From positions 32,001 through 96,000 of the IMG/VR virus record IMGVR_UViG_3300020577_004280: a stretch of 64,000 nt of DNA, one strand, 5' to 3'. Below the pieces are notes generated by a model. The model was not told the origin of the DNA and did not search any database. It saw only the letters and a program-made list of their open reading frames with translations. Shown here in pieces: positions 1 to 64,000 of the stretch. Position 1 is the stretch's first letter, and the number at the start of each line of letters is the position of its first letter. This DNA is from a virus. Lineage: Duplodnaviria > Caudoviricetes. Both the position numbers and the translations under genes were made by a program.

Positions 1-73
1 TTAGGATATGCATTAGAATTTGATTATGGAGTATGGACGCCTATTATTATTGCTATAATTTCTGGTTTACTAG

Positions 74-523
74 ATGCTGTACGTAGAGCATTTAAGAATA
101 ATGTATAAAGAGGATAAAATGTTAAAGATTCTAAATTTTAAAACTGTAGGTTATTTAATCCTAGCTTACGCTGGTGTATCATTTGCGTTAGCTAACACAG
201 GTGTTATTCAGGGGGTTGATGGTACTTGGTATAATAAGTTAATAATGACTATTCTGACTGGTGTTGCGTCAATCTATTTAAACGGTCAGGGTTTCACATT
301 ACAAGGAGTGCTTGCTAAGATTTTAGCTTATTTTAAGGTTGGTCCAATTGTAGAAACAATTGATACATCAATTCTTGACGATATCAATGATATTGCCGAA
401 GCACTAAAATTGGCTGGTGACGACGTTGGTGTCGGATTATGCAAACAACTTAACGTTCATGTGTTTGACTCAATCTACTCGACTAAAATTAAAGTTGAAG
501 CCAGTTCAGTGGAGAAAGTGTAA
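74..523 (+). CDS. hypothetical membrane protein
   Basis: ORF with two hydrophobic segments; probable start at ATG 119 after AGAGGA. Confidence 0.6.
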   Translation: MLYVEHLRIMYKEDKMLKILNFKTVGYLILAYAGVSFALANTGVIQGVDGTWYNKLIMTILTGVASIYLNGQGFTLQGVLAKILAYFKVGPIVETIDTSILDDINDIAEALKLAGDDVGVGLCKQLNVHVFDSIYSTKIKVEASSVEKV

Positions 524-525
524 TA

Positions 526-999
526 ATGAAGAAAGTAATTTTATCATTAGGATTATGTCTGATATTTACAGGATGTTTGATTCAACCATCTGATGTTAAA
601 TTACCAAATTTCAACACTAACTCAAACAACGTCGGGAAAATCGACGACTCAAGGGGGGTGATTCCTAAAATCGTAGAGTCTCTTAAAGATGCTTCTAAGG
701 AAGATTGCCTACACCACGCTAAGGTATTTCTAGGTTTATCAGAATTTTTGAAGAACTCGAAAGCTATCACTAAAACAACACAACTAGCACCACCGTCTGG
801 CGTGGTGGGAAGTATTCAAAAAGATTACGGTTGGGAAATCAGTAAGAATAAAACGTTTACAGATTTGATTGAAGCTGATATGACTAATTATCTTGAGTTG
901 AAGAAACCAAGAGATATTGATGACACACTACGTGTGAAGATGGTTGAGACGTTTAGCCTCTATGGAAAAGGGGCGTTGAAGGCTGCTTCAGGAAAATAA
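526..999 (+). CDS. putative lipoprotein
   Basis: MKK + hydrophobic stretch + lipobox-like FTGC. Confidence 0.6.
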   Translation: MKKVILSLGLCLIFTGCLIQPSDVKLPNFNTNSNNVGKIDDSRGVIPKIVESLKDASKEDCLHHAKVFLGLSEFLKNSKAITKTTQLAPPSGVVGSIQKDYGWEISKNKTFTDLIEADMTNYLELKKPRDIDDTLRVKMVETFSLYGKGALKAASGK

Positions 1000-1017
1000 T
1001 AAGGAGAAAATAGGAAA

Positions 1018-2115
1018 ATGGCAAAGGAATGGACTGAGCAAGAAATTCAGTATTTGATAAACAATAGAACATGTTTGAAAAATATAGAAATTGCTAAAAA
1101 TTTAAACAGAAGTTTGGCATCAGTTAATCATAAAATTGCAAGACTAGATTTAGATAATAAAGTTATATGGTCTGAAGATGATACTAAATTTTTAGTAGAT
1201 AATTATCAAAATATGAACAATGCTGTTATCGCTAAAAAATTGGGTTTTACCGAAACTGCGGTAGCCCATAAAGCTAATAGAATGGGTATTACAAGAGATA
1301 AAAGTTGTGTTAGAAAGTATCAATGTAATGATAATTATTTTGATAATTTTTCACATAATATGGCTTACATCTTAGGTTTTATTACAGCAGACGGGTATCT
1401 ATATAGAAATAGATATACTTCTGGTAAAAAGTCTAATACTATATGTATAAAATTGCAAGCTAGAGATATTGAAATATTAGAATTTATAAAAACAGAGCTA
1501 GAATATTCTGGAGAAATATGCACTGATATAGCCAAAAATAATGGTCGGTCATATGTTTCAATTAGAATAAATTCTAAACAATGTGCTGATAAATTAGAAT
1601 CTTTAGGAATTATTCAATGTAAGTCTGGAAAAGAGAAGTTTCCAGATATTCCGCAGGAATTCTTATATACGTATATTCTAGGGTTATTTGACGGGGACGG
1701 ATGTATATATTTTAATGAAATAAAAGAAACTTACTGCTTTTCCATAGTTTGTTTAAATAAACAATATCTAGAAGATGTGCAAAAATTTACAGGTCTTGGC
1801 AAAGTTAGAGAAGTATCAAGGAATCATTTAAGTAAGCAAACTTTACATATTTTTCGTGTTACAAAGAAAGAAGAATTAAAAGTTTTATATCAGAAATTGT
1901 ATGAAAACGCAGAATTTAAATTAAATAGAAAATATAGTAAATTTACTAATACCATTAATTTTATTAAAAATAGAGTAAATAAATTAGTTAAGTATAAGCA
2001 TTTAGAAAATGATATTCTTTTATATAGAGAAAAAGATTTTTCATTTAAACAGATAAATGAAAGGTTTGGCGTTTCTAAAACACAGTATTACAGAATTATT
2101 AAAGGTTCAAAATGA
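1018..2115 (+). mobile_element. free-standing LAGLIDADG homing endonuclease with N-terminal Myb/HTH-like repeats
   Basis: Two LAGLIDADG motifs (ILGFITADG, ILGLFDGDG); N-terminal WTEQE/WSEDD repeats; no room for flanking intron sequence. Confidence 0.85.
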
Positions 2116-3017
2116 GTATAGAAAATTTCATTAATCTTGGTGGATGGCATAGAGACGATAGAGCGGTCGAAGAAGCTCTTAAACAATTAAGTGTGCCACG
2201 TATATGTCAGTCTCCTATTAATGGAACTGGAGAAGGTAAAGTAGCATTATTGTATCAACCTATAGTTAAATTAGCTGGTAAATATCCATTGCGCCTTCAG
2301 CGCACAGGGGATTGCGTATCTATGAGTACGGCTGGTATGGTAGATAATTTGACCGGTATACAGCATTTTATACTTGGTACTAATGAACCTTGGATAGCAG
2401 AATGTGCTAGTGAAGTTATATATGCTGGTAGTAGAGTCGAAATAGCTGGCGGTCAACTAGGCGGTGGAGCCGGGTCAAATAATATTTGGGCGGCAAAATT
2501 CGTGGCCCAATACGGAACATTAGTCAGAAAAAAATATGGTAATATAGATTTAACTACATATAGTAGTTCTAGAGCTGACCAATGGGGTATGCCTAGAAAT
2601 GGCGTACCAAATGAATTAGAACCTTTCGCTAAAGAACACTTAGTAAAAACATATTCACAAGTGAGAACGTGGGAAGAATGTAGAGCAGCTCTTAGTAATT
2701 TTTACCCGGTCACAATTGCTAGTAACCAAGGTTTTAGTAGTAATCGTCAAAAAGACGGATTTGCATCTCCACAGGGCAATTGGGCGCACTCAATGCTTTT
2801 AATAGGATGTAAAGATGATAATCGTCCCGGCGCGCTATGTATGAACTCTTGGGGCGTGTGGAATAGTGGACCAAAAGGTGATTATGATATACCTGATGGT
2901 AGTTTTTGGATTGACGCACAAGTATTAGAGAGAAACATCTTATCCCAAAATGACTCATTTGCGTTTTCAAATTACCAAGGTTTTGAGCCGCAAGATTTAG
3001 ATTTAAGATGGTCCTAA
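2112..3017 (+). CDS. papain-like (C1) cysteine peptidase
   Basis: Q-x-x-G-D-C (QRTGDCVS), His in WAHSM, Asn in MNSWG. Confidence 0.8.
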   Translation: MSIENFINLGGWHRDDRAVEEALKQLSVPRICQSPINGTGEGKVALLYQPIVKLAGKYPLRLQRTGDCVSMSTAGMVDNLTGIQHFILGTNEPWIAECASEVIYAGSRVEIAGGQLGGGAGSNNIWAAKFVAQYGTLVRKKYGNIDLTTYSSSRADQWGMPRNGVPNELEPFAKEHLVKTYSQVRTWEECRAALSNFYPVTIASNQGFSSNRQKDGFASPQGNWAHSMLLIGCKDDNRPGALCMNSWGVWNSGPKGDYDIPDGSFWIDAQVLERNILSQNDSFAFSNYQGFEPQDLDLRWS

Positions 3018-3122
3018 AATAATATTAGAACACATATGATGTATTTTGGTTTTGTATTTGGTCCGCCAATTATTAGTCTATTAATTCTCTTACTCGGATT
3101 TAAAAAATAAAGAAAAACAATT

Positions 3123-3728
3123 ATGAAATTTATTTTACTTATATTATTCACTTTATCTATTATTGGTTGTAGTAAACCTTATACTAAACTCTCTACTGAG
3201 GATTTGGTTACAGCTGAGGGTTTTACTGCTATTAGTGTAGCTTTATATCAAAAAAATGAACCAGTTGCTGTAAAAGAAGAAGATATTAAAGCTGTTCAAC
3301 AAGTAGTAAATGATGTTGTAAAAGTTCTACCAACTTTAATTAAACCTGAACCAGTCAAAGTACAACCCAAAATAATTGTACCAGAGAAGTCTAACCAAAA
3401 GACATCAGAAGTTATTACACCTAAAAAATATCTACGATTACTGAGCGCTGAAGCCGGATGTGGGTCATGTATACACCAAGATATGATTTTAATTGGTTCT
3501 GATTGGATTATTTTAAATGGTGATGAGAAAGCTAACGAAAATAAAATACCATATCACGGTATTCATGAACGTGTAAAATCACTAAACGATGAAACAAATC
3601 CTTTGTGGGTAAAATATAACGCATCATCTGTTCCACATTGGGACTTAATTGTAGATGGCAAAGTTGTAAATACAGTAGAAGGAGTATTAGATAGAAGCGA
3701 GCTACGTAGATTCTATCTATCCAAATAA
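3123..3728 (+). CDS. lipoprotein with C-terminal thioredoxin-like fold
   Basis: Lipobox IIGC; CGSC motif; SVP cis-Pro-like motif followed by VDGKVV. Confidence 0.6.
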   Translation: MKFILLILFTLSIIGCSKPYTKLSTEDLVTAEGFTAISVALYQKNEPVAVKEEDIKAVQQVVNDVVKVLPTLIKPEPVKVQPKIIVPEKSNQKTSEVITPKKYLRLLSAEAGCGSCIHQDMILIGSDWIILNGDEKANENKIPYHGIHERVKSLNDETNPLWVKYNASSVPHWDLIVDGKVVNTVEGVLDRSELRRFYLSK

Positions 3729-3732
3729 TATT

Positions 3733-4071
3733 ATGAATAAACAACAGTTTACGACATGGGCGATGCAATCTCCTGATACTAAGTCTTATACAAGTACTCA
3801 AAGTAAATTAGCGTTAGCTACATTGCCATTAGGTTATGATTGGTATGAACAAAATAAATCCAGTTTATCAACCGGTAAAGATAGAAAAGCAAAATATAAA
3901 CGTAGAGTTAAAAGCGAATGTAGAGCATATATATACGATAAGTTTAAACCTAACCCAGCAGATTACGGGTATTCTTCTGTTTTTGTCGCCTGGATTTTTT
4001 ACTGGATTCTCAGTGCAGTAATTAATTTTGTAATCAGACGACTCTTGGATGACTGGATTTTTAAAAATTAA
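3733..4071 (+). CDS. hypothetical protein with C-terminal TM helix
   Basis: ORF in operon; hydrophobic C-terminus. Confidence 0.55.
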   Translation: MNKQQFTTWAMQSPDTKSYTSTQSKLALATLPLGYDWYEQNKSSLSTGKDRKAKYKRRVKSECRAYIYDKFKPNPADYGYSSVFVAWIFYWILSAVINFVIRRLLDDWIFKN

Positions 4072-4083
4072 TCAGTTGATTCT

Positions 4084-4112
4084 AGGGGTGTTAAAACACC
4101 CCTTATTTTTTG
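4084..4112 (+). terminator. intrinsic terminator
   Basis: AGGGGTGTT/AACACCCCT hairpin followed by T-rich run. Confidence 0.8.
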
Positions 4113-4123
4113 TTTTTTATGAC

Positions 4124-4151
4124 TTGACTTCCCTTTTTTTCATTGTAGAAT
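4124..4151 (+). promoter_or_regulatory. sigma70-like promoter
   Basis: TTGACT-16 nt-TAGAAT; a second TTGACA at 4217. Confidence 0.5.
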
Positions 4152-4257
4152 AGACTTTCCATCGTAAACGACTTAGAGCGATTTTACGAATTCCGAAAAA
4201 ATTCTTTCAAAATCACTTGACATTTTTTGGATAGGACATTATTAACTTGTAAGAGTT

Positions 4258-5010
4258 TTGAAATGTGTAAAGGAGGTCTACAAAATGATAGATGAAAAGA
4301 GTTGTGAAAGTCTAACAGATGCTAACTATCAGGTGTGGTCAGTATTGATTAATGAAATAATTGAAAATGTTCAAGATATGTACATTGAGTTAGAGAAAGA
4401 ACAGGTTGGTAGAACATATAAAACTTGGAAAACAGAATATCTAGATAACTCCATTGAGAATATTAAACGCGCAAGAACAATTCTCATCCACATGAGCAAG
4501 TACACATACAGTAACAATGAACTTGTCAATCCAATCGGGATGATATCCATAGCAAAACGATACAAACGTTTACTGTATGATAACTTAGAGTTTGCTGAAA
4601 AATTTGGCTTACTTTTAATTAATACACCATTAACTCTTGGTATTCCATATAAAAGTGAAAAAGGTTTATTGGCTAATAGTGTCCAGTTAAATTCCATGTA
4701 TTTTGGTAACTTATTACCAATCAGATTATATCAATTCAATACTATCAAAAGAAGTATGGGTTTATTTTATACAAAATCGTATTATAACGTCTCGTGTTTA
4801 CGCGACTTAAGATGGTGGTGGGCTTTGACAGATAAAATTGAAGTTAGCCAAACATATATTAATATTTATCAAAAACAATTTTCTCTTACAGAAAAGCAAT
4901 TTGCTTCTAAAGTAAGAAATTATATTAAAAAACATAAAAATGTGTTACAAGAAATCAAACACGAAGAAGGTAAGTTAAAACAAAGATTATTTGACCTCAA
5001 ACTAATTTAA
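4258..5010 (+). CDS. hypothetical protein
   Basis: Long ORF; likely start ATG 4285 after AAGGAGG. Confidence 0.65.
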   Translation: MKCVKEVYKMIDEKSCESLTDANYQVWSVLINEIIENVQDMYIELEKEQVGRTYKTWKTEYLDNSIENIKRARTILIHMSKYTYSNNELVNPIGMISIAKRYKRLLYDNLEFAEKFGLLLINTPLTLGIPYKSEKGLLANSVQLNSMYFGNLLPIRLYQFNTIKRSMGLFYTKSYYNVSCLRDLRWWWALTDKIEVSQTYINIYQKQFSLTEKQFASKVRNYIKKHKNVLQEIKHEEGKLKQRLFDLKLI

Positions 5011-5029
5011 ATATTAATTGGAGATGATT

Positions 5030-5176
5030 ATGAGTTTAAGAAACGAGAAAGCTGATGCGTGGGGGAAAGCTAATACCTACGCTAAAAAACAGAAGAATAA
5101 ATTAGAAAGACGTAAGGCCAAACGTAATCCAGAAGAACCTCCAACTTACGGCAAATACAAAGGCTGGGTTTCATAG
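5030..5176 (+). CDS. small basic hypothetical protein (48 aa)
   Basis: GGAG SD, MSLRNEKADAWG...YKGWVS; below ORF-track cutoff. Confidence 0.5.
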   Translation: MSLRNEKADAWGKANTYAKKQKNKLERRKAKRNPEEPPTYGKYKGWVS

Positions 5177-5228
5177 CGTTAGTAATACTACTATTGTTAT
5201 TAATTTTGCTATAATTTTCTTCCTACGC

Positions 5229-5257
5229 TTGACATTTTATCCGCCGCGTGCTATACT
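5229..5257 (+). promoter_or_regulatory. sigma70-like promoter upstream of tRNA region
   Basis: TTGACA-17 nt-TATACT with TG at extended -10 position. Confidence 0.75.
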
Positions 5258-5504
5258 AGTCCGTCTGATTTGGAGAAAGCCAATCTTTTCTTTGAGTTTT
5301 TGATAGTAAGGTAAAATAATATGTTCAATTGGTTGTTCAAAAAGAAACCCAAACTAACAAACGAACAGTTAGCTAACGAAATAGATAAACAAACTATTTA
5401 TCATAATATATATTTGAAGAAATGAAAAATATACCATCTGAAGATAAAAACAGATTACTACAACTATATGGATTAATATAACGTATTCAATGTTATGAAT
5501 ATAC

Positions 5505-5598
5505 GCGGAATAGCCTACATGGAGTAGGAGCGGTCTTATAAGCCGTCGGAAATTTATTGAAAAATGAATCCAAGCTGGTTCGATTCCAGCATTCCGCA
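5505..5598 (+). tRNA. tRNA-Ile(UAU) with long variable arm
   Basis: GCGGAAT/ATTCCGC acceptor, anticodon loop CTTATAA, T arm GCTGG-TTCGATT-CCAGC. Confidence 0.75.
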
Positions 5599-5659
5599 AT
5601 ATAATTAAGAATTATTTATAATGGGCGAAATAAAATGTGAAGTTGTATATTGCTCTTTT

Positions 5660-5746
5660 GCAGGTTTCCCATAGTCTGGCCGATTGGGATGGTTTTGTAA
5701 ACCATTGGTGTTTATACCCGCGTAGGTTCAAATCCTACAACCTGCT
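5660..5746 (+). tRNA. tRNA-Thr(UGU) with long variable arm
   Basis: GCAGGTT/AACCTGC, ATGGT-TTTGTAA-ACCAT, GTAGG-TTCAAAT-CCTAC. Confidence 0.75.
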
Positions 5747-5779
5747 TCGTGGATATAACCGTATGGCTAAGAATTTTAT

Positions 5780-6397
5780 TTACGGCTTATTCTGTTTTCT
5801 TAATTCGTCATGTATAAGTCTATGACAATTTGAACATACCATCATACATTTATCTAACTCTTTTCTAACTGTATCTGTAAATACACAAGCTCTATGTGAA
5901 GAAATTGTAAATTCTTTTTGTGATGGGTCTCTATGATGAAAGTCATAACAAATATCAGGGTAAGTTTGTTTACATCTTTCACATACTCCACCTTTGTATG
6001 TTACATACTGAGATTTAATTTGCGGCTTAGCTTTAGATTTATAGGACGCTTGGCATGTATTACAGTAAGACTGATATCTTCCCGGTAAAGCACAATAGTT
6101 TTTAAAGCTGTGCCAAATTTTACATTTTGTACATTGTTTAGTTTCATTGATTAAATCAATAATTGGTAAATCTTTTGCTGGTCTACAGTTATAACACACA
6201 TATCTACTACCTTTATGAATATTAATAAATTCCGCTTTGCATCTTTGACATTTTTTTGACACGATTTGTTTATCTTTAGCTAGCCATAGCGAAACAGTTG
6301 ATGTAGACACCGAAAGTATCTCTGATATTTCTTTAATCCGTTTTCCGATTTTCATTAAATCCCTAGCTTCTTCCCTTAGTCTGTGTGGATATTTCAT
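5780..6397 (-). mobile_element. HNH homing endonuclease with N-terminal HTH
   Basis: CERC...DFHHRDP...CSNCHRLIH; antisense insertion in tRNA cluster. Confidence 0.8.
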
Positions 6398-6448
6398 TAT
6401 AATTCTCCTTCTCGTTCGATTGGCGTTGATAGAGACTCGTACAATATG

Positions 6449-6457
6449 TTATACACG
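6449..6457 (-). promoter_or_regulatory. putative phage-specific promoter motif CGTGTATAA
   Basis: About 50 nt upstream of minus-strand HNH; same motif at 19929 (-) and 15547 (+). Confidence 0.45.
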
Positions 6458-6694
6458 TTTTCTTCAAATTTGATTCAAATACTGTAATTTATTAAATAAT
6501 AAGTATAGATGTATATCTGAACCTATAAATCTTATATTGGCGACTAGGGCGTCCTTGCAAGACATAACGAAATAACGTAAACCGTTTGCGGTTGGTCGTG
6601 TATACGATTTGCTAACGTGAACTATAAGAATACTAATTATATTATCTACCAACACGAACCGTAGTATGTACTCGTTATATCTAACATAAAATAT

Positions 6695-6765
6695 GGGCTA
6701 TGAGTGTGATAGATGCACAAATCTCTTCTAAAGATTTAGAAGCCGAGCGTAACGGCTATAGCCTA
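6695..6765 (+). tRNA. tRNA-Arg(UCU), non-canonical T loop
   Basis: GGGCTAT/ATAGCCT, AATCT-CTTCTAA-AGATT, AGCCG-AGCGTAA-CGGCT. Confidence 0.75.
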
Positions 6766-6769
6766 CTTC

Positions 6770-6896
6770 GACCATATAGTGTAACAGACGATAAATAAAA
6801 CAGCACATCTATTTGACAAGCCTATAAGTAGTTACGATGTAATAGATGTAACAGTTAGATGGTATGGGTGGAGAATCGGGAGTCCCATTATGGTAA
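6770..6896 (+). ncRNA. tRNA-shaped RNA with expanded loops
   Basis: ACCATA/TATGGT, GTG...CAC D-like arm, ATCTATT/AATAGAT stem, ATGGG/CCCAT T-like stem. Confidence 0.5.
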
Positions 6897-7034
6897 TTGT
6901 ATATTCAATCATCACTTTATTAGTAATTGTAGTATTTTGTATATCAGTTCCATCTATAGAACAAAGTAGAGATAAAGATATCAAGTCTATGAGTTGGCCT
7001 CATAGAGCTAAAGTAGATTTTCTAATCTCTAAAA

Positions 7035-7727
7035 TTGAAGAATATTAATAAAGGAATTATTATGGAAACATTAGAACATGTAAATTTTCAGGAAATCGCG
7101 GAAAAGAATGTCTATCAAATTTCTCAAATTGACGAATCAGTATTAGAAAACGCTTTACCATTCGAGAATATTGATAGAAAACAGGTTGAACAATCAAAAT
7201 CTAGACAGAAACTATTAGACTATAAATTACTTGACCTCAGCTTCCTTGCGAAGAAAGATAAGAATGGATATCCTTTATTTAGTATCTTCCATACTAAGTC
7301 AACGCAATGCTATTATAGTGGTATTATACGCTGTAATAGCGGTCAAGTAGAATTCACAATACCTATTTCATCTGATGTGGTTTGGCGTCATGTTAAGCCG
7401 ATTATAAAAGACCTTTTAAAGAAAGCTGTTCTGAACTGTAAAAATATTATTAATACTCAAAATATTCAATTTAAATTAACTTCAAAATTTTCTGGAATTG
7501 TTCCAAAGGAAGTTCGTAATATTATTAGGGCAAATACTCACAAATTTGACCATGTTTGTATTATTTCTGAAGCAGATAACTGGACATATAATGAAACAGT
7601 AACTTACAATCCTCCAAATCCAGACCCTCTAGTAGTTGGTATTAAGGATGATTTAGCGTACTTGATTTGTACGTTTTATGTAACTAAACTTGAAAATTAT
7701 ATTAAGACTGAATTTACATGTGACTAG
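7035..7727 (+). CDS. hypothetical protein
   Basis: ORF; C-terminal DPLVVG motif; likely start ATG 7062. Confidence 0.65.
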   Translation: MKNINKGIIMETLEHVNFQEIAEKNVYQISQIDESVLENALPFENIDRKQVEQSKSRQKLLDYKLLDLSFLAKKDKNGYPLFSIFHTKSTQCYYSGIIRCNSGQVEFTIPISSDVVWRHVKPIIKDLLKKAVLNCKNIINTQNIQFKLTSKFSGIVPKEVRNIIRANTHKFDHVCIISEADNWTYNETVTYNPPNPDPLVVGIKDDLAYLICTFYVTKLENYIKTEFTCD

Positions 7728-7748
7728 TCGTCATGTTGGAGAAATCTG

Positions 7749-8036
7749 ATGTTAGTAGAACTTGTTGTCTATTTAAGCACTGTTATTGTAAGCTACATCT
7801 CCATTTTATGGATAAGACTAATCTATAGTAAAAAATTATATACATCTAATCTCAAATCAATAATAGTAGATATATTTATACTAGAATTAATATTATCGTT
7901 AATACCGATACTAAATATAATATATATAATATTCGGAATATTAGAAATCACTAAATCTAGTTCTATTAGACGAAGACTGATAGAATCAGTAGAATCAGTA
8001 GAATCAGTAGAATCAGTAGAAGAGAGCTATGAATGA
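7749..8036 (+). CDS. hypothetical membrane protein
   Basis: Hydrophobic segments; ESV repeat tail. Confidence 0.55.
   Translation: MLVELVVYLSTVIVSYISILWIRLIYSKKLYTSNLKSIIVDIFILELILSLIPILNIIYIIFGILEITKSSSIRRRLIESVESVESVESVEESYE
7981..8021 (+). repeat. 9-bp tandem repeat (TAGAATCAG)x4.5
   Basis: Seen directly. Confidence 0.95.
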
Positions 8037-8503
8037 TTCTTAACTTAGCTGAAGAAGGATTGAATGGCGATAAAAAATTCACTTTAAGTGAATTAAAGCA
8101 GATTATCGGTAGACTAAATGCAAAATATGGCGATAACGCTATTATTGGTTTCGATGCGGGATATAATAACGTAAATGCGTATCTCGCTACATCTGAACAT
8201 AAATCAGAAAATCTTACGTCTTTTAAAAAATGTAATGGTACCGGACAAATCTCCGAATATGTAGAAGTTGAAGCTAGAAATGCGTGTGATTGTGAGGCTG
8301 GCGTAAAACCAGCACAAAACAATGTAATTATTGGATACATGGATAAAATCGATTTCGATTGTGAAGTTGGCGGAAATCCAAACGGTAATATTTTCTTTAC
8401 CTCTATTGAGGATTTACAAAGGGAAAGAACATGTAGTGAATTTTGTGGTATTGTAGAGATTGAAATTAGACTAAAACGAGTAGTACAGGAATCAAAAGAA
8501 TAA
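8033..8503 (+). CDS. hypothetical protein
   Basis: ORF overlapping previous stop. Confidence 0.6.
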   Translation: MILNLAEEGLNGDKKFTLSELKQIIGRLNAKYGDNAIIGFDAGYNNVNAYLATSEHKSENLTSFKKCNGTGQISEYVEVEARNACDCEAGVKPAQNNVIIGYMDKIDFDCEVGGNPNGNIFFTSIEDLQRERTCSEFCGIVEIEIRLKRVVQESKE

Positions 8504-8523
8504 ATAAACCGCTTTGCTGATAT

Positions 8524-8595
8524 GGGATTCGAGTGTGATGGATAGCACAGCAGTCTACGAAACTGCAAGACAAAATTCGATTTTTTGGTTTCCCG
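8524..8595 (+). tRNA. tRNA-Arg(ACG)
   Basis: GCAGT-CTACGAA-ACTGC; T arm CAAAA-TTCGATT-TTTTG; two acceptor mismatches. Confidence 0.7.
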
Positions 8596-8615
8596 CTTAA
8601 TATTAAGGAATCATT

Positions 8616-8798
8616 ATGTTCGCAAAACTAATAGCAAGAATCTTAGCTAGACTAATCGGTGGAGCGTTTGTTTTTATTGGCACACTTGGCTTAATGGTTG
8701 TGAAAGATGTTTTCAGTAACCATCTAATTCTGATAGGTCTAAGTATTGTTTGTTTAATTACCGGCGGATTAATTGCTTGGTGTGGATTTAGAAAGTAA
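8616..8798 (+). CDS. small two-TM membrane protein
   Basis: AAGGA SD, two hydrophobic helices. Confidence 0.6.
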   Translation: MFAKLIARILARLIGGAFVFIGTLGLMVVKDVFSNHLILIGLSIVCLITGGLIAWCGFRK

Positions 8799-8810
8799 AG
8801 AACATAAAAT

Positions 8811-8898
8811 GGAAGTAAGCTACCTGTTGGTTCGGTAGAATAGTCTGCTAAACTATCCGTGAGAAATCGCGGCGAGAATTCGATTTTCTCTACTTCCG
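8811..8898 (+). tRNA. tRNA-Ser(GCU)
   Basis: GGAAGTA/TACTTCC-G, ATAGT-CTGCTAA-ACTAT, long variable arm. Confidence 0.9.
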
Positions 8899-8903
8899 CT
8901 TAC

Positions 8904-8975
8904 GCGTCATTCGTATACCGATTAGTATACTAGATTGCCATTCTAGGGGAATCAGTTTAATTCTGATATGACGCA
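8904..8975 (+). tRNA. tRNA-Gly(GCC)
   Basis: GCGTCAT/ATGACGC, CTAGA-TTGCCAT-TCTAG. Confidence 0.85.
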
Positions 8976-8993
8976 TTTAATTGGAAACTCGAT

Positions 8994-9392
8994 ATGAAAT
9001 CTATAGGCTCATTAAGATATGGAAATTCATCTTGGTATGCTGTATTGGATTGCTGTCCAGAGTTAGGTAGGTTATATAGAGAGCTATTTTATAGGTCTGT
9101 ATACAAAACTCGTAAGATACAAGCTACATTATGGGGTTCACATATCACTGTTATTCGTGATGAAGAACCAGTTAATAAAGAATTATGGAAAAAGTATGAA
9201 TGTGAATTGATAGAATTTACATACTCACCTATAGCTGAGTGTAATAGATACTATCACTGGATTCCAATAATTTGCCCTAGACTTGATGAAATAAGAACAG
9301 AGCTAGGTCTACCAAGTCCAGAGTATCCTTATCATTTGACTTTTGGTAATGAAGTGGTAAAACCTATAGATTATGAGGAAAGACCGAATTAA
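8994..9392 (+). CDS. putative 2H phosphoesterase
   Basis: Two HxT motifs (SHITV, YHLTF) about 65 aa apart in a 132-aa protein. Confidence 0.55.
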   Translation: MKSIGSLRYGNSSWYAVLDCCPELGRLYRELFYRSVYKTRKIQATLWGSHITVIRDEEPVNKELWKKYECELIEFTYSPIAECNRYYHWIPIICPRLDEIRTELGLPSPEYPYHLTFGNEVVKPIDYEERPN

Positions 9393-9616
9393 TATGATAT
9401 ACTAAATTTTAGCGTTAATTGTTTTATACATAATTCCGGTGATTGTTGATGTATTTTGTCTTTTCAAAAGAAAAGGGTTTTCTGAATTTTACATATTATG
9501 TTTTCTACCAGTGATTAATATCATGTTAATGATTGATTGTTATAAGCATTATTATGAATTATATATTATGAAACGAGATATGATTAAAAATATTGAGGAC
9601 TATAAGTAAATATAAA

Positions 9617-9668
9617 GGTCTGTTAGTATAAGAGTAGTACGCTAGACTGTCTATCTTGAGGCGCGCGG
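9617..9668 (+). pseudogene. 3'-truncated tRNA-Asp(GUC)
   Basis: GGTCTGT-TA-D arm-CTAGA-CTGTCTA anticodon arm; T loop and 3' acceptor strand absent. Confidence 0.65.
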
Positions 9669-10209
9669 AGAATTAGAAAGAAAATATCTAGAATTATTTG
9701 ATAAATTTTACAGAGATATCTACTGTGATGCAGAGTTGTTTATTAGACCATCCAGCGGATACAAACTCTTTACCGGCCAAATTATTAGTTACGATAATTT
9801 TGAACGAGATTTTCAGAGATTAGGATATAGCCCAATAGATTCAAACAAGATAGTTATTCTTTCATATCCTAAAAACATAGCTAAAGAATGACGAGTAGTC
9901 ATAGTTGATGGTAAAGCTATAACCTCTAGTGTGTATAAAGATAGAGGATACGCTATATCTAGTCCAACCCATACAGAAGATATTGATGAATTACATAAAT
10001 TTGCCGAAATGATAGCTAAGGAATATTCGCCAGAACCAATATTCTGTATTGATATCGGAGTATGTAGAAACCAAAACGAGTTAAAGTTAATAGAAATCAA
10101 TTCGTTTTCTTGCTCTGGACTTTACAAGTGTGACGAAACTATTATAGTTAAAGAAGTATCAGAACATTGTTGGAGGGAAAGTGAAATTCAAATTTGGCGA
10201 CAGAATTAA
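9667..10209 (+). pseudogene. ATP-grasp (R2K/DUF4343-like) pseudogene
   Basis: In-frame FIRPSSGYKLFTG...KE*RVVIVDGK...DIG...IEINSFSCSGLY; no start codon; TGA at 9889 in the EWR motif. Confidence 0.7.
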
Positions 10210-10921
10210 AAACTCAAATCTTAAAGGCACTATAGTTTGTGCTGAATTCGGAGCAGGATTAGAGCTATATGTGATATGTGCCGATAAACCATCAACACGT
10301 TATACATTTAAAAATATACAAAAACTAGCAAAAAAGGTTCCAGGCGATACTTGTACTGATAAAGAAGAACTAAGAAAATCTAGAGAACTTTGCGGGCTAA
10401 TTAATATTGGAGAAACCAAATATTGTCATCCTATTGTTAGTAATCAAACAGATTTTCAAGATTTTAAAAAAATTGGAGAACAACCAGTTATTGAATCCAA
10501 ATTTAAACTTGGAGACAAGGTTGTAACTAATAAAACTGGACCTATCAATGTAGGTGAAATTATTGGATATGTAGATTTATATAAATACTACACTTCTGTA
10601 TCGTGGGAAAAATTATATCCACAATGTTATTATAAACTATTATATTTTATCAAATTAGATACTCCAAATAAAAGTCTAACTATAGATGAGTTTGTTAAAG
10701 GACAATTACATAATTTAGATGGTATAGTATCTAAATTACCAAAAAATATTGTAGATATAGTTAAAAATAATTTAGAGGTTAACCCATCACTATTAGTCGA
10801 TGTAAATGAAGATTTAAAAGAAGTTTATCAAACATTACCAAACGTTTTTTCAATTTGTGCCCCAGAAGATGATTTGAGTTATGCTGACGGCGGTAATATC
10901 ATAGACAGTCTTTTAGACTAG
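10181..10921 (+). CDS. hypothetical protein with two SH3/KOW-like (FKxGD) units
   Basis: KFKFGDRIK and KFKLGDKVV repeats. Confidence 0.6.
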   Translation: MKFKFGDRIKNSNLKGTIVCAEFGAGLELYVICADKPSTRYTFKNIQKLAKKVPGDTCTDKEELRKSRELCGLINIGETKYCHPIVSNQTDFQDFKKIGEQPVIESKFKLGDKVVTNKTGPINVGEIIGYVDLYKYYTSVSWEKLYPQCYYKLLYFIKLDTPNKSLTIDEFVKGQLHNLDGIVSKLPKNIVDIVKNNLEVNPSLLVDVNEDLKEVYQTLPNVFSICAPEDDLSYADGGNIIDSLLD

Positions 10922-10933
10922 AGGAAAAGAAAT

Positions 10934-11173
10934 ATGGAAATCGCCACCCAAATGAATATATTGATTGTTTATTGCGTTTTATCATATATAATTAGCCCGT
11001 TTATCATTATTTATTGTCTTCGTATGGATATAAATAAAAATCAAACCGAACCAGAACAGGTTGGGTTTGTATACTGTATATCTCCTATATTTTGTTTTAT
11101 TATGATTCCAGCTATAATATTTAAGACATTCGGAGAATTATTAGAATCTACTGCTCGTGGTAATAAATTATGA
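10934..11173 (+). CDS. small membrane protein
   Basis: Hydrophobic ORF with SD. Confidence 0.5.
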   Translation: MEIATQMNILIVYCVLSYIISPFIIIYCLRMDINKNQTEPEQVGFVYCISPIFCFIMIPAIIFKTFGELLESTARGNKL

Positions 11174-11766
11174 GGGTATTGATAGCTTGTGAATTTTCAG
11201 GAGTAGTAAGAAGAGAGTTTGCTAAATTAGGACACGACGCTTGGTCTTGTGATTTACTTCCTGCGGAAGATAATGATAAAAACCATTTACAATGTAACGT
11301 ATTAGCAGTATTATCCCAAGACTGGGATTTAATGATTGCTCACCCACCATGCACATATTTATGTTCTTCTGGATTACATTGGAATACAAAAGATAAATCT
11401 CGTGCGGCACAAACAGAAATAGCTCTATATTTTGTACAAACATTACTAGATGCCCCAATTCATAAGATTGCTTTAGAAAATCCAATTGGATGTATCAGTA
11501 CAAGAATTCGCAAACCAGACCAGATTGTACAACCCTATCAATTTGGTCATGACGCGAGTAAAGCAACCTGTTTGTGGTTAAAGGGATTGGATAAACTAAT
11601 CCCGACAAAATATATTGAACCTAGAATCGTTAACGGTAAGAAAAGATGGGCGAATCAAACTGATAGTGGACAAAATAGATTACCACCATCAAAAGATAGA
11701 TGGGCGTTACGCAGTATAACGTATCAAGGTCTTGCGGAATGTATGGCAAATACTTGGGGGCAATAA
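11170..11766 (+). CDS. phage DNA cytosine methyltransferase-like protein
   Basis: MRVLIACEFSG, AHPPC catalytic motif, ENP motif. Confidence 0.75.
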   Translation: MRVLIACEFSGVVRREFAKLGHDAWSCDLLPAEDNDKNHLQCNVLAVLSQDWDLMIAHPPCTYLCSSGLHWNTKDKSRAAQTEIALYFVQTLLDAPIHKIALENPIGCISTRIRKPDQIVQPYQFGHDASKATCLWLKGLDKLIPTKYIEPRIVNGKKRWANQTDSGQNRLPPSKDRWALRSITYQGLAECMANTWGQ

Positions 11767-11848
11767 TGACAGTCTTAGGAATCTTCGGCGGAATATATTT
11801 GACGACAATTTTGGTAGAAATTCTCATAAATGGACAAAGGAGTTGTCC

Positions 11849-12652
11849 ATGAACGTGTTAATTACCGGTGGCTATGGATTTATCGGCTCATATTTATATA
11901 ACCAACTTAATAATCAGCCTGAAAGATTGAAAGATAATTGGAACATAATTCAATCCAGTAAAAATGGATTTTATAGTCAATTAGATAAAAAATTTGATAT
12001 AATCTACCATCTAGCAGCATACTCAAGAGTGCCTGGCTCTAACCTACCCGAGAATCATATATTTGAAAACAATATAGTTTCCTTACAACAATCATTGGAG
12101 TTAGCTAGACAAACTGGGGCCAAATTAGTCTTTACCTCTACGAGTTACTGCAATGTCAGTAAAAACGCAAACTATTATGCTTTTTCCAAACATATTGGAG
12201 AACAGTTATGTGAATTTTATCATAAAACTTATAACGTCGATGTTGCGGTTGTGAGACTTTTCAACGTGTATGGAAATCAAATTTCTAACTATCCCCAATG
12301 GAAACTTGGCGTAATTGACAAATTTTTGCTTGACAAATCTCTTGGAGCCGGATACATTATCAACAACACAGGTGAGCAACGACGCGACTACGTTCATATT
12401 TCCGATGTTGTCTCAGCCCTAATAATTCTTGGATTCAACAAAACTAATCCATTAAAACTGTATGAAGTTGGTACAGGAGAAACATATTCAGTCAACGAAA
12501 TAGCGAAAATGATTTTCGGCGATATGAAACCTTTAGCACAAATTAAGGTAAGTGGCGAGATTATGAATTCTCAATCATTAGGCGGTATTCAACACATGAT
12601 TGAGCTAGGATGGAAACATAAAATAAACTTGACTAATTTTTTGAAATCTTAA
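11849..12652 (+). CDS. NAD-dependent epimerase/dehydratase
   Basis: VLITGGYGFIG, YAFSK (YxxxK), RLFNVYG, RDYVHI; start moved from 11732 to ATG 11849 after AAGGAG. Confidence 0.9.
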   Translation: MNVLITGGYGFIGSYLYNQLNNQPERLKDNWNIIQSSKNGFYSQLDKKFDIIYHLAAYSRVPGSNLPENHIFENNIVSLQQSLELARQTGAKLVFTSTSYCNVSKNANYYAFSKHIGEQLCEFYHKTYNVDVAVVRLFNVYGNQISNYPQWKLGVIDKFLLDKSLGAGYIINNTGEQRRDYVHISDVVSALIILGFNKTNPLKLYEVGTGETYSVNEIAKMIFGDMKPLAQIKVSGEIMNSQSLGGIQHMIELGWKHKINLTNFLKS

Positions 12653-12670
12653 AAATTTTTTATAATCACC

Positions 12671-12699
12671 TTGATATTTTACCAATCAGTGATTATACT
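12671..12699 (+). promoter_or_regulatory. sigma70-like promoter
   Basis: TTGATA-17 nt-TATACT. Confidence 0.65.
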
Positions 12700-12728
12700 A
12701 ATGTTGTAGTTGGGAGGAAAAACAAACT

Positions 12729-12968
12729 ATGTTCTTTTTTGGTAAAATTAATTACGCTAAACAATTACGAAATAAATTAAACTTGATACAAAATGGTGAT
12801 GATGTATGTATCAAATATAAATATAGGGATGGTCGAATAGAGGAAATTACTGGTTCTAAAGGAAGGAATTCATCTGGCTTCAGACTGCTTACTCAAGGTG
12901 ATAATGACTATAAAGAGTATAGTTACGATAATATAATTGAATTAGTATCATGGAAAGCATCAACATGA
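12729..12968 (+). CDS. hypothetical protein
   Basis: GGAGG SD; ORF. Confidence 0.6.
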   Translation: MFFFGKINYAKQLRNKLNLIQNGDDVCIKYKYRDGRIEEITGSKGRNSSGFRLLTQGDNDYKEYSYDNIIELVSWKAST

Positions 12969-13219
12969 TAGAATGTATACCGTTTTTACCGTGGATAATT
13001 TCGATACCAATTTTACGTTACTTGTACTCTCTTGGATACTTTGAAAGTGAAAAACAAGACCCAGCTAGTGAACAAATATTTGTATCTATGTTGTGGATGT
13101 TGTCACCATTAGTTATAATTGGTTGTATTATGTATTTATCAGCTATCAGTTTATTTTCTGTGATTTCTACACCAATGAAGTTACCAACCTTTACCACCAA
13201 AATTAAATATAAGGAATAA
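12950..13219 (+). CDS. small membrane protein
   Basis: Two hydrophobic segments. Confidence 0.5.
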   Translation: MESINMIECIPFLPWIISIPILRYLYSLGYFESEKQDPASEQIFVSMLWMLSPLVIIGCIMYLSAISLFSVISTPMKLPTFTTKIKYKE

Positions 13220-13222
13220 ATT

Positions 13223-13489
13223 ATGGATATTAAATTTAAAAGTTATGACCCAATACATAAATCAGCCGCGTCATTTGGTTTATCACTACGAAAAGCGGAT
13301 TTATTTAACAATCCGGTTGCCAGTGATACTGATTTAGTTTATAAAGGATATAAATTATGTGGACAGCTCATAACTAATGGTAATACATATACATTAGAGG
13401 TATTTAACAACGTTAATACACTTCACGCGTTTGCTTCAGATATTGAAGCTACAACTGACAAAAAAGTTATATTTAAGATTGAAGACTGA
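13223..13489 (+). CDS. hypothetical protein
   Basis: AAGGA SD; ORF. Confidence 0.55.
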   Translation: MDIKFKSYDPIHKSAASFGLSLRKADLFNNPVASDTDLVYKGYKLCGQLITNGNTYTLEVFNNVNTLHAFASDIEATTDKKVIFKIED

Positions 13490-13680
13490 TGAAAATCAAT
13501 TATAAGGTTACAAGCAGAGATTCAGAATATTTGAATTTACTATCCAAAATTCTTGAAAACTTCAGTTTACTATTAATTCCAGTATATATTTGTCTATTAG
13601 CAATAATAATACTATATTGGAAAATAATATTAGCTACATTAATTGTTGTAGTAGTAATTAAACAATTTATACCGAGATAG
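13489..13680 (+). CDS. small membrane protein
   Basis: Hydrophobic ORF; end overlaps the following RNA. Confidence 0.5.
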   Translation: MKINYKVTSRDSEYLNLLSKILENFSLLLIPVYICLLAIIILYWKIILATLIVVVVIKQFIPR

Positions 13681-13793
13681 CTCAGGTAGCAGAGCAACAA
13701 AGTCCAGTGAATTATTCATTATTTGCCAGTAATGGATGCGGAATAATCTACATATCAATTTGTAGGTCGTAGGTGCGAGTCCTACTCTCGGTT
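13671..13793 (+). ncRNA. Y RNA-like (YrlA-type) RNA with tRNA-like termini
   Basis: ACCGAGA/TCTCGGT acceptor, GCTC..GAGC D arm, GTAGG-TGCGAGT-CCTAC T arm; anticodon arm replaced by TTTGCCA-GTAA-TGGATG...TACAT stem; directly upstream of Ro60. Confidence 0.75.
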
Positions 13794-13855
13794 TTATTAC
13801 ATTGTCCTTTTAGGAAACTTAAACCATCGCTAAGCGATGTAGAGGAATGAAAATC

Positions 13856-15427
13856 ATGGTAAACAAATCAATGTTCAAAACTAACACACAAACAAAGCTT
13901 GTAAAGAACGAAGCTGGTGGTAACGCCTTCAGTCTTTCTGACGAAAATGCTCTATGTCAAATGGTTGTAACCAACTGTTTTAATGGAGTATATTACTCAA
14001 GTGCCGAAGAACTATTAAATAACGTGAAAAACATCCTAAAAGGATGTAGTTCACAATTAGTAGCTAAAGCCGCTGTGTATGGCCACGAGCAAGGTAGAAT
14101 GAAGGATATGCCAGCGTATCTACTAGCTGTTTTAGCTGCTCGCGGCGAAACAAAACTAGTTAACAGAATCTTCAATAGAGTTATTACTAACGCTAAAATG
14201 TTGTGTAACTTTGTACAAATTATTCGTAGCGGTGAAACTGGTCGTAAGTCATTTGGTTCTTCAATTAAGAAACTAATCCAAAATTGGCTAAATAATAGAA
14301 CACCAGATAGATTGTTTGATGACGCAGTTGGTCACGCCAAACCATCGTTAGCAGATGTAATTAAGATGGTTCACCCAAAACCATCTACTCCAGCACACGA
14401 AGCTATGTTTGCTTACCTAATCGGTAAGGATTATAATTGGGAAGTTATGCCAGAAAGAGTACGTCAATACGAAATCTTTAAGAAAACATCTGAAGGAAGT
14501 GTACCACAAGTAGATTTTCGTCTTTTGTCCAATCTGAAGTTATCTGACCTTCAATGGCGTGAAGTAGCTCTTAATATGAGATGGGATACATTACGACGTA
14601 ACCTAAACACAATTGGTCGTAATAATGTTCTCACTGATGATAAAACAGTAAAACTACTAGCTCGTAAACTAGGAGATGGAGAAACTGTACGGAAAGTGAA
14701 AGCTTTCCCATACGAATTACTTACAACTTATCTAAACGCTACAGACTTACCACAAACTCTTAAAAACTCACTACACGACGCTCTAGAAGCTTCTGTAGAT
14801 AATATTCCTGATTTCGGTATTAAGACTGTAGTATGTGTAGATACATCTGGTTCAATGTCCTCACCAATTACTGGTAGTCGTGGTACTGCTACTAGCAAGG
14901 CAACTTGTGTACAAGTAGCATCAGTTATCGCGGCATCAATATTGCGTAAGAATAGCGAACACACTTTAGTATTACCGTTTGATACATCTGTTCACTCTAT
15001 TCAAATTGATGGTAGAGATACTATCATGACTAACTCCCAAAAATTAGCTAGAAATGGTGGTGGTACAGATTGTAGTTGTGCATTACGTCACCTTAACCAC
15101 ACAGACCATAAGGCTGATTTGGTAATTTATGTATCTGATAATATGAGTTGGGCAGATTATGCTAGTAATCGAGGAGGATGTTGGTGGGCTGGCGGGTATA
15201 ATAATATCACCGGAACTAAAGCTGAATGGCAAAGCTATAAAAAACGTAACCCAAACGCCAAATTAGTTCTTATTGACCTACAACCATATACTACAACTCA
15301 AGTTAGTGATAGTAAGGATGTACTTAATATTGGCGGTTGGAATGATGCTCAATTTACAGCAATCGAAAGATTCGTAAATGGAGAAAAATTAGATTTTACC
15401 AAGATAATAAAAGAAACCACTATCTAA
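13856..15427 (+). CDS. rsr: Ro60/Rsr TROVE-vWA RNA-binding protein
   Basis: NEAGG N-terminus, RMKD, DVIKMVHPKP, TLRRNL, VDTSGSM MIDAS, GGGTD, VSDN; start moved from 13847 for SD spacing. Confidence 0.92.
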   Translation: MVNKSMFKTNTQTKLVKNEAGGNAFSLSDENALCQMVVTNCFNGVYYSSAEELLNNVKNILKGCSSQLVAKAAVYGHEQGRMKDMPAYLLAVLAARGETKLVNRIFNRVITNAKMLCNFVQIIRSGETGRKSFGSSIKKLIQNWLNNRTPDRLFDDAVGHAKPSLADVIKMVHPKPSTPAHEAMFAYLIGKDYNWEVMPERVRQYEIFKKTSEGSVPQVDFRLLSNLKLSDLQWREVALNMRWDTLRRNLNTIGRNNVLTDDKTVKLLARKLGDGETVRKVKAFPYELLTTYLNATDLPQTLKNSLHDALEASVDNIPDFGIKTVVCVDTSGSMSSPITGSRGTATSKATCVQVASVIAASILRKNSEHTLVLPFDTSVHSIQIDGRDTIMTNSQKLARNGGGTDCSCALRHLNHTDHKADLVIYVSDNMSWADYASNRGGCWWAGGYNNITGTKAEWQSYKKRNPNAKLVLIDLQPYTTTQVSDSKDVLNIGGWNDAQFTAIERFVNGEKLDFTKIIKETTI

Positions 15428-15445
15428 CGATAGTGTATTATGGAA

Positions 15446-15516
15446 AATTCCGAATGCTCGTGTCGATTACATCGAAAATGATTTCACCAAAAAATCGCAC
15501 AATTTTTGTCGGATTT
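15446..15516 (+). ncRNA. minimal Y RNA-like element 1
   Basis: TCCGA-ATG...GTGTCGATT-ACAT...AATCGCAC-AATTTTTG-TCGGA. Confidence 0.7.
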
Positions 15517-15546
15517 ATCTTTTAAACTACGTTTTCATCAGAAAAC

Positions 15547-15556
15547 GGTGTATAAT
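15547..15556 (+). promoter_or_regulatory. putative phage promoter GGTGTATAAT
   Basis: 45 nt upstream of ORF 15601. Confidence 0.45.
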
Positions 15557-15600
15557 ACTGTGTAAGATGTTAGTTAATTAAAACGGAGATTAGAAGTATC

Positions 15601-15759
15601 ATGAAGAAAATTATTAGTTTAGTATGTGTTTTAGCTATTGTCACATCAGTTGGAATTGCTGAAGCTGGTAAAAAGGGTTGTCGTAAAGGTAAGTGTTCTG
15701 CGCAAACCTGTGCTTGCGGTGTAAACTGTCAATGCGGCGATAATTGTAATTGTAAGTAA
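15601..15759 (+). CDS. secreted Cys-rich metallothionein-like peptide (52 aa)
   Basis: Signal peptide ending AEA, then GCRKGKCSAQTCACGVNCQCGDNCNCK; GGAG SD. Confidence 0.65.
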   Translation: MKKIISLVCVLAIVTSVGIAEAGKKGCRKGKCSAQTCACGVNCQCGDNCNCK

Positions 15760-15804
15760 TAATTAGAGTTTTGCTGTTCTCAATTATCAAAAACGGCAAT
15801 TTAT

Positions 15805-15876
15805 CGCGGGTGGTAGGTCAGCATCTTCTAACCCTCATAAGGTTAGCAAACGTCGGGCGGCACGACGACTCCGCAA
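15805..15876 (+). tRNA. tRNA-Met(CAU), atypical
   Basis: TAACC-CTCATAA-GGTTA; C1:A72-like mismatch; T loop GGCGGCA. Confidence 0.65.
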
Positions 15877-15877
15877 T

Positions 15878-15944
15878 TTCTCAAATGCTTTAGTAAACTA
15901 CATAGGCTTTTATCTAAATAACGTTTACTTGATTTTGTTGAGAA
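15878..15944 (+). ncRNA. minimal Y RNA-like element 2
   Basis: TTCTCAA-ATG...AGTAAAC-TACAT...GTTTACT-TGATTTTG-TTGAGAA. Confidence 0.7.
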
Positions 15945-15950
15945 TTATAC

Positions 15951-16021
15951 AGCCAGTGGCAGGTAGGCATCTGGAAACCTCCCATAAGGGTTTTTAAGGA
16001 ATTCGATTTTCCAACTGGCTA
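15951..16021 (+). tRNA. tRNA-Met/Ile2(CAU), atypical
   Basis: AGCCAGT/ACTGGCT, AACCT-CCCATAA-GGGTT, GGAA-TTCGATT-TTCC. Confidence 0.65.
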
Positions 16022-16040
16022 CTAATCTTTGAGAGAAAGT

Positions 16041-16131
16041 ATGACAAAATATACACTAGATGAATTAACGAACGCTGTAAAAATAGTTTTAGTATTTCTG
16101 CTGATATTGGCAAAAACAAAAATATAGTAAA
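16041..16131 (+). pseudogene. internally deleted HNH endonuclease remnant
   Basis: MTKYTLDELTNAVK(NSFSIS) joined to a YWQK end; both ends resemble ORF 16910-17770. Confidence 0.45.
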
Positions 16132-16132
16132 A

Positions 16133-16207
16133 GGGCTATTGGCACAGCGGCAACTGCAATAGATTTACATTCTATCCCAATCGTAGGTTCGAGTCCTACA
16201 TAGCCCA
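16133..16207 (+). tRNA. tRNA-Val(UAC)
   Basis: GGGCTAT/ATAGCCC, ATAGA-TTTACAT-TCTAT, canonical T arm. Confidence 0.9.
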
Positions 16208-16210
16208 TTT

Positions 16211-16337
16211 TGGTCGGTAGTTTAAGTAAAATGTACAAAGTTTAACTACCATCTCTTGCTGAGGAATCAGATGCTCGGCTAGTTTACATATTCTTCTGGT
16301 AAAGGAAAGATGTGGGTATCAAATCCCACCCGACCAC
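16211..16337 (+). ncRNA. tRNA-Thr(GGU)-like / Y RNA hybrid
   Basis: TGGTCGG/CCGACCA acceptor, TTCTT-CTGGTAA-AGGAA anticodon arm, GTGGG/CCCAC T arm, inserted CTTGCTGA-GGAA-TCAGATG...TACAT arm. Confidence 0.7.
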
Positions 16338-16378
16338 TATAATTAAGTTATGGCAACTAGCCATATAGGATTTTATCA

Positions 16379-16591
16379 TTGTCAGAGACAATAAAGGAAA
16401 AGAAAATGCAAAAAGTAGACATGTCGGTTAAGGGACAAAATCGTAGGGTTTATCTAGAGAAGGCTATTAATAAGAATAGCTGGCTAGCTAGAGTATATGT
16501 AGGAAGCTCTGTAGTATCTGGAAAATTAGTAAAATATTCCAATGGTGCCAAGAGATTCTATCCATTAGGTAAAAATGCTAATCTAATTTAG
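16379..16591 (+). CDS. small basic hypothetical protein
   Basis: ORF; likely start ATG 16406. Confidence 0.55.
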   Translation: MSETIKEKKMQKVDMSVKGQNRRVYLEKAINKNSWLARVYVGSSVVSGKLVKYSNGAKRFYPLGKNANLI

Positions 16592-16728
16592 ACTTACCCG
16601 CCATGTGTGGGAAAAGATGTCGCACCGTCTCTAATACAGGCGAGGCGAATTTAATAAAACGGTTGGTGACGGTTATCCAAAATTAGCTAATGCTCCGGCT
16701 TCAAAACTAATTTAAAAACTGAAGATAT

Positions 16729-16816
16729 TCCAGTGGGGGTACTAACGGTAGTATCGTTCGGCTGTTAACCGAAAATGGGAGAAATCCCTATGCAAGTTCG
16801 AGTCTTGCCGCTGGAG
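16729..16816 (+). tRNA. tRNA-Asn(GUU) with long variable arm
   Basis: TCCAGTG/CGCTGGA-G, TTCGG-CTGTTAA-CCGAA, V arm GGGA-GAAA-TCCC. Confidence 0.85.
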
Positions 16817-16818
16817 CT

Positions 16819-16885
16819 AATCTGAATACTCATAAGAAGTACATATCTGTTAAATATCAATCCTTCTTATATCTCTTGTCAGATT
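16819..16885 (+). ncRNA. minimal Y RNA-like element 3
   Basis: AATCTGA-ATA...ATAAGAAG-TACAT...CTTCTTAT-ATCTCTTG-TCAGATT. Confidence 0.7.
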
Positions 16886-16909
16886 CTTCTAAATACATAG
16901 TATAATAAA

Positions 16910-17770
16910 ATGAGTCAAAACCCAAAACTTACCAAGGAGATATTATCTCCATTAATTAATAAAGGTCTGAATGGAAGAGAAATAGCAGAAACTCTAGGTT
17001 ATTCTATATCTTATATACAACATCTAATGAGCAGATTAAATCTTAAATGTATAAGTAAAGATAAATATAAAAAAGATAAAATTGAAAAAGCCGTAAAAGA
17101 TTCGTTGTGTTTTAAAGATGTCTGTAGAAATCTGGATATTTCCCACCAAGGTGGAGCCTATATTAAACTAAAAATTCTTATTAAAAAATATAACATAGAT
17201 TGCTCCCATTTTCTTGGTAGTTCAGCATACTCTGGTAAAAGAAGAAAAAATTATCAGCCCGCCAAAAACGTGTTGCACGATAAGCATGAATTTAGGGTAT
17301 CATCAGAACAATTGAGAAGCCAAATGCTTGCCAACGGATTTGAATACATATGCGTAGAATGTGGGCAACAACCAGTTTGGAATAATAAACCTCTAACATT
17401 GCATATTGACCATATAAACGGTAACAATTGCGATAATCGAAAAGAAAATTTAAGATTTTTGTGTCCACACTGTCATAGCCAAACACCTAATTTTGGAAGT
17501 AAAAATTCTAAAAGAAATAAGAAAATATATTATTGTTTATGTGGCAATAAGAAAGAGAAAAAGTCAATTTCTTGCCAACAATGTTGTGTATTAAGAAAAA
17601 ATGACAAAATTCCTAAAAAAGAAGAATTAGAAAATCTTATTTGGGTAATACCCTCTACACATATAGCTAAAAAATATGGAGTGAGTGATAGAGCTATCGG
17701 AAAATGGTGTGTTAAATATAATATTGCTAAACCACCAAGAGGGTATTGGTTGAAAAATAAAGTGGTCTGA
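16910..17770 (+). mobile_element. HNH homing endonuclease
   Basis: LHIDHINGNNCDNRKENLRFLCPHCHSQT; HTH termini; C-terminal PPRGYW; stop lies inside tRNA-Phe. Confidence 0.85.
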
Positions 17771-17834
17771 GCCGGTATGGTTATGGCTTCCGCTTGAAAT
17801 CCGGAAAAAATAAGTTCAATTCTTATAGACCACA
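17762..17834 (+). tRNA. tRNA-Phe(GAA)
   Basis: GTGGTCT/AGACCAC, loop TTGAAAT, ATAAG-TTCAATT-CTTAT. Confidence 0.75.
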
Positions 17835-18030
17835 CTATTAGCAAAAGTAACCAACTATCGCTATTGGAGTAGACGGTGTTGTAGATTTGCTAACTCTTAT
17901 TTTACAATTAATTTCGGAGTAGTTAACCGATACGTGTTAGTTTGTAAAATATTTTCCAAGTTTAGTAAAATTTGGTGGTGGGAAGGTGCAAACACCCTCA
18001 TGTTCGGTCTAACATTAAAATAGACCATAT

Positions 18031-18103
18031 AGTGTCGAAGATTTGATAGTAAATCGGGTGGTCTGGAGCCATCAGACTGTGAGTGCAACTCTCACCGACG
18101 CTA
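18031..18103 (+). tRNA. tRNA-Pro(UGG), atypical
   Basis: AGTGTCG/CGACGCT, GGTGG-TCTGGAG-CCATC, GTGAG-TGCAACT-CTCAC. Confidence 0.6.
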
Positions 18104-18105
18104 CT

Positions 18106-18180
18106 ATCCGAATGTCAGTTGACGATTACATATTAAACTTTTATTTTAATCAAAAATATCGTTAACAATCCTTGTCGGAT
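18106..18180 (+). ncRNA. minimal Y RNA-like element 4
   Basis: ATCCGA-ATG...GTTGACGAT-TACAT-ATTAAA-CTTTTAT-TTTAAT...ATCGTTAAC-AATCCTTG-TCGGAT. Confidence 0.75.
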
Positions 18181-18189
18181 TCATTTTAA

Positions 18190-18262
18190 GGGTCATTGGT
18201 GTAATCAGGAACACGATAGTCTTGCAAACTATAGTCATCGGAGCATAACCGATATGTATCCA
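18190..18262 (+). tRNA. tRNA-Ala(UGC)
   Basis: ATAGT-CTTGCAA-ACTAT; G3:U70; bulged acceptor; T loop AGCATAA. Confidence 0.75.
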
Positions 18263-18271
18263 CTCAAAATA

Positions 18272-18372
18272 TGTGAATGCCTGATAGGTTTACATAGCTA
18301 AATGGTAAAGCAAAGGACACAATCCTCGATTGTAGGTTCAAATCCTACTAACAACTTATCAATTTTGTCACA
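18272..18372 (+). ncRNA. Y RNA-like element with internal D/T arms
   Basis: TGTGA-ATG..TGATAGGTT-TACAT, D-like GCT-AAATGGTAA-AGC, AGGA/TCCT hairpin, GTAGG-TTCAAAT-CCTAC, AACTTATCA-ATTTTG-TCACA. Confidence 0.75.
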
Positions 18373-18455
18373 ACGAAGTCTTCCAAGTGCGATTCTTGAT
18401 AGAGCGACCTAAACGACAAATGTATTGAAAAACTTATAAAAAATTAAGGGAAACA

Positions 18456-18767
18456 ATGGGATATTATACGCGATATAAACTTGAGGTTTCAGAACAACCA
18501 GAAGATTTACCAGCTAATTTTCCACAAACTTATGGAGAACGATTCTTCATAGAATTACTTAGTGGCTGTGCAGAAGAAATTAAGTGGTACGAACACGATG
18601 AAGATATGACATCTATTTCGGAACAATATCCAGATATTCTATTTACCTTATATGGAGAAGGCGAAGAGTCAGAAGATATATGGGTTAAGTATTATAAAGG
18701 CGGTAAATGTCAGGTTGAAAGAGCTAAAATAGTTTTTGGTGAATTCAATCAAGAGAAATTAAAATAA
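18456..18767 (+). CDS. phage hypothetical protein (MGYYT-type)
   Basis: ORF with KWY...LYGEGEE motif. Confidence 0.7.
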   Translation: MGYYTRYKLEVSEQPEDLPANFPQTYGERFFIELLSGCAEEIKWYEHDEDMTSISEQYPDILFTLYGEGEESEDIWVKYYKGGKCQVERAKIVFGEFNQEKLK

Positions 18768-18807
18768 ACACAGACTGTCTAACGGAGTTTGGTGGATTAG
18801 ATGAAAG

Positions 18808-19014
18808 ATGTTTATGCTAATGAGAGGTTTTGCTCATGACTTATCATTAGATGAAGCAATGCAGGCTGTCGATAATGATAAATTCGTACAGAAGTTTAAA
18901 ACAAAGTTACCAGAAGTTGATAGTCTTAGACTTTTGGAAGGAACTTTTGAAGCCGTAATGTTAAAAGTCTCTATGAGATTTAGACCAAAAATGTTTGACC
19001 TAACATTAAAATAG
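18808..19014 (+). CDS. hypothetical protein
   Basis: ORF. Confidence 0.4.
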   Translation: MFMLMRGFAHDLSLDEAMQAVDNDKFVQKFKTKLPEVDSLRLLEGTFEAVMLKVSMRFRPKMFDLTLK

Positions 19015-19021
19015 GTCGTTA

Positions 19022-19096
19022 CACCCATTCGTATAGCTGGTCTGTTTACACTACTCTGATAAGGTAGAGAAGAACGTTCGAGTCGTTCATGGGTGA
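19022..19096 (+). tRNA. tRNA-Ile(GAU)
   Basis: CACCCAT/ATGGGTG, CTACT-CTGATAA-GGTAG, canonical T arm. Confidence 0.9.
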
Positions 19097-19182
19097 TTTT
19101 GTAGCAAACTTATCAACTACGTTGGTGAATAGCCAACAAATGACTTACGGTGGGTGGAAAAGTTGGTAAAAAACCGTACATT

Positions 19183-19269
19183 GGCTTAGTTCCACATAAC
19201 TGTCTGTAAAACAGTTGGCGTTATAATTATTGTGGTGGATGCTGTAGTGGTTCGATTCCTCCTAAGCCA
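19183..19269 (+). tRNA. tRNA-Tyr(GUA) lacking a D arm
   Basis: GGCTTAG/CTAAGCC-A, AACTGT-CTGTAAA-ACAGTT, TTCGATT T loop; only 8 nt in place of the D arm. Confidence 0.65.
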
Positions 19270-19879
19270 GATTTTTAATTTTTATTTCAATTATTTGAGA
19301 AACTTTTGACAATGCTAAATCGATTTGATTTTGTTTAGATGTTAAGTCTGTAATCACAATTAAATCAATATTCTCACGTTGACAAAGTAATTGTTTTTGA
19401 TAATCTCTATATTGTATATGCTTCAGTTTATCTTCACCATACATAGGTTGGTAGTGTATTTTACCATTCCATTCTATAGCTAGTTTTAGTTCTGGAATAT
19501 ATATGTCTAGTTCATAACCGTCCAAAATTTGTCTATTATTGAATACTAACTCTAAATCTGGAAATAATTTTTGTAGTTCTTCTCCAAATTTAATTTCAAT
19601 TTTTGAACGATTGCTGCTTTTCCTAAATTGATTATTATATTTAGCAGAACATGACGCGGAACAAAATACAAATCCACATTTAGACCTAGCTATAGCTCTT
19701 TTTTCAGCTAAAAAGATATTATCACAAAATCCGCATTTTACATTTACTCGCTTATTTTTATGTTTATTTGAACAATCTCTTGAACAGTATGTTTTTGCAT
19801 AAACCTTGTAATCTTTTGTTCTTACAAATAACTTATTGCAAAAATCACAGTTAATTTCACAAGTTTCACGTTTTCTCAT
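19262..19879 (-). mobile_element. Vsr/DUF559-like PD-(D/E)xK endonuclease with Cys-rich N-terminal repeats (putative homing endonuclease)
   Basis: ELDIYIPELKLAIEWNGKIHY, RDYQK; CxxC...YCSxxC repeats. Confidence 0.75.
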
Positions 19880-19928
19880 GGTTGACCCCTGTTTTCTATA
19901 AAAAGCGACTCACGTTTCCCACCAGTGT

Positions 19929-19938
19929 ATTATACACG
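19929..19938 (-). promoter_or_regulatory. putative phage promoter CGTGTATAAT
   Basis: 50 nt upstream of minus-strand endonuclease. Confidence 0.45.
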
Positions 19939-19954
19939 AAAATAATCAAACTAA

Positions 19955-20028
19955 ACCCTCCGGTAGTGTAATGATTAACACAATAGTCTCCAAAACTATA
20001 ATCTCTCGTGAAAAGCGAGACGAGGGTG
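19955..20028 (+). tRNA. tRNA-Trp(CCA)
   Basis: ATAGT-CTCCAAA-ACTAT; ACCCTC/GAGGGT; T loop TGAAAAG. Confidence 0.75.
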
Positions 20029-20114
20029 TTTTCAGCCAATAAGGCTGTATTAAGTTGGATGATAATTTCATAAGTAACGTTGGAGATGTTGACAGAAGAA
20101 CTAAATTTATTAAT

Positions 20115-20190
20115 AACTAAGTGCTAACATACAAGGCGTGTGTTCGGTCTGCAAAACCGAAAGCTTAGAGTTCGATTCTCTACTTAGTCT
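20115..20190 (+). tRNA. tRNA-Cys(GCA)
   Basis: TCGGT-CTGCAAA-ACCGA, TAGAG-TTCGATT-CTCTA, U73. Confidence 0.85.
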
Positions 20191-20211
20191 TCATCGCGAT
20201 TAGCGATATAT

Positions 20212-20501
20212 GGGACCGTAAGGTTTTCGACTGGTAAGATAGTTAGCTAAATGGCAAGTAGAAGAACTCATGATGGCTTCTTTAAAAACATGAGACAAAC
20301 CAAATGCAAAATTTGCTCTAGCCGCTTAGTCGGATAGGTTGCTAGTGTCCGAAGAAACACTTTCTGACTCAGATAATTCTGAACATCATATCGGCTGTAA
20401 TAAGAGGGTTTGTTATTTAACCCAACCTAATAAATAACTAAACTTGTAGATGTTTTTCTGACGGCTATACTAGGACGGGGTTTCAATACCCCCGGTTCCA
20501 C
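20212..20501 (+). ncRNA. ssrA: tmRNA
   Basis: GGGACCG...TTCGAC 5' end, GACGGGG-T loop-CCCC-CGGTTCCA 3' end with G3:U70; tag frame GCA AAA TTT GCT CTA GCC GCT TAG (AKFALAA) at 20306-20329. Confidence 0.9.
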
Positions 20502-20513
20502 TTAAGGAGAATT

Positions 20514-20876
20514 ATGATTGATTCAGATTTAAACGGTTTTTATATCAAACCTTGGGGTCGTTATGTAGACCATTTGCGTAGTAAGGAGTTAGTTATCAAG
20601 ACACTAACTATCGTTGGCGGAAATAAAATCTCCAATCAAAAACATCTCTTAAGACATGAAAAGTGGTATATCATGTCTGGTACAGGGCAAGCATTACTAC
20701 AATACGGAAACTCAATATTAAGCATTGAGTTAAAACCCGGTGTCATATTTAATGTTTCAGAAGAAACGTGGCATCAAGTCAAAGCTGATGAGGATTCAAC
20801 TCTAGTTGTGTTAGAAATCCAAGAAGGTGAAGATTGTAACGAAGATGATATCGTCCGTAAACCTGACGTTCTATAA
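20514..20876 (+). CDS. cupin, mannose-6-phosphate isomerase type II C-terminal-like
   Basis: KPWGRY, SNQKHLLRHEKW, WHQ, LEIQ.G..EDDIVR. Confidence 0.85.
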   Translation: MIDSDLNGFYIKPWGRYVDHLRSKELVIKTLTIVGGNKISNQKHLLRHEKWYIMSGTGQALLQYGNSILSIELKPGVIFNVSEETWHQVKADEDSTLVVLEIQEGEDCNEDDIVRKPDVL

Positions 20877-20888
20877 TGAGGTATAATC

Positions 20889-21086
20889 ATTAGTCGTTCT
20901 CGAAAAGGCCACAAAGGATGTGGCTACGATTATTGGTCACGCAGACCATATAGTAGTAGTTATGGATACGGTCCAGATATTAAAAAACTATGTCATCGGG
21001 CTGAAAGAATTCAGGCAAAAGAGATAGTCAATCGTGAGATTGACGAGATGGAAGAAAACGAGTACAACCGCGAAGATTTCGCGTAA
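20889..21086 (+). CDS. small hypothetical protein with ATT start (65 aa)
   Basis: GAGGT SD, then ATT-SRSRKGHKGCGYDYWSRRP...; fills the gap between genes. Confidence 0.5.
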   Translation: MSRSRKGHKGCGYDYWSRRPYSSSYGYGPDIKKLCHRAERIQAKEIVNREIDEMEENEYNREDFA

Positions 21087-21122
21087 ACTTATATTAATAG
21101 GACTAAAAACAAGGAAAATATT

Positions 21123-21857
21123 ATGACAAAACTAAATCAGATTATTGCGTTAGTAAATGGTAAAAAGACCGCCGCTACCAAAGCCTTAACCGAAGTATAC
21201 AAGAAATTAGATAAGTCAGAATTATTTAATGGTATTACACGTAAGTATACACCGTTAGATGATAACGACGCTGAAAAGCTTCCGTCTGAAGCTAAGAATA
21301 TTCAGTTTACTGTTGGCGAAGCTATTAAGGAAGCCCGTAATATTATTACAGAATTATACGATATTACTCTCACACAAGACGTTGCCAACACTGAAGCTAA
21401 GGCTGATATTGTAGTTGATGGTAATGTTATCGCTGCCAATGTTCCGGTAACATATCTACTTTTCCTTGAAAAACAAGTTACAGACCTACGTACATTCGTT
21501 GGTAAGTTGCCAACGCTAGATGTTGCAGATGTTTGGAACTATGATACAAATAAGGATTGTTATGTTACTTCTCCTATTATGAGCAATCGCTCTAAGAAGG
21601 TTTACCGTAACCACGTTAAGGCAGAAGCTACGGAACATCATCCAGCACAAGTAGAAGTTTATACAGAAGACGTTAAGGTTGGTGAATGGCAAACTGTTAA
21701 ACTCAGTGGTGCAGTTCCAGCCAAAACTAAGAATGAAATGTTACTGAAGTTGACCAAGCTAGACGACGCAATCAAGATTGCTCGCGAACAAGCCAATTCA
21801 ATTGAAGTAAATAGTGCAAAAATTGGCGAAAATATCGCTAACTATGTTTTCGCTTAA
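21123..21857 (+). CDS. uncharacterised 244-aa protein with predicted helical segments, linked to downstream ncRNA
   Basis: AAGGA SD; KLNQIIA, VPVTYLLFLEKQ, RNHVKAEATEHHPAQV, AREQAN motifs. Confidence 0.85.
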   Translation: MTKLNQIIALVNGKKTAATKALTEVYKKLDKSELFNGITRKYTPLDDNDAEKLPSEAKNIQFTVGEAIKEARNIITELYDITLTQDVANTEAKADIVVDGNVIAANVPVTYLLFLEKQVTDLRTFVGKLPTLDVADVWNYDTNKDCYVTSPIMSNRSKKVYRNHVKAEATEHHPAQVEVYTEDVKVGEWQTVKLSGAVPAKTKNEMLLKLTKLDDAIKIAREQANSIEVNSAKIGENIANYVFA

Positions 21858-21859
21858 TA

Positions 21860-22210
21860 TGTAGGTACAGTCTAAGATTGAAGTTTAGATTAAAAGTCCT
21901 GTTCTAAAGATGTTGGCTCGGTACCAACCCTCGGCACTTTAACAATTCAAGCCGAGGTAGCCCAATGTGAGGCAAAGATGGGATGCAATAAAATTTAGAT
22001 TATCACCTAAGACTAAAAATACAGTATCTTTGTTTAATCGAGTCCCGTAATAATATAAAACCATAAATGAAGGCTCATTTCCTTCCCGCTCCTCTTTTAG
22101 GAAAATCCATAACACGGAGCGGTAGTATAAAGGTATTACGATGGTTTACTAAAGCTAAAATACGGGTTTAATGGATATCGTAAACAAAAAGCTATACGCG
22201 ATACTAACAT
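21860..22210 (+). ncRNA. ~350-nt structured RNA with two circularly permuted tRNA-like modules
   Basis: T arm, closed acceptor stem and D arm in that order at 21897-21984 and 22058-22147; the second is nested in CCCGTA/TACGGG, TTTGTTTA/TAAACAAA and AGTATC/GATACT stems. Confidence 0.8.
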
Positions 22211-22214
22211 TCAT

Positions 22215-22250
22215 GTCTGCCAGCCGGATATGCTGGCAGACGTTTTTCTT
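22215..22250 (+). terminator. intrinsic terminator
   Basis: GTCTGCCAGC/GCTGGCAGAC 10-bp stem followed by T run. Confidence 0.85.
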
Positions 22251-22280
22251 GCTTATCAAGATTTTATTAAAGGAAACTAC

Positions 22281-22514
22281 ATGACACCAGAAAATTTCTG
22301 TTACTGGCTACAAGGTTATTTTGAAATTAACGGCGGTAAAGGCGAAACAAATAAATATGAGTTAACCCGCTCACAAGTTAATATGATTCAAGAACATTTA
22401 AAACTTGTATTTCATAAAGTGACACCTAATCCACCTATAGGAACACTATTACAACAAAATAGCAAAGGTGAATGGTCTCCGTTTAGAGAGATTAATTGCT
22501 TCGCATCATGTTAA
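22281..22514 (+). CDS. phage hypothetical protein (MTPENFCYWLQGYFE-type)
   Basis: AAGGA SD before ATG 22281; track start 22230 lies within the terminator. Confidence 0.75.
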   Translation: MTPENFCYWLQGYFEINGGKGETNKYELTRSQVNMIQEHLKLVFHKVTPNPPIGTLLQQNSKGEWSPFREINCFASC

Positions 22515-22939
22515 AAATAGTATTAGAATTTCTCAGGTGGTTATTTCGTAAACCGCCTTTTAGACCAACTAGATTAAGAGCCTATCTCAGAAAGGTAGAA
22601 AAGATGAATAACAAAGCAATAGCAACTATCGAGATTGATTGGGAATTATCACATTCCGATGATGTTATTAGACAAGATTTAACAATCATGACTCAAGAAG
22701 AGGGTCAGTCATCTCCAACAGATTTGCTTACACAATCTCTACCTCCAGACCAAAATACATTTGTATTTAAAGTACCAGAAAAAACAACTGTCTATGTGAG
22801 AATCGTTGCTTATGATGGTACATACTATTCAAAACCACTCGTAAATCAGTTCCTATGTCCAGATTTAGCAAAACCATGTCAACCAATTAGTAAGGGTTGG
22901 AAAATACTAGAAGTAGAAAATAACACACCCTGCTACTAA
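22496..22939 (+). CDS. hypothetical protein, fibronectin type III-like fold possible
   Basis: Beta-rich pattern IDW..S...YVRIVAYDG..YS. Confidence 0.45.
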   Translation: MLRIMLKIVLEFLRWLFRKPPFRPTRLRAYLRKVEKMNNKAIATIEIDWELSHSDDVIRQDLTIMTQEEGQSSPTDLLTQSLPPDQNTFVFKVPEKTTVYVRIVAYDGTYYSKPLVNQFLCPDLAKPCQPISKGWKILEVENNTPCY

Positions 22940-22942
22940 ATT

Positions 22943-23848
22943 ATGGACAAACTATACGTTATAGCCGTATTCTTCAATCCAGCGGGCTTCACTAGCCTGC
23001 TGCGTAACTACTACATATTTAAAGAATATCTCACCAGACATTCTAACATAGAACTACTAACCATCGAATTATCATTTAATGGTAAATTTCAAATAGAAGG
23101 CGAAAATGTCCACAGACTTACATCAAACAGTGTTATGTGGCAGAAAGAACGCCTGATAAATTATGGGATATCGCAATTACCGGCTGATGCAAAATATTTT
23201 GCTTGGCTAGATTGCGATATTATTTTTCTACACCAAGATTGGGTCAACATGGTTTTAGATGAGCTACAACGCTCTGACATTATTCAACCGTTTAAAAGAG
23301 TTTATTTTGGTACGAATGGTGAAACGGAGTTCACCCCGTTTTTTAAATTTCAACAGAGTGTATTTTGGCAATACAGAATTCATAAAAACTGGTTGGAGAG
23401 AAGACAAAATAAGAATCTCGGGTTTGCTGCCCCTGGCTTTGCTTATTGTGCTAAAGTAAGTCTATTTAAAGACTTAGGACTATATGATAAATGTATTACT
23501 GGTAGTGGTGATTCCGCATTAGTTGATGTTTTATTGGATAGCGATTCTATTCACGCTCATTCGTCATATTTTACTTCTGCGATGAAAGAAGATTTAACCA
23601 AATACCGGGAAAAATTACTTGACAGAAATCCGAAAGTTGGCTATATTCCCATAGATTTAATGCACTTATACCACGGAACCATCGCTAATAGAAATTACGT
23701 GGTTAGGCATGAAATTCTGCAAGATAATAACTTTAACCCAAACACTGATATCAAATTAGAAAACAACGTGTTTGAGTGGAATACTCCAAAACACGATTTA
23801 CACGAACGTCTAAATCGTTATTTTTTTGACCGCAAGGAAGATATATAA
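22943..23848 (+). CDS. GT-A fold glycosyltransferase-like protein
   Basis: WQKERLIN, WLDCD (DxD), GSGD, HLYHG. Confidence 0.7.
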   Translation: MDKLYVIAVFFNPAGFTSLLRNYYIFKEYLTRHSNIELLTIELSFNGKFQIEGENVHRLTSNSVMWQKERLINYGISQLPADAKYFAWLDCDIIFLHQDWVNMVLDELQRSDIIQPFKRVYFGTNGETEFTPFFKFQQSVFWQYRIHKNWLERRQNKNLGFAAPGFAYCAKVSLFKDLGLYDKCITGSGDSALVDVLLDSDSIHAHSSYFTSAMKEDLTKYREKLLDRNPKVGYIPIDLMHLYHGTIANRNYVVRHEILQDNNFNPNTDIKLENNVFEWNTPKHDLHERLNRYFFDRKEDI

Positions 23849-23859
23849 AGGAAAATTAT

Positions 23860-24345
23860 ATGCAACAGTGGACAGTAAGAGTAATTGATAAATTAGCTGA
23901 ACGAAACAATGCATCCTTTTTTGAAATTGCTAATAATATGTGGGTGCCCGCTACTTCAAAACAGGAAGCTAGAAAATTTATATACAATCAACTCACAGAA
24001 AAAGGTTTAATATATGGGCGTGATTTTGTTTTGGGTAGTGTTGGCCATTATACTGGCACCGGGGTGTCAGTCGGATTTGTAGGCGATGTATTTAAAACAT
24101 GTGTTCCGCATCACACATTTATCGCATATAAGCAAGTTCAAATTGAAGGTGGTAAAAAAGATGATATAAAATACGAAAAATATACACATACATTTTGTAT
24201 GAAGAAGTGTCCAGATAGTTTAGACCAACCAACATATATTTGCTCCAATGGTCAGTTTATTGTGTATGAAACTTCTGAAAAAATAGCTGAGCAAAGACAA
24301 AATGATATAGCAATGAAAAAAAACAGAAAGCGACGAGATGATTAA
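23860..24345 (+). CDS. hypothetical protein
   Basis: ORF with SD. Confidence 0.6.
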   Translation: MQQWTVRVIDKLAERNNASFFEIANNMWVPATSKQEARKFIYNQLTEKGLIYGRDFVLGSVGHYTGTGVSVGFVGDVFKTCVPHHTFIAYKQVQIEGGKKDDIKYEKYTHTFCMKKCPDSLDQPTYICSNGQFIVYETSEKIAEQRQNDIAMKKNRKRRDD

Positions 24346-25138
24346 TCTACTTATCTGGTCAAAAGACCGGGCTTGTCAACTAGATTTGTTATTACGTAGT
24401 TTGCCACATAATTTATTCAATGTGTACACATTGTACAAATCCTCTTCTAGCGAATATCAGCTTGGTTATGATAAATTGATTAAACTTTACCCGGAATATT
24501 TTTTTACTAAAGAATCTGATTTTGAATTACAAACACGGTTTATCATTAAATGCTCTGGAAAGTATATTTGTCTATCTACCGATGACACGGTATTCTATGA
24601 TTGTCCTAAGATTAGTGCATCAGGAATCGAAGCCGCGATGAGTGATGACGTTATAACATTTTCTTTCCGTTATGGTAAGAATACAGTATTACAAAATCAC
24701 AACACAGGCGAGATGCAGCCATCTTTAAACATATATGAAGATTGCCATGACTATATCAGATGGCGTTTTGACCAATATTATCCATTACATAACTATGGGT
24801 ATCCTTTTGGTTTAGATATGCACGTATACAAAGCTGATATTTTAACCGAATTGATAAACCAGTTTTCTTTTTCTAATACTAATCAACTTGAGAGTAATCT
24901 GTTTAAATATACTAATGTCGTACCAAAAGTAATATGCTCGGAACATATGAGTACAGCGGTCAATATACCAGCTAATAATATGAGTGGTATAACTATAGCT
25001 GGAGCGATGTATCCATTTTCTAATGAAACATTAAACAATGTTTGGCTTAGTGGAAATCAAATAGATATTAATAGTATTTTAGGTCAAAAAGTTGTTGGAT
25101 GTCATCAAGAATTTGATTTTAGGTTTGAGAAGAGTTAA
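24338..25138 (+). CDS. glycosyltransferase-like protein
   Basis: SKDRACQLDLLLRS N-terminus, TDD motif. Confidence 0.55.
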   Translation: MINLLIWSKDRACQLDLLLRSLPHNLFNVYTLYKSSSSEYQLGYDKLIKLYPEYFFTKESDFELQTRFIIKCSGKYICLSTDDTVFYDCPKISASGIEAAMSDDVITFSFRYGKNTVLQNHNTGEMQPSLNIYEDCHDYIRWRFDQYYPLHNYGYPFGLDMHVYKADILTELINQFSFSNTNQLESNLFKYTNVVPKVICSEHMSTAVNIPANNMSGITIAGAMYPFSNETLNNVWLSGNQIDINSILGQKVVGCHQEFDFRFEKS

Positions 25139-25140
25139 AT

Positions 25141-25284
25141 ATGGGTAGGTCATTTAGAGGAGTTGATAAACGCGTAAAGGAAAAATGGAAAAAGAACCGT
25201 CAAAATAGACAGAAGAAATATGGTGGTTACACAGATAAACCAGTGGAAAAAAATAAAAAGGATAGAAATGACAACAATTGGTAA
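25141..25284 (+). CDS. small basic protein (47 aa)
   Basis: MGRSFRGVDKR...; fills intergenic gap. Confidence 0.5.
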   Translation: MGRSFRGVDKRVKEKWKKNRQNRQKKYGGYTDKPVEKNKKDRNDNNW

Positions 25285-26659
25285 TTATATACAAATATCT
25301 AGTGTGTCAAAAACAGAACTATTATTGGCAATCAAGAATAATAATTCATATCGTGGAATCTTTGTATCATTAGGTTGTAACCCAACTACTAAAAAAGAAT
25401 TATTAATCCAGAAACTCAATCAAGAAAATATTGATTTAGAATTAATAAAAAATTTTGGTAAAAAAACTATTATTGGTCAAAAGTTTAATTTTCTAACAGT
25501 ATTGTCATCGAAAAACAGAATATGTGAATGTTTATGTGATTGTGGTAAAAAAATCGAAGTAAATGACGGATACGTAAGAGAAAAAGGACATTGTGGATGC
25601 AAAACAGATGAAGATTTAAGCGGTCAAAAAATAGGATTATTATCACTATTAAAAAAAACTAAAACACATCAACAATTCGATGCTTATGAATGTATTTGTG
25701 AATGTGGTAATAAATGTATTGTGACCGCTGGTAATATCTTAAGAAGAGGTAAGCGGGTTAGCTGCGGCTGTTTAACTGATATTAAACAACGTACAAAACA
25801 ATACCAAGGTATTGGTGATTTGTCTGGATTAAGATGGGCTACTATTAAATCATGTCAAAAGCGTAAAAGTAGAGACTTAGAATTTACAATTACTATAGAA
25901 TACGCATGGAATCTATTTATTCAGCAAAACAAAACTTGCGCGTTAACAGGATTACCTATAAAAATATGTGACACTCGTGACGGCGGTAATAATACAGCAT
26001 CTCTAGATAGAATTGATTCATCTAAAGGATATATTGAAGGTAACGTGCAATGGGTTCATAAAGATATTAATCATATTAAAACGGACTACAATCAAGAATA
26101 TTTTTTAAATTTATGTAAAAAGGTTTATGAAAATTCTAAAGACCAAAGAATACAAACTAATATTCCATCTTGGACTGATTATTTTTTAGGAATATGTTTT
26201 GCCACAGCAGAAAGAAGCCCGGATTCTCAAACCAAAATTGGTTGCGTAATCACAGATAGAAATAATCACATATTAGGTACAGGATATAATGGTTTTCCAA
26301 GAAATTTCCCAGAAGAAATGTTACCGAATACACGACCAGAAAAATATCAGTGGATAATTCACGCGGAAGAAAATGCTATTATTAATAGTAGAGATTTACA
26401 TTTAATATCTGACGGGGCTATTGCTTATATATCAAGTAGACCGTGTTTAAATTGTTTAAAAATGATGATAAATTCAAATATTAAAAAAATCATAGTGTCT
26501 ACAAAACCAACCAATACAACAGACATAGAACAACAAGAATATTTTGAATTACTCATAGCTATGAGTGGTATTGAATATGAGGTTGTATCGCCCAAACTAG
26601 ATTTTTTGGAAAACGCTATATTGGATAATAAAATCTTTTTATCAAACCGGGTATCATAA
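25268..26659 (+). CDS. HNH-type endonuclease fused to dCMP deaminase
   Basis: CxCDCG/CECG repeats and SLDRIDSSKGYIEGNVQWV, then WTDYFL, GYNG, HAEENA, PCLNC. Confidence 0.85.
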   Translation: MTTIGNYIQISSVSKTELLLAIKNNNSYRGIFVSLGCNPTTKKELLIQKLNQENIDLELIKNFGKKTIIGQKFNFLTVLSSKNRICECLCDCGKKIEVNDGYVREKGHCGCKTDEDLSGQKIGLLSLLKKTKTHQQFDAYECICECGNKCIVTAGNILRRGKRVSCGCLTDIKQRTKQYQGIGDLSGLRWATIKSCQKRKSRDLEFTITIEYAWNLFIQQNKTCALTGLPIKICDTRDGGNNTASLDRIDSSKGYIEGNVQWVHKDINHIKTDYNQEYFLNLCKKVYENSKDQRIQTNIPSWTDYFLGICFATAERSPDSQTKIGCVITDRNNHILGTGYNGFPRNFPEEMLPNTRPEKYQWIIHAEENAIINSRDLHLISDGAIAYISSRPCLNCLKMMINSNIKKIIVSTKPTNTTDIEQQEYFELLIAMSGIEYEVVSPKLDFLENAILDNKIFLSNRVS

Positions 26660-26665
26660 GTCAAA

Positions 26666-27190
26666 ATGAAAATAGTCTTTACATCATTATTTGCTAATCC
26701 GTTTCATGGTGGACATTTAGCTCTCTTAAAAGCAGCCAAACAGCTTGGTGATAAACTTGTAGTTATAGTTAATAGCGATGCTCAAGTGAAAATTAAGGGA
26801 AGCAAACCATTCTTATCTCATGATGAACGCTTAGATATTATCCGAGAACTAAGGTGCGTAGATGATTGCTGTATAGCAGTAGACGAAGATGGAACTGTTG
26901 CGGAAACTCTCGCTAGATTAGTACAACATTATAATGTTCAAAGCTTATTTCAAACTGTGGTGTTTAAAGAACCAGAACACGAATATATCTTCGCTAAAGG
27001 CGGGGATAGAAAAAATACGGCAAGTATGCCGGAAAGTGAATTAATAGTGTGTCAAAAATTTGGTATTGAGATTGTATACGGGGTTGGTGGATTTGATAAA
27101 AAGAACTCATCGTCAGCTATTCTAGATGGTTTAGAGAACAATCCATCAAGAATTGTAACGCGAAGTGACCCATTACCTTTGGAATCATAA
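26666..27190 (+). CDS. cytidylyltransferase family (HxGH; RfaE/TagD-like)
   Basis: PFHGGH, VNSD, KGGD, SSS. Confidence 0.85.
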   Translation: MKIVFTSLFANPFHGGHLALLKAAKQLGDKLVVIVNSDAQVKIKGSKPFLSHDERLDIIRELRCVDDCCIAVDEDGTVAETLARLVQHYNVQSLFQTVVFKEPEHEYIFAKGGDRKNTASMPESELIVCQKFGIEIVYGVGGFDKKNSSSAILDGLENNPSRIVTRSDPLPLES

Positions 27191-27731
27191 TATGTTAAAA
27201 GATAGAATATTAGAGTTGGTAAATAGACCGAATTGTTATAGAGTAATATTTGAACATGAGTCATATGGAGCGTATTTTTGCACATGTTATATTGATGACG
27301 GTAGAGTTATGTATAAAGGCTATGGACAAGATGATGATACAGCTTTTGAAATAGCAAATAAAAACCGTTTAATGTTTAAAGAACTATCTATATCGCTAGA
27401 TAAGATTAATTTTAAATCATATACTAGTGTAGAATTGATTAAGCAAAACGGTTTTCGTATTGCTGTGCTTTTAGATAAAAATTTAAAGCGAAAAATTATT
27501 AGAGAGATTGATAAAATTGATGAGGATGAATTTATAGTATGGAACCAACCACAACTATTGAAAAATTTTTGTATTGATAATCATATTGAATTGATTGCAT
27601 CAAACGATAATATCGGTTTATATAGATATTCTAGTAGAACACGCGGACCTTTATGTGGTTCGGGCGGTTTGATAAAAGTTGATACTCTTACACAAAGGGT
27701 TATATCTAGCAAAATGGAATGGATATCATGA
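27165..27731 (+). CDS. hypothetical protein
   Basis: ORF. Confidence 0.6.
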   Translation: MTHYLWNHNMLKDRILELVNRPNCYRVIFEHESYGAYFCTCYIDDGRVMYKGYGQDDDTAFEIANKNRLMFKELSISLDKINFKSYTSVELIKQNGFRIAVLLDKNLKRKIIREIDKIDEDEFIVWNQPQLLKNFCIDNHIELIASNDNIGLYRYSSRTRGPLCGSGGLIKVDTLTQRVISSKMEWIS

Positions 27732-28036
27732 TTAATAAATACGTCGCAGTAATAGTAAATGATTATGACGACGGATTATATTGTATGACGATAACAGAAT
27801 ATATCCCATTTCAATCTAGATACACAAAAGATGAGATTGATATAGAATATTTTAAAAATATTTGTAAACAACCATTTAAGTCATTTAAATTGCTTGATAC
27901 AGAAATACATATTACTAATAATAATAGGCTTGAAGAAGTTTGTACAATTCAGGCATGGTTCACAGGATACGCCGTAGGCGTCAAAGACGAAACTAAAGAA
28001 GAAATGCGTCAACGAATAAATTCACAATATAAATAG
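27719..28036 (+). CDS. hypothetical protein
   Basis: ORF. Confidence 0.55.
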   Translation: MDIMINKYVAVIVNDYDDGLYCMTITEYIPFQSRYTKDEIDIEYFKNICKQPFKSFKLLDTEIHITNNNRLEEVCTIQAWFTGYAVGVKDETKEEMRQRINSQYK

Positions 28037-28219
28037 GTCCGCTGGACAGGAGGAATAATGTGTTTACATTAAAATTAGCAAACGGTAAAGAGGCTTCTTT
28101 TGAGTCAGCTAGCGATTTAGCTAACTGGTATCAAAAGGAAAAAAGAGCATCGCTCTCATCAACTAAAGCAAACAAAACAAATAACAACTCAAAGAGTGAG
28201 AAGGGAAACGACGTAGAAA

Positions 28220-31200
28220 ATGTATAGTTATCAAGAAGCCTTAGATGCTTCTACTGAGTATTTCAGCGGTGATGAATTAGCCGCAAGAGTGTTTGTTGAT
28301 AAATATGCCTTACGAAATAACGATGATGAAATTCTGGAAAAGACGCCAGATGATATGCACCGTCGGCTTGCTAAAGAGTTTGCTAGAGTTGAAAAAAATA
28401 AATTCAAGAATCCGTTAACTGAAGATGAAATTTTTGAGTTATTTAGAGGGTTTAAGAGGATTGTTCCGCAGGGAAGCCCGATGTATGGTATCGGAAACCC
28501 TTACCAGTACGTAAGTTATGGAAATTGTTTCGTAATACCAAATCCGACCGACTCATACTTAGGAATAATGTATACTGATACGCAAATAACTCAGATTAGT
28601 TCCAGACGCGGGGGTGTGGGGTGGGATGTATCTGATTTACGTCCGGTTGGTACTAGCGTAAAAAATGCCGCTAAGAGTACAACTGGAACGATATCTTTCA
28701 TGAAAAGATTCTCTAATACGGTTAGAGAAGTAGGACAATGTGTTTGTGAAGGAGAACGCGTTTTAACTGAAAACGGCCTAAAACCAATAGAAGAAGTTAT
28801 CATTGGAGAAAAAGTATGGACAAAATCCGGTTGGATAGTAGTAAAAAACTTACATGCTAATGGTGTAAAACCAATATATGAATTGACATCTGATTTTGGA
28901 TATAAAATCAAAACCTCCAACCAACACGTATTTCTTAATGAAGAAATGAAAGAAGTGACTCTAGAAGATTTAGAAATTAATGATAAAATCGTAATTATTC
29001 CAGGTAATCACAAATTTACTAAAGAATATGTCAAGTTTAATTCCATAAACTATATAAGACATGAGTATAATAATTCAAATAGATTAGTAGAATACACACT
29101 ACCACAAATTTTGGACGAGGAGTTAGCATACTTTTTAGGATATTCTTATGGAGACGGATGTATAGATAATACCTATATATCGTTAGCCGCTACACACGAT
29201 TATCCGGAAATAGAAAATAAATTAGCACGTATCATTAAAGCCAAATTTAACTACAACGCTAAAATTAGTCAAGGCTGTGGAGCGGTCAATACCGTTGATA
29301 TATATTCAAAATATATTGTACAATGGTTAAGAGAGAACGGTATAGCGAAAGGAAAATCTGCAAATTTAGTTTTCCCAGAGAAAATCAAGCAAAGTCCAGC
29401 TTCAGTGCAAGCGGCTTTTTGCTCCGGTTATTTTGATGCTGACGGAACAGCTAAAAGTAATAAAAAAGGATATTCGGTTACTTCTATAGATTACGATTTT
29501 ATTCACGAATATCAAAATACGATAATGTCATTAGGGGTTCCCAGCAAAGAACATTTTCAGAAATCTAAAATCCAGAATTGGAAAGATAAATGGTCCATAG
29601 CTGTTACCGGCACATACGCAAAAACACTATTTAAAGAAATATTTTCTGAATCAGTTAAAGTAAAACTTGCTAATTTTACATCTAGTATAGATAAACTTTT
29701 AACCCCATATAAAGCAAAACAACTAAATATTAGTAGAAAAAAAGAAAACAATTATTGTGCTGGAGAGCCTTATTATTTAAGCTGCAACTGTCTTAAAAAA
29801 CTAAAAGAAGACGGATATAAAACACCTGAAGTATTAGTTCAAGATAGTGTTAGAAGTATAGAATATATTGGAGAACGCGAAACATTTGACCTAGAATTGG
29901 AATCAGAACATTTATTTTATTGTGAAGGGTTTTACATTCATAACTCGGGGCGGCGTGGAGCCAGCTTGCAGTCTTTAGCAGTCAACCATCCTGAAATCTT
30001 AGACTTTATTAAAGTAAAACAAGACCTTACTCAAGTTACTGGCTCTAATATCTCTGTTAAATTTACAGATGAATTCTTACAATCTGTAGAAAAAGATAAA
30101 GAGTTTGAATTAAAATGGCCGGTAGATTCTGATACTCCAAAGATTAGTAAAGTTGTAAAAGCTAAAGATATTTGGAAAGAATTTATACATTCCGCTTGGT
30201 TGATGGCCGAGCCAGGAGCTATGTATTGGGATACTGTAATCAGACGTAGTACAACTGCTCCATATAGAAAATTCGGCTACATTGAAAAGTCATCAAATCC
30301 ATGTATATTAAAAGGAAGTTTAGTTAATACTCCTAATGGATATAAAAAAGTAGAAGATATTAAAAAAGGAGATTTAATTTCTACTGTGTTAGGAAGCGAA
30401 TCAGTAGAAAATATTGATATTAATAGTAATGTACCGACGTTTAAAGTTACATTTAGTGATGGCGGCGTTCAGTATGTTACCGAATCACATATCTATCACA
30501 CTATTCCGTCGCAGAAAGTTAGGATTCTTCCTAAGAAAGTAAGTGAACTCGAAACAGGAGATGCTGTAAGAGTTTACCAATCTCCTCTTAAAGATAAAGG
30601 CACAGAAGAAGATTACAAATACGAATTAAAGCAAGGAATTTTAATTGGCGACGGGTGTTATACGCCAAAAACAGTTAAAGAAAGCTATATTTCTATTTCT
30701 TGTAATATTGATGAGCAATTGTATATTGATAATTTAAAAAAACTATTTGGAACAGAAAATTTTGCAAAAGACCAACCAGCCAAAGACGGTTCAAAATCAT
30801 ACGATTTATTGGTAAAAACAAAATCGGTATCTGAATTAATTCAAAAACCTGGATATTCTTATGAAAAATATCTTGAAATAGAAAGATATGACAACATTAG
30901 TAAAGTAATTGGAGTTTTGGATGGGATGCTTGCGACAGATGGGAATGTGAACTTAAAGTCTAATCACGCTCAAGTTAGATGGATGACAACATCTCCACAG
31001 CTTGCTCAAGATATTAGAAAGCTATTATTGACTATTGGATGTCATGGTTTTATTAGTAAATCAAATGATAAAAGCGGAAAAATTAACGGCAGACAAATTG
31101 TAAGAAAACATCCAAAGTATACTATCACAATTTCAGGAAATTCTATTCAAGCATATTGTTTATATTCTAGAATTGCAGAAATACATCCAGAAAAAGGAGA

Positions 31201-32923
31201 AAAACTTAAACGGGCACAGATTGATTTCAAACTTTCAGGTAATTGTTGGACAGTAAAAGTCAAAAATATAGAACCGTATACTGTAGGAGAAGTATACGAT
31301 TTATATTGTAAAGAGAGTGATAGCTGGATTACTGAAGGTTATGTACAATACGGATGTGGCGAGCAATATCTCCCGCCATACGCATCATGTCGCCTAATCC
31401 TAATCAACCTATATACTTACGTCAAAAACAGATTCACTAAAAAAGCGTATTTTGATTTTGAAGAGTTTGTTAAAGATGTTCGCAACATGCAACGTCTTGG
31501 TGATGATATGGTTGATTTAGAGTTAGAAGCTGTTGACCGTATTATTAAGAAGATAAAATCTGACCCAGAATCAGATGAAATTAAAAAACCCGGTCTAGAT
31601 TTATGGAAGAAAATTAAAGAATGTGCTATTAATGACCGTAGAACAGGATGTGGTTTTACAGCCCTCGGCGATTGTGTAGCTGCTCTTAATCTAAAATTCG
31701 ACTCTAAAGAATCATTGGATTTTATAGATAAAATGTCAGAAGCACTTAAAGTAGCTGCTTTTACAGAATCAGTAGAGATGGCTAAAGAATTGGGACCATT
31801 TCCGATATATGATAGTTCACTGGATATCTCTTCTGAATTTGTACAAGAGCTAAGAGATGAGCATCCAGAATTATATAAAAAAATGGTTAAATATGGTCGT
31901 AGAAATATGACATTATTAACTGTCGCTCCAGCAGGTAGTGTAAGCTGTGAAACACAAACAACATCTGGTCTAGAACCAACTTTTATGTTGGAATATAAAC
32001 GTCGTAAAAAGGGTAATCCCGGCGATAAAGACTTTAGAAGCGATTTTATAGACCAAAACGGTGACCATTGGATGGAATTTATAGTACGTCATCACGGTTT
32101 ACAAGAATGGATGGATATCACCGGCAAAACGGATATTAAAGAAAGCCCGTATCATGGTTCTACAGCACATGACATAGATTGGGTAGAAAAAGTAAAAATG
32201 CAGAGTATTATTGGTAAGCATATAGATAATTCCCTTTCAGTTACAGTTAATCTACCAAACGATGTTACAGAAGAAAAAGTGTCAGAGATTTATCTTACAG
32301 CATGGAAAACTGGCTGTAAAGGTATGACTATTTATAGAGATGGATGTAGAACCGGAGTATTGGTTTCTAACGAAACACCAAAACAAAGTGATAAACTCTG
32401 TAAAACTAATGCTCCACCAAGACCAAAATCTTTACCATGCGATGTACATCATCTTACTGTTAAAGGAGTTAGGTATTGTGCCATCATAGGTTTAATGGAA
32501 AATGAACCATACGAAGTCTTTATCATGAGAAACTGTAATAGTGAAGGTGATTCCATTATCTCACGTACTGTCACCAAAGCAAAACTTGATAAACAGAAAC
32601 GCGGTCACTATAATATCATAGGAGATGATGAAGAGGTTATTTATCAGATTGTTTCCGCGAATTGCGAGGAACATGAAGAGATGTTGGCTCGCATGACTTC
32701 TACAGCTTTAAGACATGGCTCCGATATTAGTTTTATTGTACACCAATTGGAAAAAACTAGAGGTGATATGCAGAGTTTTAGCAAGGTTATCGCCAGAACA
32801 CTTAAAAAATACGTACCTGATGGTACTGAAGTTAAAGGTGAAATTTGTCAGAATTGTAGCGGTAAATTGATTAGAGCATCAGGATGTATTGAGTGTCCAA
32901 ACTGTGGATGGAGTAAGTGCTAA
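28220..32923 (+). CDS. nrdJ: class II (B12-dependent) ribonucleotide reductase with two inteins
   Basis: GNCF, GQ|SGRRGA, NP|CGE, APAGS, GCKGMTIYRDG, C-terminal TSCPD-like domain and CxxCGWSKC. Confidence 0.9.
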   Translation: MYSYQEALDASTEYFSGDELAARVFVDKYALRNNDDEILEKTPDDMHRRLAKEFARVEKNKFKNPLTEDEIFELFRGFKRIVPQGSPMYGIGNPYQYVSYGNCFVIPNPTDSYLGIMYTDTQITQISSRRGGVGWDVSDLRPVGTSVKNAAKSTTGTISFMKRFSNTVREVGQCVCEGERVLTENGLKPIEEVIIGEKVWTKSGWIVVKNLHANGVKPIYELTSDFGYKIKTSNQHVFLNEEMKEVTLEDLEINDKIVIIPGNHKFTKEYVKFNSINYIRHEYNNSNRLVEYTLPQILDEELAYFLGYSYGDGCIDNTYISLAATHDYPEIENKLARIIKAKFNYNAKISQGCGAVNTVDIYSKYIVQWLRENGIAKGKSANLVFPEKIKQSPASVQAAFCSGYFDADGTAKSNKKGYSVTSIDYDFIHEYQNTIMSLGVPSKEHFQKSKIQNWKDKWSIAVTGTYAKTLFKEIFSESVKVKLANFTSSIDKLLTPYKAKQLNISRKKENNYCAGEPYYLSCNCLKKLKEDGYKTPEVLVQDSVRSIEYIGERETFDLELESEHLFYCEGFYIHNSGRRGASLQSLAVNHPEILDFIKVKQDLTQVTGSNISVKFTDEFLQSVEKDKEFELKWPVDSDTPKISKVVKAKDIWKEFIHSAWLMAEPGAMYWDTVIRRSTTAPYRKFGYIEKSSNPCILKGSLVNTPNGYKKVEDIKKGDLISTVLGSESVENIDINSNVPTFKVTFSDGGVQYVTESHIYHTIPSQKVRILPKKVSELETGDAVRVYQSPLKDKGTEEDYKYELKQGILIGDGCYTPKTVKESYISISCNIDEQLYIDNLKKLFGTENFAKDQPAKDGSKSYDLLVKTKSVSELIQKPGYSYEKYLEIERYDNISKVIGVLDGMLATDGNVNLKSNHAQVRWMTTSPQLAQDIRKLLLTIGCHGFISKSNDKSGKINGRQIVRKHPKYTITISGNSIQAYCLYSRIAEIHPEKGEKLKRAQIDFKLSGNCWTVKVKNIEPYTVGEVYDLYCKESDSWITEGYVQYGCGEQYLPPYASCRLILINLYTYVKNRFTKKAYFDFEEFVKDVRNMQRLGDDMVDLELEAVDRIIKKIKSDPESDEIKKPGLDLWKKIKECAINDRRTGCGFTALGDCVAALNLKFDSKESLDFIDKMSEALKVAAFTESVEMAKELGPFPIYDSSLDISSEFVQELRDEHPELYKKMVKYGRRNMTLLTVAPAGSVSCETQTTSGLEPTFMLEYKRRKKGNPGDKDFRSDFIDQNGDHWMEFIVRHHGLQEWMDITGKTDIKESPYHGSTAHDIDWVEKVKMQSIIGKHIDNSLSVTVNLPNDVTEEKVSEIYLTAWKTGCKGMTIYRDGCRTGVLVSNETPKQSDKLCKTNAPPRPKSLPCDVHHLTVKGVRYCAIIGLMENEPYEVFIMRNCNSEGDSIISRTVTKAKLDKQKRGHYNIIGDDEEVIYQIVSANCEEHEEMLARMTSTALRHGSDISFIVHQLEKTRGDMQSFSKVIARTLKKYVPDGTEVKGEICQNCSGKLIRASGCIECPNCGWSKC
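28739..29944 (+). mobile_element. intein 1 in RNR (402 aa, LAGLIDADG)
   Basis: C1 ...IHN|S; LGYSYGDG, SGYFDADG. Confidence 0.9.
30302..31354 (+). mobile_element. intein 2 in RNR (351 aa), atypical C-terminus
   Basis: NP|CILKGS...VTESH...VYDL...EGYVQYG|CGE; GILIGDG, DGMLATDG. Confidence 0.8.
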
Positions 32924-32981
32924 CATCGCTACTAATATATAGTTTAGCAACATTAGGTATCTTACTAAGTAAAGTAATATA

Positions 32982-33404
32982 ATGAATAAAACAGTAGTAA
33001 ACATCAGAACCGAAATTCGCGGTATAAGAGCCAACGATTTTATATATGATGATTATTCAACAACAGGACCAACAAATATGACATTTAACGATTATCAAGA
33101 AGAAGCTATCAAAACCGCGATTTATCCACAAGAATACAAAATTATGTACCCGGCTATGGGACTTGCTGGTGAATGCGGAGAAATTTTAAATAAAATCAAG
33201 AAAGTATACAGAGATAAAAATGGAGAATTCTCAGATGAGACAAAATTAGCTCTATCGCTCGAACTTGGTGATGTTTTGTGGTATGTAGCCGCATTAGCAA
33301 ACGATTTAGGGGTAGGCTTAAATGCTATCGCCGGAGATAATATAGCAAAACTCTCTTCTAGAAAAGAGCGTGGAGTTATTGGTGGAAGCGGAGACAACAG
33401 GTAA
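32982..33404 (+). CDS. MazG-like NTP pyrophosphohydrolase
   Basis: GLAGECGE, ELGDVLWY, GSGDNR; possible start 33078. Confidence 0.9.
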   Translation: MNKTVVNIRTEIRGIRANDFIYDDYSTTGPTNMTFNDYQEEAIKTAIYPQEYKIMYPAMGLAGECGEILNKIKKVYRDKNGEFSDETKLALSLELGDVLWYVAALANDLGVGLNAIAGDNIAKLSSRKERGVIGGSGDNR

Positions 33405-33628
33405 TGTTTGGACTTTTTGAAGAATGGGATATGTTAATGTTAGAAGCCTATCTAAGCCGCCCATTAACAGAGAAAGAAAAAGAAAGAATTAAAAATCCAG
33501 AACTGCACGAAGATTCGATAACTGTAGTTTGTCAAAATAAAAAACGAATATATCACTATTTTTCTACTGGAGATAGTAATCAATGGAATCTTAGTTCTAT
33601 TATAGAAGATGAATTATGTACGAATTAA
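33404..33628 (+). CDS. hypothetical protein
   Basis: ORF. Confidence 0.5.
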   Translation: MFGLFEEWDMLMLEAYLSRPLTEKEKERIKNPELHEDSITVVCQNKKRIYHYFSTGDSNQWNLSSIIEDELCTN

Positions 33629-33870
33629 ATCCAGACGGATGTGGCGATGTTTGTGGGTGTCATCATGTAGAATTATGGATTATAGATGAAAACGGAAAAC
33701 GGAAAGAAATGGTTTGGGATTCTGGATGGGTTTCCGAACCATATAGAGACGAGCAAGATAAAAAAGCTTTTATTGATGATACGTTAGAAGGACTTGCTAA
33801 ATTTGGACTTACGCTGAAATCATGTAATTTCAATGATTATTGGGATTGGGAATGTATACCTATTGGTTGA
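33616..33870 (+). CDS. hypothetical protein
   Basis: ORF. Confidence 0.5.
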   Translation: MYELNPDGCGDVCGCHHVELWIIDENGKRKEMVWDSGWVSEPYRDEQDKKAFIDDTLEGLAKFGLTLKSCNFNDYWDWECIPIG

Positions 33871-33880
33871 GGAACAAAAC

Positions 33881-34432
33881 ATGAGAAACTGTCTAGTATT
33901 GAATTCAGATTATACCCCGCTTGATATTATAACTTGGCAAAGAGCTTTTCTAATGATATTTGGAAATAATAAAAACGCTTATGCTATTGAATATCACGGA
34001 ACTACTATTAAAGATAGTGTTGGTCGCATACACGCTTTACCATCTATAATAGTATTGAAAAAGTTTATCAACAACGCTCAAAATAGCATAGCTCCATGCA
34101 AGTATACGAGAACAAACGTGTTTACACGAGATGATTTCAAATGTATGTATTGTGGCAACAAATTCAAAAGTGAAAATCTAACTATTGACCACGTTATTCC
34201 CTTATCAAGATATAAGAAATTAGGCTTTAAAGGAAATCCCAACGGATTAGATAATGTAGTCGCCGCTTGCTATAAGTGTAATGTTAAGAAAGGTAACCAT
34301 ACATGTGATGAATGTAAAATGTACCCTCTGAAAAAACCAAGGAGAGTCACCAAGCGTGAAGCCCTTGTCAACAAACTTCGCAATATGAAAATTCCTCAAG
34401 AATGGGAAAGCTACATAAATAATGTCAACTAA
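33881..34432 (+). CDS. HNH endonuclease (McrA-like)
   Basis: LVLNSDYTPL, RDDFKCMYCG, TIDHVIP, NVVAACYKCNVKKG. Confidence 0.85.
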   Translation: MRNCLVLNSDYTPLDIITWQRAFLMIFGNNKNAYAIEYHGTTIKDSVGRIHALPSIIVLKKFINNAQNSIAPCKYTRTNVFTRDDFKCMYCGNKFKSENLTIDHVIPLSRYKKLGFKGNPNGLDNVVAACYKCNVKKGNHTCDECKMYPLKKPRRVTKREALVNKLRNMKIPQEWESYINNVN

Positions 34433-35153
34433 AAGACGAACTACTCACACAAGTGGTAAAAACCATAGTCAAAAATCTTCAACTCCTCCTGCGAATAAAG
34501 ATTCAATTGTTATGTATCAACAGTTGAAACCTAGAACTCCAAATCAAGCAGAATTTATTAGGACTGTCAGTGAAAACGATATTACTATCTGTGATTCACC
34601 AGCCGGTGTTGGGAAAACCAGTCTTGCTGTAGGTATTGCTTTAGAGCATTTGCGTGATGGTAAAATTACTAAAATTATTATAGTTAGACCAACTATTGAG
34701 GCGTCTAAGCGTGGTCTTGGTTATCTCAAAGGTGACCTTGATGATAAGTTGGCGCCATACATGATACCTCTATTTGAACAAATAGATGAGTATATTGGTA
34801 AATCTAAACGAGAATATCTTGTAACCAAAGAAATCATTAAGGTTGAATCATTAGAATTTTTCCGTGGGCGTAATCTTAAGAATTGCTATCTTATCGTAGA
34901 TGAGTGTCAAAACGCTACAGAAAAACAATTAAAGATGGTAATGACCCGTTTATGTGAAAATAGTAAGGTAATTATTCTTGGTGATACAGACCAGACAGAC
35001 CTACCTCATAGTGAAGGTGGAGCGTTAGATAAATGTATTGACGTATTAGACGGTGTTGAAGGTGTTGGTATTTGTTATATGGATTATTCCGATATTCAAC
35101 GCCTACCAATAGTTAAACGAGTTTTGGAAGCATTTGAGAGGAGTGAAAATTGA
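34422..35153 (+). CDS. phoH: PhoH family ATPase
   Basis: PAGVGKT, RP, GYLKG, FRGRN, DECQN, GDTDQTD. Confidence 0.92.
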   Translation: MSTKRRTTHTSGKNHSQKSSTPPANKDSIVMYQQLKPRTPNQAEFIRTVSENDITICDSPAGVGKTSLAVGIALEHLRDGKITKIIIVRPTIEASKRGLGYLKGDLDDKLAPYMIPLFEQIDEYIGKSKREYLVTKEIIKVESLEFFRGRNLKNCYLIVDECQNATEKQLKMVMTRLCENSKVIILGDTDQTDLPHSEGGALDKCIDVLDGVEGVGICYMDYSDIQRLPIVKRVLEAFERSEN

Positions 35154-35590
35154 AAGTTGCAGTTGTAGGAGCAAAAATAGTAAAAAAAGAACAAGTGTTA
35201 GACGCTATTCAAGCATCAACATTTAAGATTGACAGTTTTATTACTGCCGAAGGTAGTGAGATTGACAACATTGTGCATGAATACGCACAATCTAAAAAAC
35301 TTGAAGTAGAATCTTATGGAATCAATTGGAATGATTTATCTGGTGATAACGTTAGTATCGCTATAAATAAATGGAATAAAGAATATAACAAAAATGCACC
35401 GGCCAATCGGACAGCAGCTATGGTAGATGACTGTGATGCGATGATTATTATTGATGATAATGAGATTGAAGCCAACCAATGTAAGCGTAAGATTGAGTCC
35501 AGCGGAAAACCATCATATGTATATTCTCTTATTAGAAAATCATTTGCTGGCGTAACCGCTAATACGGAGGGATATATTTATGAGTTCTAA
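35150..35590 (+). CDS. hypothetical protein, SLOG/DUF2493-like
   Basis: KVAVVG N-terminus, NW...AP.NR..MVD.CD. Confidence 0.45.
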   Translation: MKVAVVGAKIVKKEQVLDAIQASTFKIDSFITAEGSEIDNIVHEYAQSKKLEVESYGINWNDLSGDNVSIAINKWNKEYNKNAPANRTAAMVDDCDAMIIIDDNEIEANQCKRKIESSGKPSYVYSLIRKSFAGVTANTEGYIYEF

Positions 35591-36044
35591 TACGTTTTTC
35601 ATTACTAATGGTAAAATAAAAACAGAAATTACTGCACGGTTATATGATGATATTCTACAACAATTAAATAAACCTGAAATTCCAATCTCAATTAAGAAAC
35701 AATTCGCAAAAGAAGAAAAAGAATTATATAAAGGTATAAAAGCTACTATAAAAATTCCAGTTTATGATATATCTTGCGATATATTTGTTATATCTGATGA
35801 TATTTTTAGTGAGGATATATATATAAGTGTAATTAACTGCAAAAGCATATCTGGTAATAAGATATTAAATAAATTATTCAAAGATATGGAATTGTATGAC
35901 GATATTGAAAATTTAACTACAGATTTTGGTCAAGCTATTTTTAATAAACTTAACACATCAAAACCCGTCCAAGAATATCGTAAAAAATTATCCCGATTTG
36001 TAGTAAAAGTGGAAAAAGCAGGACTAAGACAAGGGGATTACTAA
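35580..36044 (+). CDS. hypothetical protein
   Basis: ORF. Confidence 0.6.
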   Translation: MSSNTFFITNGKIKTEITARLYDDILQQLNKPEIPISIKKQFAKEEKELYKGIKATIKIPVYDISCDIFVISDDIFSEDIYISVINCKSISGNKILNKLFKDMELYDDIENLTTDFGQAIFNKLNTSKPVQEYRKKLSRFVVKVEKAGLRQGDY

Positions 36045-36045
36045 G

Positions 36046-36465
36046 ATTAATACATACGAATATCGCTGCAATAACTGCAAGCATGAATTTGAAGCACAAC
36101 AGCACTTCAAAGACAAACCGCTTAAAAAATGCCCAGAATGTAAAAAGAATAAACTAGAACGTCTAATTTCTTCACCATCTGTAATTAATATGGGTCCAAA
36201 AACACTTGGCACACTAGCTGAGAAAAAAACAGATAAGATGGGTAAATACGCCAGAGATAAACTTATTAAAGAATCTAGTGAAAAACGTGAGGCGGCTGAG
36301 AACGAAATATCAAGACAGTCTGAAAAAATGGGTGGAAAACCTATTAAAAAGAAAAATAAAGACGCTCCTTGGTATCGCAAAAACAGTAAGGTTAGCCAGA
36401 AAAAAATAGCGAAGATGACCAACGAACAAAAACAAAAATATATCTTGGAAGGTAAAATATCATGA
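36046..36465 (+). CDS. FmdB-like zinc-ribbon protein with ATT start
   Basis: In frame upstream of track ORF 36190: ATT-NTYEYRCNNCKHEFE...KKCPECKKNKLERLIS; AAGGGG SD. Confidence 0.75.
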   Translation: MNTYEYRCNNCKHEFEAQQHFKDKPLKKCPECKKNKLERLISSPSVINMGPKTLGTLAEKKTDKMGKYARDKLIKESSEKREAAENEISRQSEKMGGKPIKKKNKDAPWYRKNSKVSQKKIAKMTNEQKQKYILEGKIS

Positions 36466-36680
36466 GTGATAATTTAAAACCTCATAGAGCGGCAATTTTA
36501 ATGAAAATCGAGATAAGTGATGTATTACCAACCGGCGAGTCAACAAACAATCCAATTCCTATAGAGAGACTACAAGAGTACGAGTTAGCACCTACTATGG
36601 TAATAATTGTTAATGGATTCGATATGGATAACTGCTTACAAAAACTCAAACAAAAAATTGACGAATTTAAGAAAGACTAA
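36462..36680 (+). CDS. hypothetical protein
   Basis: ORF. Confidence 0.55.
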   Translation: MSDNLKPHRAAILMKIEISDVLPTGESTNNPIPIERLQEYELAPTMVIIVNGFDMDNCLQKLKQKIDEFKKD

Positions 36681-36990
36681 TATGAGTATAGATTTTCCAG
36701 AAGAATCGCAAGACCTGCAAACACATATTAATGTAGTTGTAGGAGCTAACAATAAACAATACTATCCTTTAATATGCTCACATTGTGACAAAGAATTGAT
36801 AGAAATTTTTGTAAAAGACTATACCGAGGTCACAAAAAGTTATTCTGCTAACTGTCCTCATTGTGGTGATAAAACATTTAAACGCAAAATTACAGGTAGA
36901 TATATTATTATGTTAAAACCCGATGTAATTCTTATAGATATAGAAGAAGATGAAAGTTCTGTAAATTTTAAGTTAGGAGAAGTAAAGTGA
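36607..36990 (+). CDS. Zn-ribbon hypothetical protein
   Basis: CSHC...CPHCGD; likely start ATG 36682. Confidence 0.6.
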   Translation: MLMDSIWITAYKNSNKKLTNLRKTNMSIDFPEESQDLQTHINVVVGANNKQYYPLICSHCDKELIEIFVKDYTEVTKSYSANCPHCGDKTFKRKITGRYIIMLKPDVILIDIEEDESSVNFKLGEVK

Positions 36991-37268
36991 AACAAAAAAC
37001 CATTTACTTAAATAATGGTACTGTAACAGAGGAAGACGGCAAGGATTCAGTTGCCAAATCATCATTCAATGATGAAACTAAAAAAGAATTGTACTATGTA
37101 AAGTTCCATCGCGGGTCTATCCTCAATGTAACCGACGCATCCTATCACAGAAACAGAGTAAACGCTAAATACCGATTAGTAAATAAAAAGGCTTTTGACT
37201 TCTATGTGAAGTATATTAATGGTAAAGGCGAAACATTTCTTAGAGAAGCAGAAAGAGCATTATTATGA
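36987..37268 (+). CDS. hypothetical protein
   Basis: ORF with overlapping start/stop. Confidence 0.6.
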   Translation: MKQKTIYLNNGTVTEEDGKDSVAKSSFNDETKKELYYVKFHRGSILNVTDASYHRNRVNAKYRLVNKKAFDFYVKYINGKGETFLREAERALL

Positions 37269-37606
37269 GTTTAAATAAGAGTCAGTTAGAATACATCGAA
37301 AAATATCGTGGTGAACTTTCAGCTAAACAAATAGCAAAAGATTGTGGAACAACAGCAACACTTGTAACACAAGAAATCAATAGGCTAAATAAAGATAAAC
37401 CTATTGTACCAGAAGTAAGCGAAAAAGATAAAATTAAGCCAAGAAAAGATACCACTTTTATGAAGTCTATTGCTAAGAATAAACAATCATTAGTGATGAC
37501 TGAGGGTGGCGCACAAATGGGCGACGATTTCCATGTCAAGAAAAAGGGTAAGAAGAATAAACATATTGGATGTATCCATAATCCATTAGGGAAAGAAGAA
37601 TGCTAG
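37265..37606 (+). CDS. HTH-containing hypothetical protein
   Basis: SAKQIAKDCGTTATLV. Confidence 0.55.
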   Translation: MSLNKSQLEYIEKYRGELSAKQIAKDCGTTATLVTQEINRLNKDKPIVPEVSEKDKIKPRKDTTFMKSIAKNKQSLVMTEGGAQMGDDFHVKKKGKKNKHIGCIHNPLGKEEC

Positions 37607-38106
37607 CGTTTGAACCTGACGATTATATCAACGAAATTTATGAATCTCATTCTAGATGGATTGTTACGCTTTCTGATGGTAGGAAAGTATATCAAGATGA
37701 CGGCAGGCCCGGAACGCAAACCAGCGCGTGGCTTAGACTTAGGACTTTTTTGGAGAAAAATCCTGAAATTTCTATAGTCTCCATGACAATTTCCTTCCGA
37801 GACAATATACTCAATGTAGGAAATGATGCTGAAGGTTACTTTTTTGTAAAATCTGTTTTAGGCTCTCCTAATTTATCAGAACGACCAACTATCGAAATGT
37901 GGGTTGTCGGAACTTATAATAATGGAGAGTTGAGAACAAAACGCTATACAGTACCAGAAATGATATTAGTTGAAGAAGAAATTAGAGACCCATTGAAAGC
38001 TGGAGAGTGTTTAATATGTCCACAGAACGTAATGAATCGTATCCTTACAAGTCACCAACAACACCAAACTTGTATTGTTCAGCCGCTCAGTATATTGCCG
38101 AACTAA
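37600..38106 (+). CDS. hypothetical protein
   Basis: ORF. Confidence 0.6.
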   Translation: MLAFEPDDYINEIYESHSRWIVTLSDGRKVYQDDGRPGTQTSAWLRLRTFLEKNPEISIVSMTISFRDNILNVGNDAEGYFFVKSVLGSPNLSERPTIEMWVVGTYNNGELRTKRYTVPEMILVEEEIRDPLKAGECLICPQNVMNRILTSHQQHQTCIVQPLSILPN

Positions 38107-38453
38107 TGTGTCTTAGACAAGCTAAGCAAAAAAGAAAAACACTAGGTCAGAAATTTTGGACAGATGATAGCTGGAAAGTAGCTTATAAGCAACATATCTT
38201 AGCGGCTAACACTCTCTTAAAAATATTTGACCCACAAGCAATAATTAACGCCTTAAACCAGAAAGAATTCATGTGGGTGACTTCTCTACGGGTTAAGGCG
38301 TTTAATCAATGTATAATTCAAGAAGCCGATAAACTTGCGGCTCTGAAAGAAAGATTAAAAAAGGACCAAGTTAATGCTACTGTTGACAATACTCCAACTG
38401 TAATAGTTAAACCCTTTTCAACTAATAAGTCAAAATTGAAAGATTTAGATTAG
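38007..38453 (+). CDS. hypothetical protein
   Basis: ORF directly upstream of recA. Confidence 0.6.
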   Translation: MFNMSTERNESYPYKSPTTPNLYCSAAQYIAELMCLRQAKQKRKTLGQKFWTDDSWKVAYKQHILAANTLLKIFDPQAIINALNQKEFMWVTSLRVKAFNQCIIQEADKLAALKERLKKDQVNATVDNTPTVIVKPFSTNKSKLKDLD

Positions 38454-39488
38454 ATGGCAAAAAAGAAATCAGAAGATACCGAAGTGTCTATAGTATCAAA
38501 TTTTAGAGAACAATTACGTGCTGGTATAATTAAAAAATATGGCGAGGGTATCGCCAGAGAAATGACGGAAATTAAGGAAGAAAAAAAGATAATTATTCCT
38601 GTCAGCCCTGCTGTAGATAGAGCTATTAACGGTGGTATTCCAGAGGGTAGTTGGGTGATTTTATCCGGTCCAGAAAAAATGGGTAAAACAACTTTAGCGT
38701 TGCAAATTGCCGCTAACGCTCAAAAGAAAGAAAATGGAGGAAAAACTGTATACTACCTTGATGTTGAAGGTAGATTCAAGGATATGAACTTGGATACAGT
38801 TAGCTCTTTTCGGTCAGATATGTGCGAACATATTCGTTCTCAAACCGGCAAAATATTAACCGCAGAAGACTATCTATCTATCGCTATAGATATTATTAAA
38901 GGGCATCCCGGTTGTGTATTAATTATTGACTCAGCTTCCGCTTTATGTGCTGCTAAAGAAATGACCGAGGATTTGAAAGCACAAGCTAGAAACGACGGTC
39001 CAAAGCTGTTAGCAACTTTCTGTCGCCAAATGGGTAATGTGGTACCAATCAATAACGTAACTGTTATTATCATTCAACACCTAATTGCCAACACTAGCGG
39101 CTACGGTCCTACCAAGATGGAAGACGGCGGCAACAAGATTAAATATCAAGTTGACGTGAAACTTCGTGGTAAAGGTGCTGAAAAATGGATGTTGAATACC
39201 GATACTCAAATAGGTCAGTTAGCTAACTGGGATGTTATAGTTTCAGCTTTAGGTCCACCCGGTGGGAAAGTACAAAGCTACGTTAGATACGGTTATGGCA
39301 TTGACGAAACTATGGAGCTAATTGAAATAGCCTCAGATTTCGGTATTATTAATAAAGCCGGAGCTTGGTATAGCTTTGAAATGAATGGTGAGGAAATCAA
39401 AGCACAGGGTATGGAAAAAATGTGTATTCTATTAAGAGAAAATAAAGACAAGTATGATTTTATTTATAATCAAGTGAGGGCTATATAA
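38454..39488 (+). CDS. recA: RecA/UvsX-like recombinase
   Basis: GGIPEG, GPEKMGKTT, IIDS, GGNKIKY, KAGAWY, QG. Confidence 0.9.
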   Translation: MAKKKSEDTEVSIVSNFREQLRAGIIKKYGEGIAREMTEIKEEKKIIIPVSPAVDRAINGGIPEGSWVILSGPEKMGKTTLALQIAANAQKKENGGKTVYYLDVEGRFKDMNLDTVSSFRSDMCEHIRSQTGKILTAEDYLSIAIDIIKGHPGCVLIIDSASALCAAKEMTEDLKAQARNDGPKLLATFCRQMGNVVPINNVTVIIIQHLIANTSGYGPTKMEDGGNKIKYQVDVKLRGKGAEKWMLNTDTQIGQLANWDVIVSALGPPGGKVQSYVRYGYGIDETMELIEIASDFGIINKAGAWYSFEMNGEEIKAQGMEKMCILLRENKDKYDFIYNQVRAI

Positions 39489-39691
39489 TGTATTTTGTTG
39501 GATATGTAGAATATAGTGATGGATACTGTTGCGATATGTATAGTGATGAAGTTGTAATTGTTGAATTTCATACCAAGCAAGACGCCGAATCTTTCATAAA
39601 AAAGATAAAAGATACAACTAAAGGATGTCATTCGATACCAAGACTTATAAAACCTTATACAGAAGAATCTCACTCAGAAAGAATTGAATGA
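39488..39691 (+). CDS. hypothetical protein
   Basis: ORF. Confidence 0.45.
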   Translation: MYFVGYVEYSDGYCCDMYSDEVVIVEFHTKQDAESFIKKIKDTTKGCHSIPRLIKPYTEESHSERIE

Positions 39692-40059
39692 AAGTTATCG
39701 GATTAGACAATAAAGAACATTCGTGGAATCTTTCCTTATATGTTAAAAACCAACGTAGAGGATGTTCTGAATACCATAAGCGTGCCAGACAACTTTTAAA
39801 ACAAATGTTTCCTTTTGACCAAATCTTAGAAGAAGTACCGATACCTAGTACCAATTTATTTGCTGATTTCTTTATTCCAAAACAAATGAAAATGATAGAG
39901 GTTCAAGGCGAACAACATACTAATTACACCCCGTTCTTTCACAAAAATAAACGTAATTTTGGTAAAGCTAAACTTAGAGATAAAACAAAAAGAGAATGGT
40001 GTGAATTAAACGGTATTGAGCTAATTGAGCTATCATATTCTGAATCTGATATAGAATGA
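39688..40059 (+). CDS. DUF559/Vsr-like endonuclease
   Basis: ADFFIP, IEVQGEQH, RD..K..WC. Confidence 0.75.
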   Translation: MKVIGLDNKEHSWNLSLYVKNQRRGCSEYHKRARQLLKQMFPFDQILEEVPIPSTNLFADFFIPKQMKMIEVQGEQHTNYTPFFHKNKRNFGKAKLRDKTKREWCELNGIELIELSYSESDIE

Positions 40060-40559
40060 CAAGAAAAAATATGGAAACAGTAGATGAAAAAATTAAAAAA
40101 CTTGACGCTATGCTTGATGAATATGACCAAAAAGTGGGCGTCTCGTCATTTAAATACGATAATCAAATAGAGAGCGTGCTTAATTATACTCAAACAGACT
40201 TACGGGCATTAACTATTGAAGAATGTGGCGAAGACGGTTTTAGATTACAACGGCATTCTGGTTATATTCAAAAAGAGTGTAATAGACTGAATGCCAGAAT
40301 TAGATGGCTACATCGATGTATTGATATGGAGATGGCCACTAGATTTAAAGATTACGGCACTCAATATACGTCGTACAATGAGAGAACATTTCTAGCCTGT
40401 AATGACCCAACTAATATCTACATGAAAAAACTGCAAGACTTGCTAATGCACTGTGAAATCCGCAAGGAAGAATTATCGTTCATTTCTTCCAAAGTCGCAA
40501 GCATGGCTCAAACATTAATCGAACAGAAACAAGCTAAGAGGCAACAAAAATGGGAGTAA
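40056..40559 (+). CDS. helical hypothetical protein
   Basis: ORF in replication cluster. Confidence 0.6.
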   Translation: MTRKNMETVDEKIKKLDAMLDEYDQKVGVSSFKYDNQIESVLNYTQTDLRALTIEECGEDGFRLQRHSGYIQKECNRLNARIRWLHRCIDMEMATRFKDYGTQYTSYNERTFLACNDPTNIYMKKLQDLLMHCEIRKEELSFISSKVASMAQTLIEQKQAKRQQKWE

Positions 40560-41077
40560 TGACTTTATTAAAAGAAGGTCTGGATGAAAAAGACTGGGAC
40601 AAAGTTAAACGAGCTTATAACGAGCTAGCTGGTATTGAGCCAGAAGATTTGATACTGCAATCAGTACACGCAAAAAACAATTTATATGATAATATTGGAG
40701 AAGACGAAGAAGACGAGCAAAGTAATTTCGTTCACCAAATCAGAAAACCAAACAGCAAACCCAAAAGAGGGAAGATTATTGTTTCTGATGATTTAACTGG
40801 AGAAGAAAAGAATTATGGCGTTACAGAACCAATTAATAGACATAAGGTGAAAACAGTAGGAAATCTGTTTAATCCAGATGAATATAATGATGTAGAAAAA
40901 GATGCCGATATTGGTATAGTTTATCCTAAGAAATCAAAAAAGGGTAAAAGGCCACCGCCAAAATTTATTAAGACTAATTGTGAACGATGTAAAAAATCAT
41001 TTACAGTGGCTCCATTTTTTATTAAGTCTACTGGCTACGTATGCGATGGTTGCATAGGAAGGATGAGAAGTGAGTAA
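40550..41077 (+). CDS. hypothetical protein with C-terminal Zn finger
   Basis: CERC...CDGC. Confidence 0.6.
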   Translation: MGVMTLLKEGLDEKDWDKVKRAYNELAGIEPEDLILQSVHAKNNLYDNIGEDEEDEQSNFVHQIRKPNSKPKRGKIIVSDDLTGEEKNYGVTEPINRHKVKTVGNLFNPDEYNDVEKDADIGIVYPKKSKKGKRPPPKFIKTNCERCKKSFTVAPFFIKSTGYVCDGCIGRMRSE

Positions 41078-42605
41078 GTTATCTGATGTCGGAGCAGAAA
41101 GAGCAGTATTAGCCGGTATTTTTAGATATGGTATAGATGGATATACTGAGGTTTCTGATATTGTAAGTAATAGCACTTTTACAATTATCTCCAATCAGAT
41201 TATATATAATTGTGCTGAACACGCGATTAAACATAATCCAAAACTAGATTTGCCGGTTTTCTTATCTTCTGCTCACGCGTTAGGTGTGTCCGACCAATTT
41301 AAAGATAAAACAGAGCTAGAATATCTGCGGTCTCTTAATAACTATCCAATTGAGATGGTTAATCTACGTGGCCAAGCTAAGAAAATTAAAAAGCTAGAAA
41401 TAGCTAGAATCTACCAAGATAAATTAAAGCAAGCACATAATGATATTGGTAATATTAATGGTACCGAAACTATTGATGAAATTGTATCTAAAGCCGAAAA
41501 ACCTATATTTGAGTTTGCTAGACAGTTTAATCAAGGAGAAGACCGACCAGTATTAATCGGTGAATCAATTGAAGAATACGTGGAATATTTGACAAATAAC
41601 GAAAACCGGGCTGTAGGTATTCCAAGTGGATTCGATAAATATGACGACGCGATTGGTGGAGGATTTAGGCGTAAAACTGTTGCTTTAATTGGTGCTAGGC
41701 CAAAATGTGGTAAATCTACACTAGCTGATAATGTAGCTATACACGTCAGTCATAGACTAAAAATTCCTGTACTAATGATAGATACAGAAATGTGTGTAGA
41801 AGACCACCAAAATAGATTATTGGCTTATTTTTCTAAAATAAAAATCAATGATATCGAACGTGGTCGATTTGCTAGTAAGAAATATGAAGTAGAGAAAGTT
41901 AGACAGTCAGCTAAAACAATAGCTAAATTACCTTATACATATAAGAACGTAGCTGGTAAAGATTTTGATGAAATTTTATCAATCATTAGACGATGGGTCT
42001 ATCAAGAAGTTGGTTTTGACACTAACGGTAGAACAAACGATTGTTTAATAGTTTATGATTATTTTAAACTTATGAGCCAAGATGCTCTTGAGTCCATGCA
42101 GGAATATCAAGCTATAGGTTTTCAAGTATCTGAATTACATAATTTTTGTATTGAAAATGATGTACCAGTATTAGCTTTTGTGCAATTAAATCGAGATGGT
42201 ATTGATAAAGATTTAACAAGTTCGATTAGTCAATCAGATAGATTAGTTTGGTTATGTACTAATATCAGTATTTATAAAAAGAAAACTGAAGAAGAAATAG
42301 CTGAAGACGGTGAAGAAAACGGTAATCGTAAACTAATTCCATTAGAAGCTCGTCATGGTGGAGGTATGGGTGAAGGTAACTATATTAATATGTTACAACG
42401 TGGCGAATACGCAATGATTACTGAATTAAGAACAAAAGCAGATATACAATTAACAGGTACAGCTTCCACTGGTTTTCCAGTAGAAGAATCTGGATTTGAA
42501 AGCTGGAATAATGGGGCTTGTCTAGATGGATTATCAGAAGATAGAACAAATCAAGGAACTGGTGATACCGGAGATATGTCAAATATTGAATTTCCTTCAA
42601 ATTGA
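41070..42605 (+). CDS. dnaB: replicative helicase
   Basis: AERAVL, GARPKCGKS, DTEM, YDY, VQLNR. Confidence 0.9.
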   Translation: MSKLSDVGAERAVLAGIFRYGIDGYTEVSDIVSNSTFTIISNQIIYNCAEHAIKHNPKLDLPVFLSSAHALGVSDQFKDKTELEYLRSLNNYPIEMVNLRGQAKKIKKLEIARIYQDKLKQAHNDIGNINGTETIDEIVSKAEKPIFEFARQFNQGEDRPVLIGESIEEYVEYLTNNENRAVGIPSGFDKYDDAIGGGFRRKTVALIGARPKCGKSTLADNVAIHVSHRLKIPVLMIDTEMCVEDHQNRLLAYFSKIKINDIERGRFASKKYEVEKVRQSAKTIAKLPYTYKNVAGKDFDEILSIIRRWVYQEVGFDTNGRTNDCLIVYDYFKLMSQDALESMQEYQAIGFQVSELHNFCIENDVPVLAFVQLNRDGIDKDLTSSISQSDRLVWLCTNISIYKKKTEEEIAEDGEENGNRKLIPLEARHGGGMGEGNYINMLQRGEYAMITELRTKADIQLTGTASTGFPVEESGFESWNNGACLDGLSEDRTNQGTGDTGDMSNIEFPSN

Positions 42606-43617
42606 TTATAAAGATTATTCTGGATATTACAGTTTAAAATGCCCTATCCACGGTTCAAACAAAGAAGGGTCGGTTAGCGTATATAAAAATACTGGTATTT
42701 GGAGTTGCTGGACTAATCATTGTGAAGAAGAATGCGGTAAAGGTTTTTTTGATTTTCTGTCAGCGTATTTAGAATCTATCGGTGAACCCAAAAGCAAAAC
42801 ACAAATCGCCCTTCTATGTGCTAGTATCATTAACTGTGATATTACAAAATTTAATTCAATTGAAGACTATCAAATCAAGGTTGATTCTGCAAGATTAGTC
42901 AACTCTTTTATAAAAGAGCGTAAGTTGTTGGAAGGTAAGATATTACGTCAAACTATTCGTGAAAAATTACAGATTCCATCACGCTACTATCTTGATAGAG
43001 GATATAAAGACAATATACTAGATAAGTACGACGTTGGTTTTTGTTCGACTCAAGGGAAGGAAATGTTTGGTAGGGTTGTAGTACCTGTATATGACGACAA
43101 CTATAAATTTATGGTTGGATGTTTAGGTCGTAGTTTATATGGAAAATGCAACAAATGCAATAAATGTCATTCACCAAAACGTAATTGTCCATCAAACCCA
43201 ATAGAAGAATTATGGGCCGCAAAATGGAAAAATAGTAAAAATTTCAAAGCTGAAAACTATTTGTATAATTACTGGTTTTCCAAAAATGCTATTAAAAATA
43301 GTAAAACTGTAGTAATAGTTGAAGGTCAAGGAGATGTATGGAGACTCGAAGAATCGGGAGTGGATTGTTCAGTTGGAGTGTTTGGTGCGAAAATTACGGA
43401 TGGTCAATTAATCCTATTGGAACAATCAGGTGCCCAAAACATAATAATTGCTCCAGATAACGATGAAGAGGGCGAAAAATTTAGAAAACGCGTAAGAGAT
43501 AAATGTAGTAGAATGTTTAATATATTTGATATTTCCTTGGTTAAAAAAGACTTTGGAGAGATGTCAATTGACGAAACCAAAAAATTAGTATTACCGGTCT
43601 TAGAAAGGTGTATTTAA
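42526..43617 (+). CDS. dnaG: DNA primase (Zn finger + TOPRIM)
   Basis: CPIH...CWT..C, GRVVVP, VEGQGD, DND. Confidence 0.88.
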   Translation: MDYQKIEQIKELVIPEICQILNFLQIDYKDYSGYYSLKCPIHGSNKEGSVSVYKNTGIWSCWTNHCEEECGKGFFDFLSAYLESIGEPKSKTQIALLCASIINCDITKFNSIEDYQIKVDSARLVNSFIKERKLLEGKILRQTIREKLQIPSRYYLDRGYKDNILDKYDVGFCSTQGKEMFGRVVVPVYDDNYKFMVGCLGRSLYGKCNKCNKCHSPKRNCPSNPIEELWAAKWKNSKNFKAENYLYNYWFSKNAIKNSKTVVIVEGQGDVWRLEESGVDCSVGVFGAKITDGQLILLEQSGAQNIIIAPDNDEEGEKFRKRVRDKCSRMFNIFDISLVKKDFGEMSIDETKKLVLPVLERCI

Positions 43618-44414
43618 TGCAGAAGATAGTCGTGTTCGCAGGAAGAAAACAATCAGGTAAAAGTTCTGCTTGTGCTTTTTTACATGGTCATATGTTGAAG
43701 AAAAATAACGAAATTAAATTCTTTGATATTAATGAAGATGGAAAACTAATAGTTAACGCAATATATGATGATGAAAACGGACAAGAACAAGAGGGCGAAG
43801 GTATCATTCAAATTGAGCGAAAAGATTATGAATTTTCTCAATATGCAATACATCATGTTTGGCCTCATATCAAAATCTATAATTTCGCAGATAGATTAAA
43901 AGAAACGGTATGTTCTATTTTTGGTGTTGACCCAGAACTTATTAACGGTACTAATGAGCAAAAAAATACACCAACACATCTAAAATATTCAGATTTCGCT
44001 TTTTGCATGTATCCAGGTGAAATTAACAAACTAAAAAAAGAAGAAAAATATGAGTCGTTCTTAACTGTAAGAGAAGTATTACAGTTTTTTGGTACTAAAG
44101 TTTGTCGCCGTATTCAAGATAACTGTTGGATTGATAATTGCATCAGAGATATTGTAACTGAACAGATACCCTTTGTAACAGTTGGAGATTGCAGATTTCC
44201 AAATGAAGTCTTAGCAATGCAAGCTATAGGTGCTAAAGTTATTCACCTAAAACGCCGTATAGATAATGATAATGATTTATCCGAATCATCTTTAGATAAT
44301 TTTGAAGGTTTTGATTTTGTTCTTGACAACCAAGATATGACTTTGGTAGAAAAACATATTGAGATTTTCAAATACCTAGAGTCTATTGGATACGTAGAAG
44401 GCCCAATTCAATAA
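43608..44414 (+). CDS. deoxynucleoside monophosphate kinase
   Basis: GRKQSGKS, FADRLKE, REVLQFFGT, DCRFPNE. Confidence 0.85.
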   Translation: MYLMQKIVVFAGRKQSGKSSACAFLHGHMLKKNNEIKFFDINEDGKLIVNAIYDDENGQEQEGEGIIQIERKDYEFSQYAIHHVWPHIKIYNFADRLKETVCSIFGVDPELINGTNEQKNTPTHLKYSDFAFCMYPGEINKLKKEEKYESFLTVREVLQFFGTKVCRRIQDNCWIDNCIRDIVTEQIPFVTVGDCRFPNEVLAMQAIGAKVIHLKRRIDNDNDLSESSLDNFEGFDFVLDNQDMTLVEKHIEIFKYLESIGYVEGPIQ

Positions 44415-45427
44415 TGAAGATACGCGATGACCTAAAACTAGATTTCAACGACGTTCTAATAGAACCAGCAGTTAGTGAAGTAGTGTCAAGAAAAGATATA
44501 GACCTGACACGGAAGTACAAATTTAAACATTCTAAAGCAGAATGGGCTGGTTTTCCTATAGTAGCTGCCAATATGTATGCTACTGGAACTTATGAAATGT
44601 GGCAAAGTCTATCAAGTAAGAATTGTATGACGGCGTTACATAAATATAATGAAATAGTAAGCTGGCCGTTATTGTATAATGAGAATACAAAACCAACGTG
44701 GGATAACGTATGGTATACGCTAGGAATAGATGATGAGGCTCTTGATTATTTCGCTGAGTGTATAAGTAAATATCTACCGATGCGTTTTTTAATGATTGAT
44801 GTTGCAAATGGTTATATGACTAAGATGGTAGACTTCATAAAAAGGGTTAGAGAGAAATGTCCAACCCATACTATTTGTGCAGGCAACGTTTGTACAGCTT
44901 CCGCTACCGAACAATTAATTTTAGCTGGAGCCGATATAGTGAAGATTGGTATCGGCCCTTCAATAGTTTGTGATACTCGTATAGTAACCGGAGTAGGATA
45001 TCCTCAGTTAAGTGCTATTATTGAAACCGCTGATGTAGCCCATCACTACGATGCTCATATTATAGCTGACGGTGGCTGTAAAACAATCGGTGATATTAGT
45101 AAGGCTTTTGCTGCTGGTGCGGATTACGTGATGTTAGGTACAATGTTAACAGGCTATAAAGAAAACAGTGGTAAACGTATTAACGGTAAACTACAAGTCT
45201 TCGGTATGTCGTCAAATGATGCTCTCAATCAGTTTCATGGTGGTAAAGCTACACACAGAGCTTCAGAGGGTAACACGATAATGGTACCATATAAAGACGA
45301 AAGCGTAAAAACCATGATTGACGAAATCAAAGGTGGAGTTGCTAGCACATGCTCTTACGTTGGTGCTAAAAAACTCAAAGACCTTTCCAAATGTACAACT
45401 TTTATTAAGGTGAATAGGATAAAATGA
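44414..45427 (+). CDS. guaC: GMP reductase
   Basis: KLDFNDVL, AANM, DVANGY, KIGIGP.VC.TR, ADGG, EG. Confidence 0.92.
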   Translation: MKIRDDLKLDFNDVLIEPAVSEVVSRKDIDLTRKYKFKHSKAEWAGFPIVAANMYATGTYEMWQSLSSKNCMTALHKYNEIVSWPLLYNENTKPTWDNVWYTLGIDDEALDYFAECISKYLPMRFLMIDVANGYMTKMVDFIKRVREKCPTHTICAGNVCTASATEQLILAGADIVKIGIGPSIVCDTRIVTGVGYPQLSAIIETADVAHHYDAHIIADGGCKTIGDISKAFAAGADYVMLGTMLTGYKENSGKRINGKLQVFGMSSNDALNQFHGGKATHRASEGNTIMVPYKDESVKTMIDEIKGGVASTCSYVGAKKLKDLSKCTTFIKVNRIK

Positions 45428-45903
45428 TATTATATACTTGCGTGGGTCTACCAAGGTCTGGTAAATCCACATATTGCAAACAGTTTATTAAATTCAGGGG
45501 AAACCATTGTCTTATATCTGGAGATAGCGTAAGATTTGCATTAACTGGACAAAGATATAACTCGAATACTGAAGAAATAGTACACGCTATAAAATATATC
45601 TCAATTAAAGCAGCATTGTTAAACCATCAAAACGTGGTGTACGACGGAACAAATACCACGATGGATAGTCTTAAAAAAATAGAGAAAATAGCTCAAGATT
45701 ATGGGGCGAAACCTTACTTTTGGTTATTTGATACTTCTGTATCTTTATGTGTACAAAGAGCAATGCAAACAAAGCAAGACGATTTGATACCAATCATAGT
45801 TAATATGGGTAGTCAAATTACTCTAACTAAAGAATATATTAAACAAACCTATCCAAAAAACTACGGAATAATAACTAATGATAACGGCATATATACGTTC
45901 TAG
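45424..45903 (+). CDS. P-loop kinase (polynucleotide kinase-like, AAA_33)
   Basis: GLPRSGKST, D..R, DGTN. Confidence 0.75.
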   Translation: MILYTCVGLPRSGKSTYCKQFIKFRGNHCLISGDSVRFALTGQRYNSNTEEIVHAIKYISIKAALLNHQNVVYDGTNTTMDSLKKIEKIAQDYGAKPYFWLFDTSVSLCVQRAMQTKQDDLIPIIVNMGSQITLTKEYIKQTYPKNYGIITNDNGIYTF

Positions 45904-47848
45904 CAGTCTTGGTACACTCAAAATGTGTGAGACTCAATACTACATCTCTTATGTTCTAGGAATAGACCAAAGAGCCAACCAACGAGCAGAGCTTGGTACA
46001 ATATTCCACAAAGTTATGGAATGCCTAGCGTTATGTAGATTAAGAGAGCAAAAAAACGAAGATTACGTCATTAATGATGATGCGGTTGGAGAGATTTTAA
46101 ACAATTTTGATTTTAAGTCTGATGGTGGTATATCGATATTAATTGATAGAGCGTATGATTATTATACCAAACGCAGCACACACGAATATAAAAAAGCACA
46201 CTATAAAGAAGTGTGTCAGTGGATACCGGATACTTTAAATTATAAAGGTGGTATTTATGACCCTCGTAAACGAGATATATTTGCCGCCGAACAGAAATTT
46301 GATATTGAAATTCCTTATGATTGGGCTAAATATAAATACGAACTAAATGGCGAGACCGTTGAAGGTAACTTGCGTATTAAAGGTACAATCGATTTAATAC
46401 TTGATATAAATACTGACACTGTAGAGGTTTGCGATTGGAAAGGGCTTCCGCTAGAAACTAAAATTCCAACACCTACCGGTTTTACGACGATGGGCGGGAT
46501 TAAAGTTGGTGACAAAGTTTTTGACCAAAAAGGCCATCAATGTAATGTAGTGGGTAAATCAGATGTCAAAGTAAAAGATTGTTACAAAATAATATTTGAT
46601 GACAAAACATCAGTTATTTGTGACAATGAACATTTATGGAAAATGTACGACGGAAAAGTCAAACCTGTCACTGAGTTAAAAATAAATGACAAGATAAATG
46701 TTGCGAAGGCTATAGAATGCGACGAGGTTGATTTGCCAATAGACCCATATTTACTTGGTTTATGGTTGGGTGATGGTAAAAATAGAAGCAGCGAAATTAA
46801 TTGCGGGGATGCTGAAATATTTCAAACACTAATAAATAAAAGTTTTGAAATTGGAGAAAATCTTGAGAAGCGTAAAAAAACACTAGAAACAAGAACGACA
46901 CTTAATCAGACTGGAAAATTTAGAGAACTAAATCTATTGCACAATAAGCATATTCCAGAAATATATTTTAGAGCATCTTTTAATCAAAGATTAGAATTGT
47001 TGCAAGGACTTATGGATACAGACGGCAATGTAAATTCAGTAAGAAAACAAGCTGTGTTTACATCTTGTAACAAAAAACTATCTGACGACGTTAAACATTT
47101 ATTATTAACTTTGGGACAAAGACCAAATCAGGTTTTTGTAACTAAAAATTCTAGATTTACATCTGGTACAAGCTATCGAAATGTTAAAATATATCCACTC
47201 GCATTTAAGCCGATAGATATAAACCCGTTTCTTATTTCTGGAAAAAGAGACAGGATTCTTAAAGCATGGGGTCATGGTAAGTCTTCAATAAGAAGAATTG
47301 TTTCCATCGAAGTTAGCCCAGCTTGTCAAACCCAATGCATTTCTGTAGATAGTCCAGATAATACGTATCTTTGTACAGAAAATTACATTCCTACTCATAA
47401 TACTGGAGCTACTAGAAAAGATTGGGCGACAGGCAAGCAAAAAGAGTATGCAGACTTTCAAAAAGATACTCAACTAATGCTTTACTATTACGCCATCAAG
47501 AAACTCTACCCGGATAAAAATGTTATATTTACAATCTTTTGGGTGAGAGATGGGGGTCCATTCACCCTTTGTTTTGATGACTCTGACATGCTCGCAGTCG
47601 AGCAAAACCTGAAAGAAAAATCTTCGTATATTTGGAACAATACGCAACCTTCTATGTTGTCAAAAACACAAAACGATTTTAGATGTTATCGTTTATGTCA
47701 TTATTGTAAAAATGATTGGCCGGGAACCAGTATCAATATTTGTAATTATGTGCAACAACACATAAAGAAAAACGGTATACAAAATACAACAGAAGAATTG
47801 ATGGCCAAAGGGTTCAATCCCGGAATTTATCGTTCTCCGGGAGAATAA
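45878..47848 (+). CDS. PD-(D/E)xK RecB/Cas4-like exonuclease with intein
   Basis: GTIFH, GTIDL, DWK|TG, QLMLY, C-terminal CxxxCxxC. Confidence 0.85.
   Translation: MITAYIRSSSLGTLKMCETQYYISYVLGIDQRANQRAELGTIFHKVMECLALCRLREQKNEDYVINDDAVGEILNNFDFKSDGGISILIDRAYDYYTKRSTHEYKKAHYKEVCQWIPDTLNYKGGIYDPRKRDIFAAEQKFDIEIPYDWAKYKYELNGETVEGNLRIKGTIDLILDINTDTVEVCDWKGLPLETKIPTPTGFTTMGGIKVGDKVFDQKGHQCNVVGKSDVKVKDCYKIIFDDKTSVICDNEHLWKMYDGKVKPVTELKINDKINVAKAIECDEVDLPIDPYLLGLWLGDGKNRSSEINCGDAEIFQTLINKSFEIGENLEKRKKTLETRTTLNQTGKFRELNLLHNKHIPEIYFRASFNQRLELLQGLMDTDGNVNSVRKQAVFTSCNKKLSDDVKHLLLTLGQRPNQVFVTKNSRFTSGTSYRNVKIYPLAFKPIDINPFLISGKRDRILKAWGHGKSSIRRIVSIEVSPACQTQCISVDSPDNTYLCTENYIPTHNTGATRKDWATGKQKEYADFQKDTQLMLYYYAIKKLYPDKNVIFTIFWVRDGGPFTLCFDDSDMLAVEQNLKEKSSYIWNNTQPSMLSKTQNDFRCYRLCHYCKNDWPGTSINICNYVQQHIKKNGIQNTTEELMAKGFNPGIYRSPGE
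46442..47401 (+). mobile_element. class 3 intein (320 aa) starting with Gly
   Basis: GLPLETKIPTP; W-C-T signature (EHLW, TQCISV, PTHN|T); LGLWLGDG, QGLMDTDG. Confidence 0.8.
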
Positions 47849-47863
47849 TGAAAGGATTTGTAA

Positions 47864-49021
47864 ATGTTTGAACAGTTTACCAGTATGATTACAAATAATC
47901 AATTAGCGTCAGCAGGTATGCTTACCGTAATCACAGGAAGTATCCTAGCTTATTGTAGAAGTTTTCCAAGCAAAATATATCAACTTTTCTTGCTTTATTT
48001 TACCACAGAGTTAGATTTAAAAAATGGAAGTTCGGCTTACTATTGGACCAATTATTGGTTTAGCGGTCTTGAAACAACAAAATATGGTAAATTTGAAATA
48101 GATGTAATGAGAGATGATATCAAATACACTATTGCTGATGGAACATATTGGCGATGGTATAATAATAGATTGGTAATAGTTAATAAATATCGTAAGAAAT
48201 CAGATGATAATAGAGAACAAGAATGGATATCTTTACGATTTTTTGCAACTAAAAAAATTACATCTCAGTTTTTAGCAGAAATCAAAAAGAACGCAGATGC
48301 TACTGAATTTTCATATATTTCTGTAAATGTTAATAATGGTGGATGTTGGCGAAATTTAACAAGTAGACCTATAAATATTAGCGAACCAATTCTAGAAAAA
48401 GATACTTTTCGACATATTGTTGATGACGCTGAACAGTTTGTTAAAAGCGAAAACCTTTATAATGAACGTGGACTAGTGTATAAGCGTGGTTATATCTTTT
48501 CCGGTCCACCTGGCAATGGTAAAACCACAACAATCGCGGCTATGGCAGCTAGACTTAAAAGACATATATATCATATTTGTCTTAATAATATCACCAGTCA
48601 GCAATTTATAGAGTTAATTTCTTATATTTCTCCTGCTTCTTTATTAATCTTGGAAGATATTGATTGTATTAAATCAGTTAAGAGTAGAATAGATTGTCAG
48701 TCTGACAATGAAAAGCCTCTACCATTAGATATGAGTACAATATTAAACGTACTTGACGGCAATCTAACTCCACATGGCCTAATGTTCGTAATGACTACTA
48801 ATCATAAAGATAAATTAGACCCAGCTTTATTGAGACCTGGAAGAACAGATGTTCATGTAGAAATCAATGGTCCAAATCAAGATAAAGTTAAAAGATTGTA
48901 TAATAGATTAATGGGTACCAATGAAGGTTTTGAAGAGTTTGCAAAATACGAATTTACATCAATGGCAGAAGCACAAAATAAAATTCTAGAATTGAAAGGA
49001 ACCTATGTGGTCTCCACTTAA
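47864..49021 (+). CDS. BCS1-like AAA+ ATPase
   Basis: N-terminal TM, YKRGY, GPPGNGKT, LEDID, TTNH..LDPALLRPGR. Confidence 0.85.
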   Translation: MFEQFTSMITNNQLASAGMLTVITGSILAYCRSFPSKIYQLFLLYFTTELDLKNGSSAYYWTNYWFSGLETTKYGKFEIDVMRDDIKYTIADGTYWRWYNNRLVIVNKYRKKSDDNREQEWISLRFFATKKITSQFLAEIKKNADATEFSYISVNVNNGGCWRNLTSRPINISEPILEKDTFRHIVDDAEQFVKSENLYNERGLVYKRGYIFSGPPGNGKTTTIAAMAARLKRHIYHICLNNITSQQFIELISYISPASLLILEDIDCIKSVKSRIDCQSDNEKPLPLDMSTILNVLDGNLTPHGLMFVMTTNHKDKLDPALLRPGRTDVHVEINGPNQDKVKRLYNRLMGTNEGFEEFAKYEFTSMAEAQNKILELKGTYVVST

Positions 49022-50561
49022 CGTTTTAACGCATTTTTCTCCCTGTGTAGGTTTTAATAAACCTGAACAATTGCTTGAGAAATGTAAAGAATATGGTTAT
49101 ACTAGCTGCGCGATTACAGATGAATGTACTTTGTCTGGAACAGTTGATTTCTTAGAGCAAGCTAAGAAACATGGAATTAAACCAATCATTGGTGCTAGAT
49201 TTGGTGATACGCTCTTATTAAGTAAAAATTATAATGGTTGGCTTAATCTAATTAAGATGACCTCAAAAAAGAATATTTTAGAATACAATGGTAATGATAG
49301 CTTAATAGCTATCGTACCGGATACATATTCTCAAGAAGACTTATTTACTCTAAAAGATGTATTTGAGAACATCTACTCTTATTCTGAAGTTGGATGTGAG
49401 CAAAAATGCTTGTACCCAATGTCAGAAAGTAAAAAAGACTACTCTATTCTAGCGGAAGAATTATTACAAAGCGAACATTCGCTAATGCCACCAAGTATTA
49501 CGCTTTCATTAGATAAAAACGTGTTATCTAAGAATGCAGAAATAGTAGAACAGTGCGAAGAATACGCTATCAGTAAAGGGTTAAACTTACCTGAATTCAC
49601 TCCACCTGTCGGTGTGTCTCAATATGATTATATGGTTGAGTTATGTCGTAAAGGGTGGAATAAAAAAATTAAAGGTAAAATCCCAAAGGATAAAGAACAG
49701 GAATACATCGATAGAATTAAGATGGAATTAGACGTTTTCAAAAATATCGGACTTGAAGGATATTTTCTAATTGTACAAGATTACATCTCTTTCGCAAAAA
49801 GTAATAAATGGTTATGCAGTCCTAGTCGTGGGTCAGTCGGAGGCAGTTTAGCTTCATATTTACTTGATATTACCTCTATTGACCCAATATTCTACAATCT
49901 ATCTTTTGAGAGATTTTATAATGCTGGCCGTAACACAAAAGATAATAAAACGATGCCCGATATTGATACAGACTTTCCTAAAAATAAGCGTGATTTAGTA
50001 ATTGCTTATATCAAAAATAAATACGGTCATGACAAAGTATCACAAATTGTTACTTTCCATGAACTTAAAGGAAAGTCAGCGATAAAAGAGGTTTGTCGCG
50101 CACATAAAGCTGTTTCATTTGATGAAATGAATGCTATTACAAAACACATTCCGTCAAAAGAAGAAATATCAGACTTACTTGCCGATAGCAACGAATCATC
50201 AATTTTACGGTGGACACTACAAAACGAGCCAGATGTACTCAAAGACTGGGTAACTATGGATGAAGAAGGTAATATATCTGGTGATATGGCGTCTTTATTT
50301 GAACAAGCTATAAGACTTGAAGGTACGATTATAGGTTCTGGTAAACATGCTTCTGGTATTGTAATCTCTGGTCAGCCGTTAGCTGATTGTTGCCCAATGA
50401 TAGAAGATAAAGATGGTGAAATGATAGCTGGTTTTAATATGTCACATTTGGAAAAAGCCGGATTTATTAAATTTGATATATTGGGAGTTACTGTGTTAGA
50501 TAAACTAATGGGTATCAATAACCTATTAAGATATGGTAAAATTAACGTGGAGGAACAATGA
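49005..50561 (+). CDS. dnaE: DNA polymerase III alpha, N-terminal part
   Basis: PHP domain, RGSVGGS, FERF, MPDIDTDF, HASG, KFDILG. Confidence 0.88.
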   Translation: MWSPLNVLTHFSPCVGFNKPEQLLEKCKEYGYTSCAITDECTLSGTVDFLEQAKKHGIKPIIGARFGDTLLLSKNYNGWLNLIKMTSKKNILEYNGNDSLIAIVPDTYSQEDLFTLKDVFENIYSYSEVGCEQKCLYPMSESKKDYSILAEELLQSEHSLMPPSITLSLDKNVLSKNAEIVEQCEEYAISKGLNLPEFTPPVGVSQYDYMVELCRKGWNKKIKGKIPKDKEQEYIDRIKMELDVFKNIGLEGYFLIVQDYISFAKSNKWLCSPSRGSVGGSLASYLLDITSIDPIFYNLSFERFYNAGRNTKDNKTMPDIDTDFPKNKRDLVIAYIKNKYGHDKVSQIVTFHELKGKSAIKEVCRAHKAVSFDEMNAITKHIPSKEEISDLLADSNESSILRWTLQNEPDVLKDWVTMDEEGNISGDMASLFEQAIRLEGTIIGSGKHASGIVISGQPLADCCPMIEDKDGEMIAGFNMSHLEKAGFIKFDILGVTVLDKLMGINNLLRYGKINVEEQ

Positions 50562-50803
50562 GTCGTAGATTAGATGAAATATCAGTAATTGAATTAGTTG
50601 AAAATGGTTGTGAAATCCTGATTGGTAGACTATCAATTACTCCAATTAAAAGACATCAAAACGCTAAATTAGAATATATGGTAGATTGTGACCATTATAA
50701 AGCTAAAATTAGTAAATTATTTAAGAGTGCCAGAGAAGCTGCGGAAAAATTCTGTATGTTAAAAAACGTAATATACGGTGGACGTAGAAATGACCTTGAT
50801 TAA
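50558..50803 (+). CDS. hypothetical protein
   Basis: ORF. Confidence 0.55.
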   Translation: MSRRLDEISVIELVENGCEILIGRLSITPIKRHQNAKLEYMVDCDHYKAKISKLFKSAREAAEKFCMLKNVIYGGRRNDLD

Positions 50804-51317
50804 TGATATTCTAACATGTAAGCGTTGCCCACTATCTTCTTTTCATAGTCCGGTTAAACCATTATGGTTTTCCAATAAGCCCACAGTTATGATGGTTTTT
50901 GGACATCCGGCTAAGGAAGAATTATTGATTAACGAACCGTTAGCTATTAATGTGAAGTTATTTATCAAAAAACATGTAGATTTAGAAAAGATATATTTTA
51001 CCAACTTGGTCAAGTGTGGTTGTAAAGTAAGTAAAGTGCCAAACAAAAAAAGTATTAATGAATGTTCCGCTTGGATAAACCAAGAAATAGAGATGGTAAA
51101 ACCGAAAACAATTATATCTTGCGGCCAATTGGCCAACAAATACTTTTTTGGACAAACATTTAATAATGAAGCTAACTTATATTCTTCAAAAATCGTAGTC
51201 ATAGACCATAAACTACAATATAATTTAGTAGCATTTCCAAGTATATTTCAGACTTTAAATCACTCTAAACAAGAGGTAGAAGAATTGATTAAAAATCTAA
51301 AAAAGGAGATTATGTGA
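50778..51317 (+). CDS. uracil-DNA glycosylase family 4-like (divergent)
   Basis: CKRCPL, YFTNLVKC, C..WINQEI..KPK.I...G. Confidence 0.7.
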   Translation: MDVEMTLINDILTCKRCPLSSFHSPVKPLWFSNKPTVMMVFGHPAKEELLINEPLAINVKLFIKKHVDLEKIYFTNLVKCGCKVSKVPNKKSINECSAWINQEIEMVKPKTIISCGQLANKYFFGQTFNNEANLYSSKIVVIDHKLQYNLVAFPSIFQTLNHSKQEVEELIKNLKKEIM

Positions 51318-51805
51318 GTAAAGCATTCGGGATAGGCCATAAAGGCGAACAAGAGGTAATAGCTCTTTTAAATAGATGCGGAATTATTACAGAAAAAGAA
51401 CCAGATAAAGAAAAAAGATATGACCACGACCTAGTTTGCCAATTGGGTAAGAAGAGGTTTACTTGTGAAGTAAAATTTGATTCTATGGCGTGTCAAACAG
51501 GCAATCTAGCAATAGAATGGTGGAATTCAAAAAAAAACGAACCGAGCGGTCTTACAGTAACCAAAGCAAATTTATGGGTTCATTTAATAAGAGACGGTAG
51601 TAATATCACTGTATGGGTGACTAACACCAATACTCTGCGAGAGTATGTAAAAAATAATGAGCCACATAAGAAAATAGAGAAGGCGGGCGACGACAACGCA
51701 TCTCTGAATTTATATCGTACAGATGATATTCTTAGTATATTTGAAAGATTAGATAATATTTCAGATAAAGACGTATTAACAATTATAAGAAAGGCATTGA
51801 AATGA
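51314..51805 (+). CDS. PD-(D/E)xK nuclease-like protein
   Basis: GE, HDL, EVKFD, TGNLAIE, PSGL. Confidence 0.65.
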   Translation: MSKAFGIGHKGEQEVIALLNRCGIITEKEPDKEKRYDHDLVCQLGKKRFTCEVKFDSMACQTGNLAIEWWNSKKNEPSGLTVTKANLWVHLIRDGSNITVWVTNTNTLREYVKNNEPHKKIEKAGDDNASLNLYRTDDILSIFERLDNISDKDVLTIIRKALK

Positions 51806-52077
51806 GAAATATAATTTTTACACTAGTACTATTAACAACTTCTCTGTATGGACAAGGTACCATAGTGAGTAGACCCAATTACTTCAGAGGACAAACCTAC
51901 TACCAAAATGGTCGGTATTTAGGACAAAGTAGACAAAATATATTTGGCGGGCAAAACTACTATAATAATCAAGGTAGATATTTTATGCGAAGCATACCAA
52001 CATTGAACGGTGGATATAGATATAATTATATTGGAAACGGTTATAGAGGATATAATAACAGTCTGAGAGGTTGGTAA
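51802..52077 (+). CDS. secreted G/Y/N-rich repeat protein
   Basis: Signal peptide and N.FGG.NYY repeats. Confidence 0.55.
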   Translation: MRNIIFTLVLLTTSLYGQGTIVSRPNYFRGQTYYQNGRYLGQSRQNIFGGQNYYNNQGRYFMRSIPTLNGGYRYNYIGNGYRGYNNSLRGW

Positions 52078-52775
52078 TGGGTAGGAATAATTACGTTTTT
52101 CTAGATTTTGAGACCGGAAGTAAAAACAAATACAAAACACAGCCGACACAATTAGCTGCTGTGGCGTTGGATGGTAGAACTGGCAAGATTATCAAAGGTA
52201 GTGAATTCTGCTCTTTTATTAAACCAATCTTTGACCCGTCTGAATGTAAAAAACTTGGAATTGATGAAATCCAAGATGAAGCTCTAGAGATTACCAAAAT
52301 CACAGTAGAACAACTTGAGACCGCCCCGGATATTAAAACCGTATGGAAAAGCTTCTGCGAGTATGTTGAGCGATATAGCGTAGGTAAAGGAAAATGGGAC
52401 GCTCCGGTAATGTGTGGTTATAACATTGAGGGGTTCGATAAGGAAATCATTCGTAGAATCGCTGGAGTGAAACCTTATAATCTCGGTCCATTTGATAAAG
52501 AATATCAGGAATGTACGTTATTTCATCCAATTGACCGAATCGATATCATGAAAGATGTTCAACAGTGGACAAGATTCAATACGAGTATTCGTTCTGTATC
52601 TATGGATTCTATGAGAACATATTTTGGGATGAAAAAAGAAGGTGCCCACAACGCTTTAGTTGACGTAAAACAGGGAGCTGCTATACTTGAGAAGTTCTTT
52701 GATTTGTATAAGAATATTTCTCCGCTAATTAAGTTTCAAGGATGTTTTGCTGGACACGCTGAATTCGGAGAGTAA
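52071..52775 (+). CDS. DEDDh 3'-5' exonuclease (DnaQ-like)
   Basis: LDFETG, GYN..FD, HNALVD. Confidence 0.88.
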   Translation: MVMGRNNYVFLDFETGSKNKYKTQPTQLAAVALDGRTGKIIKGSEFCSFIKPIFDPSECKKLGIDEIQDEALEITKITVEQLETAPDIKTVWKSFCEYVERYSVGKGKWDAPVMCGYNIEGFDKEIIRRIAGVKPYNLGPFDKEYQECTLFHPIDRIDIMKDVQQWTRFNTSIRSVSMDSMRTYFGMKKEGAHNALVDVKQGAAILEKFFDLYKNISPLIKFQGCFAGHAEFGE

Positions 52776-52814
52776 GCACGACTGTGTCGTGTATTTGGAT
52801 ATTAGGAGATTTTT

Positions 52815-54455
52815 GTGAATAAATACACTTTTTCTGATTGTAACTGCCAGATTGATATTATTGACGAAAAAATTAAAGAGTGTGATGGTCTACCCGGATT
52901 ATATATAGACTATAATAACCTAAATAAAGATTGTGTGAAAACTTGGGATTTGTTTGCCAAAGGTAAAACCAAGGGTGTATTTCAACTAGAAAAGAATTTA
53001 GGTAAACATTGGTCTAAGTTAGTACATCCTACATCTATAGAATATGTTTCCGCCTTAATCTCAATTTTAAGACCAGGAGTATTAGCTTTTATTACTAATG
53101 GTAAAAGTATGGCGCAGCACTATGTAGATAGAAGAAACGGTTTAGAAAATATTGAGTATATACATCCAGCATTAGAACAAATATTAGGTTCGACATATGG
53201 AATTATATGTTTTCAAGAACAATGTATTAGAATAGCGTCTATTATAGCTGGATTTAATTTACAAGAAGCAGATAGTCTAAGAAAAGCATGTGGTAAAAAG
53301 GACGCAAAATTAATGCTTTCATTAGAAAATAAGTTTGTTGATGGATGTGAGAAAACAGGATTAGTAGATAGAGAAATTGGTATAGAATTATTTGATAATA
53401 TTAAAAAATCTAATAGGTACGCGTTTAATCTCAGCCATTCTGTTGGTTACGGAGAAATTTCCTACTGGACAGCCTACGCTAAAGCACATTTTCCTTTACA
53501 ATTCTGTTGTTCATACCTATACTATGCTAGAGAGAAGATGAAACCACAAGAGGAAGTGGAAGAAATCATTCTTGACGCAAAAGATATGAATATCGATATC
53601 CTAACTCCAGATTTAAATCTGTTGTTCAACGGTGATTACGGCGATTTCTCAATATTCAAAGGAAAAATCAACTTTGGGGTAAGAAACATTAAAGGTTGTG
53701 GCGATTCTCATGTAGATAAGATGATTAAGATAATCGAAGAGGGACAACGCCTGATTGATAAATCAGTAAAAGATTGGTCATGGACAGAGTTGATGTTTCT
53801 ACTCTTCCTCAGATTAAATAAAACGATAGTGAACGGTCTAATCTCTGTTGGCGGCGTATCACATCTGGGTCTATCCAGACAGAAGATGTTGCATGATTAT
53901 AATCTATGTTCTGCTCTAGACGTAAAAGATTTAGCTATCATTCAAAATAACATTAAGTCTCTATCTTCAATAGAAGATTGTATATCGTTGCTTCATAAAA
54001 CTCCCAAATTACATAAAGCTAGAATTGCCAAATACTTAGAGATAACCAAAGGGATGAACGAAACTCCATTTGCTGTAGATGACCCGCCAGCTTGGATAGC
54101 AGAAAAGGAACAACACTATTTAGGCACATCCATAAGCTGTCTTAAATGTGACACGGTAGACCAAATCGGCAATACTACCTGTAAGGAGTTCAACGATGGC
54201 AAAGCTGAGAAAAATATGTCAATTGTCGGCGAATTGAAATCAATTCGAGAATTTTTAATAAAAAATGGTAACTTAGCTGGCCAAAAAATGTGTTTTGGTA
54301 CTATAGAAGATAGTAGTGGAAGGACAGATTTTTCGTTGTCACCGAAAGAATATCAGTCGTATTTGAATGAATTGTTCAAAGGTAATATAGTAATGATGAC
54401 TGGTGGAAAAGGAAAAAACAGCAACTTTCAAGTTAAGAAAGTAATTTCAGTATGA
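52815..54455 (+). CDS. dnaE: DNA polymerase III alpha, C-terminal part
   Basis: GVFQLE, RPG, FQEQ, LRKA.GKK, YAFNLSH, HhH and OB-fold regions. Confidence 0.88.
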   Translation: MNKYTFSDCNCQIDIIDEKIKECDGLPGLYIDYNNLNKDCVKTWDLFAKGKTKGVFQLEKNLGKHWSKLVHPTSIEYVSALISILRPGVLAFITNGKSMAQHYVDRRNGLENIEYIHPALEQILGSTYGIICFQEQCIRIASIIAGFNLQEADSLRKACGKKDAKLMLSLENKFVDGCEKTGLVDREIGIELFDNIKKSNRYAFNLSHSVGYGEISYWTAYAKAHFPLQFCCSYLYYAREKMKPQEEVEEIILDAKDMNIDILTPDLNLLFNGDYGDFSIFKGKINFGVRNIKGCGDSHVDKMIKIIEEGQRLIDKSVKDWSWTELMFLLFLRLNKTIVNGLISVGGVSHLGLSRQKMLHDYNLCSALDVKDLAIIQNNIKSLSSIEDCISLLHKTPKLHKARIAKYLEITKGMNETPFAVDDPPAWIAEKEQHYLGTSISCLKCDTVDQIGNTTCKEFNDGKAEKNMSIVGELKSIREFLIKNGNLAGQKMCFGTIEDSSGRTDFSLSPKEYQSYLNELFKGNIVMMTGGKGKNSNFQVKKVISV

Positions 54456-54943
54456 ATAAATGTTTAGAATTACATATAAAACATAATTATTTCGTTAAAG
54501 CTGAAAAATTAAAAGAAAATCAAGTTAAAGTTAGATTCCCAAAACATATAAAAGAATCTTTACCTGAATTGGAAACAACTTACCAATTATTAGATAAAGA
54601 ATTTATTATGTCATATAATGGTAAACTGCGTAAATTAAAATCACCTAATTACGCATTAAGAACTTTAATGATGGCGGATATTCTGATTAATTTAGATGTC
54701 TATGATATAGCTACAGAATTAATAGTTTTATATGAAAATAATGAAATAGTAAAACCAGCTAATGGTTTAATGGATTTAATCAAACCTACATTCGACGCCG
54801 GTGATGAAAAAAAAGAATTAGGAATGACCACAATATTAACCCAAGTTGTATTGGGAGATTTTAGTGATGTCAAACAGAATACAGAAAAGTTTGATATCGA
54901 AGAAGGTGTAGAAGTTTTATTTTTATTGTTACAAGGAGATTGA
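54452..54943 (+). CDS. hypothetical protein
   Basis: ORF. Confidence 0.6.
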   Translation: MNKCLELHIKHNYFVKAEKLKENQVKVRFPKHIKESLPELETTYQLLDKEFIMSYNGKLRKLKSPNYALRTLMMADILINLDVYDIATELIVLYENNEIVKPANGLMDLIKPTFDAGDEKKELGMTTILTQVVLGDFSDVKQNTEKFDIEEGVEVLFLLLQGD

Positions 54944-55335
54944 AAATGTTTAAAGCGTTCGGCGAAGGTCGATTTGTGAAAGACCCAGTAGTAAAAGAAG
55001 TAGGTAATACAAGAGTAGCTAAGTTTACACTAGCTGTAAACGAATATCGAAAAGCCAAAGAAGGTGCTGTAGACGGCGACGACAATAAGATTACCAGTTT
55101 CTTTGATTTTGAAGCTTGGGATACGGCGGCCGATGTTATCGGTAAGCTATGTCAAAAGGGCACACGTATGTTAGTATCAGCTAAACCACGCCAAGATAGT
55201 TGGAAGGATAAGGAAGATAAACCACATTCCCGTATCCTATTCAGAGTTGAAGAATTCACTATTCTTGACAAGCGTAAAGAGCTAGAACCTGTTGCTGCAA
55301 CATCAGATATGTCAGCAGATGACAAGCCGTTCTAA
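54940..55335 (+). CDS. ssb: single-stranded DNA-binding protein
   Basis: GRFVKDP, FTLAVN, AWD, acidic tail DDKPF. Confidence 0.9.
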   Translation: MKMFKAFGEGRFVKDPVVKEVGNTRVAKFTLAVNEYRKAKEGAVDGDDNKITSFFDFEAWDTAADVIGKLCQKGTRMLVSAKPRQDSWKDKEDKPHSRILFRVEEFTILDKRKELEPVAATSDMSADDKPF

Positions 55336-55355
55336 CACTTTAAATCATATCTAAC

Positions 55356-55395
55356 ACTAGTCGGGAACTAATCACTCCCGGCTAGTTTTCTATTT
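55356..55395 (+). terminator. intrinsic terminator
   Basis: ACTAGTCGGGA/TCCCGGCTAGT hairpin followed by T-rich run. Confidence 0.7.
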
Positions 55396-55409
55396 TATAT
55401 ATTAATTTT

Positions 55410-58217
55410 ATGTCAAAAACAAAAATTCTAGCATGTACAGAAGCGACCTATCTATCTAGCGGTTATGCTAAATATTATAACGCTTTACTAAACTATCTTC
55501 ATAGTACGGGTGAGTTTGAGATTTGCGAACTAGCTTCGTGGGGTGATAATGCTGACCCACGTTCACACACTATACCTTGGAAATTTGTAGGCAATTTACC
55601 TTTTGGCGCAACATTTAATCAAGCTGACCCAAAAGAAATTCAGGCTTATGAATCAAATCCATATAACAAGTTTGGTGCGTTTAAGTTTGAGAAAACCGTT
55701 CTGGATTTTAAACCAGACCACGTTTGTGTACCGCCAGACTCTTTAGTATTTACCTCAGACGGTTATAAAGAAATACAAAATGTAAAAGTCGGAGACCAAG
55801 TTTTAACACATCTTGGTAGATTTAAACGTGTAATTTCTACTATGAAAAGACAATATAGTGGCAATATACGTAAAATATTTACTTACGGAAATGAATCACC
55901 GTTAGTTTGCACAGAGAATCACCCTGTATATAATTTCAAGTATACAAAAAGAAGTCATAATAAACGTAACAATTCATCAGTCTATTCATGTCAGCAGCCA
56001 GTATTTACCGAAGCTGATAAAATAAAAATAGGAGATTTAACATGTTTTCCTATTTTAACACAAAATAATCAAATATATCATACTATTAACGTATATGATT
56101 ATTTAGATAACGGTTATGTTGAAAATAATGAAGTTTCAACTAGTTTGCGTAGTAACAAAATTAATAATACAATCAAAATTGATAAAAATTTTGGTAGATT
56201 AATTGGATATATAATAGGAGATGGGTATATTGGCCCACATAGTGTGAATATCACATTTCATGGCGATGAAGATAGATTTGCAAAAGACGCAATAAAATTG
56301 TTTAAAGATATTTTTAATATTGATAGCAAAATTAGAAGTTGTGTACCTGATGGCAAAAATTGTATCACTGTCAGCGCGAATTCTATAGTCTTGAAAGAGT
56401 TTTTAAGTAAATTTATAGTTCATCACGATATTCCAAAAGTCTTTTGGATGTCTCCAGATGACGTAAAAGAAGGGTTAATCTGTGGTCTAACGCGTGCAGA
56501 CGGGTGTTATAAAAAAAATACAGTTAGTTTTGCGTCAATTGATAAAAAATTGGCTTATAATTATAAACAATTGTGCGTCCAATTAGGAATTCCAGTTAAT
56601 ATTACTAAAACAAAGAAAAAAACAGAAACTAATAATTTAAACGATTACTATGAAGTAAATGGATACGGGTCTTCAGCAACTACTTTACATACGATAGTTG
56701 ATAAGTATACTCCAGACTTATTGACACCATACGCTAATTCAAAGAGACCAAATCGTAAAACACAAATTATTAAGCATTGTATGACAACCGCTGTGCGAAT
56801 TAATAGGATAGATAAATATAAGGGTACAGTATATAATTTAGAAGTGGAAGATGATAATTCCTATGTTGTAGACAATTTCTGTGTACACAATTGTGACGTT
56901 AGAGACATTTGGCATTCACAACACGCCATTTCATCCCCTCTACGGCCATACTATAATCTTATCTTAATGCCAGCGATTGATGCCGAACCTCAAAAAGACG
57001 AGTGGGTATCACATTATAAAAGTGCCGACGCAATCATTACTTATACCGATTGGGCCAAAGATATATTAAACAAAATAAGTGGTTCTACTATTAAAACCAC
57101 TGTTTCAGCTTCACCTGTTTGCGATACATGTTTTACACCAGTGCTAGATAAAGCCAAACATAAACAAATGATGGGTTTTTCGCCTGAAATGAAGGTAATT
57201 GGTACAGTAATGCGTAACCAAAGAAGAAAATTATTTCCGGCATTAATCGAAACGTTTGAACGATACATTATAGATAATAATATCAATGACACCTATTTAT
57301 ACTGTCACACATCTTATCCAGATGATGGGTTCGATTTTCCGTCATTAATCAAATCATCAAAAATAGGTCATAAGATGATTTTTACTTACGTTTGTCGCAA
57401 ATGTGGCAATGTATCTCCTGGATTTTTCAAAGACGCCAAAACTGTTTGTACAAGATGTAATCATCTAGCTATGGGTATGCCAAATACCACTGTATCAGTA
57501 TCCAACGAAGTTTTATCACAAATATACAATTCTTTCGATATTTATGTACAATATGCTAGTCTTGAAGGATTCGGAATGCCTGTAGTAGAAGCCGCCGCAT
57601 GCGGTGTTCCTGTTATGGCGACTGATTATTCAGCTATGTCAGAAGTAGTAAGAAAATTATCTGGCATACCTTTAAAAGTAAAATATTTTAATACTGAAAT
57701 GGAAAGTGGCAGAAGATGGGCTTATCCAGACAATGATTACTTTATAGATAAGCTTAAAGAATTTTTTAACGCTAGTGAATCTAATATCAGGGCTTTATCC
57801 GCAATCACTAGACAGCGTTTTGAACAACACTATAATAATTGGGGAACAGTTGGTAGAAAATGGTATGATGTTATAAAGTTATTACCAAACAAAAATTTAT
57901 GGGATGCTCCACCTAATATAAATTATCCTCCAGCTTTTGATGAAAAACCATATATTTCCAATACTGATTATGCTAAATGGTTAATTTGTGATGTATTAGG
58001 AAGACCAGAATTTATGGGCACTAATATGGAATTAAGATTAATCAGAGACCTTAATTTTAATGCTACAAATTATGGTATGGGTGGTATGTATTATAATGAA
58101 GAAAGCTGCGAAGTAATAAATTCTAAGATAGAAGATTTTGACCGCAGTAAGGCATACCATCATATGTTGGGTTTATGTGAACATAAAAATACTCTTGAAA
58201 GATTAAGAACACAATGA
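55410..58217 (+). CDS. GT4-type glycosyltransferase with intein and Zn-ribbon insert
   Basis: SGY, RNQRRK, CRKC..CTRC, EGFGMPVVEAAACG. Confidence 0.85.
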   Translation: MSKTKILACTEATYLSSGYAKYYNALLNYLHSTGEFEICELASWGDNADPRSHTIPWKFVGNLPFGATFNQADPKEIQAYESNPYNKFGAFKFEKTVLDFKPDHVCVPPDSLVFTSDGYKEIQNVKVGDQVLTHLGRFKRVISTMKRQYSGNIRKIFTYGNESPLVCTENHPVYNFKYTKRSHNKRNNSSVYSCQQPVFTEADKIKIGDLTCFPILTQNNQIYHTINVYDYLDNGYVENNEVSTSLRSNKINNTIKIDKNFGRLIGYIIGDGYIGPHSVNITFHGDEDRFAKDAIKLFKDIFNIDSKIRSCVPDGKNCITVSANSIVLKEFLSKFIVHHDIPKVFWMSPDDVKEGLICGLTRADGCYKKNTVSFASIDKKLAYNYKQLCVQLGIPVNITKTKKKTETNNLNDYYEVNGYGSSATTLHTIVDKYTPDLLTPYANSKRPNRKTQIIKHCMTTAVRINRIDKYKGTVYNLEVEDDNSYVVDNFCVHNCDVRDIWHSQHAISSPLRPYYNLILMPAIDAEPQKDEWVSHYKSADAIITYTDWAKDILNKISGSTIKTTVSASPVCDTCFTPVLDKAKHKQMMGFSPEMKVIGTVMRNQRRKLFPALIETFERYIIDNNINDTYLYCHTSYPDDGFDFPSLIKSSKIGHKMIFTYVCRKCGNVSPGFFKDAKTVCTRCNHLAMGMPNTTVSVSNEVLSQIYNSFDIYVQYASLEGFGMPVVEAAACGVPVMATDYSAMSEVVRKLSGIPLKVKYFNTEMESGRRWAYPDNDYFIDKLKEFFNASESNIRALSAITRQRFEQHYNNWGTVGRKWYDVIKLLPNKNLWDAPPNINYPPAFDEKPYISNTDYAKWLICDVLGRPEFMGTNMELRLIRDLNFNATNYGMGGMYYNEESCEVINSKIEDFDRSKAYHHMLGLCEHKNTLERLRTQ
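55725..56891 (+). mobile_element. intein in glycosyltransferase (389 aa)
   Basis: V|CVPPDS...CTENHP...VYNLEV...VHN|C; IGYIIGDG, GLTRADG. Confidence 0.9.
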
Positions 58218-59317
58218 GAGTCTTATATATAAGTCATTTATTAGAACAAAGCGGGTGGGGTCAAGCTAGTAGAGATATTCTACAAGCTATGGATTCTGTC
58301 GGTATTGACGTAGTACCACGAATAGTTTACGCTAATAATCCAGCTTATAAACCGCAAGGTAGAATGTTAGCTTTACTACAGAAAAATAGTCAAAATTGTG
58401 ATGTAGTAATCCAGCATGTATTGCCGCACCTATTTCAATATAATGGAAACTTTAAAAAAAATATCGGTTTATACTACTCAGAAAGTAGTAATCTAAATTA
58501 CACACCATATTTTTCTTACCTAAATATGATGGATGAGTTGTGGGTACCATCTAAATTGATGGTGCGTCAAGCTAAAGAAAGTGGCGTAAAAACACCAATA
58601 TATCAAATACCTCACCCGTTTAACCAGATTGATACCAGCAAATACAATAAGCTACCAATAGCAGAATGTGAGATTGATGATTATGTGTTTTATTATTTAG
58701 GAGAAGCCAGTCGCAGGAAAAACTTAAGTGCTTTAATTAGAGCTTTTCATGCAGAGTTTTCATTTAATGAACCTGTGCAGTTAGTTATTAAAGCTAATAA
58801 ACCGGGAATGAGTAATATAGATTGCTCTAATTTTATCAACGAAATTTCTGCTGCTGCTAAAGAAAATTCAAAACTATACTATAATACAAATAAATTTAAA
58901 CAAGAAATTATTATCACTAGTGATATGACCGACGATAATATTAGAGAATTGCATAAAACATGCGATTGTTTAGTTGTACCTTCTAGTGGAGAAGCTATTA
59001 ACCTTCCGGCAATGGATGCCTTAAACTTTGGTAATATAGTGGTTGGTAATGCGATGACAGGTATTAGTGAGTTTATCAGACATACAGAAAATGGTTATTT
59101 AGTTGATGCTCATGAGAAAAAATGCTACGGTATGATTGAAGGATTTCAAGATATGTACTCCGCTCGCGAATCATGCTACGAAATAGATGAAATAGATTTG
59201 ATGAGGGGTATGAGATGGGCTTATAATAATAGAGATAAAAATACCACTACACTATCTCCTACTATAGAGGAAGTTGGTTTAATGATTAAGGAAAGATTAA
59301 ATGAATCAAGTAAGTAG
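58214..59317 (+). CDS. GT4 glycosyltransferase
   Basis: SGWG, RKN, EAINLPAMDA. Confidence 0.8.
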   Translation: MRVLYISHLLEQSGWGQASRDILQAMDSVGIDVVPRIVYANNPAYKPQGRMLALLQKNSQNCDVVIQHVLPHLFQYNGNFKKNIGLYYSESSNLNYTPYFSYLNMMDELWVPSKLMVRQAKESGVKTPIYQIPHPFNQIDTSKYNKLPIAECEIDDYVFYYLGEASRRKNLSALIRAFHAEFSFNEPVQLVIKANKPGMSNIDCSNFINEISAAAKENSKLYYNTNKFKQEIIITSDMTDDNIRELHKTCDCLVVPSSGEAINLPAMDALNFGNIVVGNAMTGISEFIRHTENGYLVDAHEKKCYGMIEGFQDMYSARESCYEIDEIDLMRGMRWAYNNRDKNTTTLSPTIEEVGLMIKERLNESSK

Positions 59318-60296
59318 TATATTAAGAGAAGCTACAAGAAATAAATTAGATAGACTTAATATTATCACCGCTCCAACCCACGAAACCTATTCCACTAATA
59401 TGAGCGGAGTAAACGCAGATTTCTATATGTTTCAACATCCATCATTTAAAAAATGGAATAATTCTTTCCGTGGTATGCCAAAAAATCACAGATTGTTAGA
59501 TGAAAGATTAGAATTAAAGCAACTCCCACAATATATAGATTATGATGTAGTATTAAGTCAAAATAAGTTTGGTCAATATGATGTGTTATCACAGATTGCC
59601 AAACACTACGGACTCCCATTAATCAGTCTTGAACATACTCTACCAATGGCTGAATGGCCACCTGCTCAAATGCAGAGAATGAAAAGTATGCAGGGTGATA
59701 TCAATCTATTTATTTCAGAATACAGTAAGAATAAATGGGGATTTGATGATGTCCCAAACACATACGTTATACATCACGGCGTAGATTCTGATACCTTTTG
59801 TCCGGGAAACAAAGAACGTTTACCTAGAATTTTATCAGTTGTAAATGATTGGATTAATAGAGATTGGTGTTGTGGGTTTAGTATTTGGCAAAGAGTAACA
59901 CAAGGATTACCTGTATTTCCAATTGGAGACACAAAAGGATTCTCAAGACAGTCAAATAGTACAGAAGAATTAGTTGATTTTTATCAAACATCACAAATTT
60001 TTATTAACACGTCAACTGTTAGTCCAATCCCATGTGCTTTACTCGAAGGTATGTCAACAGGTTGCGCATGTTTATCTACAGCTACTTGTATGATACCAGA
60101 AATTATACAACACGGCTATAACGGTTTTATTACCAATGATGAAAAAGAAATGCGTAACTATCTAGAGTTACTACTTAATGACGAGAAGTTAAGAAATGAA
60201 CTTGGACAAAACGCAAGAAAAACCATAGTCGAAAAATTCTCTTTGGAAAAATTTACTGAAAACTGGGATAACTTTTTAAGAATGGTGATTAAGTGA
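59301..60296 (+). CDS. GT4 glycosyltransferase
   Basis: HGVD, ALLEGM, HGYNG, ARKTIVEKF. Confidence 0.85.
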   Translation: MNQVSSILREATRNKLDRLNIITAPTHETYSTNMSGVNADFYMFQHPSFKKWNNSFRGMPKNHRLLDERLELKQLPQYIDYDVVLSQNKFGQYDVLSQIAKHYGLPLISLEHTLPMAEWPPAQMQRMKSMQGDINLFISEYSKNKWGFDDVPNTYVIHHGVDSDTFCPGNKERLPRILSVVNDWINRDWCCGFSIWQRVTQGLPVFPIGDTKGFSRQSNSTEELVDFYQTSQIFINTSTVSPIPCALLEGMSTGCACLSTATCMIPEIIQHGYNGFITNDEKEMRNYLELLLNDEKLRNELGQNARKTIVEKFSLEKFTENWDNFLRMVIK

Positions 60297-60739
60297 AAGC
60301 ATTTATAACAATATCAGAGCCAGCTATAGAAGGCTATACATACATCTCACCTTTATTGGGACATTATTTAAATGATATATCAAATTTGGTAGAGAATAAT
60401 GAATGTACAGAAATTTTAGCCCCGTCAATTATTAATTACTTACCATTCAACCAATTACAACAAACTATATCTAATTGGGTTAGTAAGCTTAGACACGGCG
60501 GTAAAATTATTATTGGTGGATACGATATGTATGAAATAGCCAAAAGAATTGTACGGGGAGAGATAGAAACTGATTTAGCTAATGTCCTACTTTATGGACA
60601 ACAAATCAATGTATGGGATGTGCAAAGAAGTCAAATTACACTAACAGATTTAGTAGACTTAATGACGCATTTGGGATTAAAAGTAATTAAGAAAAAATTA
60701 GATGGAGTAGAAATGATAGTAGAGGCGGTGAGACCATAA
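60293..60739 (+). CDS. methyltransferase-like protein
   Basis: W..KLRHGGKIII motif; SAM motif I not evident. Confidence 0.45.
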   Translation: MKAFITISEPAIEGYTYISPLLGHYLNDISNLVENNECTEILAPSIINYLPFNQLQQTISNWVSKLRHGGKIIIGGYDMYEIAKRIVRGEIETDLANVLLYGQQINVWDVQRSQITLTDLVDLMTHLGLKVIKKKLDGVEMIVEAVRP

Positions 60740-61566
60740 TGTTTATTACACATTGTAGAGATTGTGCTTTTGCTGTATTTGCTAATAATAAACAAATCGG
60801 CTGTCAATACGATAGAATTGAAAAATTTAAAAATTTGGGAATGGAAGTAAAAGAAGTCACAGAAAATGATTTAACCTATTACTCTATTAATACCTTTTGT
60901 AATCATTGTGTAAATAAGGATGTGTGGGAAAAAACTGAAAATCGAGAAACCGCTTTATATAATTTTACAGCTATAAAAAATACATTTATTTTTATTGATG
61001 AACAAAATTCAGATTTTAGCCAAACTTACAATAAGTTATTAAGTTCATGCCATTCAGCTATATTTGCTGATATTAGACCAAAAAATATATTATATATTCT
61101 AACTAATGCTACAAGATTTAATAGTAAAGAAAATGAGTCATTACTTGACTTAATGAGGTCTATACTAAAAGATACAGGAATTGAATTCTCTATATCATAC
61201 CCACTTGAGGGCGATACGTGGAATGAATATTTATACCAAATTAAAGGAAAAATCAAAACTGATTATTTTTCAGTATTTGAATCTGGAGAGAAAATTTCGC
61301 CATACTTTAATACCCACTTAAATAATATACTTAATATTGATGTAATTAGTTTTATTGTAGTTTCAGCGGAAAAGAGCGGGTGGACAATTAATAGAAAATT
61401 CTTAGAAATCTTTGGTTGGCACAACCCTGTGTTCTGTGGACAAGCAATACTGGATGAAGTAGAATCTAACGAATATCAAAGCGAATTAGTTAAAAAATTA
61501 GTTATAAACGGGAAAGATATAGATTTTTATGCAAAACCCACCATTAGTGACCATCGTAATAGCTAA
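60739..61566 (+). CDS. hypothetical protein in glycosylation cluster
   Basis: N-terminal CxxC; ORF. Confidence 0.6.
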   Translation: MFITHCRDCAFAVFANNKQIGCQYDRIEKFKNLGMEVKEVTENDLTYYSINTFCNHCVNKDVWEKTENRETALYNFTAIKNTFIFIDEQNSDFSQTYNKLLSSCHSAIFADIRPKNILYILTNATRFNSKENESLLDLMRSILKDTGIEFSISYPLEGDTWNEYLYQIKGKIKTDYFSVFESGEKISPYFNTHLNNILNIDVISFIVVSAEKSGWTINRKFLEIFGWHNPVFCGQAILDEVESNEYQSELVKKLVINGKDIDFYAKPTISDHRNS

Positions 61567-62323
61567 TAATAATTATGGTGATTATATCAATGATGCTATT
61601 ACAAGTGCGTTAGAACAGTCTTACCCAAATATTAATTTGGTAATTGTTGATGATTGTTCTACAGATGATTCTTGGCAAAAGATACACGAATTAATCTTTA
61701 AAAAGAGTCAACATAGCAAAGATACTCAAAAACTTTTTGAGAAAAAAGAATGTAATATAAGCCGCTCTAATTATAATACTAAAATCACGGCTTTTAGATT
61801 AAATCAACAACTTGGTCCTAGCGAAGCTAGAAATTTAGCTATTGAGTATTCAATTAATATTACAGATTACTATGCAATACTAGATGCTGACGATTATTAT
61901 TATAAAGACAAGATTATAGAATTAATAAATGTAGCTATACAATCAGAACAAATTGGTGTAGTTTATGGAGATTATGATATATATAATGTGGATACTAAAG
62001 TAAAAAACAGAGAATATAAAGAACCGTATTCTCTTAGAAGACTACAACAAGAATGCATAGTTCATAGCGGTGCTTTAATTAAAGCTAGTGTTTTAACAGA
62101 AGTAAAAGAAAATACTGGTTACTATGATGCTAACCTAAGATGTGCCGAAGATTACGATTTATGGCTAAGAATTAGCGAAAAATATATAATAATACATGTA
62201 CCAAAATCATTATCATTGGTGCGTACTCACCAGAACAACTCTACAAACAGCGTTAAAAAAGAAATTTGGGAACGTTGTTGGAATATGGTTGCTCAAAAAT
62301 TCAAAGAACGGAACAATGTCTAA
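61529..62323 (+). CDS. GT2 glycosyltransferase
   Basis: VDDCSTD, ARN, LDADD, EDYDLWLR. Confidence 0.92.
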   Translation: MQNPPLVTIVIANNNYGDYINDAITSALEQSYPNINLVIVDDCSTDDSWQKIHELIFKKSQHSKDTQKLFEKKECNISRSNYNTKITAFRLNQQLGPSEARNLAIEYSINITDYYAILDADDYYYKDKIIELINVAIQSEQIGVVYGDYDIYNVDTKVKNREYKEPYSLRRLQQECIVHSGALIKASVLTEVKENTGYYDANLRCAEDYDLWLRISEKYIIIHVPKSLSLVRTHQNNSTNSVKKEIWERCWNMVAQKFKERNNV

Positions 62324-63032
62324 TAATACAAAATGTATCCATTCAATCAAGAAAACCGGAGTCGGTAAGGATAAAGATAAAAAGCTAAGTATAGTTTTAC
62401 TTAATGCTTTATGCGCTCATCGTATGAAATCTTTTGGTCCAAGATGTTTATTAAAACTGAACACCGGGGAAAACCTCATAGACAGCCAGTTAAAAATTCT
62501 CAAGGAATGTTACCCAAACTCAGAGATTATCATCACTGTTGGCTTTGATAGTGAGCGTATTATCAAGAAAAAGATACCAAATGTCAGATTTGTAGAAAAT
62601 CAATTGCATGAAAATACTAATATTGGTGAAGAAATAAGATTGGGTGTGCATAACTGCGAAACTAACAATATTCTCTTGATACAAGGCGAAACAGTTTTTA
62701 CTCATACTATTATTGATAATATTACTAAACAAGGGTCATGTATAGTTTGTGTAGATAATATAAATAATGATGAAGATGATGTTGGAGCTACGATAGTAAA
62801 TGATAATCTGACAATTTTAGCACATGGTTTACAACCTAAATTTGGTGGAATTGCGTTTATTACAGACCCAGAAATTACATATTTTAAACACCACGTGTGT
62901 ATAAAAGAAAACTCTAATATGTATTTCTTTGAATTAATTAATTTATTAGCAGCTAGATTTCATAAAATTAAAGCTATACAGCAACCAGAAGAAAAAATTA
63001 TTAGAATTGAATCTATCAAGGATATTAGATAA
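62316..63032 (+). CDS. nucleotidyltransferase-like (LicC/MobA-like, divergent)
   Basis: RMKSFGPRCLL, VGF, VEN...TN; start moved from 62196. Confidence 0.65.
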   Translation: MSNNTKCIHSIKKTGVGKDKDKKLSIVLLNALCAHRMKSFGPRCLLKLNTGENLIDSQLKILKECYPNSEIIITVGFDSERIIKKKIPNVRFVENQLHENTNIGEEIRLGVHNCETNNILLIQGETVFTHTIIDNITKQGSCIVCVDNINNDEDDVGATIVNDNLTILAHGLQPKFGGIAFITDPEITYFKHHVCIKENSNMYFFELINLLAARFHKIKAIQQPEEKIIRIESIKDIR

Positions 63033-63035
63033 AAC

Positions 63036-64000
63036 ATGAAAATCATTATCAGTAACGAAAATAAAAATGCCCACTATTATATCAGAATGGGTTTTGCAAA
63101 AGCTCTGTCTGCTTGTGGTCATGAAGTATTATTATGGGATTTAAACGAAAAAAGCGTGTTTGATGCGTTTGATGAACATCCTGATATGAATGTCTTGGTT
63201 ACTCAAACTTATAATGTGAATAAAGCTATGTATAAATGCCTTAAAGAAAGACCCTGGATAAAAGTAACAATGAAAGGGTCTGATTGGGGTATCGCTCAAG
63301 AAAACATGGATTTAAATAGATATCCCATTTTAGTTGCCAATCCAAGAGAAATAGAAACTATTCTAAAACTACATGACGAAACAGGTAAACCTGATTTTAT
63401 CGATATACATTACCATCAATCATCTGTGGAACAAACCCACTCTAAATGGATTGAAAAAGGTATAAAATGTGTTGGATTAATGAGCGGCGCCGATATTTCA
63501 GATTACCACGGCGGAAAAATAAAAGAAGAGTTAAAATGCGATATAGGATATATCGGAGGTTATTGGCCATATAAATCTCATACGTTAAACTCATATCTTA
63601 TTCCTTTATGTCAACCACAATATAATTATAGAATTAAAATTTTTGGAAATCAAAGTTGGGGAGTACCACAATATTGCGGGATGCTACCAACTGAAGAAGC
63701 TAAGAATCTATTTGTTTCAGCAAGTATATGTCCAAATATTAGTGAACCACACTCTCAAGTATATGGACATGATATAGTAGAACGACCGTTTAAACTACTA
63801 TCTGCTGGAGCTTTTATGATTACAGATTATGTCAAAAGCATGCAAGATAATGTTTTTGGTGATAATGTTGTTTATGCAAATTCTCCAGAAGATTTTAAAG
63901 AAAAAATTGATTTTTACTTGAAAAATCCAGAAAAACGATTAGACTATATTAGCCGTGGATACAATCATGTGATGAATAATCATACATATTTTCATCGAGC
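63036..64000 (+). CDS. CgeB/YkvP-like glycosyltransferase (truncated by window end)
   Basis: Own translation: CDIGYIGG, PNISE, ERPFK...GAF.ITD, HTYFHR; open to window end. Confidence 0.75.
   Translation, partial: MKIIISNENKNAHYYIRMGFAKALSACGHEVLLWDLNEKSVFDAFDEHPDMNVLVTQTYNVNKAMYKCLKERPWIKVTMKGSDWGIAQENMDLNRYPILVANPREIETILKLHDETGKPDFIDIHYHQSSVEQTHSKWIEKGIKCVGLMSGADISDYHGGKIKEELKCDIGYIGGYWPYKSHTLNSYLIPLCQPQYNYRIKIFGNQSWGVPQYCGMLPTEEAKNLFVSASICPNISEPHSQVYGHDIVERPFKLLSAGAFMITDYVKSMQDNVFGDNVVYANSPEDFKEKIDFYLKNPEKRLDYISRGYNHVMNNHTYFHR

What the first reader, a model, noticed from the sequence alone, without database searches (positions are those of the whole stretch)
13671..18372. Phage Ro60 with a dispersed family of at least seven Y-like RNAs woven into the tRNA array
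Seen: Ro60/TROVE gene plus seven elements (13671, 15446, 15878, 16211, 16819, 18106, 18272) sharing one pattern: a stem ending in (R)AT(G/A), a second stem followed by TACAT, its complement, then pyrimidine-rich TTG and the complement of the first stem. Stem sequences all differ yet still pair (TCCGA/TCGGA, TCTCAA/TTGAGA, TCTGA/TCAGA, TGTGA/TCACA), i.e. covariation within one genome. Five start within about 10 nt of a tRNA 3' end, so tRNA processing could release them. Known: bacterial Rsr loci typically carry a few Y RNAs and are linked to RNA repair or decay. Inference: an expanded, diversified Ro60-RNA toolkit acting during infection.
Basis: partly seen in the sequence, partly recalled or inferred. 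Interest (0 to 1): 0.85.

Follow-up and report, generated by a model that had tools for sequence, protein, structure and literature searches.

The report
Seven phage Y RNAs around Ro60
An uncultured 154-kb phage encodes the RNA-binding ring protein Ro60 and, among its tRNA genes, seven small RNAs that carry the known Ro60-binding "handle" of bacterial Y RNAs; two of them place that handle inside an ordinary tRNA frame, a layout I did not find described.

Summary
A full-length Ro60/Rsr gene (13847-15427) is flanked, on the same strand, by seven RNAs with the same conserved pieces: AUGC, UACAU and YYUUG, set between two covarying helices.

Five are linear, at 15447, 15878, 16819, 18105 and 18270. 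A covariance model built only from Ro60-adjacent RNAs of other phage contigs finds exactly these five in the whole 154-kb genome (E 3e-7 to 1e-3; next hit E 0.6-0.7).

The other two, at 13670 and 16211, are not linear. They are tRNA frames that carry the handle in circularly permuted order, capped by a GNRA tetraloop, at or next to the anticodon arm.

The handle matches the Ro-binding core of the Rfam YrlA and YrlB consensus. Relatives hold canonical YrlA above Rfam's threshold. These are therefore Y RNAs, a known class that is also known in phages.

Three things look new:
- three architectures in one genome and no canonical YrlA;
- the tRNA-frame form, which recurs in two other contigs;
- anticodon-loop look-alikes on the short forms.

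This scan has already noted arrays of handle-tagged RNAs beside phage Ro60-like genes on other DNA.

The parts
13670..13792 (+). tRNA-frame Y RNA 1. It has a 7-bp acceptor stem, a canonical D arm, a 5-bp anticodon stem, a 5-nt variable loop and a T arm. The anticodon loop is replaced by about 62 nt that carry the permuted handle (core 13711-13755; stem 1 capped by GUAA).
   Evidence: Read from the sequence. The permuted descriptor hits it; shuffled genomes give about 0.25 hits. ARAGORN in intron mode calls a tRNA with a 50-nt insert here. The handle fold costs -30.4 against an MFE of -35.7 kcal/mol, so thermodynamics alone does not favour it. Analogous RNAs occur in L003 and L062.
13847..15427 (+). 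Ro60/Rsr ortholog: TROVE ring plus a vWA domain with a MIDAS-like motif.
15447..15515 (+). Short linear Y RNA (YrlB-like), starting 20 nt after the Ro60 stop codon. Its 5' motif is UCCGAAUG.
   Evidence: R2 33.0 bits, E 1.4e-5; alignment.
15878..15944 (+). Short linear Y RNA. Its apical loop is CUUUUAU on a weak stem.
   Evidence: R2 25.0 bits, E 1.1e-3. Fold z-score -2.3.
16211..16338 (+). tRNA-frame Y RNA 2 (the less certain of the two). It has a 7-bp acceptor stem, a T arm and an anticodon-like hairpin with loop CUGGUAA. An extra arm carries the permuted handle (16243-16291; stem 1 capped by GGAA). The D arm is weak.
   Evidence: Stem 2 needs one bulge and competes with an alternative 7-bp helix that the MFE fold prefers.
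16819..16885 (+). Short linear Y RNA, starting 1 nt after tRNA-Asn. Its apical hairpin has the 7-nt loop CUGUUAA, identical to the anticodon loop of that tRNA-Asn(GUU).
   Evidence: R2 39.9 bits, E 3e-7.
18105..18181 (+). Short linear Y RNA lying between a tRNA-like gene and a tRNA. Its apical hairpin has the loop CUUUUAU.
   Evidence: R2 31.9 bits. Fold z-score -3.2.
18270..18374 (+). Y RNA whose handle encloses a D arm, a short hairpin with a 5-nt loop, and a canonical T arm in normal tRNA order (Yrn1-like topology).
   Evidence: R2 29.3 bits, E 1e-4; it was not in any training set. The interior scores 39.9 bits on Rfam tRNA with a broken acceptor stem and a 5-nt 'anticodon' loop.
16133..16207 (+). 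tRNA-Val(UAC), ending 3 nt before tRNA-frame Y RNA 2.
16729..16817 (+). tRNA-Asn(GUU), ending 1 nt before the Y RNA at 16819.
18031..18103 (+). tRNA-like gene (Rfam tRNA 39 bits; not called by ARAGORN; no U33), ending 1 nt before the Y RNA at 18105.
18190..18262 (+). tRNA gene (Rfam 39.1 bits, loop CUUGCAA), lying between the Y RNAs at 18105 and 18270.

Best explanation
The seven elements are genes for Y RNAs, the dedicated small-RNA partners of Ro60. They belong to the phage's own Ro60.

**The handle.** Each RNA carries the same Ro60 handle. A helix (stem 1) abuts a conserved asymmetric internal loop, with AUGC on one strand and AYYUUG on the other. A second helix follows, then UACAU. This handle corresponds to the Ro-binding core of YrlA and YrlB.

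**The variable part.** Attached to the handle is one of three things:
- a small hairpin, often with an anticodon-like 7-nt loop (four short, YrlB-like RNAs);
- a D arm and T arm elbow in tRNA order (one Yrn1-like RNA);
- a whole tRNA frame with open acceptor ends, in which the handle is closed by a GNRA tetraloop and sits at or beside the anticodon arm (two RNAs).

**Inferred steps.**
- The RNAs are co-transcribed with the neighbouring tRNAs and cut out by the enzymes that process tRNA 5' and 3' ends. This inference rests on the 1-9 nt spacing.
- Ro60 binds the handle.
- As in Deinococcus and Thermus phage phiLo, the variable tRNA-like module tethers the Ro60 ring to a partner that recognises tRNA shape. 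The partner could be host PNPase or a tRNA-handling enzyme. This would redirect RNA decay or repair during infection.

**Shown here:** the sequence family, its covariation, its exclusive clustering beside Ro60, and its homology to the YrlA/YrlB handle.

**Not shown:** transcription, processing, binding or function.
For: **Specificity in this genome.** R2, trained only on other contigs, finds the five linear elements and nothing else in 154 kb. The strict descriptor gives four hits in 3 kb against about 0.65 per shuffled genome.

**Family.** There are 60 hits in 82 Ro60-bearing contigs, all on the Ro60 strand. 15 of 15 pairs covary and 89% of cells are paired, against 59% when shuffled and 33-50% when slid. 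Within the window, 12 of 15 pairs covary.

**Link to the known class.**
- The Rfam YrlA and YrlB consensus sequences share AUGC, YUAC(AU) and UUGUCG with the handle.
- L050 holds a YrlA at 72.7 bits (threshold 69) and another at 63.7 bits.
- The short L050 element aligns to YrlB.
- The motif definitions GNCGAAN0-1G and YUAY come from PMC4201824.

**The protein is a true Ro60**.

**Precedent for a phage Ro60 binding phage Y-like RNAs and host PNPase:** Thermus phage phiLo, PMC12135203.

**The tRNA-frame form recurs.** It is seen at L003 8939-9069 and 9071-9199, where the MFE fold of the second reproduces the architecture unaided, and at L062 1602-1761.

**Same arrangement in a cultured phage.** Myxococcus phage Mx1 has Y RNAs at 45169-45294 and 45521-45624. 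The second starts 3 nt after tRNA-Ile.
Against:
- Rfam's curated YrlA and YrlB models give no real hit in the window even at E 10. The one listed match (15 bits, E 9.5) is a tRNA-junction artefact.
- The window's 5' motifs are degenerate against GNCGAAN0-1G. Only two of the seven keep CGAA.
- For 13670 and 16211 the handle fold is not the minimum-energy fold. Stem 1 there is only 3-4 bp.
- Whether Ro60 accepts a handle closed by a tetraloop is unknown.
- All comparison loci were chosen because they hold Ro60. The association with Ro60 therefore rests on the whole-record searches and on the literature.
Confidence: 0.8

Rival explanations
1. The tRNA-frame elements (13670, 16211) are real tRNA genes interrupted by an intron-like insert. 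The insert is removed to give working tRNAs, and its likeness to the handle is incidental or secondary.
For: - ARAGORN in intron mode calls 13671-13793 and L003 8939-9069 as intron-bearing tRNAs.
- In 13670 the nucleotides after the anticodon stem read G-U-CCA-G, so U33 is present and the insert lies at the classical 37/38 position.
- 16211 keeps a full anticodon-like hairpin with loop CUGGUAA.
Against: - The inserts are 50-60 nt, far too short for the group I introns known in bacterial and phage tRNA genes. This rests on my own knowledge.
- The implied loops are atypical: G32 and G37 with CCA in 13670, and an AUG anticodon in L003.
- The inserts share the exact single-stranded motifs of the linear Y RNAs.
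- L003 9071-9199 has no anticodon stem at all.
Confidence: 0.07
2. The RNAs work mainly without Ro60, as decoys or baits that present anticodon stem-loops and tRNA elbows to host tRNA-cutting defence nucleases or to tRNA-modifying enzymes. The conserved handle serves stability or another protein.
For: - 23 of 60 family members have a hairpin of at least 4 bp with a 7-nt YU-NNN-R-N loop right after UACAU. About 18 of these are not T loops. Shuffled sequences give 1.7 +/- 1.2.
- The loop at 16819 equals that of the adjacent tRNA-Asn.
- The RNAs lie in a phage tRNA array.
Against: - The handle is the part conserved with experimentally Ro60-bound YrlA and YrlB.
- In this genome the RNAs occur only next to Ro60.
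- A decoy role and Ro60 binding are not mutually exclusive.
Confidence: 0.1
3. The elements are not stable RNAs. They are DNA- or transcript-level punctuation of the tRNA operon (processing signals, terminators, or a selfish repeat that spread through the array).
For: They lie in intergenic gaps tightly abutting tRNAs. Their apical parts are AT-rich.
Against: - The helices differ in sequence yet stay paired, so this is not a copied repeat.
- No terminator-like U tracts follow them.
- Homologs in GC-rich phages keep the structure and carry full tRNA-like domains.
Confidence: 0.03

Closest known systems
YrlB (Rfam RF02565; Salmonella Typhimurium Rsr-bound Y RNA; Chen et al. 2013/2014)
   Same: The four short elements share its layout: a terminal helix, AUGC, a second helix, UACAU, a small apical hairpin, and UUUG plus the complement of the terminal helix (consensus shown).
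   Different: The Rfam model (gathering score 97 bits) gives no hit in the window. The sequences are AT-rich, the CGAA core is degenerate, and there are four paralogs rather than one. Some apical loops mimic anticodon loops.
YrlA (Rfam RF02553; Chen et al. 2014, PMC4201824; structure in Wang et al. 2018, 10.1101/312249)
   Same: It has the same handle (CGAAUGC ... YUAY ... UUGUCG), sits beside Ro60 on the same strand, and carries a tRNA-like D/T elbow. Relatives of this phage carry bona fide YrlA.
   Different: YrlA is a circularly permuted tRNA: the order is V-T-acceptor hairpin-D, the acceptor stem is closed, and the ends lie in the handle. The window has no such RNA. Its tRNA-bearing forms are either in normal order inside the handle (18270), or are normal tRNA frames with open acceptor ends and a closed handle (13670, 16211).
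Deinococcus radiodurans Yrn1
   Same: The D-like and T arms are in tRNA order, with an anticodon-arm-like hairpin between them that has a loop shorter than 7 nt. This is described in PMC4201824 and matches 18270-18374.
   Different: No sequence similarity was tested. In Yrn1 both strands of the metazoan-like Ro helix are retained.
Thermus phage phiLo Ro60 with Yrl1 and Yrl2 (PMC12135203)
   Same: A phage-encoded Ro60 with phage-encoded Y-like RNAs next to the gene. Binding and a ternary complex with host PNPase were shown in vitro.
   Different: There are two RNAs there and seven here. The Ro60 is a distant relative (about 23% identity). No tRNA-frame forms are described.
Circularly permuted tRNA genes of algae and archaea (cited in 10.1101/312249)
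   Same: They show that tRNA and permuted-tRNA topologies can interconvert. The window holds both topological relatives of one module.
   Different: Those are processed into working tRNAs. Nothing suggests that here.

Membership tests
Bacterial/phage Y RNAs (YrlA, YrlB, Yrn1 class) | Encoded close to a Ro60/Rsr ortholog and on the same strand. | tested here: met
   All seven lie within 3 kb of Ro60 on the + strand. There are none elsewhere in the 154-kb genome.
Bacterial/phage Y RNAs (YrlA, YrlB, Yrn1 class) | The 5' motif GNCGAAN0-1G (PMC4201824). | tested here: inconclusive
   Relatives match it fully, for example GGCGAAUG. In the window two elements read UCCGAAUG. The others read CAAAUG, UGAAUA, UGAAUG, UGGAUG and CAGAUG, each with a compensating change on the 3' strand.
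Bacterial/phage Y RNAs (YrlA, YrlB, Yrn1 class) | A conserved YUAY after the second helix and a UUG before the 3' strand of the terminal helix, as in the Rfam YrlA and YrlB consensus. | tested here: met
   UACA and UUG are invariant in alignment A2 and present in all seven elements.
Bacterial/phage Y RNAs (YrlA, YrlB, Yrn1 class) | At least one Y RNA per genome carries a tRNA-like domain. | tested here: met
   18270 has D and T arms (Rfam tRNA 39.9 bits). 13670 is called a tRNA with an insert.
Bacterial/phage Y RNAs (YrlA, YrlB, Yrn1 class) | Bound by Ro60 in vivo or in vitro. | not testable with these tools
   This needs RIP or EMSA.
Rfam RF02553 YrlA | Score at or above the gathering threshold (69 bits), with the permuted order V-T-acceptor hairpin-D. 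| tested here: not met
   There is no genuine hit at E up to 10 in the window. No window element has the T-acceptor-D order.
Rfam RF02565 YrlB | Score at or above the gathering threshold (97 bits). | tested here: not met
   No hit in the window. Even the GC-rich relative L050 5164-5235 reaches only 22.6 bits. The model is very narrow.
Ro60/Rsr protein | A TROVE HEAT-repeat ring followed by a vWA domain with a MIDAS motif. | tested here: met
   vWA_Ro60 gives E 2.8e-11; TROVE is sub-threshold for the single sequence. The profile matches PDB Ro60 chains over residues 13-505. The DxSxS...T...D set is invariant.
Canonical tRNA (for 13670 and 16211) | A cloverleaf with a 7-nt anticodon loop, called by standard tRNA finders. 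| tested here: not met
   Neither ARAGORN in default mode nor Rfam tRNA calls them. 13670 is called only when a 50-nt 'intron' is allowed.

The most novel reading that the evidence does not exclude
The tRNA-frame Y RNAs are a distinct functional class. They are matured like tRNAs, with open acceptor ends, and may receive CCA. They carry Ro60 where the anticodon should be. Together with the short Y RNAs that display anticodon-loop copies, one of them identical to the neighbouring tRNA-Asn loop, they would form a phage toolkit. That toolkit would aim Ro60, and through it host PNPase or repair enzymes, at tRNA-directed host defences, or would bait anticodon nucleases. They may also preserve the ancestral topology from which permuted YrlA arose.
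Probability: 0.2. Interest if true: 0.85.

Novelty: new variant of a known kind. Interest (0 to 1): 0.55.

Why it matters
Ro60 and Y RNAs are conserved from bacteria to humans, where Ro60 is a major autoantigen. What the tRNA-like part of bacterial Y RNAs binds is still open.

This phage offers one Ro60 handle joined to three kinds of cargo in a single genome. One of them is a form with ordinary tRNA topology, which bears directly on how YrlA evolved from tRNA.

The anticodon-loop look-alikes and the tRNA-array setting suggest a link to the conflict between phages and host nucleases that cut tRNAs.

The work also shows that curated Rfam models miss AT-rich Y RNAs, and that such RNAs go unannotated in a cultured phage, Myxococcus phage Mx1. 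One of them is annotated there as a 40-codon gene. Mx1 could therefore serve as a laboratory system.

Tried and rejected
**Searches that found nothing useful**
- Rfam at gathering threshold and at E 10, on the whole window and on small sub-ranges, gave no Y RNA family hit.
- Megablast of the region against phage records gave no match.
- A single-protein scan of IMG/VR found no relative. A profile scan was needed.
- The sigma-70 promoter scan was no better than shuffles (33 sites against 30.6). No terminators follow the elements.
- R2 found nothing within 6 kb of the Mx1 Ro60 gene. The whole-record search then found two Y RNAs 11 kb upstream.

The closest Ro60 relatives (88, 78, 75 and 72% identity) could not be fetched, so the tRNA-frame forms could not be tested for compensatory change in near kin.

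**Analyses abandoned**
- MAFFT alignments of the tRNA-frame forms were mis-registered. I therefore built no third covariance model and relied on descriptors and ARAGORN intron mode.
- My regex classification of D and T arm order was unreliable. It mislabelled L029 8892-9045, and I discarded it.

**Readings considered and rejected**
- A copied repeat or MITE: the helices differ in sequence.
- A promoter reading of TACAT: the motif is conserved in GC-rich relatives inside a folded RNA.
- A tRNA intron: kept only as a minor rival.

Full report
**Setting**

The window is bases 32001-96000 of a 154,037-bp IMG/VR virus record. The record is linear, CheckV estimates it about 82% complete, and its GC content is 34%. 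The finding covers a dense field of RNA genes around one large ORF.

**The protein**

ORF 13847-15427 (+, 526 aa) hits Pfam vWA_Ro60 at E 2.8e-11. TROVE scores 20.8 bits, just below its 23-bit cut-off. More than 6,600 homologs have E at or below 1e-20. Most carry TROVE plus vWA_Ro60, and many lie on contigs of 150-180 kb. A profile of the protein with 21 homologs matches solved Ro60, Rsr and phiLo Ro60 structures over nearly the full length, at E 1e-21 to 2e-30. A DxSxS...T...D set is invariant. The protein is a genuine Ro60 ortholog. The nearest cultured-phage relative is Myxococcus phage Mx1, at 45% identity.

**The five linear elements**

They lie at 15447-15515, 15878-15944, 16819-16885, 18105-18181 and 18270-18374.

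- A strict descriptor run over the whole genome on both strands finds four of them plus two weak hits. Shuffled genomes give about 0.65 hits. The fifth element has a bulged second helix.
- I built model R1 from 20 short elements, then used it to collect 60 matches in 82 contigs that encode Ro60 relatives. Every match is on the Ro60 strand.
- Model R2 was built from those 60 matches alone, with no window sequence. Run with filters off, it recovers all five window elements at 39.9 to 25.0 bits (E 3e-7 to 1e-3). The next hit has E 0.73. The remaining 90 kb of the genome gives nothing better than E 0.62.
- Covariation is strong across the family. 15 of 15 pairs change on both sides and 89% of cells are paired, against 59% when shuffled and 33-50% when slid. 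That alignment is fitted to the model, which favours the structure.
- Covariation also holds among the five paralogs of this one genome. 12 of 15 pairs change on both sides, and 0 of 500 shuffles reach that.

**What they are**

Chen et al. 2014 (PMC4201824) define bacterial Y RNAs by three features: proximity to Ro60 on the same strand, a 5' GNCGAAN0-1G motif, and, in YrlA, a YUAY before the tRNA-like domain.

The Rfam consensus lines printed show AUGC, CUAc and cUuGucGcc in YrlA. In YrlB they show GaAUGC, UUACAU and UUUGuCg.

Relatives of this phage carry full YrlA RNAs:
- L050 5248-5382 scores 72.7 bits against a gathering score of 69.
- L050 4968-5103 scores 63.7 bits.
- Many other elements contain a T arm, an acceptor-like hairpin and a D arm.

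The window's elements are therefore Y RNAs. Rfam's own models do not detect them. The likely reasons are AT-richness, a degenerate CGAA core, and the absence of the permuted tRNA domain. The four short elements have the YrlB layout. Element 18270 encloses a D arm, a hairpin with a 5-nt loop and a canonical T arm in normal tRNA order. That is the arrangement described for Deinococcus Yrn1.

**The two non-linear elements**

13670-13792 is a clean tRNA frame with these parts:
- a 7-bp acceptor stem;
- a standard D arm;
- a 5-bp anticodon stem;
- a 5-nt variable loop;
- a T arm.

Its anticodon loop is replaced by about 62 nt that read, in order:
- the 3' strand of stem 2;
- AUUAUUUG;
- a 3-bp stem 1 capped by GUAA;
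- AUGC;
- the 5' strand of stem 2;
- CUACAU.

This is the handle, circularly permuted and closed by a GNRA tetraloop. ARAGORN in intron mode calls it a tRNA with a 50-nt insert.

16211-16338 has an acceptor stem, a T arm and an anticodon-like hairpin with loop CUGGUAA. An extra arm has the same permuted order, capped by GGAA. Its D arm is weak, and its stem 2 competes with another helix.

The same architecture recurs next to Ro60 in two unrelated contigs:
- L003 8939-9069 and 9071-9199. For the second, the unconstrained minimum-energy fold reproduces the acceptor stem, D arm, a 10-bp stem 2, the internal loop, a 6-bp stem 1 with a GCAA cap, and the T arm.
- L062 1602-1761, found through ARAGORN intron mode and read by eye.

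In the papers I could read, YrlA is described as a permuted tRNA with a closed acceptor stem. Only M. smegmatis YrlA is opened, by RNase P. I found no description of a genomically encoded form in tRNA topology. I rate 13670 at about 0.75 and 16211 at about 0.6 as true handle-bearing RNAs.

**Anticodon-loop look-alikes**

This lead came from other first-stage notes on this genome, and I tested it myself. Of 60 distinct family members, 23 have a hairpin of at least 4 bp with a 7-nt loop of the form Y-U-NNN-R-N within 36 nt after UACA. About 18 of these are not T loops. Shuffled segments give 1.7 +/- 1.2, with a maximum of 7.

In the window, 16819 carries CUGUUAA, which is identical to the anticodon loop of the tRNA-Asn(GUU) gene that ends 1 nt upstream. 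18105 carries CUUUUAU. 15878 carries the same loop on a weak stem.

**Context**

The Y RNAs abut tRNA or tRNA-like genes by 1-9 nt. The same spacing is seen in Mx1, where a Y RNA starts 3 nt after tRNA-Ile and is annotated as a 40-codon CDS. Co-transcription and release by tRNA end-processing are therefore plausible, but this is inferred.

The genome encodes an RNA ligase family protein (PF09414) about 40 kb away. It has no RtcB and no CCA-adding enzyme.

Arrays of 4-8 Y RNAs are usual in this clade: L032 has at least 7, L030 at least 7, and L028 and L044 have 4 each. In one complete relative they are spread over 38 kb.

**Mechanism**

By analogy with Deinococcus (cited in PMC4201824) and with Thermus phage phiLo (PMC12135203), the handle binds Ro60. 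In phiLo the phage Ro60 binds two phage Y-like RNAs and forms a complex with host PNPase. The variable module would tether the ring to a partner that reads tRNA shape. Which partner, and whether the anticodon mimics act as baits for tRNA-cutting defences, is open.

**Limits**

- There is no expression or binding evidence.
- The comparison loci were selected through Ro60.

This scan has recorded similar arrays of handle-tagged RNAs beside phage Ro60-like genes on other DNA. I did not use those notes as evidence.

**Verdict**

The feature is real and belongs to a known class. Three aspects go beyond the descriptions I could read: three architectures in one genome, the tRNA-frame form, and the anticodon mimics.

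Noticed in passing
window 15806-15875 and 15950-16021: Two cloverleaf-like RNAs whose 7-nt loops contain CAU (CUCAUAA and CCCAUAA). The second has a canonical UUCGAUU T loop. Neither ARAGORN nor Rfam tRNA calls them, even at E 10.
   Followed up: partly
window 15601-15759: A 52-codon ORF with a ribosome-binding site, a hydrophobic N-terminus and a Cys-rich tail that looks like a metallothionein or a small secreted peptide. It sits between two Y RNAs.
   Followed up: no
window 16910-17770: An HNH endonuclease with helix-turn-helix domains, inserted in the tRNA/Y RNA array. Its last codons overlap the start of tRNA-Phe (17762).
   Followed up: no
window 18031-18103: A tRNA-like gene (Rfam 39 bits) with the 'anticodon' loop GAGCCAU, which lacks U33, and the T loop UGCAACU. 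It is probably another tRNA mimic rather than a decoder.
   Followed up: partly
window 20212-20503: A phage-encoded tmRNA (Rfam 86 bits) at the end of the same RNA gene field. It is followed by a cupin gene and the DUF7873 gene with its own tRNA-mimic RNA (21123-22250), which another note of this scan covers.
   Followed up: no
L096 1522-1625 (OR576727.2 45521-45624): In the cultured Myxococcus phage Mx1, a Y RNA with a full handle, an anticodon-like loop (CUGGAAA) and a T arm is annotated as a hypothetical 40-aa CDS (WNM70101.1). A canonical YrlA at 45169-45294 is unannotated. Both lie 11 kb upstream of the Mx1 Ro60 gene.
   Followed up: partly
L003 8785-8862: A tRNA-shaped RNA next to Ro60 whose anticodon arm is a 7-bp helix capped by a GUGA tetraloop, so it has no anticodon and no handle. 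It is a further kind of tRNA mimic in these arrays.
   Followed up: no
window 13769-13785; L003 8836-8852 and 9043-9060; L028: A recurrent T-loop variant, UGCRAGU, with G in place of the usual U55. It appears in Y RNA and tRNA-mimic T arms of several contigs and would not be a TruB substrate.
   Followed up: no
G002 (record of L005) 119156-156868: In a complete 173-kb relative, five handle-bearing RNAs lie on the Ro60 strand but are spread up to 38 kb from the gene. The '4 kb from Ro60' rule of thumb therefore fails in large phages.
   Followed up: partly
genome G000:C1:4037-4534 (outside the window): An RNA ligase family (PF09414) ORF of 335 aa, E 1e-25. It is a possible RNA repair partner encoded by the same phage.
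   Followed up: no

What the first reader, a model, noticed from the sequence alone, without database searches (positions are those of the whole stretch)
16211..16337. tRNA-Thr(GGU) body with a Ro-type arm grafted between the D and anticodon arms
Seen: acceptor TGGTCGG/CCGACCA, anticodon arm TTCTT-CTGGTAA-AGGAA and T arm GTGGG/CCCAC, plus an extra ~60-nt arm (ATGTA...AACTA...CTTG-CTGA-GGAA-TCAG-ATG...TAGTT-TACAT) containing the Y-like motif capped by a GNRA tetraloop. Inference: a tRNA-Y RNA chimera with free acceptor ends and a real anticodon loop; possibly chargeable, a nuclease bait tethered to Ro60, or an evolutionary intermediate between tRNA and Y RNA.
Basis: partly seen in the sequence, partly recalled or inferred. 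Interest (0 to 1): 0.75.

Follow-up and report, generated by a model that had tools for sequence, protein, structure and literature searches.

The report
tRNA-shaped Y RNA of a phage
This 127-base phage gene encodes a tRNA-shaped RNA that carries, on an extra arm, the likely docking site for the phage's own Ro60-like ring protein. It is probably a non-decoding partner RNA of that protein and not a working threonine tRNA, in a layout I did not find described in the papers I searched.

Summary
Orthologues in two related phages keep the acceptor, D, T and capped-hairpin helices: 100% of cells pair and 11 of 20 pairs change on both sides.

The extra arm holds a helix, an 8-nt loop ending in CUUG, a 4-bp stem with a GNRA cap, and a loop beginning AUGC followed by UACAU. 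This is the Ro60-binding module of bacterial YrlA Y RNAs, with the chain ends moved. YrlA has its ends in the Ro stem and a sealed acceptor. Here the Ro stem is sealed and the acceptor is open.

The gene lies 784 nt downstream of a phage rsr (Ro60) gene on the same strand. It is one of seven copies of the module in this window. At least 16 such tRNA-framed chimeras occur in related phages.

The "GGU anticodon" hairpin is not conserved, and the acceptor lacks the G1/C2 start of the genuine tRNA-Thr genes. The D loop has no GG and the T loop is 8 nt, so tRNA detectors miss it. Decoding or charging is therefore unlikely.

Rsr binding is inferred, not shown.

This scan has reported the same kind of chimera in at least eight other phage genomes. 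I class it as a new variant of a known kind.

The parts
16211..16217 (+). Acceptor stem, 5' strand (UGGUCGG). It starts 3 nt after tRNA-Val.
   Evidence: Pairs with 16330-16336. The 7 bp are kept in L004 and L007, with 6 of 7 pairs changed on both sides.
16220..16232 (+). Weak D arm: GUUU-AAGUA-AAAU. The loop lacks the GG found in the orthologues.
   Evidence: Alignment A5. The orthologues have GUCU-AACGGUA-GGAC and GUGU-AAUGGUA-GCAC. The stem pairs in all three.
16233..16243 (+). Linker GUACAAAGUUU. Its GUA may pair with UAC at 16285-16287.
   Evidence: Read from the sequence. The pairing is only partly kept in L004 and L007.
16244..16250 (+). Helix I, 5' strand (AACUACC).
   Evidence: Pairs with 16277-16284, with C16279 bulged. 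L004 has AACUGCU/AG(C)UAGUU, where a C-G pair has become U-A.
16251..16258 (+). 8-nt internal-loop strand AUCUCUUG.
   Evidence: Same length and the same ...CUUG end as the 8-nt loop aAaAcUuG of the Rfam YrlA consensus. An identical or similar strand occurs in the six other copies in this window.
16259..16270 (+). Helix II capped by a GNRA tetraloop: CUGA-GGAA-UCAG.
   Evidence: L004 has CUAC-GAAA-GUAG and L007 has UUUA-GUAA-UAAA. Three of 4 pairs change on both sides.
16271..16276 (+). Internal-loop strand AUGCUC.
   Evidence: Matches AUGCu of the YrlA consensus. It is identical in L004, L007 and the bare copy at 15454-15459.
16277..16284 (+). Helix I, 3' strand GG(C)UAGUU, with C16279 bulged.
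16285..16289 (+). Conserved UACAU motif after helix I.
   Evidence: Invariant in all seven aligned modules. It corresponds to the conserved CUA after the same helix in YrlA. The UA there makes a kink in the crystal structure (doi 10.1101/312249).
16291..16307 (+). Extra hairpin UUCUU-CUGGUAA-AGGAA. It looks like an anticodon stem-loop with GGU.
   Evidence: A hairpin is kept in the orthologues, but its loop is not. Similar 7-nt loops with U at position 2 and A at position 6 follow UACAU in four other copies in this window, three on stems of only 2-3 bp.
16312..16329 (+). T arm GUGGG-UAUCAAAU-CCCAC, with an 8-nt loop.
   Evidence: In one search, the other frames with canonical D and T arms all have 7-nt T loops such as UUCGAAU.
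16330..16337 (+). Acceptor stem, 3' strand CCGACCA, plus discriminator C. No CCA is encoded.
13847..15427 (+). rsr, a 526-aa Ro60/TROVE-type gene and the presumed protein partner.
   Evidence: Pfam vWA_Ro60, E 2.8e-11. PDB 2NVO (D. radiodurans Rsr), E 4.8e-12, and human RO60.
13671..13793 (+). Sibling tRNA-framed chimera just upstream of rsr. Here the module replaces the anticodon loop.
   Evidence: The Rfam tRNA model scores it 43.6 bits.
15449..15513 (+). Bare Y-like RNA with the same module and free ends: UCCGA-AUGCUC-helix-UACAU...helix-AAUUUUUG-UCGGA.
15880..15942 (+). Bare Y-like RNA, second copy.
16821..16883 (+). Bare Y-like RNA, third copy.
18106..18180 (+). Bare Y-like RNA, fourth copy.
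18272..18372 (+). Y stem taking the place of the acceptor stem of a tRNA-like core (D arm, hairpin, T arm).
   Evidence: The Rfam tRNA model hits 18288-18356.
16133..16207 (+). tRNA-Val(UAC) immediately upstream. The element is probably made from the same precursor.

Best explanation
The gene encodes a non-decoding, tRNA-framed Y-like RNA.

Shown:
- It has a 7-bp acceptor stem with free ends, a T arm and a weak D arm.
- It has a roughly 46-nt arm whose anatomy matches the Ro60-binding module of YrlA Y RNAs part for part.
- It lies on the rsr strand, 784 nt downstream of a phage Ro60 homologue, inside a tRNA and Y-RNA cluster.
- Orthologues in related phages covary.

Inferred:
- It is transcribed with the neighbouring tRNAs.
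- RNase P cuts its 5' end, and its 3' end is trimmed and perhaps given CCA by host enzymes.
- The phage Rsr ring binds the capped arm.
- The tRNA-shaped part serves as the effector end, as in YrlA. It would link Rsr to a tRNA-binding host or phage factor, or act as a tRNA look-alike.

The layout is a circular permutation of YrlA. The window copy has a degraded tRNA elbow, so the arm is probably its best-preserved working part.
For: Context:
- The Rsr gene is confirmed.

Match to YrlA:
- The Rfam consensus reads stem, AUGCu (5 nt), 7-bp helix, CUA, and on the return strand an 8-nt aAaAcUuG.
- The element reads AACUACC, AUCUCUUG, CUGA-GGAA-UCAG, AUGCUC, GG(C)UAGUU, UACAU.

Other copies of the module:
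- The same module occurs with free ends four times and in two other layouts in this window.
- Over 763 kb of rsr neighbourhoods, the permuted module hits 44 times on the rsr strand. It hits 8 times on the other strand and 7.3 times in shuffles.
- Of 33 unique hits, 19 sit in an acceptor-plus-T-arm frame, and at least 16 of these look like genuine tRNA frames.

Covariation:
- Eleven of 20 pairs change on both sides, and all cells pair.

Precedents:
- M. smegmatis YrlA is cut by RNase P and receives CCA (PMC4201824).
- The Ro60 of Thermus phage phiLo binds phage-encoded Y-like RNAs (PMC12135203).
Against: - No binding or expression data exist.
- The Rfam YrlA model does not match. Its only hit, 15 bits against a cut-off of 69, is the known tandem-tRNA artefact.
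- The GNCGAA(N)G motif of YrlA is only partly present (UCAGAUG).
- Thermodynamic folding of the window copy favours another fold by 8.4 kcal/mol. That fold uses a GGUAGUU:AACUACC pairing, and the D arm and both arm helices have under 5% ensemble probability.
- The closest relative by Rsr identity (L002, 88%) has tRNA-Phe at the matching position after tRNA-Val, and no second chimera in the held part of its contig.
- The D and T loops that form the tRNA elbow are deviant in this copy.
Confidence: 0.68

Rival explanations
1. It is a decaying, no longer functional duplicate of a tRNA-framed Y RNA. The upstream copy at 13671-13793 and the bare Y-like RNAs do the work.
For: - The D loop has lost the GG, and the T loop carries an extra base. 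Both orthologues and the other frames with canonical D and T arms keep canonical loops.
- tRNA detectors do not see it.
- A competing 7-bp pairing destabilises the comparative fold.
- The closest relative, L002, lacks it in the held part of its contig.
Against: - Every defining piece of the module is intact: the 8-nt ...CUUG loop, the GNRA cap, AUGCUC and UACAU.
- All 20 tested base pairs are kept.
- The arm is somewhat better conserved against L004 (77%) than the rsr gene is (69%).
Confidence: 0.15
2. The conserved arm docks a different factor, or is a processing or stability element, and has nothing to do with Rsr.
For: Rsr binding is inferred only from context and motif likeness. The Rfam YrlA and Y_RNA models give no true hit.
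Against: - The module is strongly enriched on the rsr strand next to rsr in about a hundred loci.
- It matches the YrlA module in part order, in loop lengths (8 nt, and 6 nt here against 5 nt in YrlA) and in loop sequences.
Confidence: 0.1
3. It is a genuine decoding tRNA-Thr(GGU). The extra arm is tolerated, or is removed like an intron.
For: - It has a 7-nt loop CUGGUAA with U33 and A37 on a 5-bp stem.
- Real phage tRNA-Thr(GGU) genes in related loci have UUGGUAA or CUGGUAG loops.
- It has a 7-bp acceptor and a 4-nt variable loop.
Against: - The loop is not conserved in the orthologues.
- The acceptor begins U1-G2, whereas 18 of the 20 tRNA-Thr genes called in the related loci begin G1-C2.
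- The insert lies between the D arm and the hairpin, not in the anticodon loop.
- The insert is only about 57 nt and gives no group I intron match.
- The phage has no splicing endonuclease or RtcB gene.
- The insert is the most conserved part and also exists as free-standing RNAs.
Confidence: 0.04
4. It is a chance resemblance in AT-rich intergenic DNA.
For: The z-score of the single-sequence fold is only -2.1.
Against: Orthologues with compensatory changes exist. The motif is enriched over shuffles and over the opposite strand.
Confidence: 0.01

Closest known systems
YrlA (Y RNA-like A; Rfam RF02553; Chen et al. 2014, PMC4201824; structure in doi 10.1101/312249)
   Same: - It is encoded within 4 kb of rsr on the same strand.
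- It has two modules: a Ro60-binding stem with an asymmetric internal loop (AUGCN on one strand, an 8-nt ...CUUG on the other), and a tRNA-like domain.
- A conserved (C)UA follows the inner helix.
   Different: - The chain ends differ. YrlA has its 5' and 3' ends in the Ro stem and a sealed acceptor, in the order T arm, acceptor, D arm. This RNA has open acceptor ends in normal tRNA order (D, then T), and a GNRA tetraloop seals the Ro stem.
- It has an extra anticodon-like hairpin.
- The Rfam model does not match it.
- The GNCGAA(N)G motif is only partly present.
M. smegmatis YrlA after processing (PMC4201824)
   Same: It is a tRNA-like Y RNA whose acceptor stem is open. RNase P cuts it and it carries CCA.
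   Different: That RNA becomes two pieces held together by base pairing. Here a single chain reaches the same overall shape because the Ro stem is closed.
D. radiodurans Yrn1, and Yrl1/Yrl2 of Thermus phage phiLo (PMC4201824; PMC12135203)
   Same: They are Ro60-bound RNAs encoded beside rsr. The phiLo RNAs are phage-encoded. They tether host PNPase.
   Different: They have the canonical layout, with a terminal 5'/3' stem. They have no free acceptor stem, and phiLo Yrl1/Yrl2 are not described as tRNA-like.
Canonical tRNA, including class II tRNAs with a long variable arm
   Same: It has a 7-bp acceptor, a 5-bp T stem next to it, a D stem, and two arms between D and T as in class II tRNAs. It lies in a tRNA cluster.
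   Different: tRNA detectors do not recognise it. The D and T loops are deviant. The long arm carries a Y module where a tRNA has its anticodon. The anticodon-like loop is not conserved.

Membership tests
YrlA (RF02553) | Encoded near rsr, on the same strand (within 4 kb; Chen 2014) | tested here: met
   rsr lies at 13847-15427 (+) and the element at 16211-16337 (+), 784 nt downstream.
YrlA (RF02553) | Match to the Rfam covariance model at or above 69 bits | tested here: not met
   The only hit scores 15 bits, at 16153-16265. It spans the tRNA-Val T arm plus this element's D arm, which is the tandem-tRNA artefact.
YrlA (RF02553) | Ro-binding module: outer stem, then a 5-nt AUGCN loop opposite an 8-nt ...CUUG loop, then a 7-bp helix, then CUA | tested here: met
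   The element reads CUGA/UCAG, AUGCUC, AUCUCUUG, AACUACC/GG(C)UAGUU and UACAU. I compared this by eye with the consensus printed; I did not score it with a model. The loop after the outer stem has 6 nt (AUGCUC), against 5 nt in the consensus.
YrlA (RF02553) | GNCGAA(N0-1)G motif on the strand entering the loop | tested here: inconclusive
   The element has AUCAGAUG. The bare copies in the same window have UCCGAAUG.
YrlA (RF02553) | RNA ends in the Ro stem, a sealed acceptor stem-loop, and T arm 5' of D arm | tested here: not met
   The arrangement is the opposite: D arm 5' of T arm, acceptor strands at the two ends, and a GGAA loop sealing the Ro stem.
YrlA (RF02553) | Conserved D and T loops that form a tRNA elbow | tested here: not met
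   The window copy has D loop AAGUA with no GG and T loop UAUCAAAU of 8 nt. The orthologues L004 and L007 do meet this feature.
YrlA (RF02553) | Bound by Rsr/Ro60 | not testable with these tools
   This needs pull-down or gel-shift experiments.
Decoding tRNA-Thr(GGU) | Recognised by tRNA detectors | tested here: not met
   ARAGORN does not call it, with or without introns allowed. The Rfam tRNA model gives no hit at E up to 10.
Decoding tRNA-Thr(GGU) | Anticodon loop conserved among orthologues | tested here: not met
   The loop is CUGGUAA here, GUUAAAGA in L004 and GGCU, or UUGGCUA, in L007.
Decoding tRNA-Thr(GGU) | Acceptor pairs G1-C72 and C2-G71. These are ThrRS identity elements in E. coli, from my own knowledge. 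| tested here: not met
   The element has U1-A72 and G2-C71. Of the 20 tRNA-Thr genes called in the related loci, 18 begin GC.
tRNA intron (bacterial group I or archaeal bulge-helix-bulge) | Lies in the anticodon loop, and has a group I core or a splicing endonuclease available | tested here: not met
   The insert lies between the D arm and the hairpin and is about 57 nt. No intron family matches. The phage has no PF01974 gene.

The most novel reading that the evidence does not exclude
The RNA is a working, RNase P-processed and CCA-tailed tRNA decoy held on the phage Ro60 ring. Its arm docks Rsr, and its anticodon-like hairpin (Thr GGU here; Lys-, Asn- and Glu-like loops on sibling copies) is offered to host anticodon-cutting defence nucleases or to tRNA-modifying enzymes. 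This would make the Rsr and Y-RNA set an anti-defence particle. tRNA-order Y RNAs like this one would also be the ancestral form from which YrlA arose.
Probability: 0.15. Interest if true: 0.85.

Novelty: new variant of a known kind. Interest (0 to 1): 0.6.

Why it matters
Y RNAs are the obligatory partners of Ro60, a conserved RNA quality-control protein and human autoantigen. Bacterial YrlA is known to imitate tRNA, but always with a sealed acceptor stem, and its origin from tRNA is only a model.

A natural Y-type RNA in normal tRNA order with free acceptor ends has three consequences:
- It provides the missing layout, and so makes the tRNA-origin question testable by comparison.
- It predicts that the tRNA maturation enzymes (RNase P, 3' trimming, CCA addition) make Y RNAs in phages.
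- It suggests that some genes annotated, or overlooked, as odd phage tRNAs are in fact Ro60 partners. The PhageMaP preprint raised this only as a guess for phage Bas63, whose Ro60-like protein counters a defence system (PMC11482910).

This genome also carries an Rnl1-type RNA ligase and a kinase. That links the locus to conflicts over tRNA cleavage.

Tried and rejected
- Megablast of 6 kb around the element against isolated phages found nothing.
- A single-protein Rsr search and two exact DNA patterns in IMG/VR found nothing. Relatives came only from the protein cluster search and from alignment-based scans.
- As a positive control for the Rfam YrlA model I searched 3 kb either side of rsr in mycobacteriophage Myrna, and the region around rsr in Myxococcus phage Mx1. 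Neither gave a YrlA hit at E up to 0.01, so I have no in-session positive control for that model.
- My first motif descriptor was too loose: 77 hits on the rsr strand against 48 in shuffles. I replaced it with a stricter one.
- MAFFT alignments of the modules and of the whole elements were not structurally consistent for helix I or for the extra hairpin. I therefore built no covariance model. I counted covariation only for the four helices that align in register, and read helix I by hand.
- I first read CTTGTTGAGA upstream of the elements as a promoter. It is the 3' half of a bare Y-like RNA.
- The promoter and terminator scan was no better than shuffles for promoters, 31 against 29.
- Two review papers (PMC10870794, PMC6047535) are not held.

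Full report
**What is there**

The window is bases 32001-96000 of a single 154-kb phage contig with about 33% G+C.

A 526-aa Ro60/Rsr homologue is encoded at 13847-15427 (+). It matches Pfam vWA_Ro60. It also matches the solved structures of D. radiodurans Rsr (2NVO, E 4.8e-12) and human RO60.

Downstream on the same strand lies a cluster of tRNA genes and a tmRNA gene.

The finding begins 3 nt after tRNA-Val(UAC).
- The acceptor pairs 16211-16217 with 16330-16336.
- The hairpin UUCUU-CUGGUAA-AGGAA lies at 16291-16307.
- The T stem pairs 16312-16316 with 16325-16329.
- A long arm lies between them.

In the long arm, AACUACC (16244-16250) pairs with GG(C)UAGUU (16277-16284). This helix encloses three parts:
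- the 8-nt strand AUCUCUUG;
- the capped hairpin CUGA-GGAA-UCAG;
- the strand AUGCUC.

UACAU follows the helix.

**Is it real?**

No close relative exists among isolated phages or by simple searches. The Rsr protein, however, has thousands of metagenomic relatives. I fetched about 110 rsr neighbourhoods.

Two of them hold orthologues of the element about 155 nt downstream of rsr. These are L004 2442-2568 (Rsr 72% identical) and L007 5457-5581 (61%).

I counted pairs for the four helices that align in register: acceptor, D, capped hairpin and T. Every cell pairs, and 11 of 20 pairs change on both sides. Sliding the partners by 1-3 columns gives 33-50% pairing.

Helix I also shows a compensatory change. 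AACUACC/GG(C)UAGUU here becomes AACUGCU/AG(C)UAGUU in L004.

The strict motif TTG-stem-GNRA-stem-ATG occurs seven times in 475 kb, both strands, and always in such elements. Shuffles give 1.0 on average.

**What the arm is**

One search prints the Rfam YrlA consensus. It reads: outer stem cggCga/ucGccg, a 5-nt loop AUGCu, a 7-bp helix, then CUA. On the return strand there is an 8-nt loop aAaAcUuG.

The element has the same parts in the same relative order. The 8-nt loop is the same length and the other loop is one nucleotide longer (AUGCUC). The conserved letters are the same: ...CUUG, AUGC and (U)UA.

The difference is in where the chain ends lie. A tetraloop seals the outer stem, and the chain ends lie in the acceptor stem. 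This is a circular permutation of YrlA, whose ends lie in the Ro stem and whose acceptor is sealed (PMC4201824; doi 10.1101/312249).

The same module occurs with free ends at 15449-15513, 15880-15942, 16821-16883 and 18106-18180. Two of these carry UCCGAAUG, close to the GNCGAA(N)G motif of YrlA. The module takes the place of an acceptor stem at 18272-18372. It sits inside the anticodon stem of a tRNA frame at 13671-13793, which I had already found independently.

An explicit descriptor run over 763 kb gave these counts:

| Module form | rsr strand | Other strand | Shuffles |
|---|---|---|---|
| Permuted | 44 | 8 | 7.3 |
| Free-ended | 166 | 17 | 29 |

Of the 33 unique permuted hits, 19 lie in a frame with a 7-bp acceptor and an adjacent T arm. 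At least 16 of these look like genuine tRNA frames. They come from 11 or more phage lineages, with Rsr identity of 39-88%.

**What it is not**

It is unlikely to be a working tRNA-Thr, for these reasons:
- The loop of the anticodon-like hairpin is CUGGUAA here. It is GUUAAAGA in L004 and GGCU, or UUGGCUA, in L007.
- The acceptor begins U1-G2. Eighteen of the 20 tRNA-Thr genes called in the related loci begin G1-C2. By my own knowledge these pairs are ThrRS identity elements.
- The D loop lacks GG and the T loop has 8 nt. The orthologues and the other frames with canonical D and T arms have canonical loops.
- ARAGORN and the Rfam tRNA model miss the element even at E = 10. The upstream sibling scores 43.6 bits.

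An intron reading also fails:
- The insert is not in the anticodon loop, and it is only about 57 nt long.
- It matches no intron family.
- It is the conserved part of the element, and it also exists as free-standing RNAs.
- The phage has no splicing endonuclease or RtcB gene.

**Weak points**

- Rsr binding and expression are inferred, not shown.
- The Rfam YrlA model gives only a 15-bit artefact across the tRNA-Val/element junction.
- For the window copy, the comparative fold costs -24.6 kcal/mol against -33.0 for the minimum-energy fold. The latter uses GGUAGUU (16216-16222) paired with AACUACC. This pairing is not possible in the orthologues.
- The closest relative, L002, has tRNA-Phe at the corresponding place and no second chimera in the held part of its contig.
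- The degraded elbow and these points leave a real chance (about 0.15) that this copy is decaying.

**Likely mechanism**

The RNA is probably co-transcribed with tRNA-Val and the Y-like RNAs. RNase P would cut its 5' end and host enzymes would trim its 3' end. No CCA is encoded, and the phage has no CCA-adding enzyme. Rsr would then bind the capped arm.

There are precedents. M. smegmatis YrlA is cut by RNase P and receives CCA. The Ro60 of phage phiLo binds phage Y-like RNAs and recruits host PNPase.

The tRNA-shaped end would be the effector end.

**A possible decoy role**

A more speculative layer concerns the hairpin that follows UACAU. In five of the seven copies in this window it has a 7-nt loop with U at position 2 and A at position 6. 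The loops are CUGGUAA, CUGUUAA, CUUUUAU (twice) and AUUUCAC, though three of them sit on stems of only 2-3 bp.

Across all loci, 15 of the 32 seven-nt loops at this place have U at position 2 and a purine at position 6. About 5 would be expected from base composition, by my own estimate.

The genome also encodes an Rnl1-type RNA ligase near an AAA_33 kinase.

Together these fit a role as a decoy or sensor in conflicts over anticodon cleavage. The orthologues of this element do not keep such a loop, so I give this reading a probability of only about 0.15.

**Novelty**

I searched the held literature four times and read five papers. I found YrlA, Yrn1 and the phiLo Yrl RNAs, all with the ends in the Ro stem. 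I also found a guess that some Bas63 tRNA genes may be Y RNAs. I found no description of a Y RNA in tRNA order with free acceptor ends.

Notes of this scan report the same kind of chimera in at least eight other phage genomes. I did not test those.

I class this element as a new variant of a known kind.

Noticed in passing
window 15950-16023: A tRNA-Met-like gene that ARAGORN and Rfam do not call. Its anticodon loop reads CCCAUAA, with C at position 33. The orthologue in L002 (6409-6480) reads CUCAUAA and is called tRNA-Met.
   Followed up: partly
G000 contig 1, about 13580-15600 (outside the window; locus L112 414-2433): An AAA_33 P-loop kinase lies two genes upstream of an Rnl1-type RNA ligase (PF09511, 70 bits), with an isochorismatase-domain gene between them. 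This is a possible tRNA-repair pair as in T4. The phage has no RtcB.
   Followed up: partly
L023 3466-3486, L047 3469-3487, L040 3431-3454: A UUG-hairpin-AUG motif lies immediately before the ribosome-binding site of rsr in three distant phages. It may be a Y-module look-alike in the rsr leader, or it may be chance.
   Followed up: no
window 16216-16222 versus 16277-16284: GGUAGUU, at the acceptor/D junction, repeats the 3' strand of helix I without its bulged C. This gives AACUACC two possible partners. The orthologues do not share this.
   Followed up: partly
window 5505-5598, 5660-5746, 16729-16817: tRNA-Ile(UAU), tRNA-Thr(UGU) and tRNA-Asn(GUU) genes of 87-94 nt with unusually long variable regions for these amino acids.
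   Followed up: no
window 16910-17770; L002 5200-5898: Homing-endonuclease-type genes sit inside the tRNA and Y-RNA cluster: an HNH gene here, and a LAGLIDADG gene right after rsr in L002. They may explain why the order of RNAs differs between close relatives.
   Followed up: no
window 16379-16591: A small 70-aa ORF just downstream of the element. It is conserved in L002, L004 and L005 (70-78% nucleotide identity) and has no Pfam match.
   Followed up: no
L041 5833-6311: Three tRNA-framed Y chimeras in tandem in a distant phage (Rsr 39% identical), with a possible fourth just upstream (module at 5639-5697). In one, UACAU is followed by GG-CUUUUAA-CC, a loop like that of tRNA-Lys(UUU).
   Followed up: partly

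Follow-up and report, generated by a model that had tools for sequence, protein, structure and literature searches.

A Gly-ended intein at the catalytic cysteine of a phage class II ribonucleotide reductase points to protein splicing without terminal cyclisation

In the 64,000-nucleotide window, that is, the whole stretch of DNA analysed here, the gene nrdJ (28220..32923, + strand) is an open reading frame specifying a 1567-aa ribonucleotide reductase (RNR) precursor that is interrupted by two inteins. Its product displays the Pfam domains Ribonuc_red_lgC (PF02867, 1.3e-75), Ribonuc_red_lgN (PF00317) and TSCPD, and its best solved matches are the B12-dependent RNRs 7b9p and 1xje. With its RNR barrel domain and its NPCGE finger-loop motif, which is restored once the insert is removed, the window nrdJ is, to judge from its sequence, an adenosylcobalamin (B12)-dependent class II RNR (NrdJ), and a search of the virus's own 154-kb record shows that it is the sole RNR large-subunit gene there. 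Intein 1 (28739..29944, + strand; Pfam Intein_splicing and LAGLIDADG_3) is a canonical 402-aa LAGLIDADG intein, GQ/CVCEGERV...FYIHN/SGRRGA (slashes denote splice junctions), with a His-Asn/Ser terminus; in relatives lacking it, the sequence at that site is ...EV[GC]Q[AH]GRRGASLQS.

Intein 2 (30302..31354, + strand), identified by translation, Pfam, relatives and AF2/Foldseek, is a 351-aa LAGLIDADG intein at NP/CGE, which intein-free homologues have as an unbroken motif and which is here interrupted in frame. The frame remains open from the preceding ...KSSNP, through CILKGS...TESH...VYDL...WITEGYVQYG, to the following CGEQYLPP, and it displays the layout of a class 1 intein on the + strand: (i) Cys1, the N-terminal nucleophile of block A (30302..30304, invariant in 110/110 relatives), (ii) the block B TxxH motif Thr60-Glu-Ser-His63 (30479..30490, with T60 and H63 invariant in 110/110), (iii) Asp333 of VYDL, the usual block-F aspartate (31298..31300, again 110/110) and (iv) the invariant C-extein nucleophile Cys+1 (31355..31357). 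The initial annotation was right about the LAGLIDADG motifs, of which there are two, each with a catalytic acidic residue: GILIGDGCY with Asp117 (30635..30661, + strand; G112, L114, G116, D117 and G118 kept in at least 98 of 110 relatives) and GVLDGMLATDGNV (= GVLDGMLATDGN) with Asp213 (30911..30949, + strand; G204, G208, D213 and G214 conserved). Pfam recognises Hint_2 at the N-terminus and LAGLIDADG_3 (PF14528, 3e-9) over residues 202-283, and the AF2 model (pLDDT 91.7, pTM 0.91) adopts a HINT fold whose Foldseek matches are TliVMA (7qsu, E 9e-17), followed by 1ef0, 1vde and 1dq3 (PI-SceI and PI-PfuI are among the matches), the splicing lobe also matching the gp41-1 mini-intein. Intein 2 thus shares with PI-SceI, TliVMA, PI-PfuI and intein 1 the fold, Cys1, TxxH, block-F Asp, +1 nucleophile and inserted homing endonuclease, but among the canonical step-3 residues it has Asp in place of the block-F His, Tyr (Arg in most relatives) in place of the penultimate His and Gly in place of the terminal Asn.

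Since the alignment of the N-extein with solved class II RNRs runs to ...SNPC (residue 322 of 1xje, T. maritima NrdJ, and residue 476 of 7b9p), intein 2 is located exactly at the NPCGE cysteine, and after splicing Cys+1 presumably is the thiyl-radical Cys of this motif, as is established for class II RNRs. The C-terminal tail Gln349-Tyr350-Gly351 (31346..31354, + strand), which was compared among relatives, finishes with a GGA codon ending at 31354, and the translation of 30302-31354 accordingly has Gly351 immediately before Cys+1, just as first described. The boundaries originally proposed (30302-31357) need amending only at the end, since 31355-31357 is the +1 Cys codon and the intein stops at 31354. 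Three other ways of reading this insert were considered and rejected: (i) a junction register of NPC/...GC/GE, in which the intein would begin with Ile or Val and the +1 residue would be Gly, (ii) cleavage after Gln349, after which the NPCGE loop would retain two additional residues, both variable, position 349 being moreover Ser or Asn in many members and (iii) an RNA-level intron, since the frame is open throughout and protein motifs are kept up to the final codon in hundreds of copies.

Gly351 is none of the terminal residues listed in intein reviews of 2014 and 2023, which are Asn, Gln, Asp or Glu only (PMC4031507, PMC10663303). The literature searched, in which subscription journals were mostly outside scope (and which included PMC4031507, PMC4760082, PMC3653736, PMC10663303 and bioRxiv 10.1101/2025.01.02.630785), makes no mention of a Gly-ended intein. 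An obvious concern, raised in the initial annotation, was that the Gly codon might have arisen from a normal His-Asn end through a mistake in sequencing or assembly, a reading that has nothing in its favour beyond the rarity of Gly ends in the literature, and whose probability is practically nil. It is in fact already refuted, as the junction letters 31352-31357 are identical, with no differences, in assembled contigs of two separate studies, one riverine (X2) and one freshwater (X4), the closest relative of intein 2 (76% identical) ends VQFG/CGE, and the entire 12-residue tail, as had been pointed out at the outset, differs from a canonical one such as that of intein 1.

The search for homologous inteins ending xxG/C at this site, which the initial annotation had proposed, bears this out on a much larger scale. 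A G/C end is found in 110/110 homologues of intein 2 (34-76% identity), in 80/80 loci of species-representative genomes, which were found by a pattern leaving out the intein end, and in 81 further 50%-identity representatives (taken from the best 150 of 2777 profile matches). This amounts to at least 179 non-redundant Gly-ended members, every one Gly/Cys, in all of which Cys1, Thr-x-x-His and the block-F Asp are kept. Intein 2 is therefore an ordinary member of a large clade rather than the unique allele that it might have been, and a normal His-Asn or His-Gln end was found neither in close homologues nor in the other assemblies. Among the 110 relatives, C1, T60, H63, D333, D340, G351 and C+1 are invariant. 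Across the clade, the third-last residue is polar (Q/S/N), the penultimate one is variable, and the last is an invariant Gly; the Arg that occupies the penultimate position in most relatives cannot be essential, because the window copy has Tyr there. Members are carried by phages, by archaea from at least six lineages and by bacteria from many phyla (DPANN and other archaea, Chloroflexota, Patescibacteria, Acidobacteriota and Gammaproteobacteria are among those named). For the window copy itself, blastn of the region against a phage collection gave short matches in the exteins but nothing closely related, and a viral-contig scan with intein 2 alone gave one distant match (L003, 32%).

Does such an intein splice? 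The case for its being dead, in which it could not complete splicing and the phage RNR would be inactive or work as a precursor only, with a decaying parasite at its heart, draws on the lack of a terminal Asn, Gln or Asp and of both assisting histidines, and on the penultimate Tyr that sets the window copy apart from the Arg of most relatives. We give it only a very slight chance. The splicing residues and the Gly are strictly kept in 179 sequences with synonymous codon turnover (in genomic copies the terminal Gly is encoded by all four Gly codons and Asp340 by both Asp codons), and the exteins are undamaged, as is each of the two LAGLIDADG motifs, a pattern indicating purifying selection on the exteins as well as on the splicing residues and the Gly. 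A truly decayed copy looks different: the free-standing P0319 has Cys1 changed to Ser and Asp340 to Gly, and has lost the LAGLIDADG Asp residues. Moreover, 10/10 cellular genomes examined have no class I/II RNR (PF02867) locus other than the intein-bearing gene, and 9/10 also are without class III (NrdD), although the incompleteness of MAGs weakens this 'only RNR' status for single genomes. Because these organisms would have no other class I/II enzyme to fall back on, intein 2 almost certainly splices, and the inactive enzyme envisaged in the initial annotation becomes very unlikely.

Removal with outside help, from a partner protein or from a protease of host or phage origin, rather than autocatalytically, would be one answer to the absence of a cyclising terminal residue. 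We regard this as very improbable, since the same intein is found in phages, DPANN and other archaea, and several bacterial phyla, and a homing element that depends on a host factor could hardly spread so far. A protease, in addition, would yield two fragments and not a ligated active-site loop.

How then might a Gly-ended intein be released? The most informative comparison is with a clade of Asp-ended inteins found during this work, which shares with the Gly clade the NP/CGE site, the N-terminal motif CVTGDTLV.T, the tail VYDL..EP...TW.T.GY and the LAGLIDADG core. The published prototype of Asp-ended RNR inteins reportedly is Chy RIR1 of Carboxydothermus hydrogenoformans, a type to which intein 2, with its last residue Gly, does not belong. 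In the tree, the Asp-ended clade is the sister group of the Gly clade, and its end is atypical too, with no penultimate His; the two differ in that Asp-ended members finish ...S[LF]D/C with Leu or Ile 12th from the end, whereas Gly-ended members finish ...xG/C with Asp there. That Asp, Asp340 of the S-D-S-W segment (31319..31321, + strand; invariant in 110/110), sits at the place of the block-F His and is our candidate for a relocated carboxylate. While a terminal Asp can still cyclise, a terminal Gly cannot. Other RNR inteins with an atypical last residue are less puzzling. Chilo iridescent virus has a Gln-ended RNR intein (PMC4031507), and we found another (P0360) at the equivalent SNL/C site of a class I RNR, but since Gln cyclises to a glutarimide, the textbook step 3 still applies to these, unlike intein 2.

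Several observations make Asp340 stand out. It is kept in 81/81 genomic copies and 81/81 new representatives (the latter from the best 150 of 2777 profile matches), and an ungapped alignment places it opposite the block-F His of intein 1, an equivalence that presumably is also supported by His429 of Mtu RecA. In 98 Asn-ended intein tails of the same proteins, His occupies this position 70 times and Asp never does. A review describes the block-F His as acting on the Asn at the intein end (PMC4031507). In P0341 and P0347, the closest of the Asn-ended allelic relatives, the segment reads Ser-His-Phe and the His comes one residue further on than it normally does, so that 'Asp replaces His' is true against the general consensus and not for every relative. 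When the 12th-from-end and last residues are considered as a pair, 179 sequences are Asp/Gly, 96 are Leu-or-Ile/Asp and no mixed state exists among the 275 compared (an apparent Ala at the 12th-from-end place proved to be a regular-expression match in extein sequence, not intein). With the tested columns masked, a tree rooted on three distant Asn-ended sequences has the Gly clade as monophyletic, with low support (0.31), and two Asp-ended lineages branching earlier. Since the pairing reflects two clades, it may correspond to a single evolutionary event rather than to repeated covariation.

Because Gly is without a side chain, cyclisation of the last residue is excluded as step 3, and the Gly-ended clade most likely excises by a chemistry that the intein reviews searched do not describe. 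Judging from the conserved residues, we propose the following scenario. Steps 1 and 2 would probably proceed as in class 1 inteins, with an N-to-S shift at Cys1 helped by Thr60, His63 and Asp333, after which the acyl group would move to Cys+1. Asp340 would then supply the carboxylate that the sister clade bears on its terminal Asp, from the neighbouring strand, where ordinary inteins place the block-F His contacting the terminal Asn. From there, it might break the Gly351-Cys+1 amide in one of two ways, through a water molecule that it activates or by attacking the amide itself, with a transient anhydride as the result; Gly351 would leave space for such an attack. That this relocated carboxylate cleaves the Gly-Cys bond is something we infer from sequence comparisons. 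The overall picture, to which we lean by a little more than even, is of a genuine, mobile and splicing-competent intein belonging to a large and old NP/CGE Gly-ended clade, in which the Asp340 carboxylate cleaves Gly351-Cys+1. Of the options with which the initial annotation had left us, it is thus non-canonical branch resolution that is favoured, by inference, with sequence error and inactive enzyme falling away.

A rather unlikely alternative, which deserves to be spelled out, is that the intein splices but that Gly-Cys is broken by sulfur chemistry, with Asp340 as a mere helper. This could happen in two ways: (i) Cys+1 might undergo an N-to-S acyl shift at Gly351-Cys+1, the freed amine then taking the N-extein, or (ii) once the N-extein has reached Cys+1, the freed Cys1 thiol together with His63 might attack the Gly carbonyl in the manner of a cysteine protease. 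In both cases, the intein would be left as a thioester able to close into a head-to-tail ring. Hedgehog Hint domains, which belong to the same superfamily, autoprocess at a Gly/Cys junction, which by analogy lends this sulfur route some appeal, but the Gly-Cys bond is at the N-terminal Hint junction in Hedgehog, as is generally known, and at the C-terminal junction in intein 2. In peptides, Gly-Cys is also one of the few junctions at which an N-to-S acyl shift takes place readily (PMC2898641). Cys1, His63 and Cys+1 are invariant, as sulfur chemistry would have it, but they are equally so in ordinary inteins and hence leave the peculiarity of the Gly clade unexplained. Nor does sulfur chemistry account for an Asp at the block-F His place solely with a Gly end, or for the Asp end in the sister clade.

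Whichever chemistry operates, Gly-ended RNR inteins might represent a further class of protein splicing, in which the branch is resolved without terminal cyclisation, by a protease-like non-terminal Asp or by sulfur chemistry releasing a circular intein, and which evolved from Asp-ended ancestors by shifting the carboxylate off the last residue and onto the adjacent strand; we see the chances of this broader proposal as evenly balanced. To our knowledge, splicing is taken to require cyclisation of a terminal Asn, Gln or Asp as its step 3, and every intein-based cleavage or ligation tool builds on this reaction. Here, a large natural clade that interrupts an essential enzyme at its radical cysteine appears to manage without it, which points to an undescribed way of specifically cutting a peptide bond within the HINT fold. 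If true, this would (i) offer a succinimide-free C-terminal cleavage chemistry for protein engineering and (ii) provide an example of an active site shifting a catalytic group between strands during evolution. Intein finders for which a terminal Asn or Gln is mandatory will overlook Gly-ended elements or set their bounds wrongly. The clade also contains natural mini-inteins of 132-159 residues, among them one of 133 aa at L075:3016-3414 from the Bathymodiolus methanotrophic symbiont, that have lost the endonuclease and retain the same Gly end, which makes them compact material for structures.

nrdJ (28220-32923, + strand) is an ORF encoding an RNR large subunit of 1567 aa, in which Pfam identifies the large-subunit barrel and N-terminal domains and a C-terminal TSCPD domain. 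Among solved structures, its best matches are class II enzymes that depend on B12 (7b9p, and 1xje from T. maritima). It is the only RNR large-subunit locus found upon searching the 154-kb IMG/VR virus record from which it comes (~82% complete by the CheckV estimate), and it sits within a phage nucleotide-metabolism block (26666-35153) with a gene set typical of phages: a cytidylyltransferase-like gene (26666-27190), MazG (32982-33404), a free-standing HNH endonuclease (33833-34432), PhoH (34422-35153) and four small ORFs without a match in the Pfam search. Intein 1 (28739-29944, 402 aa) is a canonical LAGLIDADG intein (GQ/CVCEGERV...FYIHN/SGRRGA, slashes denoting splice junctions) in the Q-x-G-RRGA motif, which is uninterrupted (...Q[AH]GRRGASLQS) in relatives without it. 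The two inteins of nrdJ are gained and lost independently, since the closest relative, the database protein P0003, has a Gly-ended intein but not intein 1.

Intein 2 (30302-31354, 351 aa) reads ...KSSNP/CILKGS...VTESH...VYDLYCKESDSWITEGYVQYG/CGEQYL, with two LAGLIDADG motifs between TESH and the tail; the initial annotation had its start right, but its end at 31357 takes in the codon of the +1 Cys. The N-extein can be aligned to solved NrdJ as far as ...SNPC (T. maritima residue 322), which places intein 2 exactly before the cysteine of NPCGE. In class II RNR, the thiyl radical forms on this cysteine, which lies at the finger-loop tip, and the 351-residue insert must therefore be removed for RNR activity.

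Intein 2 is a genuine intein. Pfam finds Hint_2 at its start and LAGLIDADG_3 internally, and an AlphaFold2 model computed with 33 relatives as input (mean pLDDT 91.7, pTM 0.91) is matched by Foldseek to the endonuclease-bearing inteins TliVMA (7qsu, E 9e-17), PI-SceI and PI-PfuI, while its splicing lobe matches the gp41-1 mini-intein. All the defining features of class 1 LAGLIDADG inteins that could be tested are present, except for the cyclising terminal residue. Inteins end in Asn, rarely in Gln, Asp or Glu, according to reviews of 2014 and 2023 (PMC4031507, PMC10663303), and intein 2 is a variant outside the Asn, Gln and Asp types; no mention of a Gly-ended intein was found in the searchable literature, which most subscription journals lie outside.

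That intein 2 ends in Gly before Cys, as originally claimed, is borne out by its translation, by contigs from other studies and by its relatives. Of the three explanations put forward at the time, a sequence error is excluded, because the assembled contigs of a riverine and a freshwater metagenome (two other studies) show zero differences at the junction (31352-31357) and the Gly end is shared by relatives. Homologous inteins ending xxG/C at the NP/CGE site, which the initial annotation proposed to look for, are indeed numerous. A search with the intein 2 region returned 111 RNR proteins that span this region in full at 28-76% identity, 110 of which have an insert ending ...[ST]D[TS]W[IV]T.G[YV]V[QSN]xG/C[GAS]E, the sole exception being the Asp-ended P0109. 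Scanning one genome per prokaryotic species with a pattern that leaves out the intein end (VYDL[YF][CE][EKP]x[ST]D) yielded 80 loci, all ending Gly/Cys, in Archaea (Woese-, Nano-, Aenigm-, Micr- and Thaumarchaeota, Thermoplasmata) and Bacteria (many Chloroflexota, as well as Acidobacteriota, Patescibacteria, Bacteroidota, Nitrospinota, Caldisericia, Clostridia and gammaproteobacterial methanotrophs including a Bathymodiolus gill symbiont). Ten of these 80 loci hold mini-inteins (132-159 residues), in which the same tail persists although the endonuclease is gone. A profile built from eight mini-inteins had 2777 matches at E <= 1e-3 (229 at E <= 1e-10) among 1.84 billion representatives of 50% identity clusters, and the best 150 of the 2777 include 81 further representatives with the same Gly tail. 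Pooling all searches gave 179 non-redundant Gly-ended splicing domains.

The second explanation, an inactive enzyme, is very unlikely, since the splicing residues and the Gly are conserved and the intein-bearing nrdJ is the only class I/II RNR locus in each of ten cellular genomes. Cys1, Thr10, Gly13, Thr60 and His63 (block B), Asp333 (the Asp of VYDL) and, toward the C-terminus, Asp340, Gly346, Gly351, Cys+1 and Glu+3 are invariant in 110/110 relatives. In 81 genomic copies, the codons are mixed for both the terminal Gly (GGA 36, GGC 21, GGT 14, GGG 10) and Asp340 (GAT 47, GAC 34), which indicates that conservation acts at the amino-acid level. A census of ten intein-bearing cellular genomes, including long-read assemblies (contigs of 10.4, 4.2 and 3.7 Mb), a 0.8-Mb Aenigmatarchaeota scaffold and a RefSeq Bathymodiolus symbiont, found class I/II RNR barrel matches only in the intein-bearing nrdJ in 10/10 (a uniform outcome, with the caveat that some MAGs may lack genes), and no class III NrdD in 9/10. 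The only possible second RNR is a weak NrdD-like gene (PF13597, 95.8 bits) in a Thaumarchaeota MAG, at G009:C19:111325-112788, ~1.5 kb from the intein-bearing nrdJ. Without excision of the insert and re-ligation of the NPCGE loop, neither these ten organisms nor the phage would have a working RNR. Both LAGLIDADG motifs of the phage copy are intact, each with its Asp, and it is thus probably still mobile. Unlike this copy, P0319 (325 aa) exemplifies relaxation: it is a decayed, free-standing derivative without exteins that has Ser for Cys1, Gly for Asp340 and neither of the LAGLIDADG aspartates, but retains the terminal Gly and the TESH of block B.

The third explanation, non-canonical resolution of the branched intermediate, is the best supported, and the tail offers a candidate catalytic residue for it. 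The tails of the two inteins of nrdJ can be aligned gap-free (ETFDLELESEHLFYCEGFYIHN against EVYDLYCKESDSWITEGYVQYG), and the residues assigned to Asn cyclisation, i.e. block-F His, penultimate His and terminal Asn (PMC4031507), are replaced in intein 2 by Asp340, Tyr350 and Gly351. Among 98 distinct Asn-ended tails elsewhere in the same proteins, the 12th-from-end place is His in 70 and Asp in none; Asp at this place is specific to the Gly-ended clade. The Asp-ended relatives of P0109, at the same site and mostly in Ktedonobacteria and other Chloroflexota, instead have Leu or Ile there (...T[LI]TW[IV]TNGY[CV]S[LF]D/CGE among the matches listed, 120 of 462, sampled along with nine of the 50% representatives). 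The 12th-from-end and last residues of 275 non-redundant sequences are Asp/Gly in 179 and Leu-or-Ile/Asp in 96, with no mixed state seen, a pairing that may reflect a single historical event. Asn-ended allelic relatives occupy NP/C of another NrdJ subfamily (P0341 and P0347, ...EPDTSHFVANGVVVHN/CSEY; P0313, ...AN/CSEY). In a FastTree tree of splicing domains, rooted on these three and with the four tested columns masked, the Gly-ended clade is monophyletic with low support (0.31), the main Asp-ended clade is its sister, and two Asp-ended lineages branch earlier (0.95). The root is weak, and the simplest reading would be Asn to Asp to Gly.

In such a history, the carboxylate would have left the last residue for the adjacent strand in the final step, with Gly giving it space; on this basis, we propose Asp340 as the residue that breaks the bond between Gly351 and Cys+1 in the branched intermediate. 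Asp340, a concrete and testable candidate for the catalytic residue, would serve as general base to a water molecule; a less likely alternative is nucleophilic attack by Asp340 itself, via a transient anhydride. Alternatively, sulfur might do the work, either by an N-to-S acyl shift at the Gly-Cys junction, which is intrinsically labile (PMC2898641), or by attack of the freed Cys1 thiol. These routes would leave the excised intein as a thioester or ring, whereas after cleavage by Asp340 it would be linear, its C-terminal Gly carboxylate free.

The penultimate residue, position 350, is Arg in 74/81 genomic copies, but Tyr here (31349-31351) and Phe in P0003; splicing may differ in its kinetics in this phage lineage, or the identity of this residue may not matter. 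Across RNR classes, inteins with Asn, Gln, Asp and Gly ends are all found at the catalytic-cysteine site, including a related one ending Gly-Gln/CSEI at the equivalent position of the class I P0360 (residues 723-955, SNL/C...). P0028 (residues 553-1166) carries tandem inteins at one NP/C site, an Asn-ended one (...SSHTYWANGVDVSN) directly followed by a Gly-ended one (CVRVGTLVNT...YVQRG/CGEI), so that Cys1 of the Gly-ended intein doubles as the +1 nucleophile of the Asn-ended one. Finally, the 132-133-aa mini-inteins of methanotroph and mussel-symbiont NrdJ genes (loci L075, L078, L079 and L080, ~3016-3414 in each) have Thr in place of the otherwise invariant Gly346 (...SDTWITETIVNRG/CGEQ), and are compact candidates for biochemistry.
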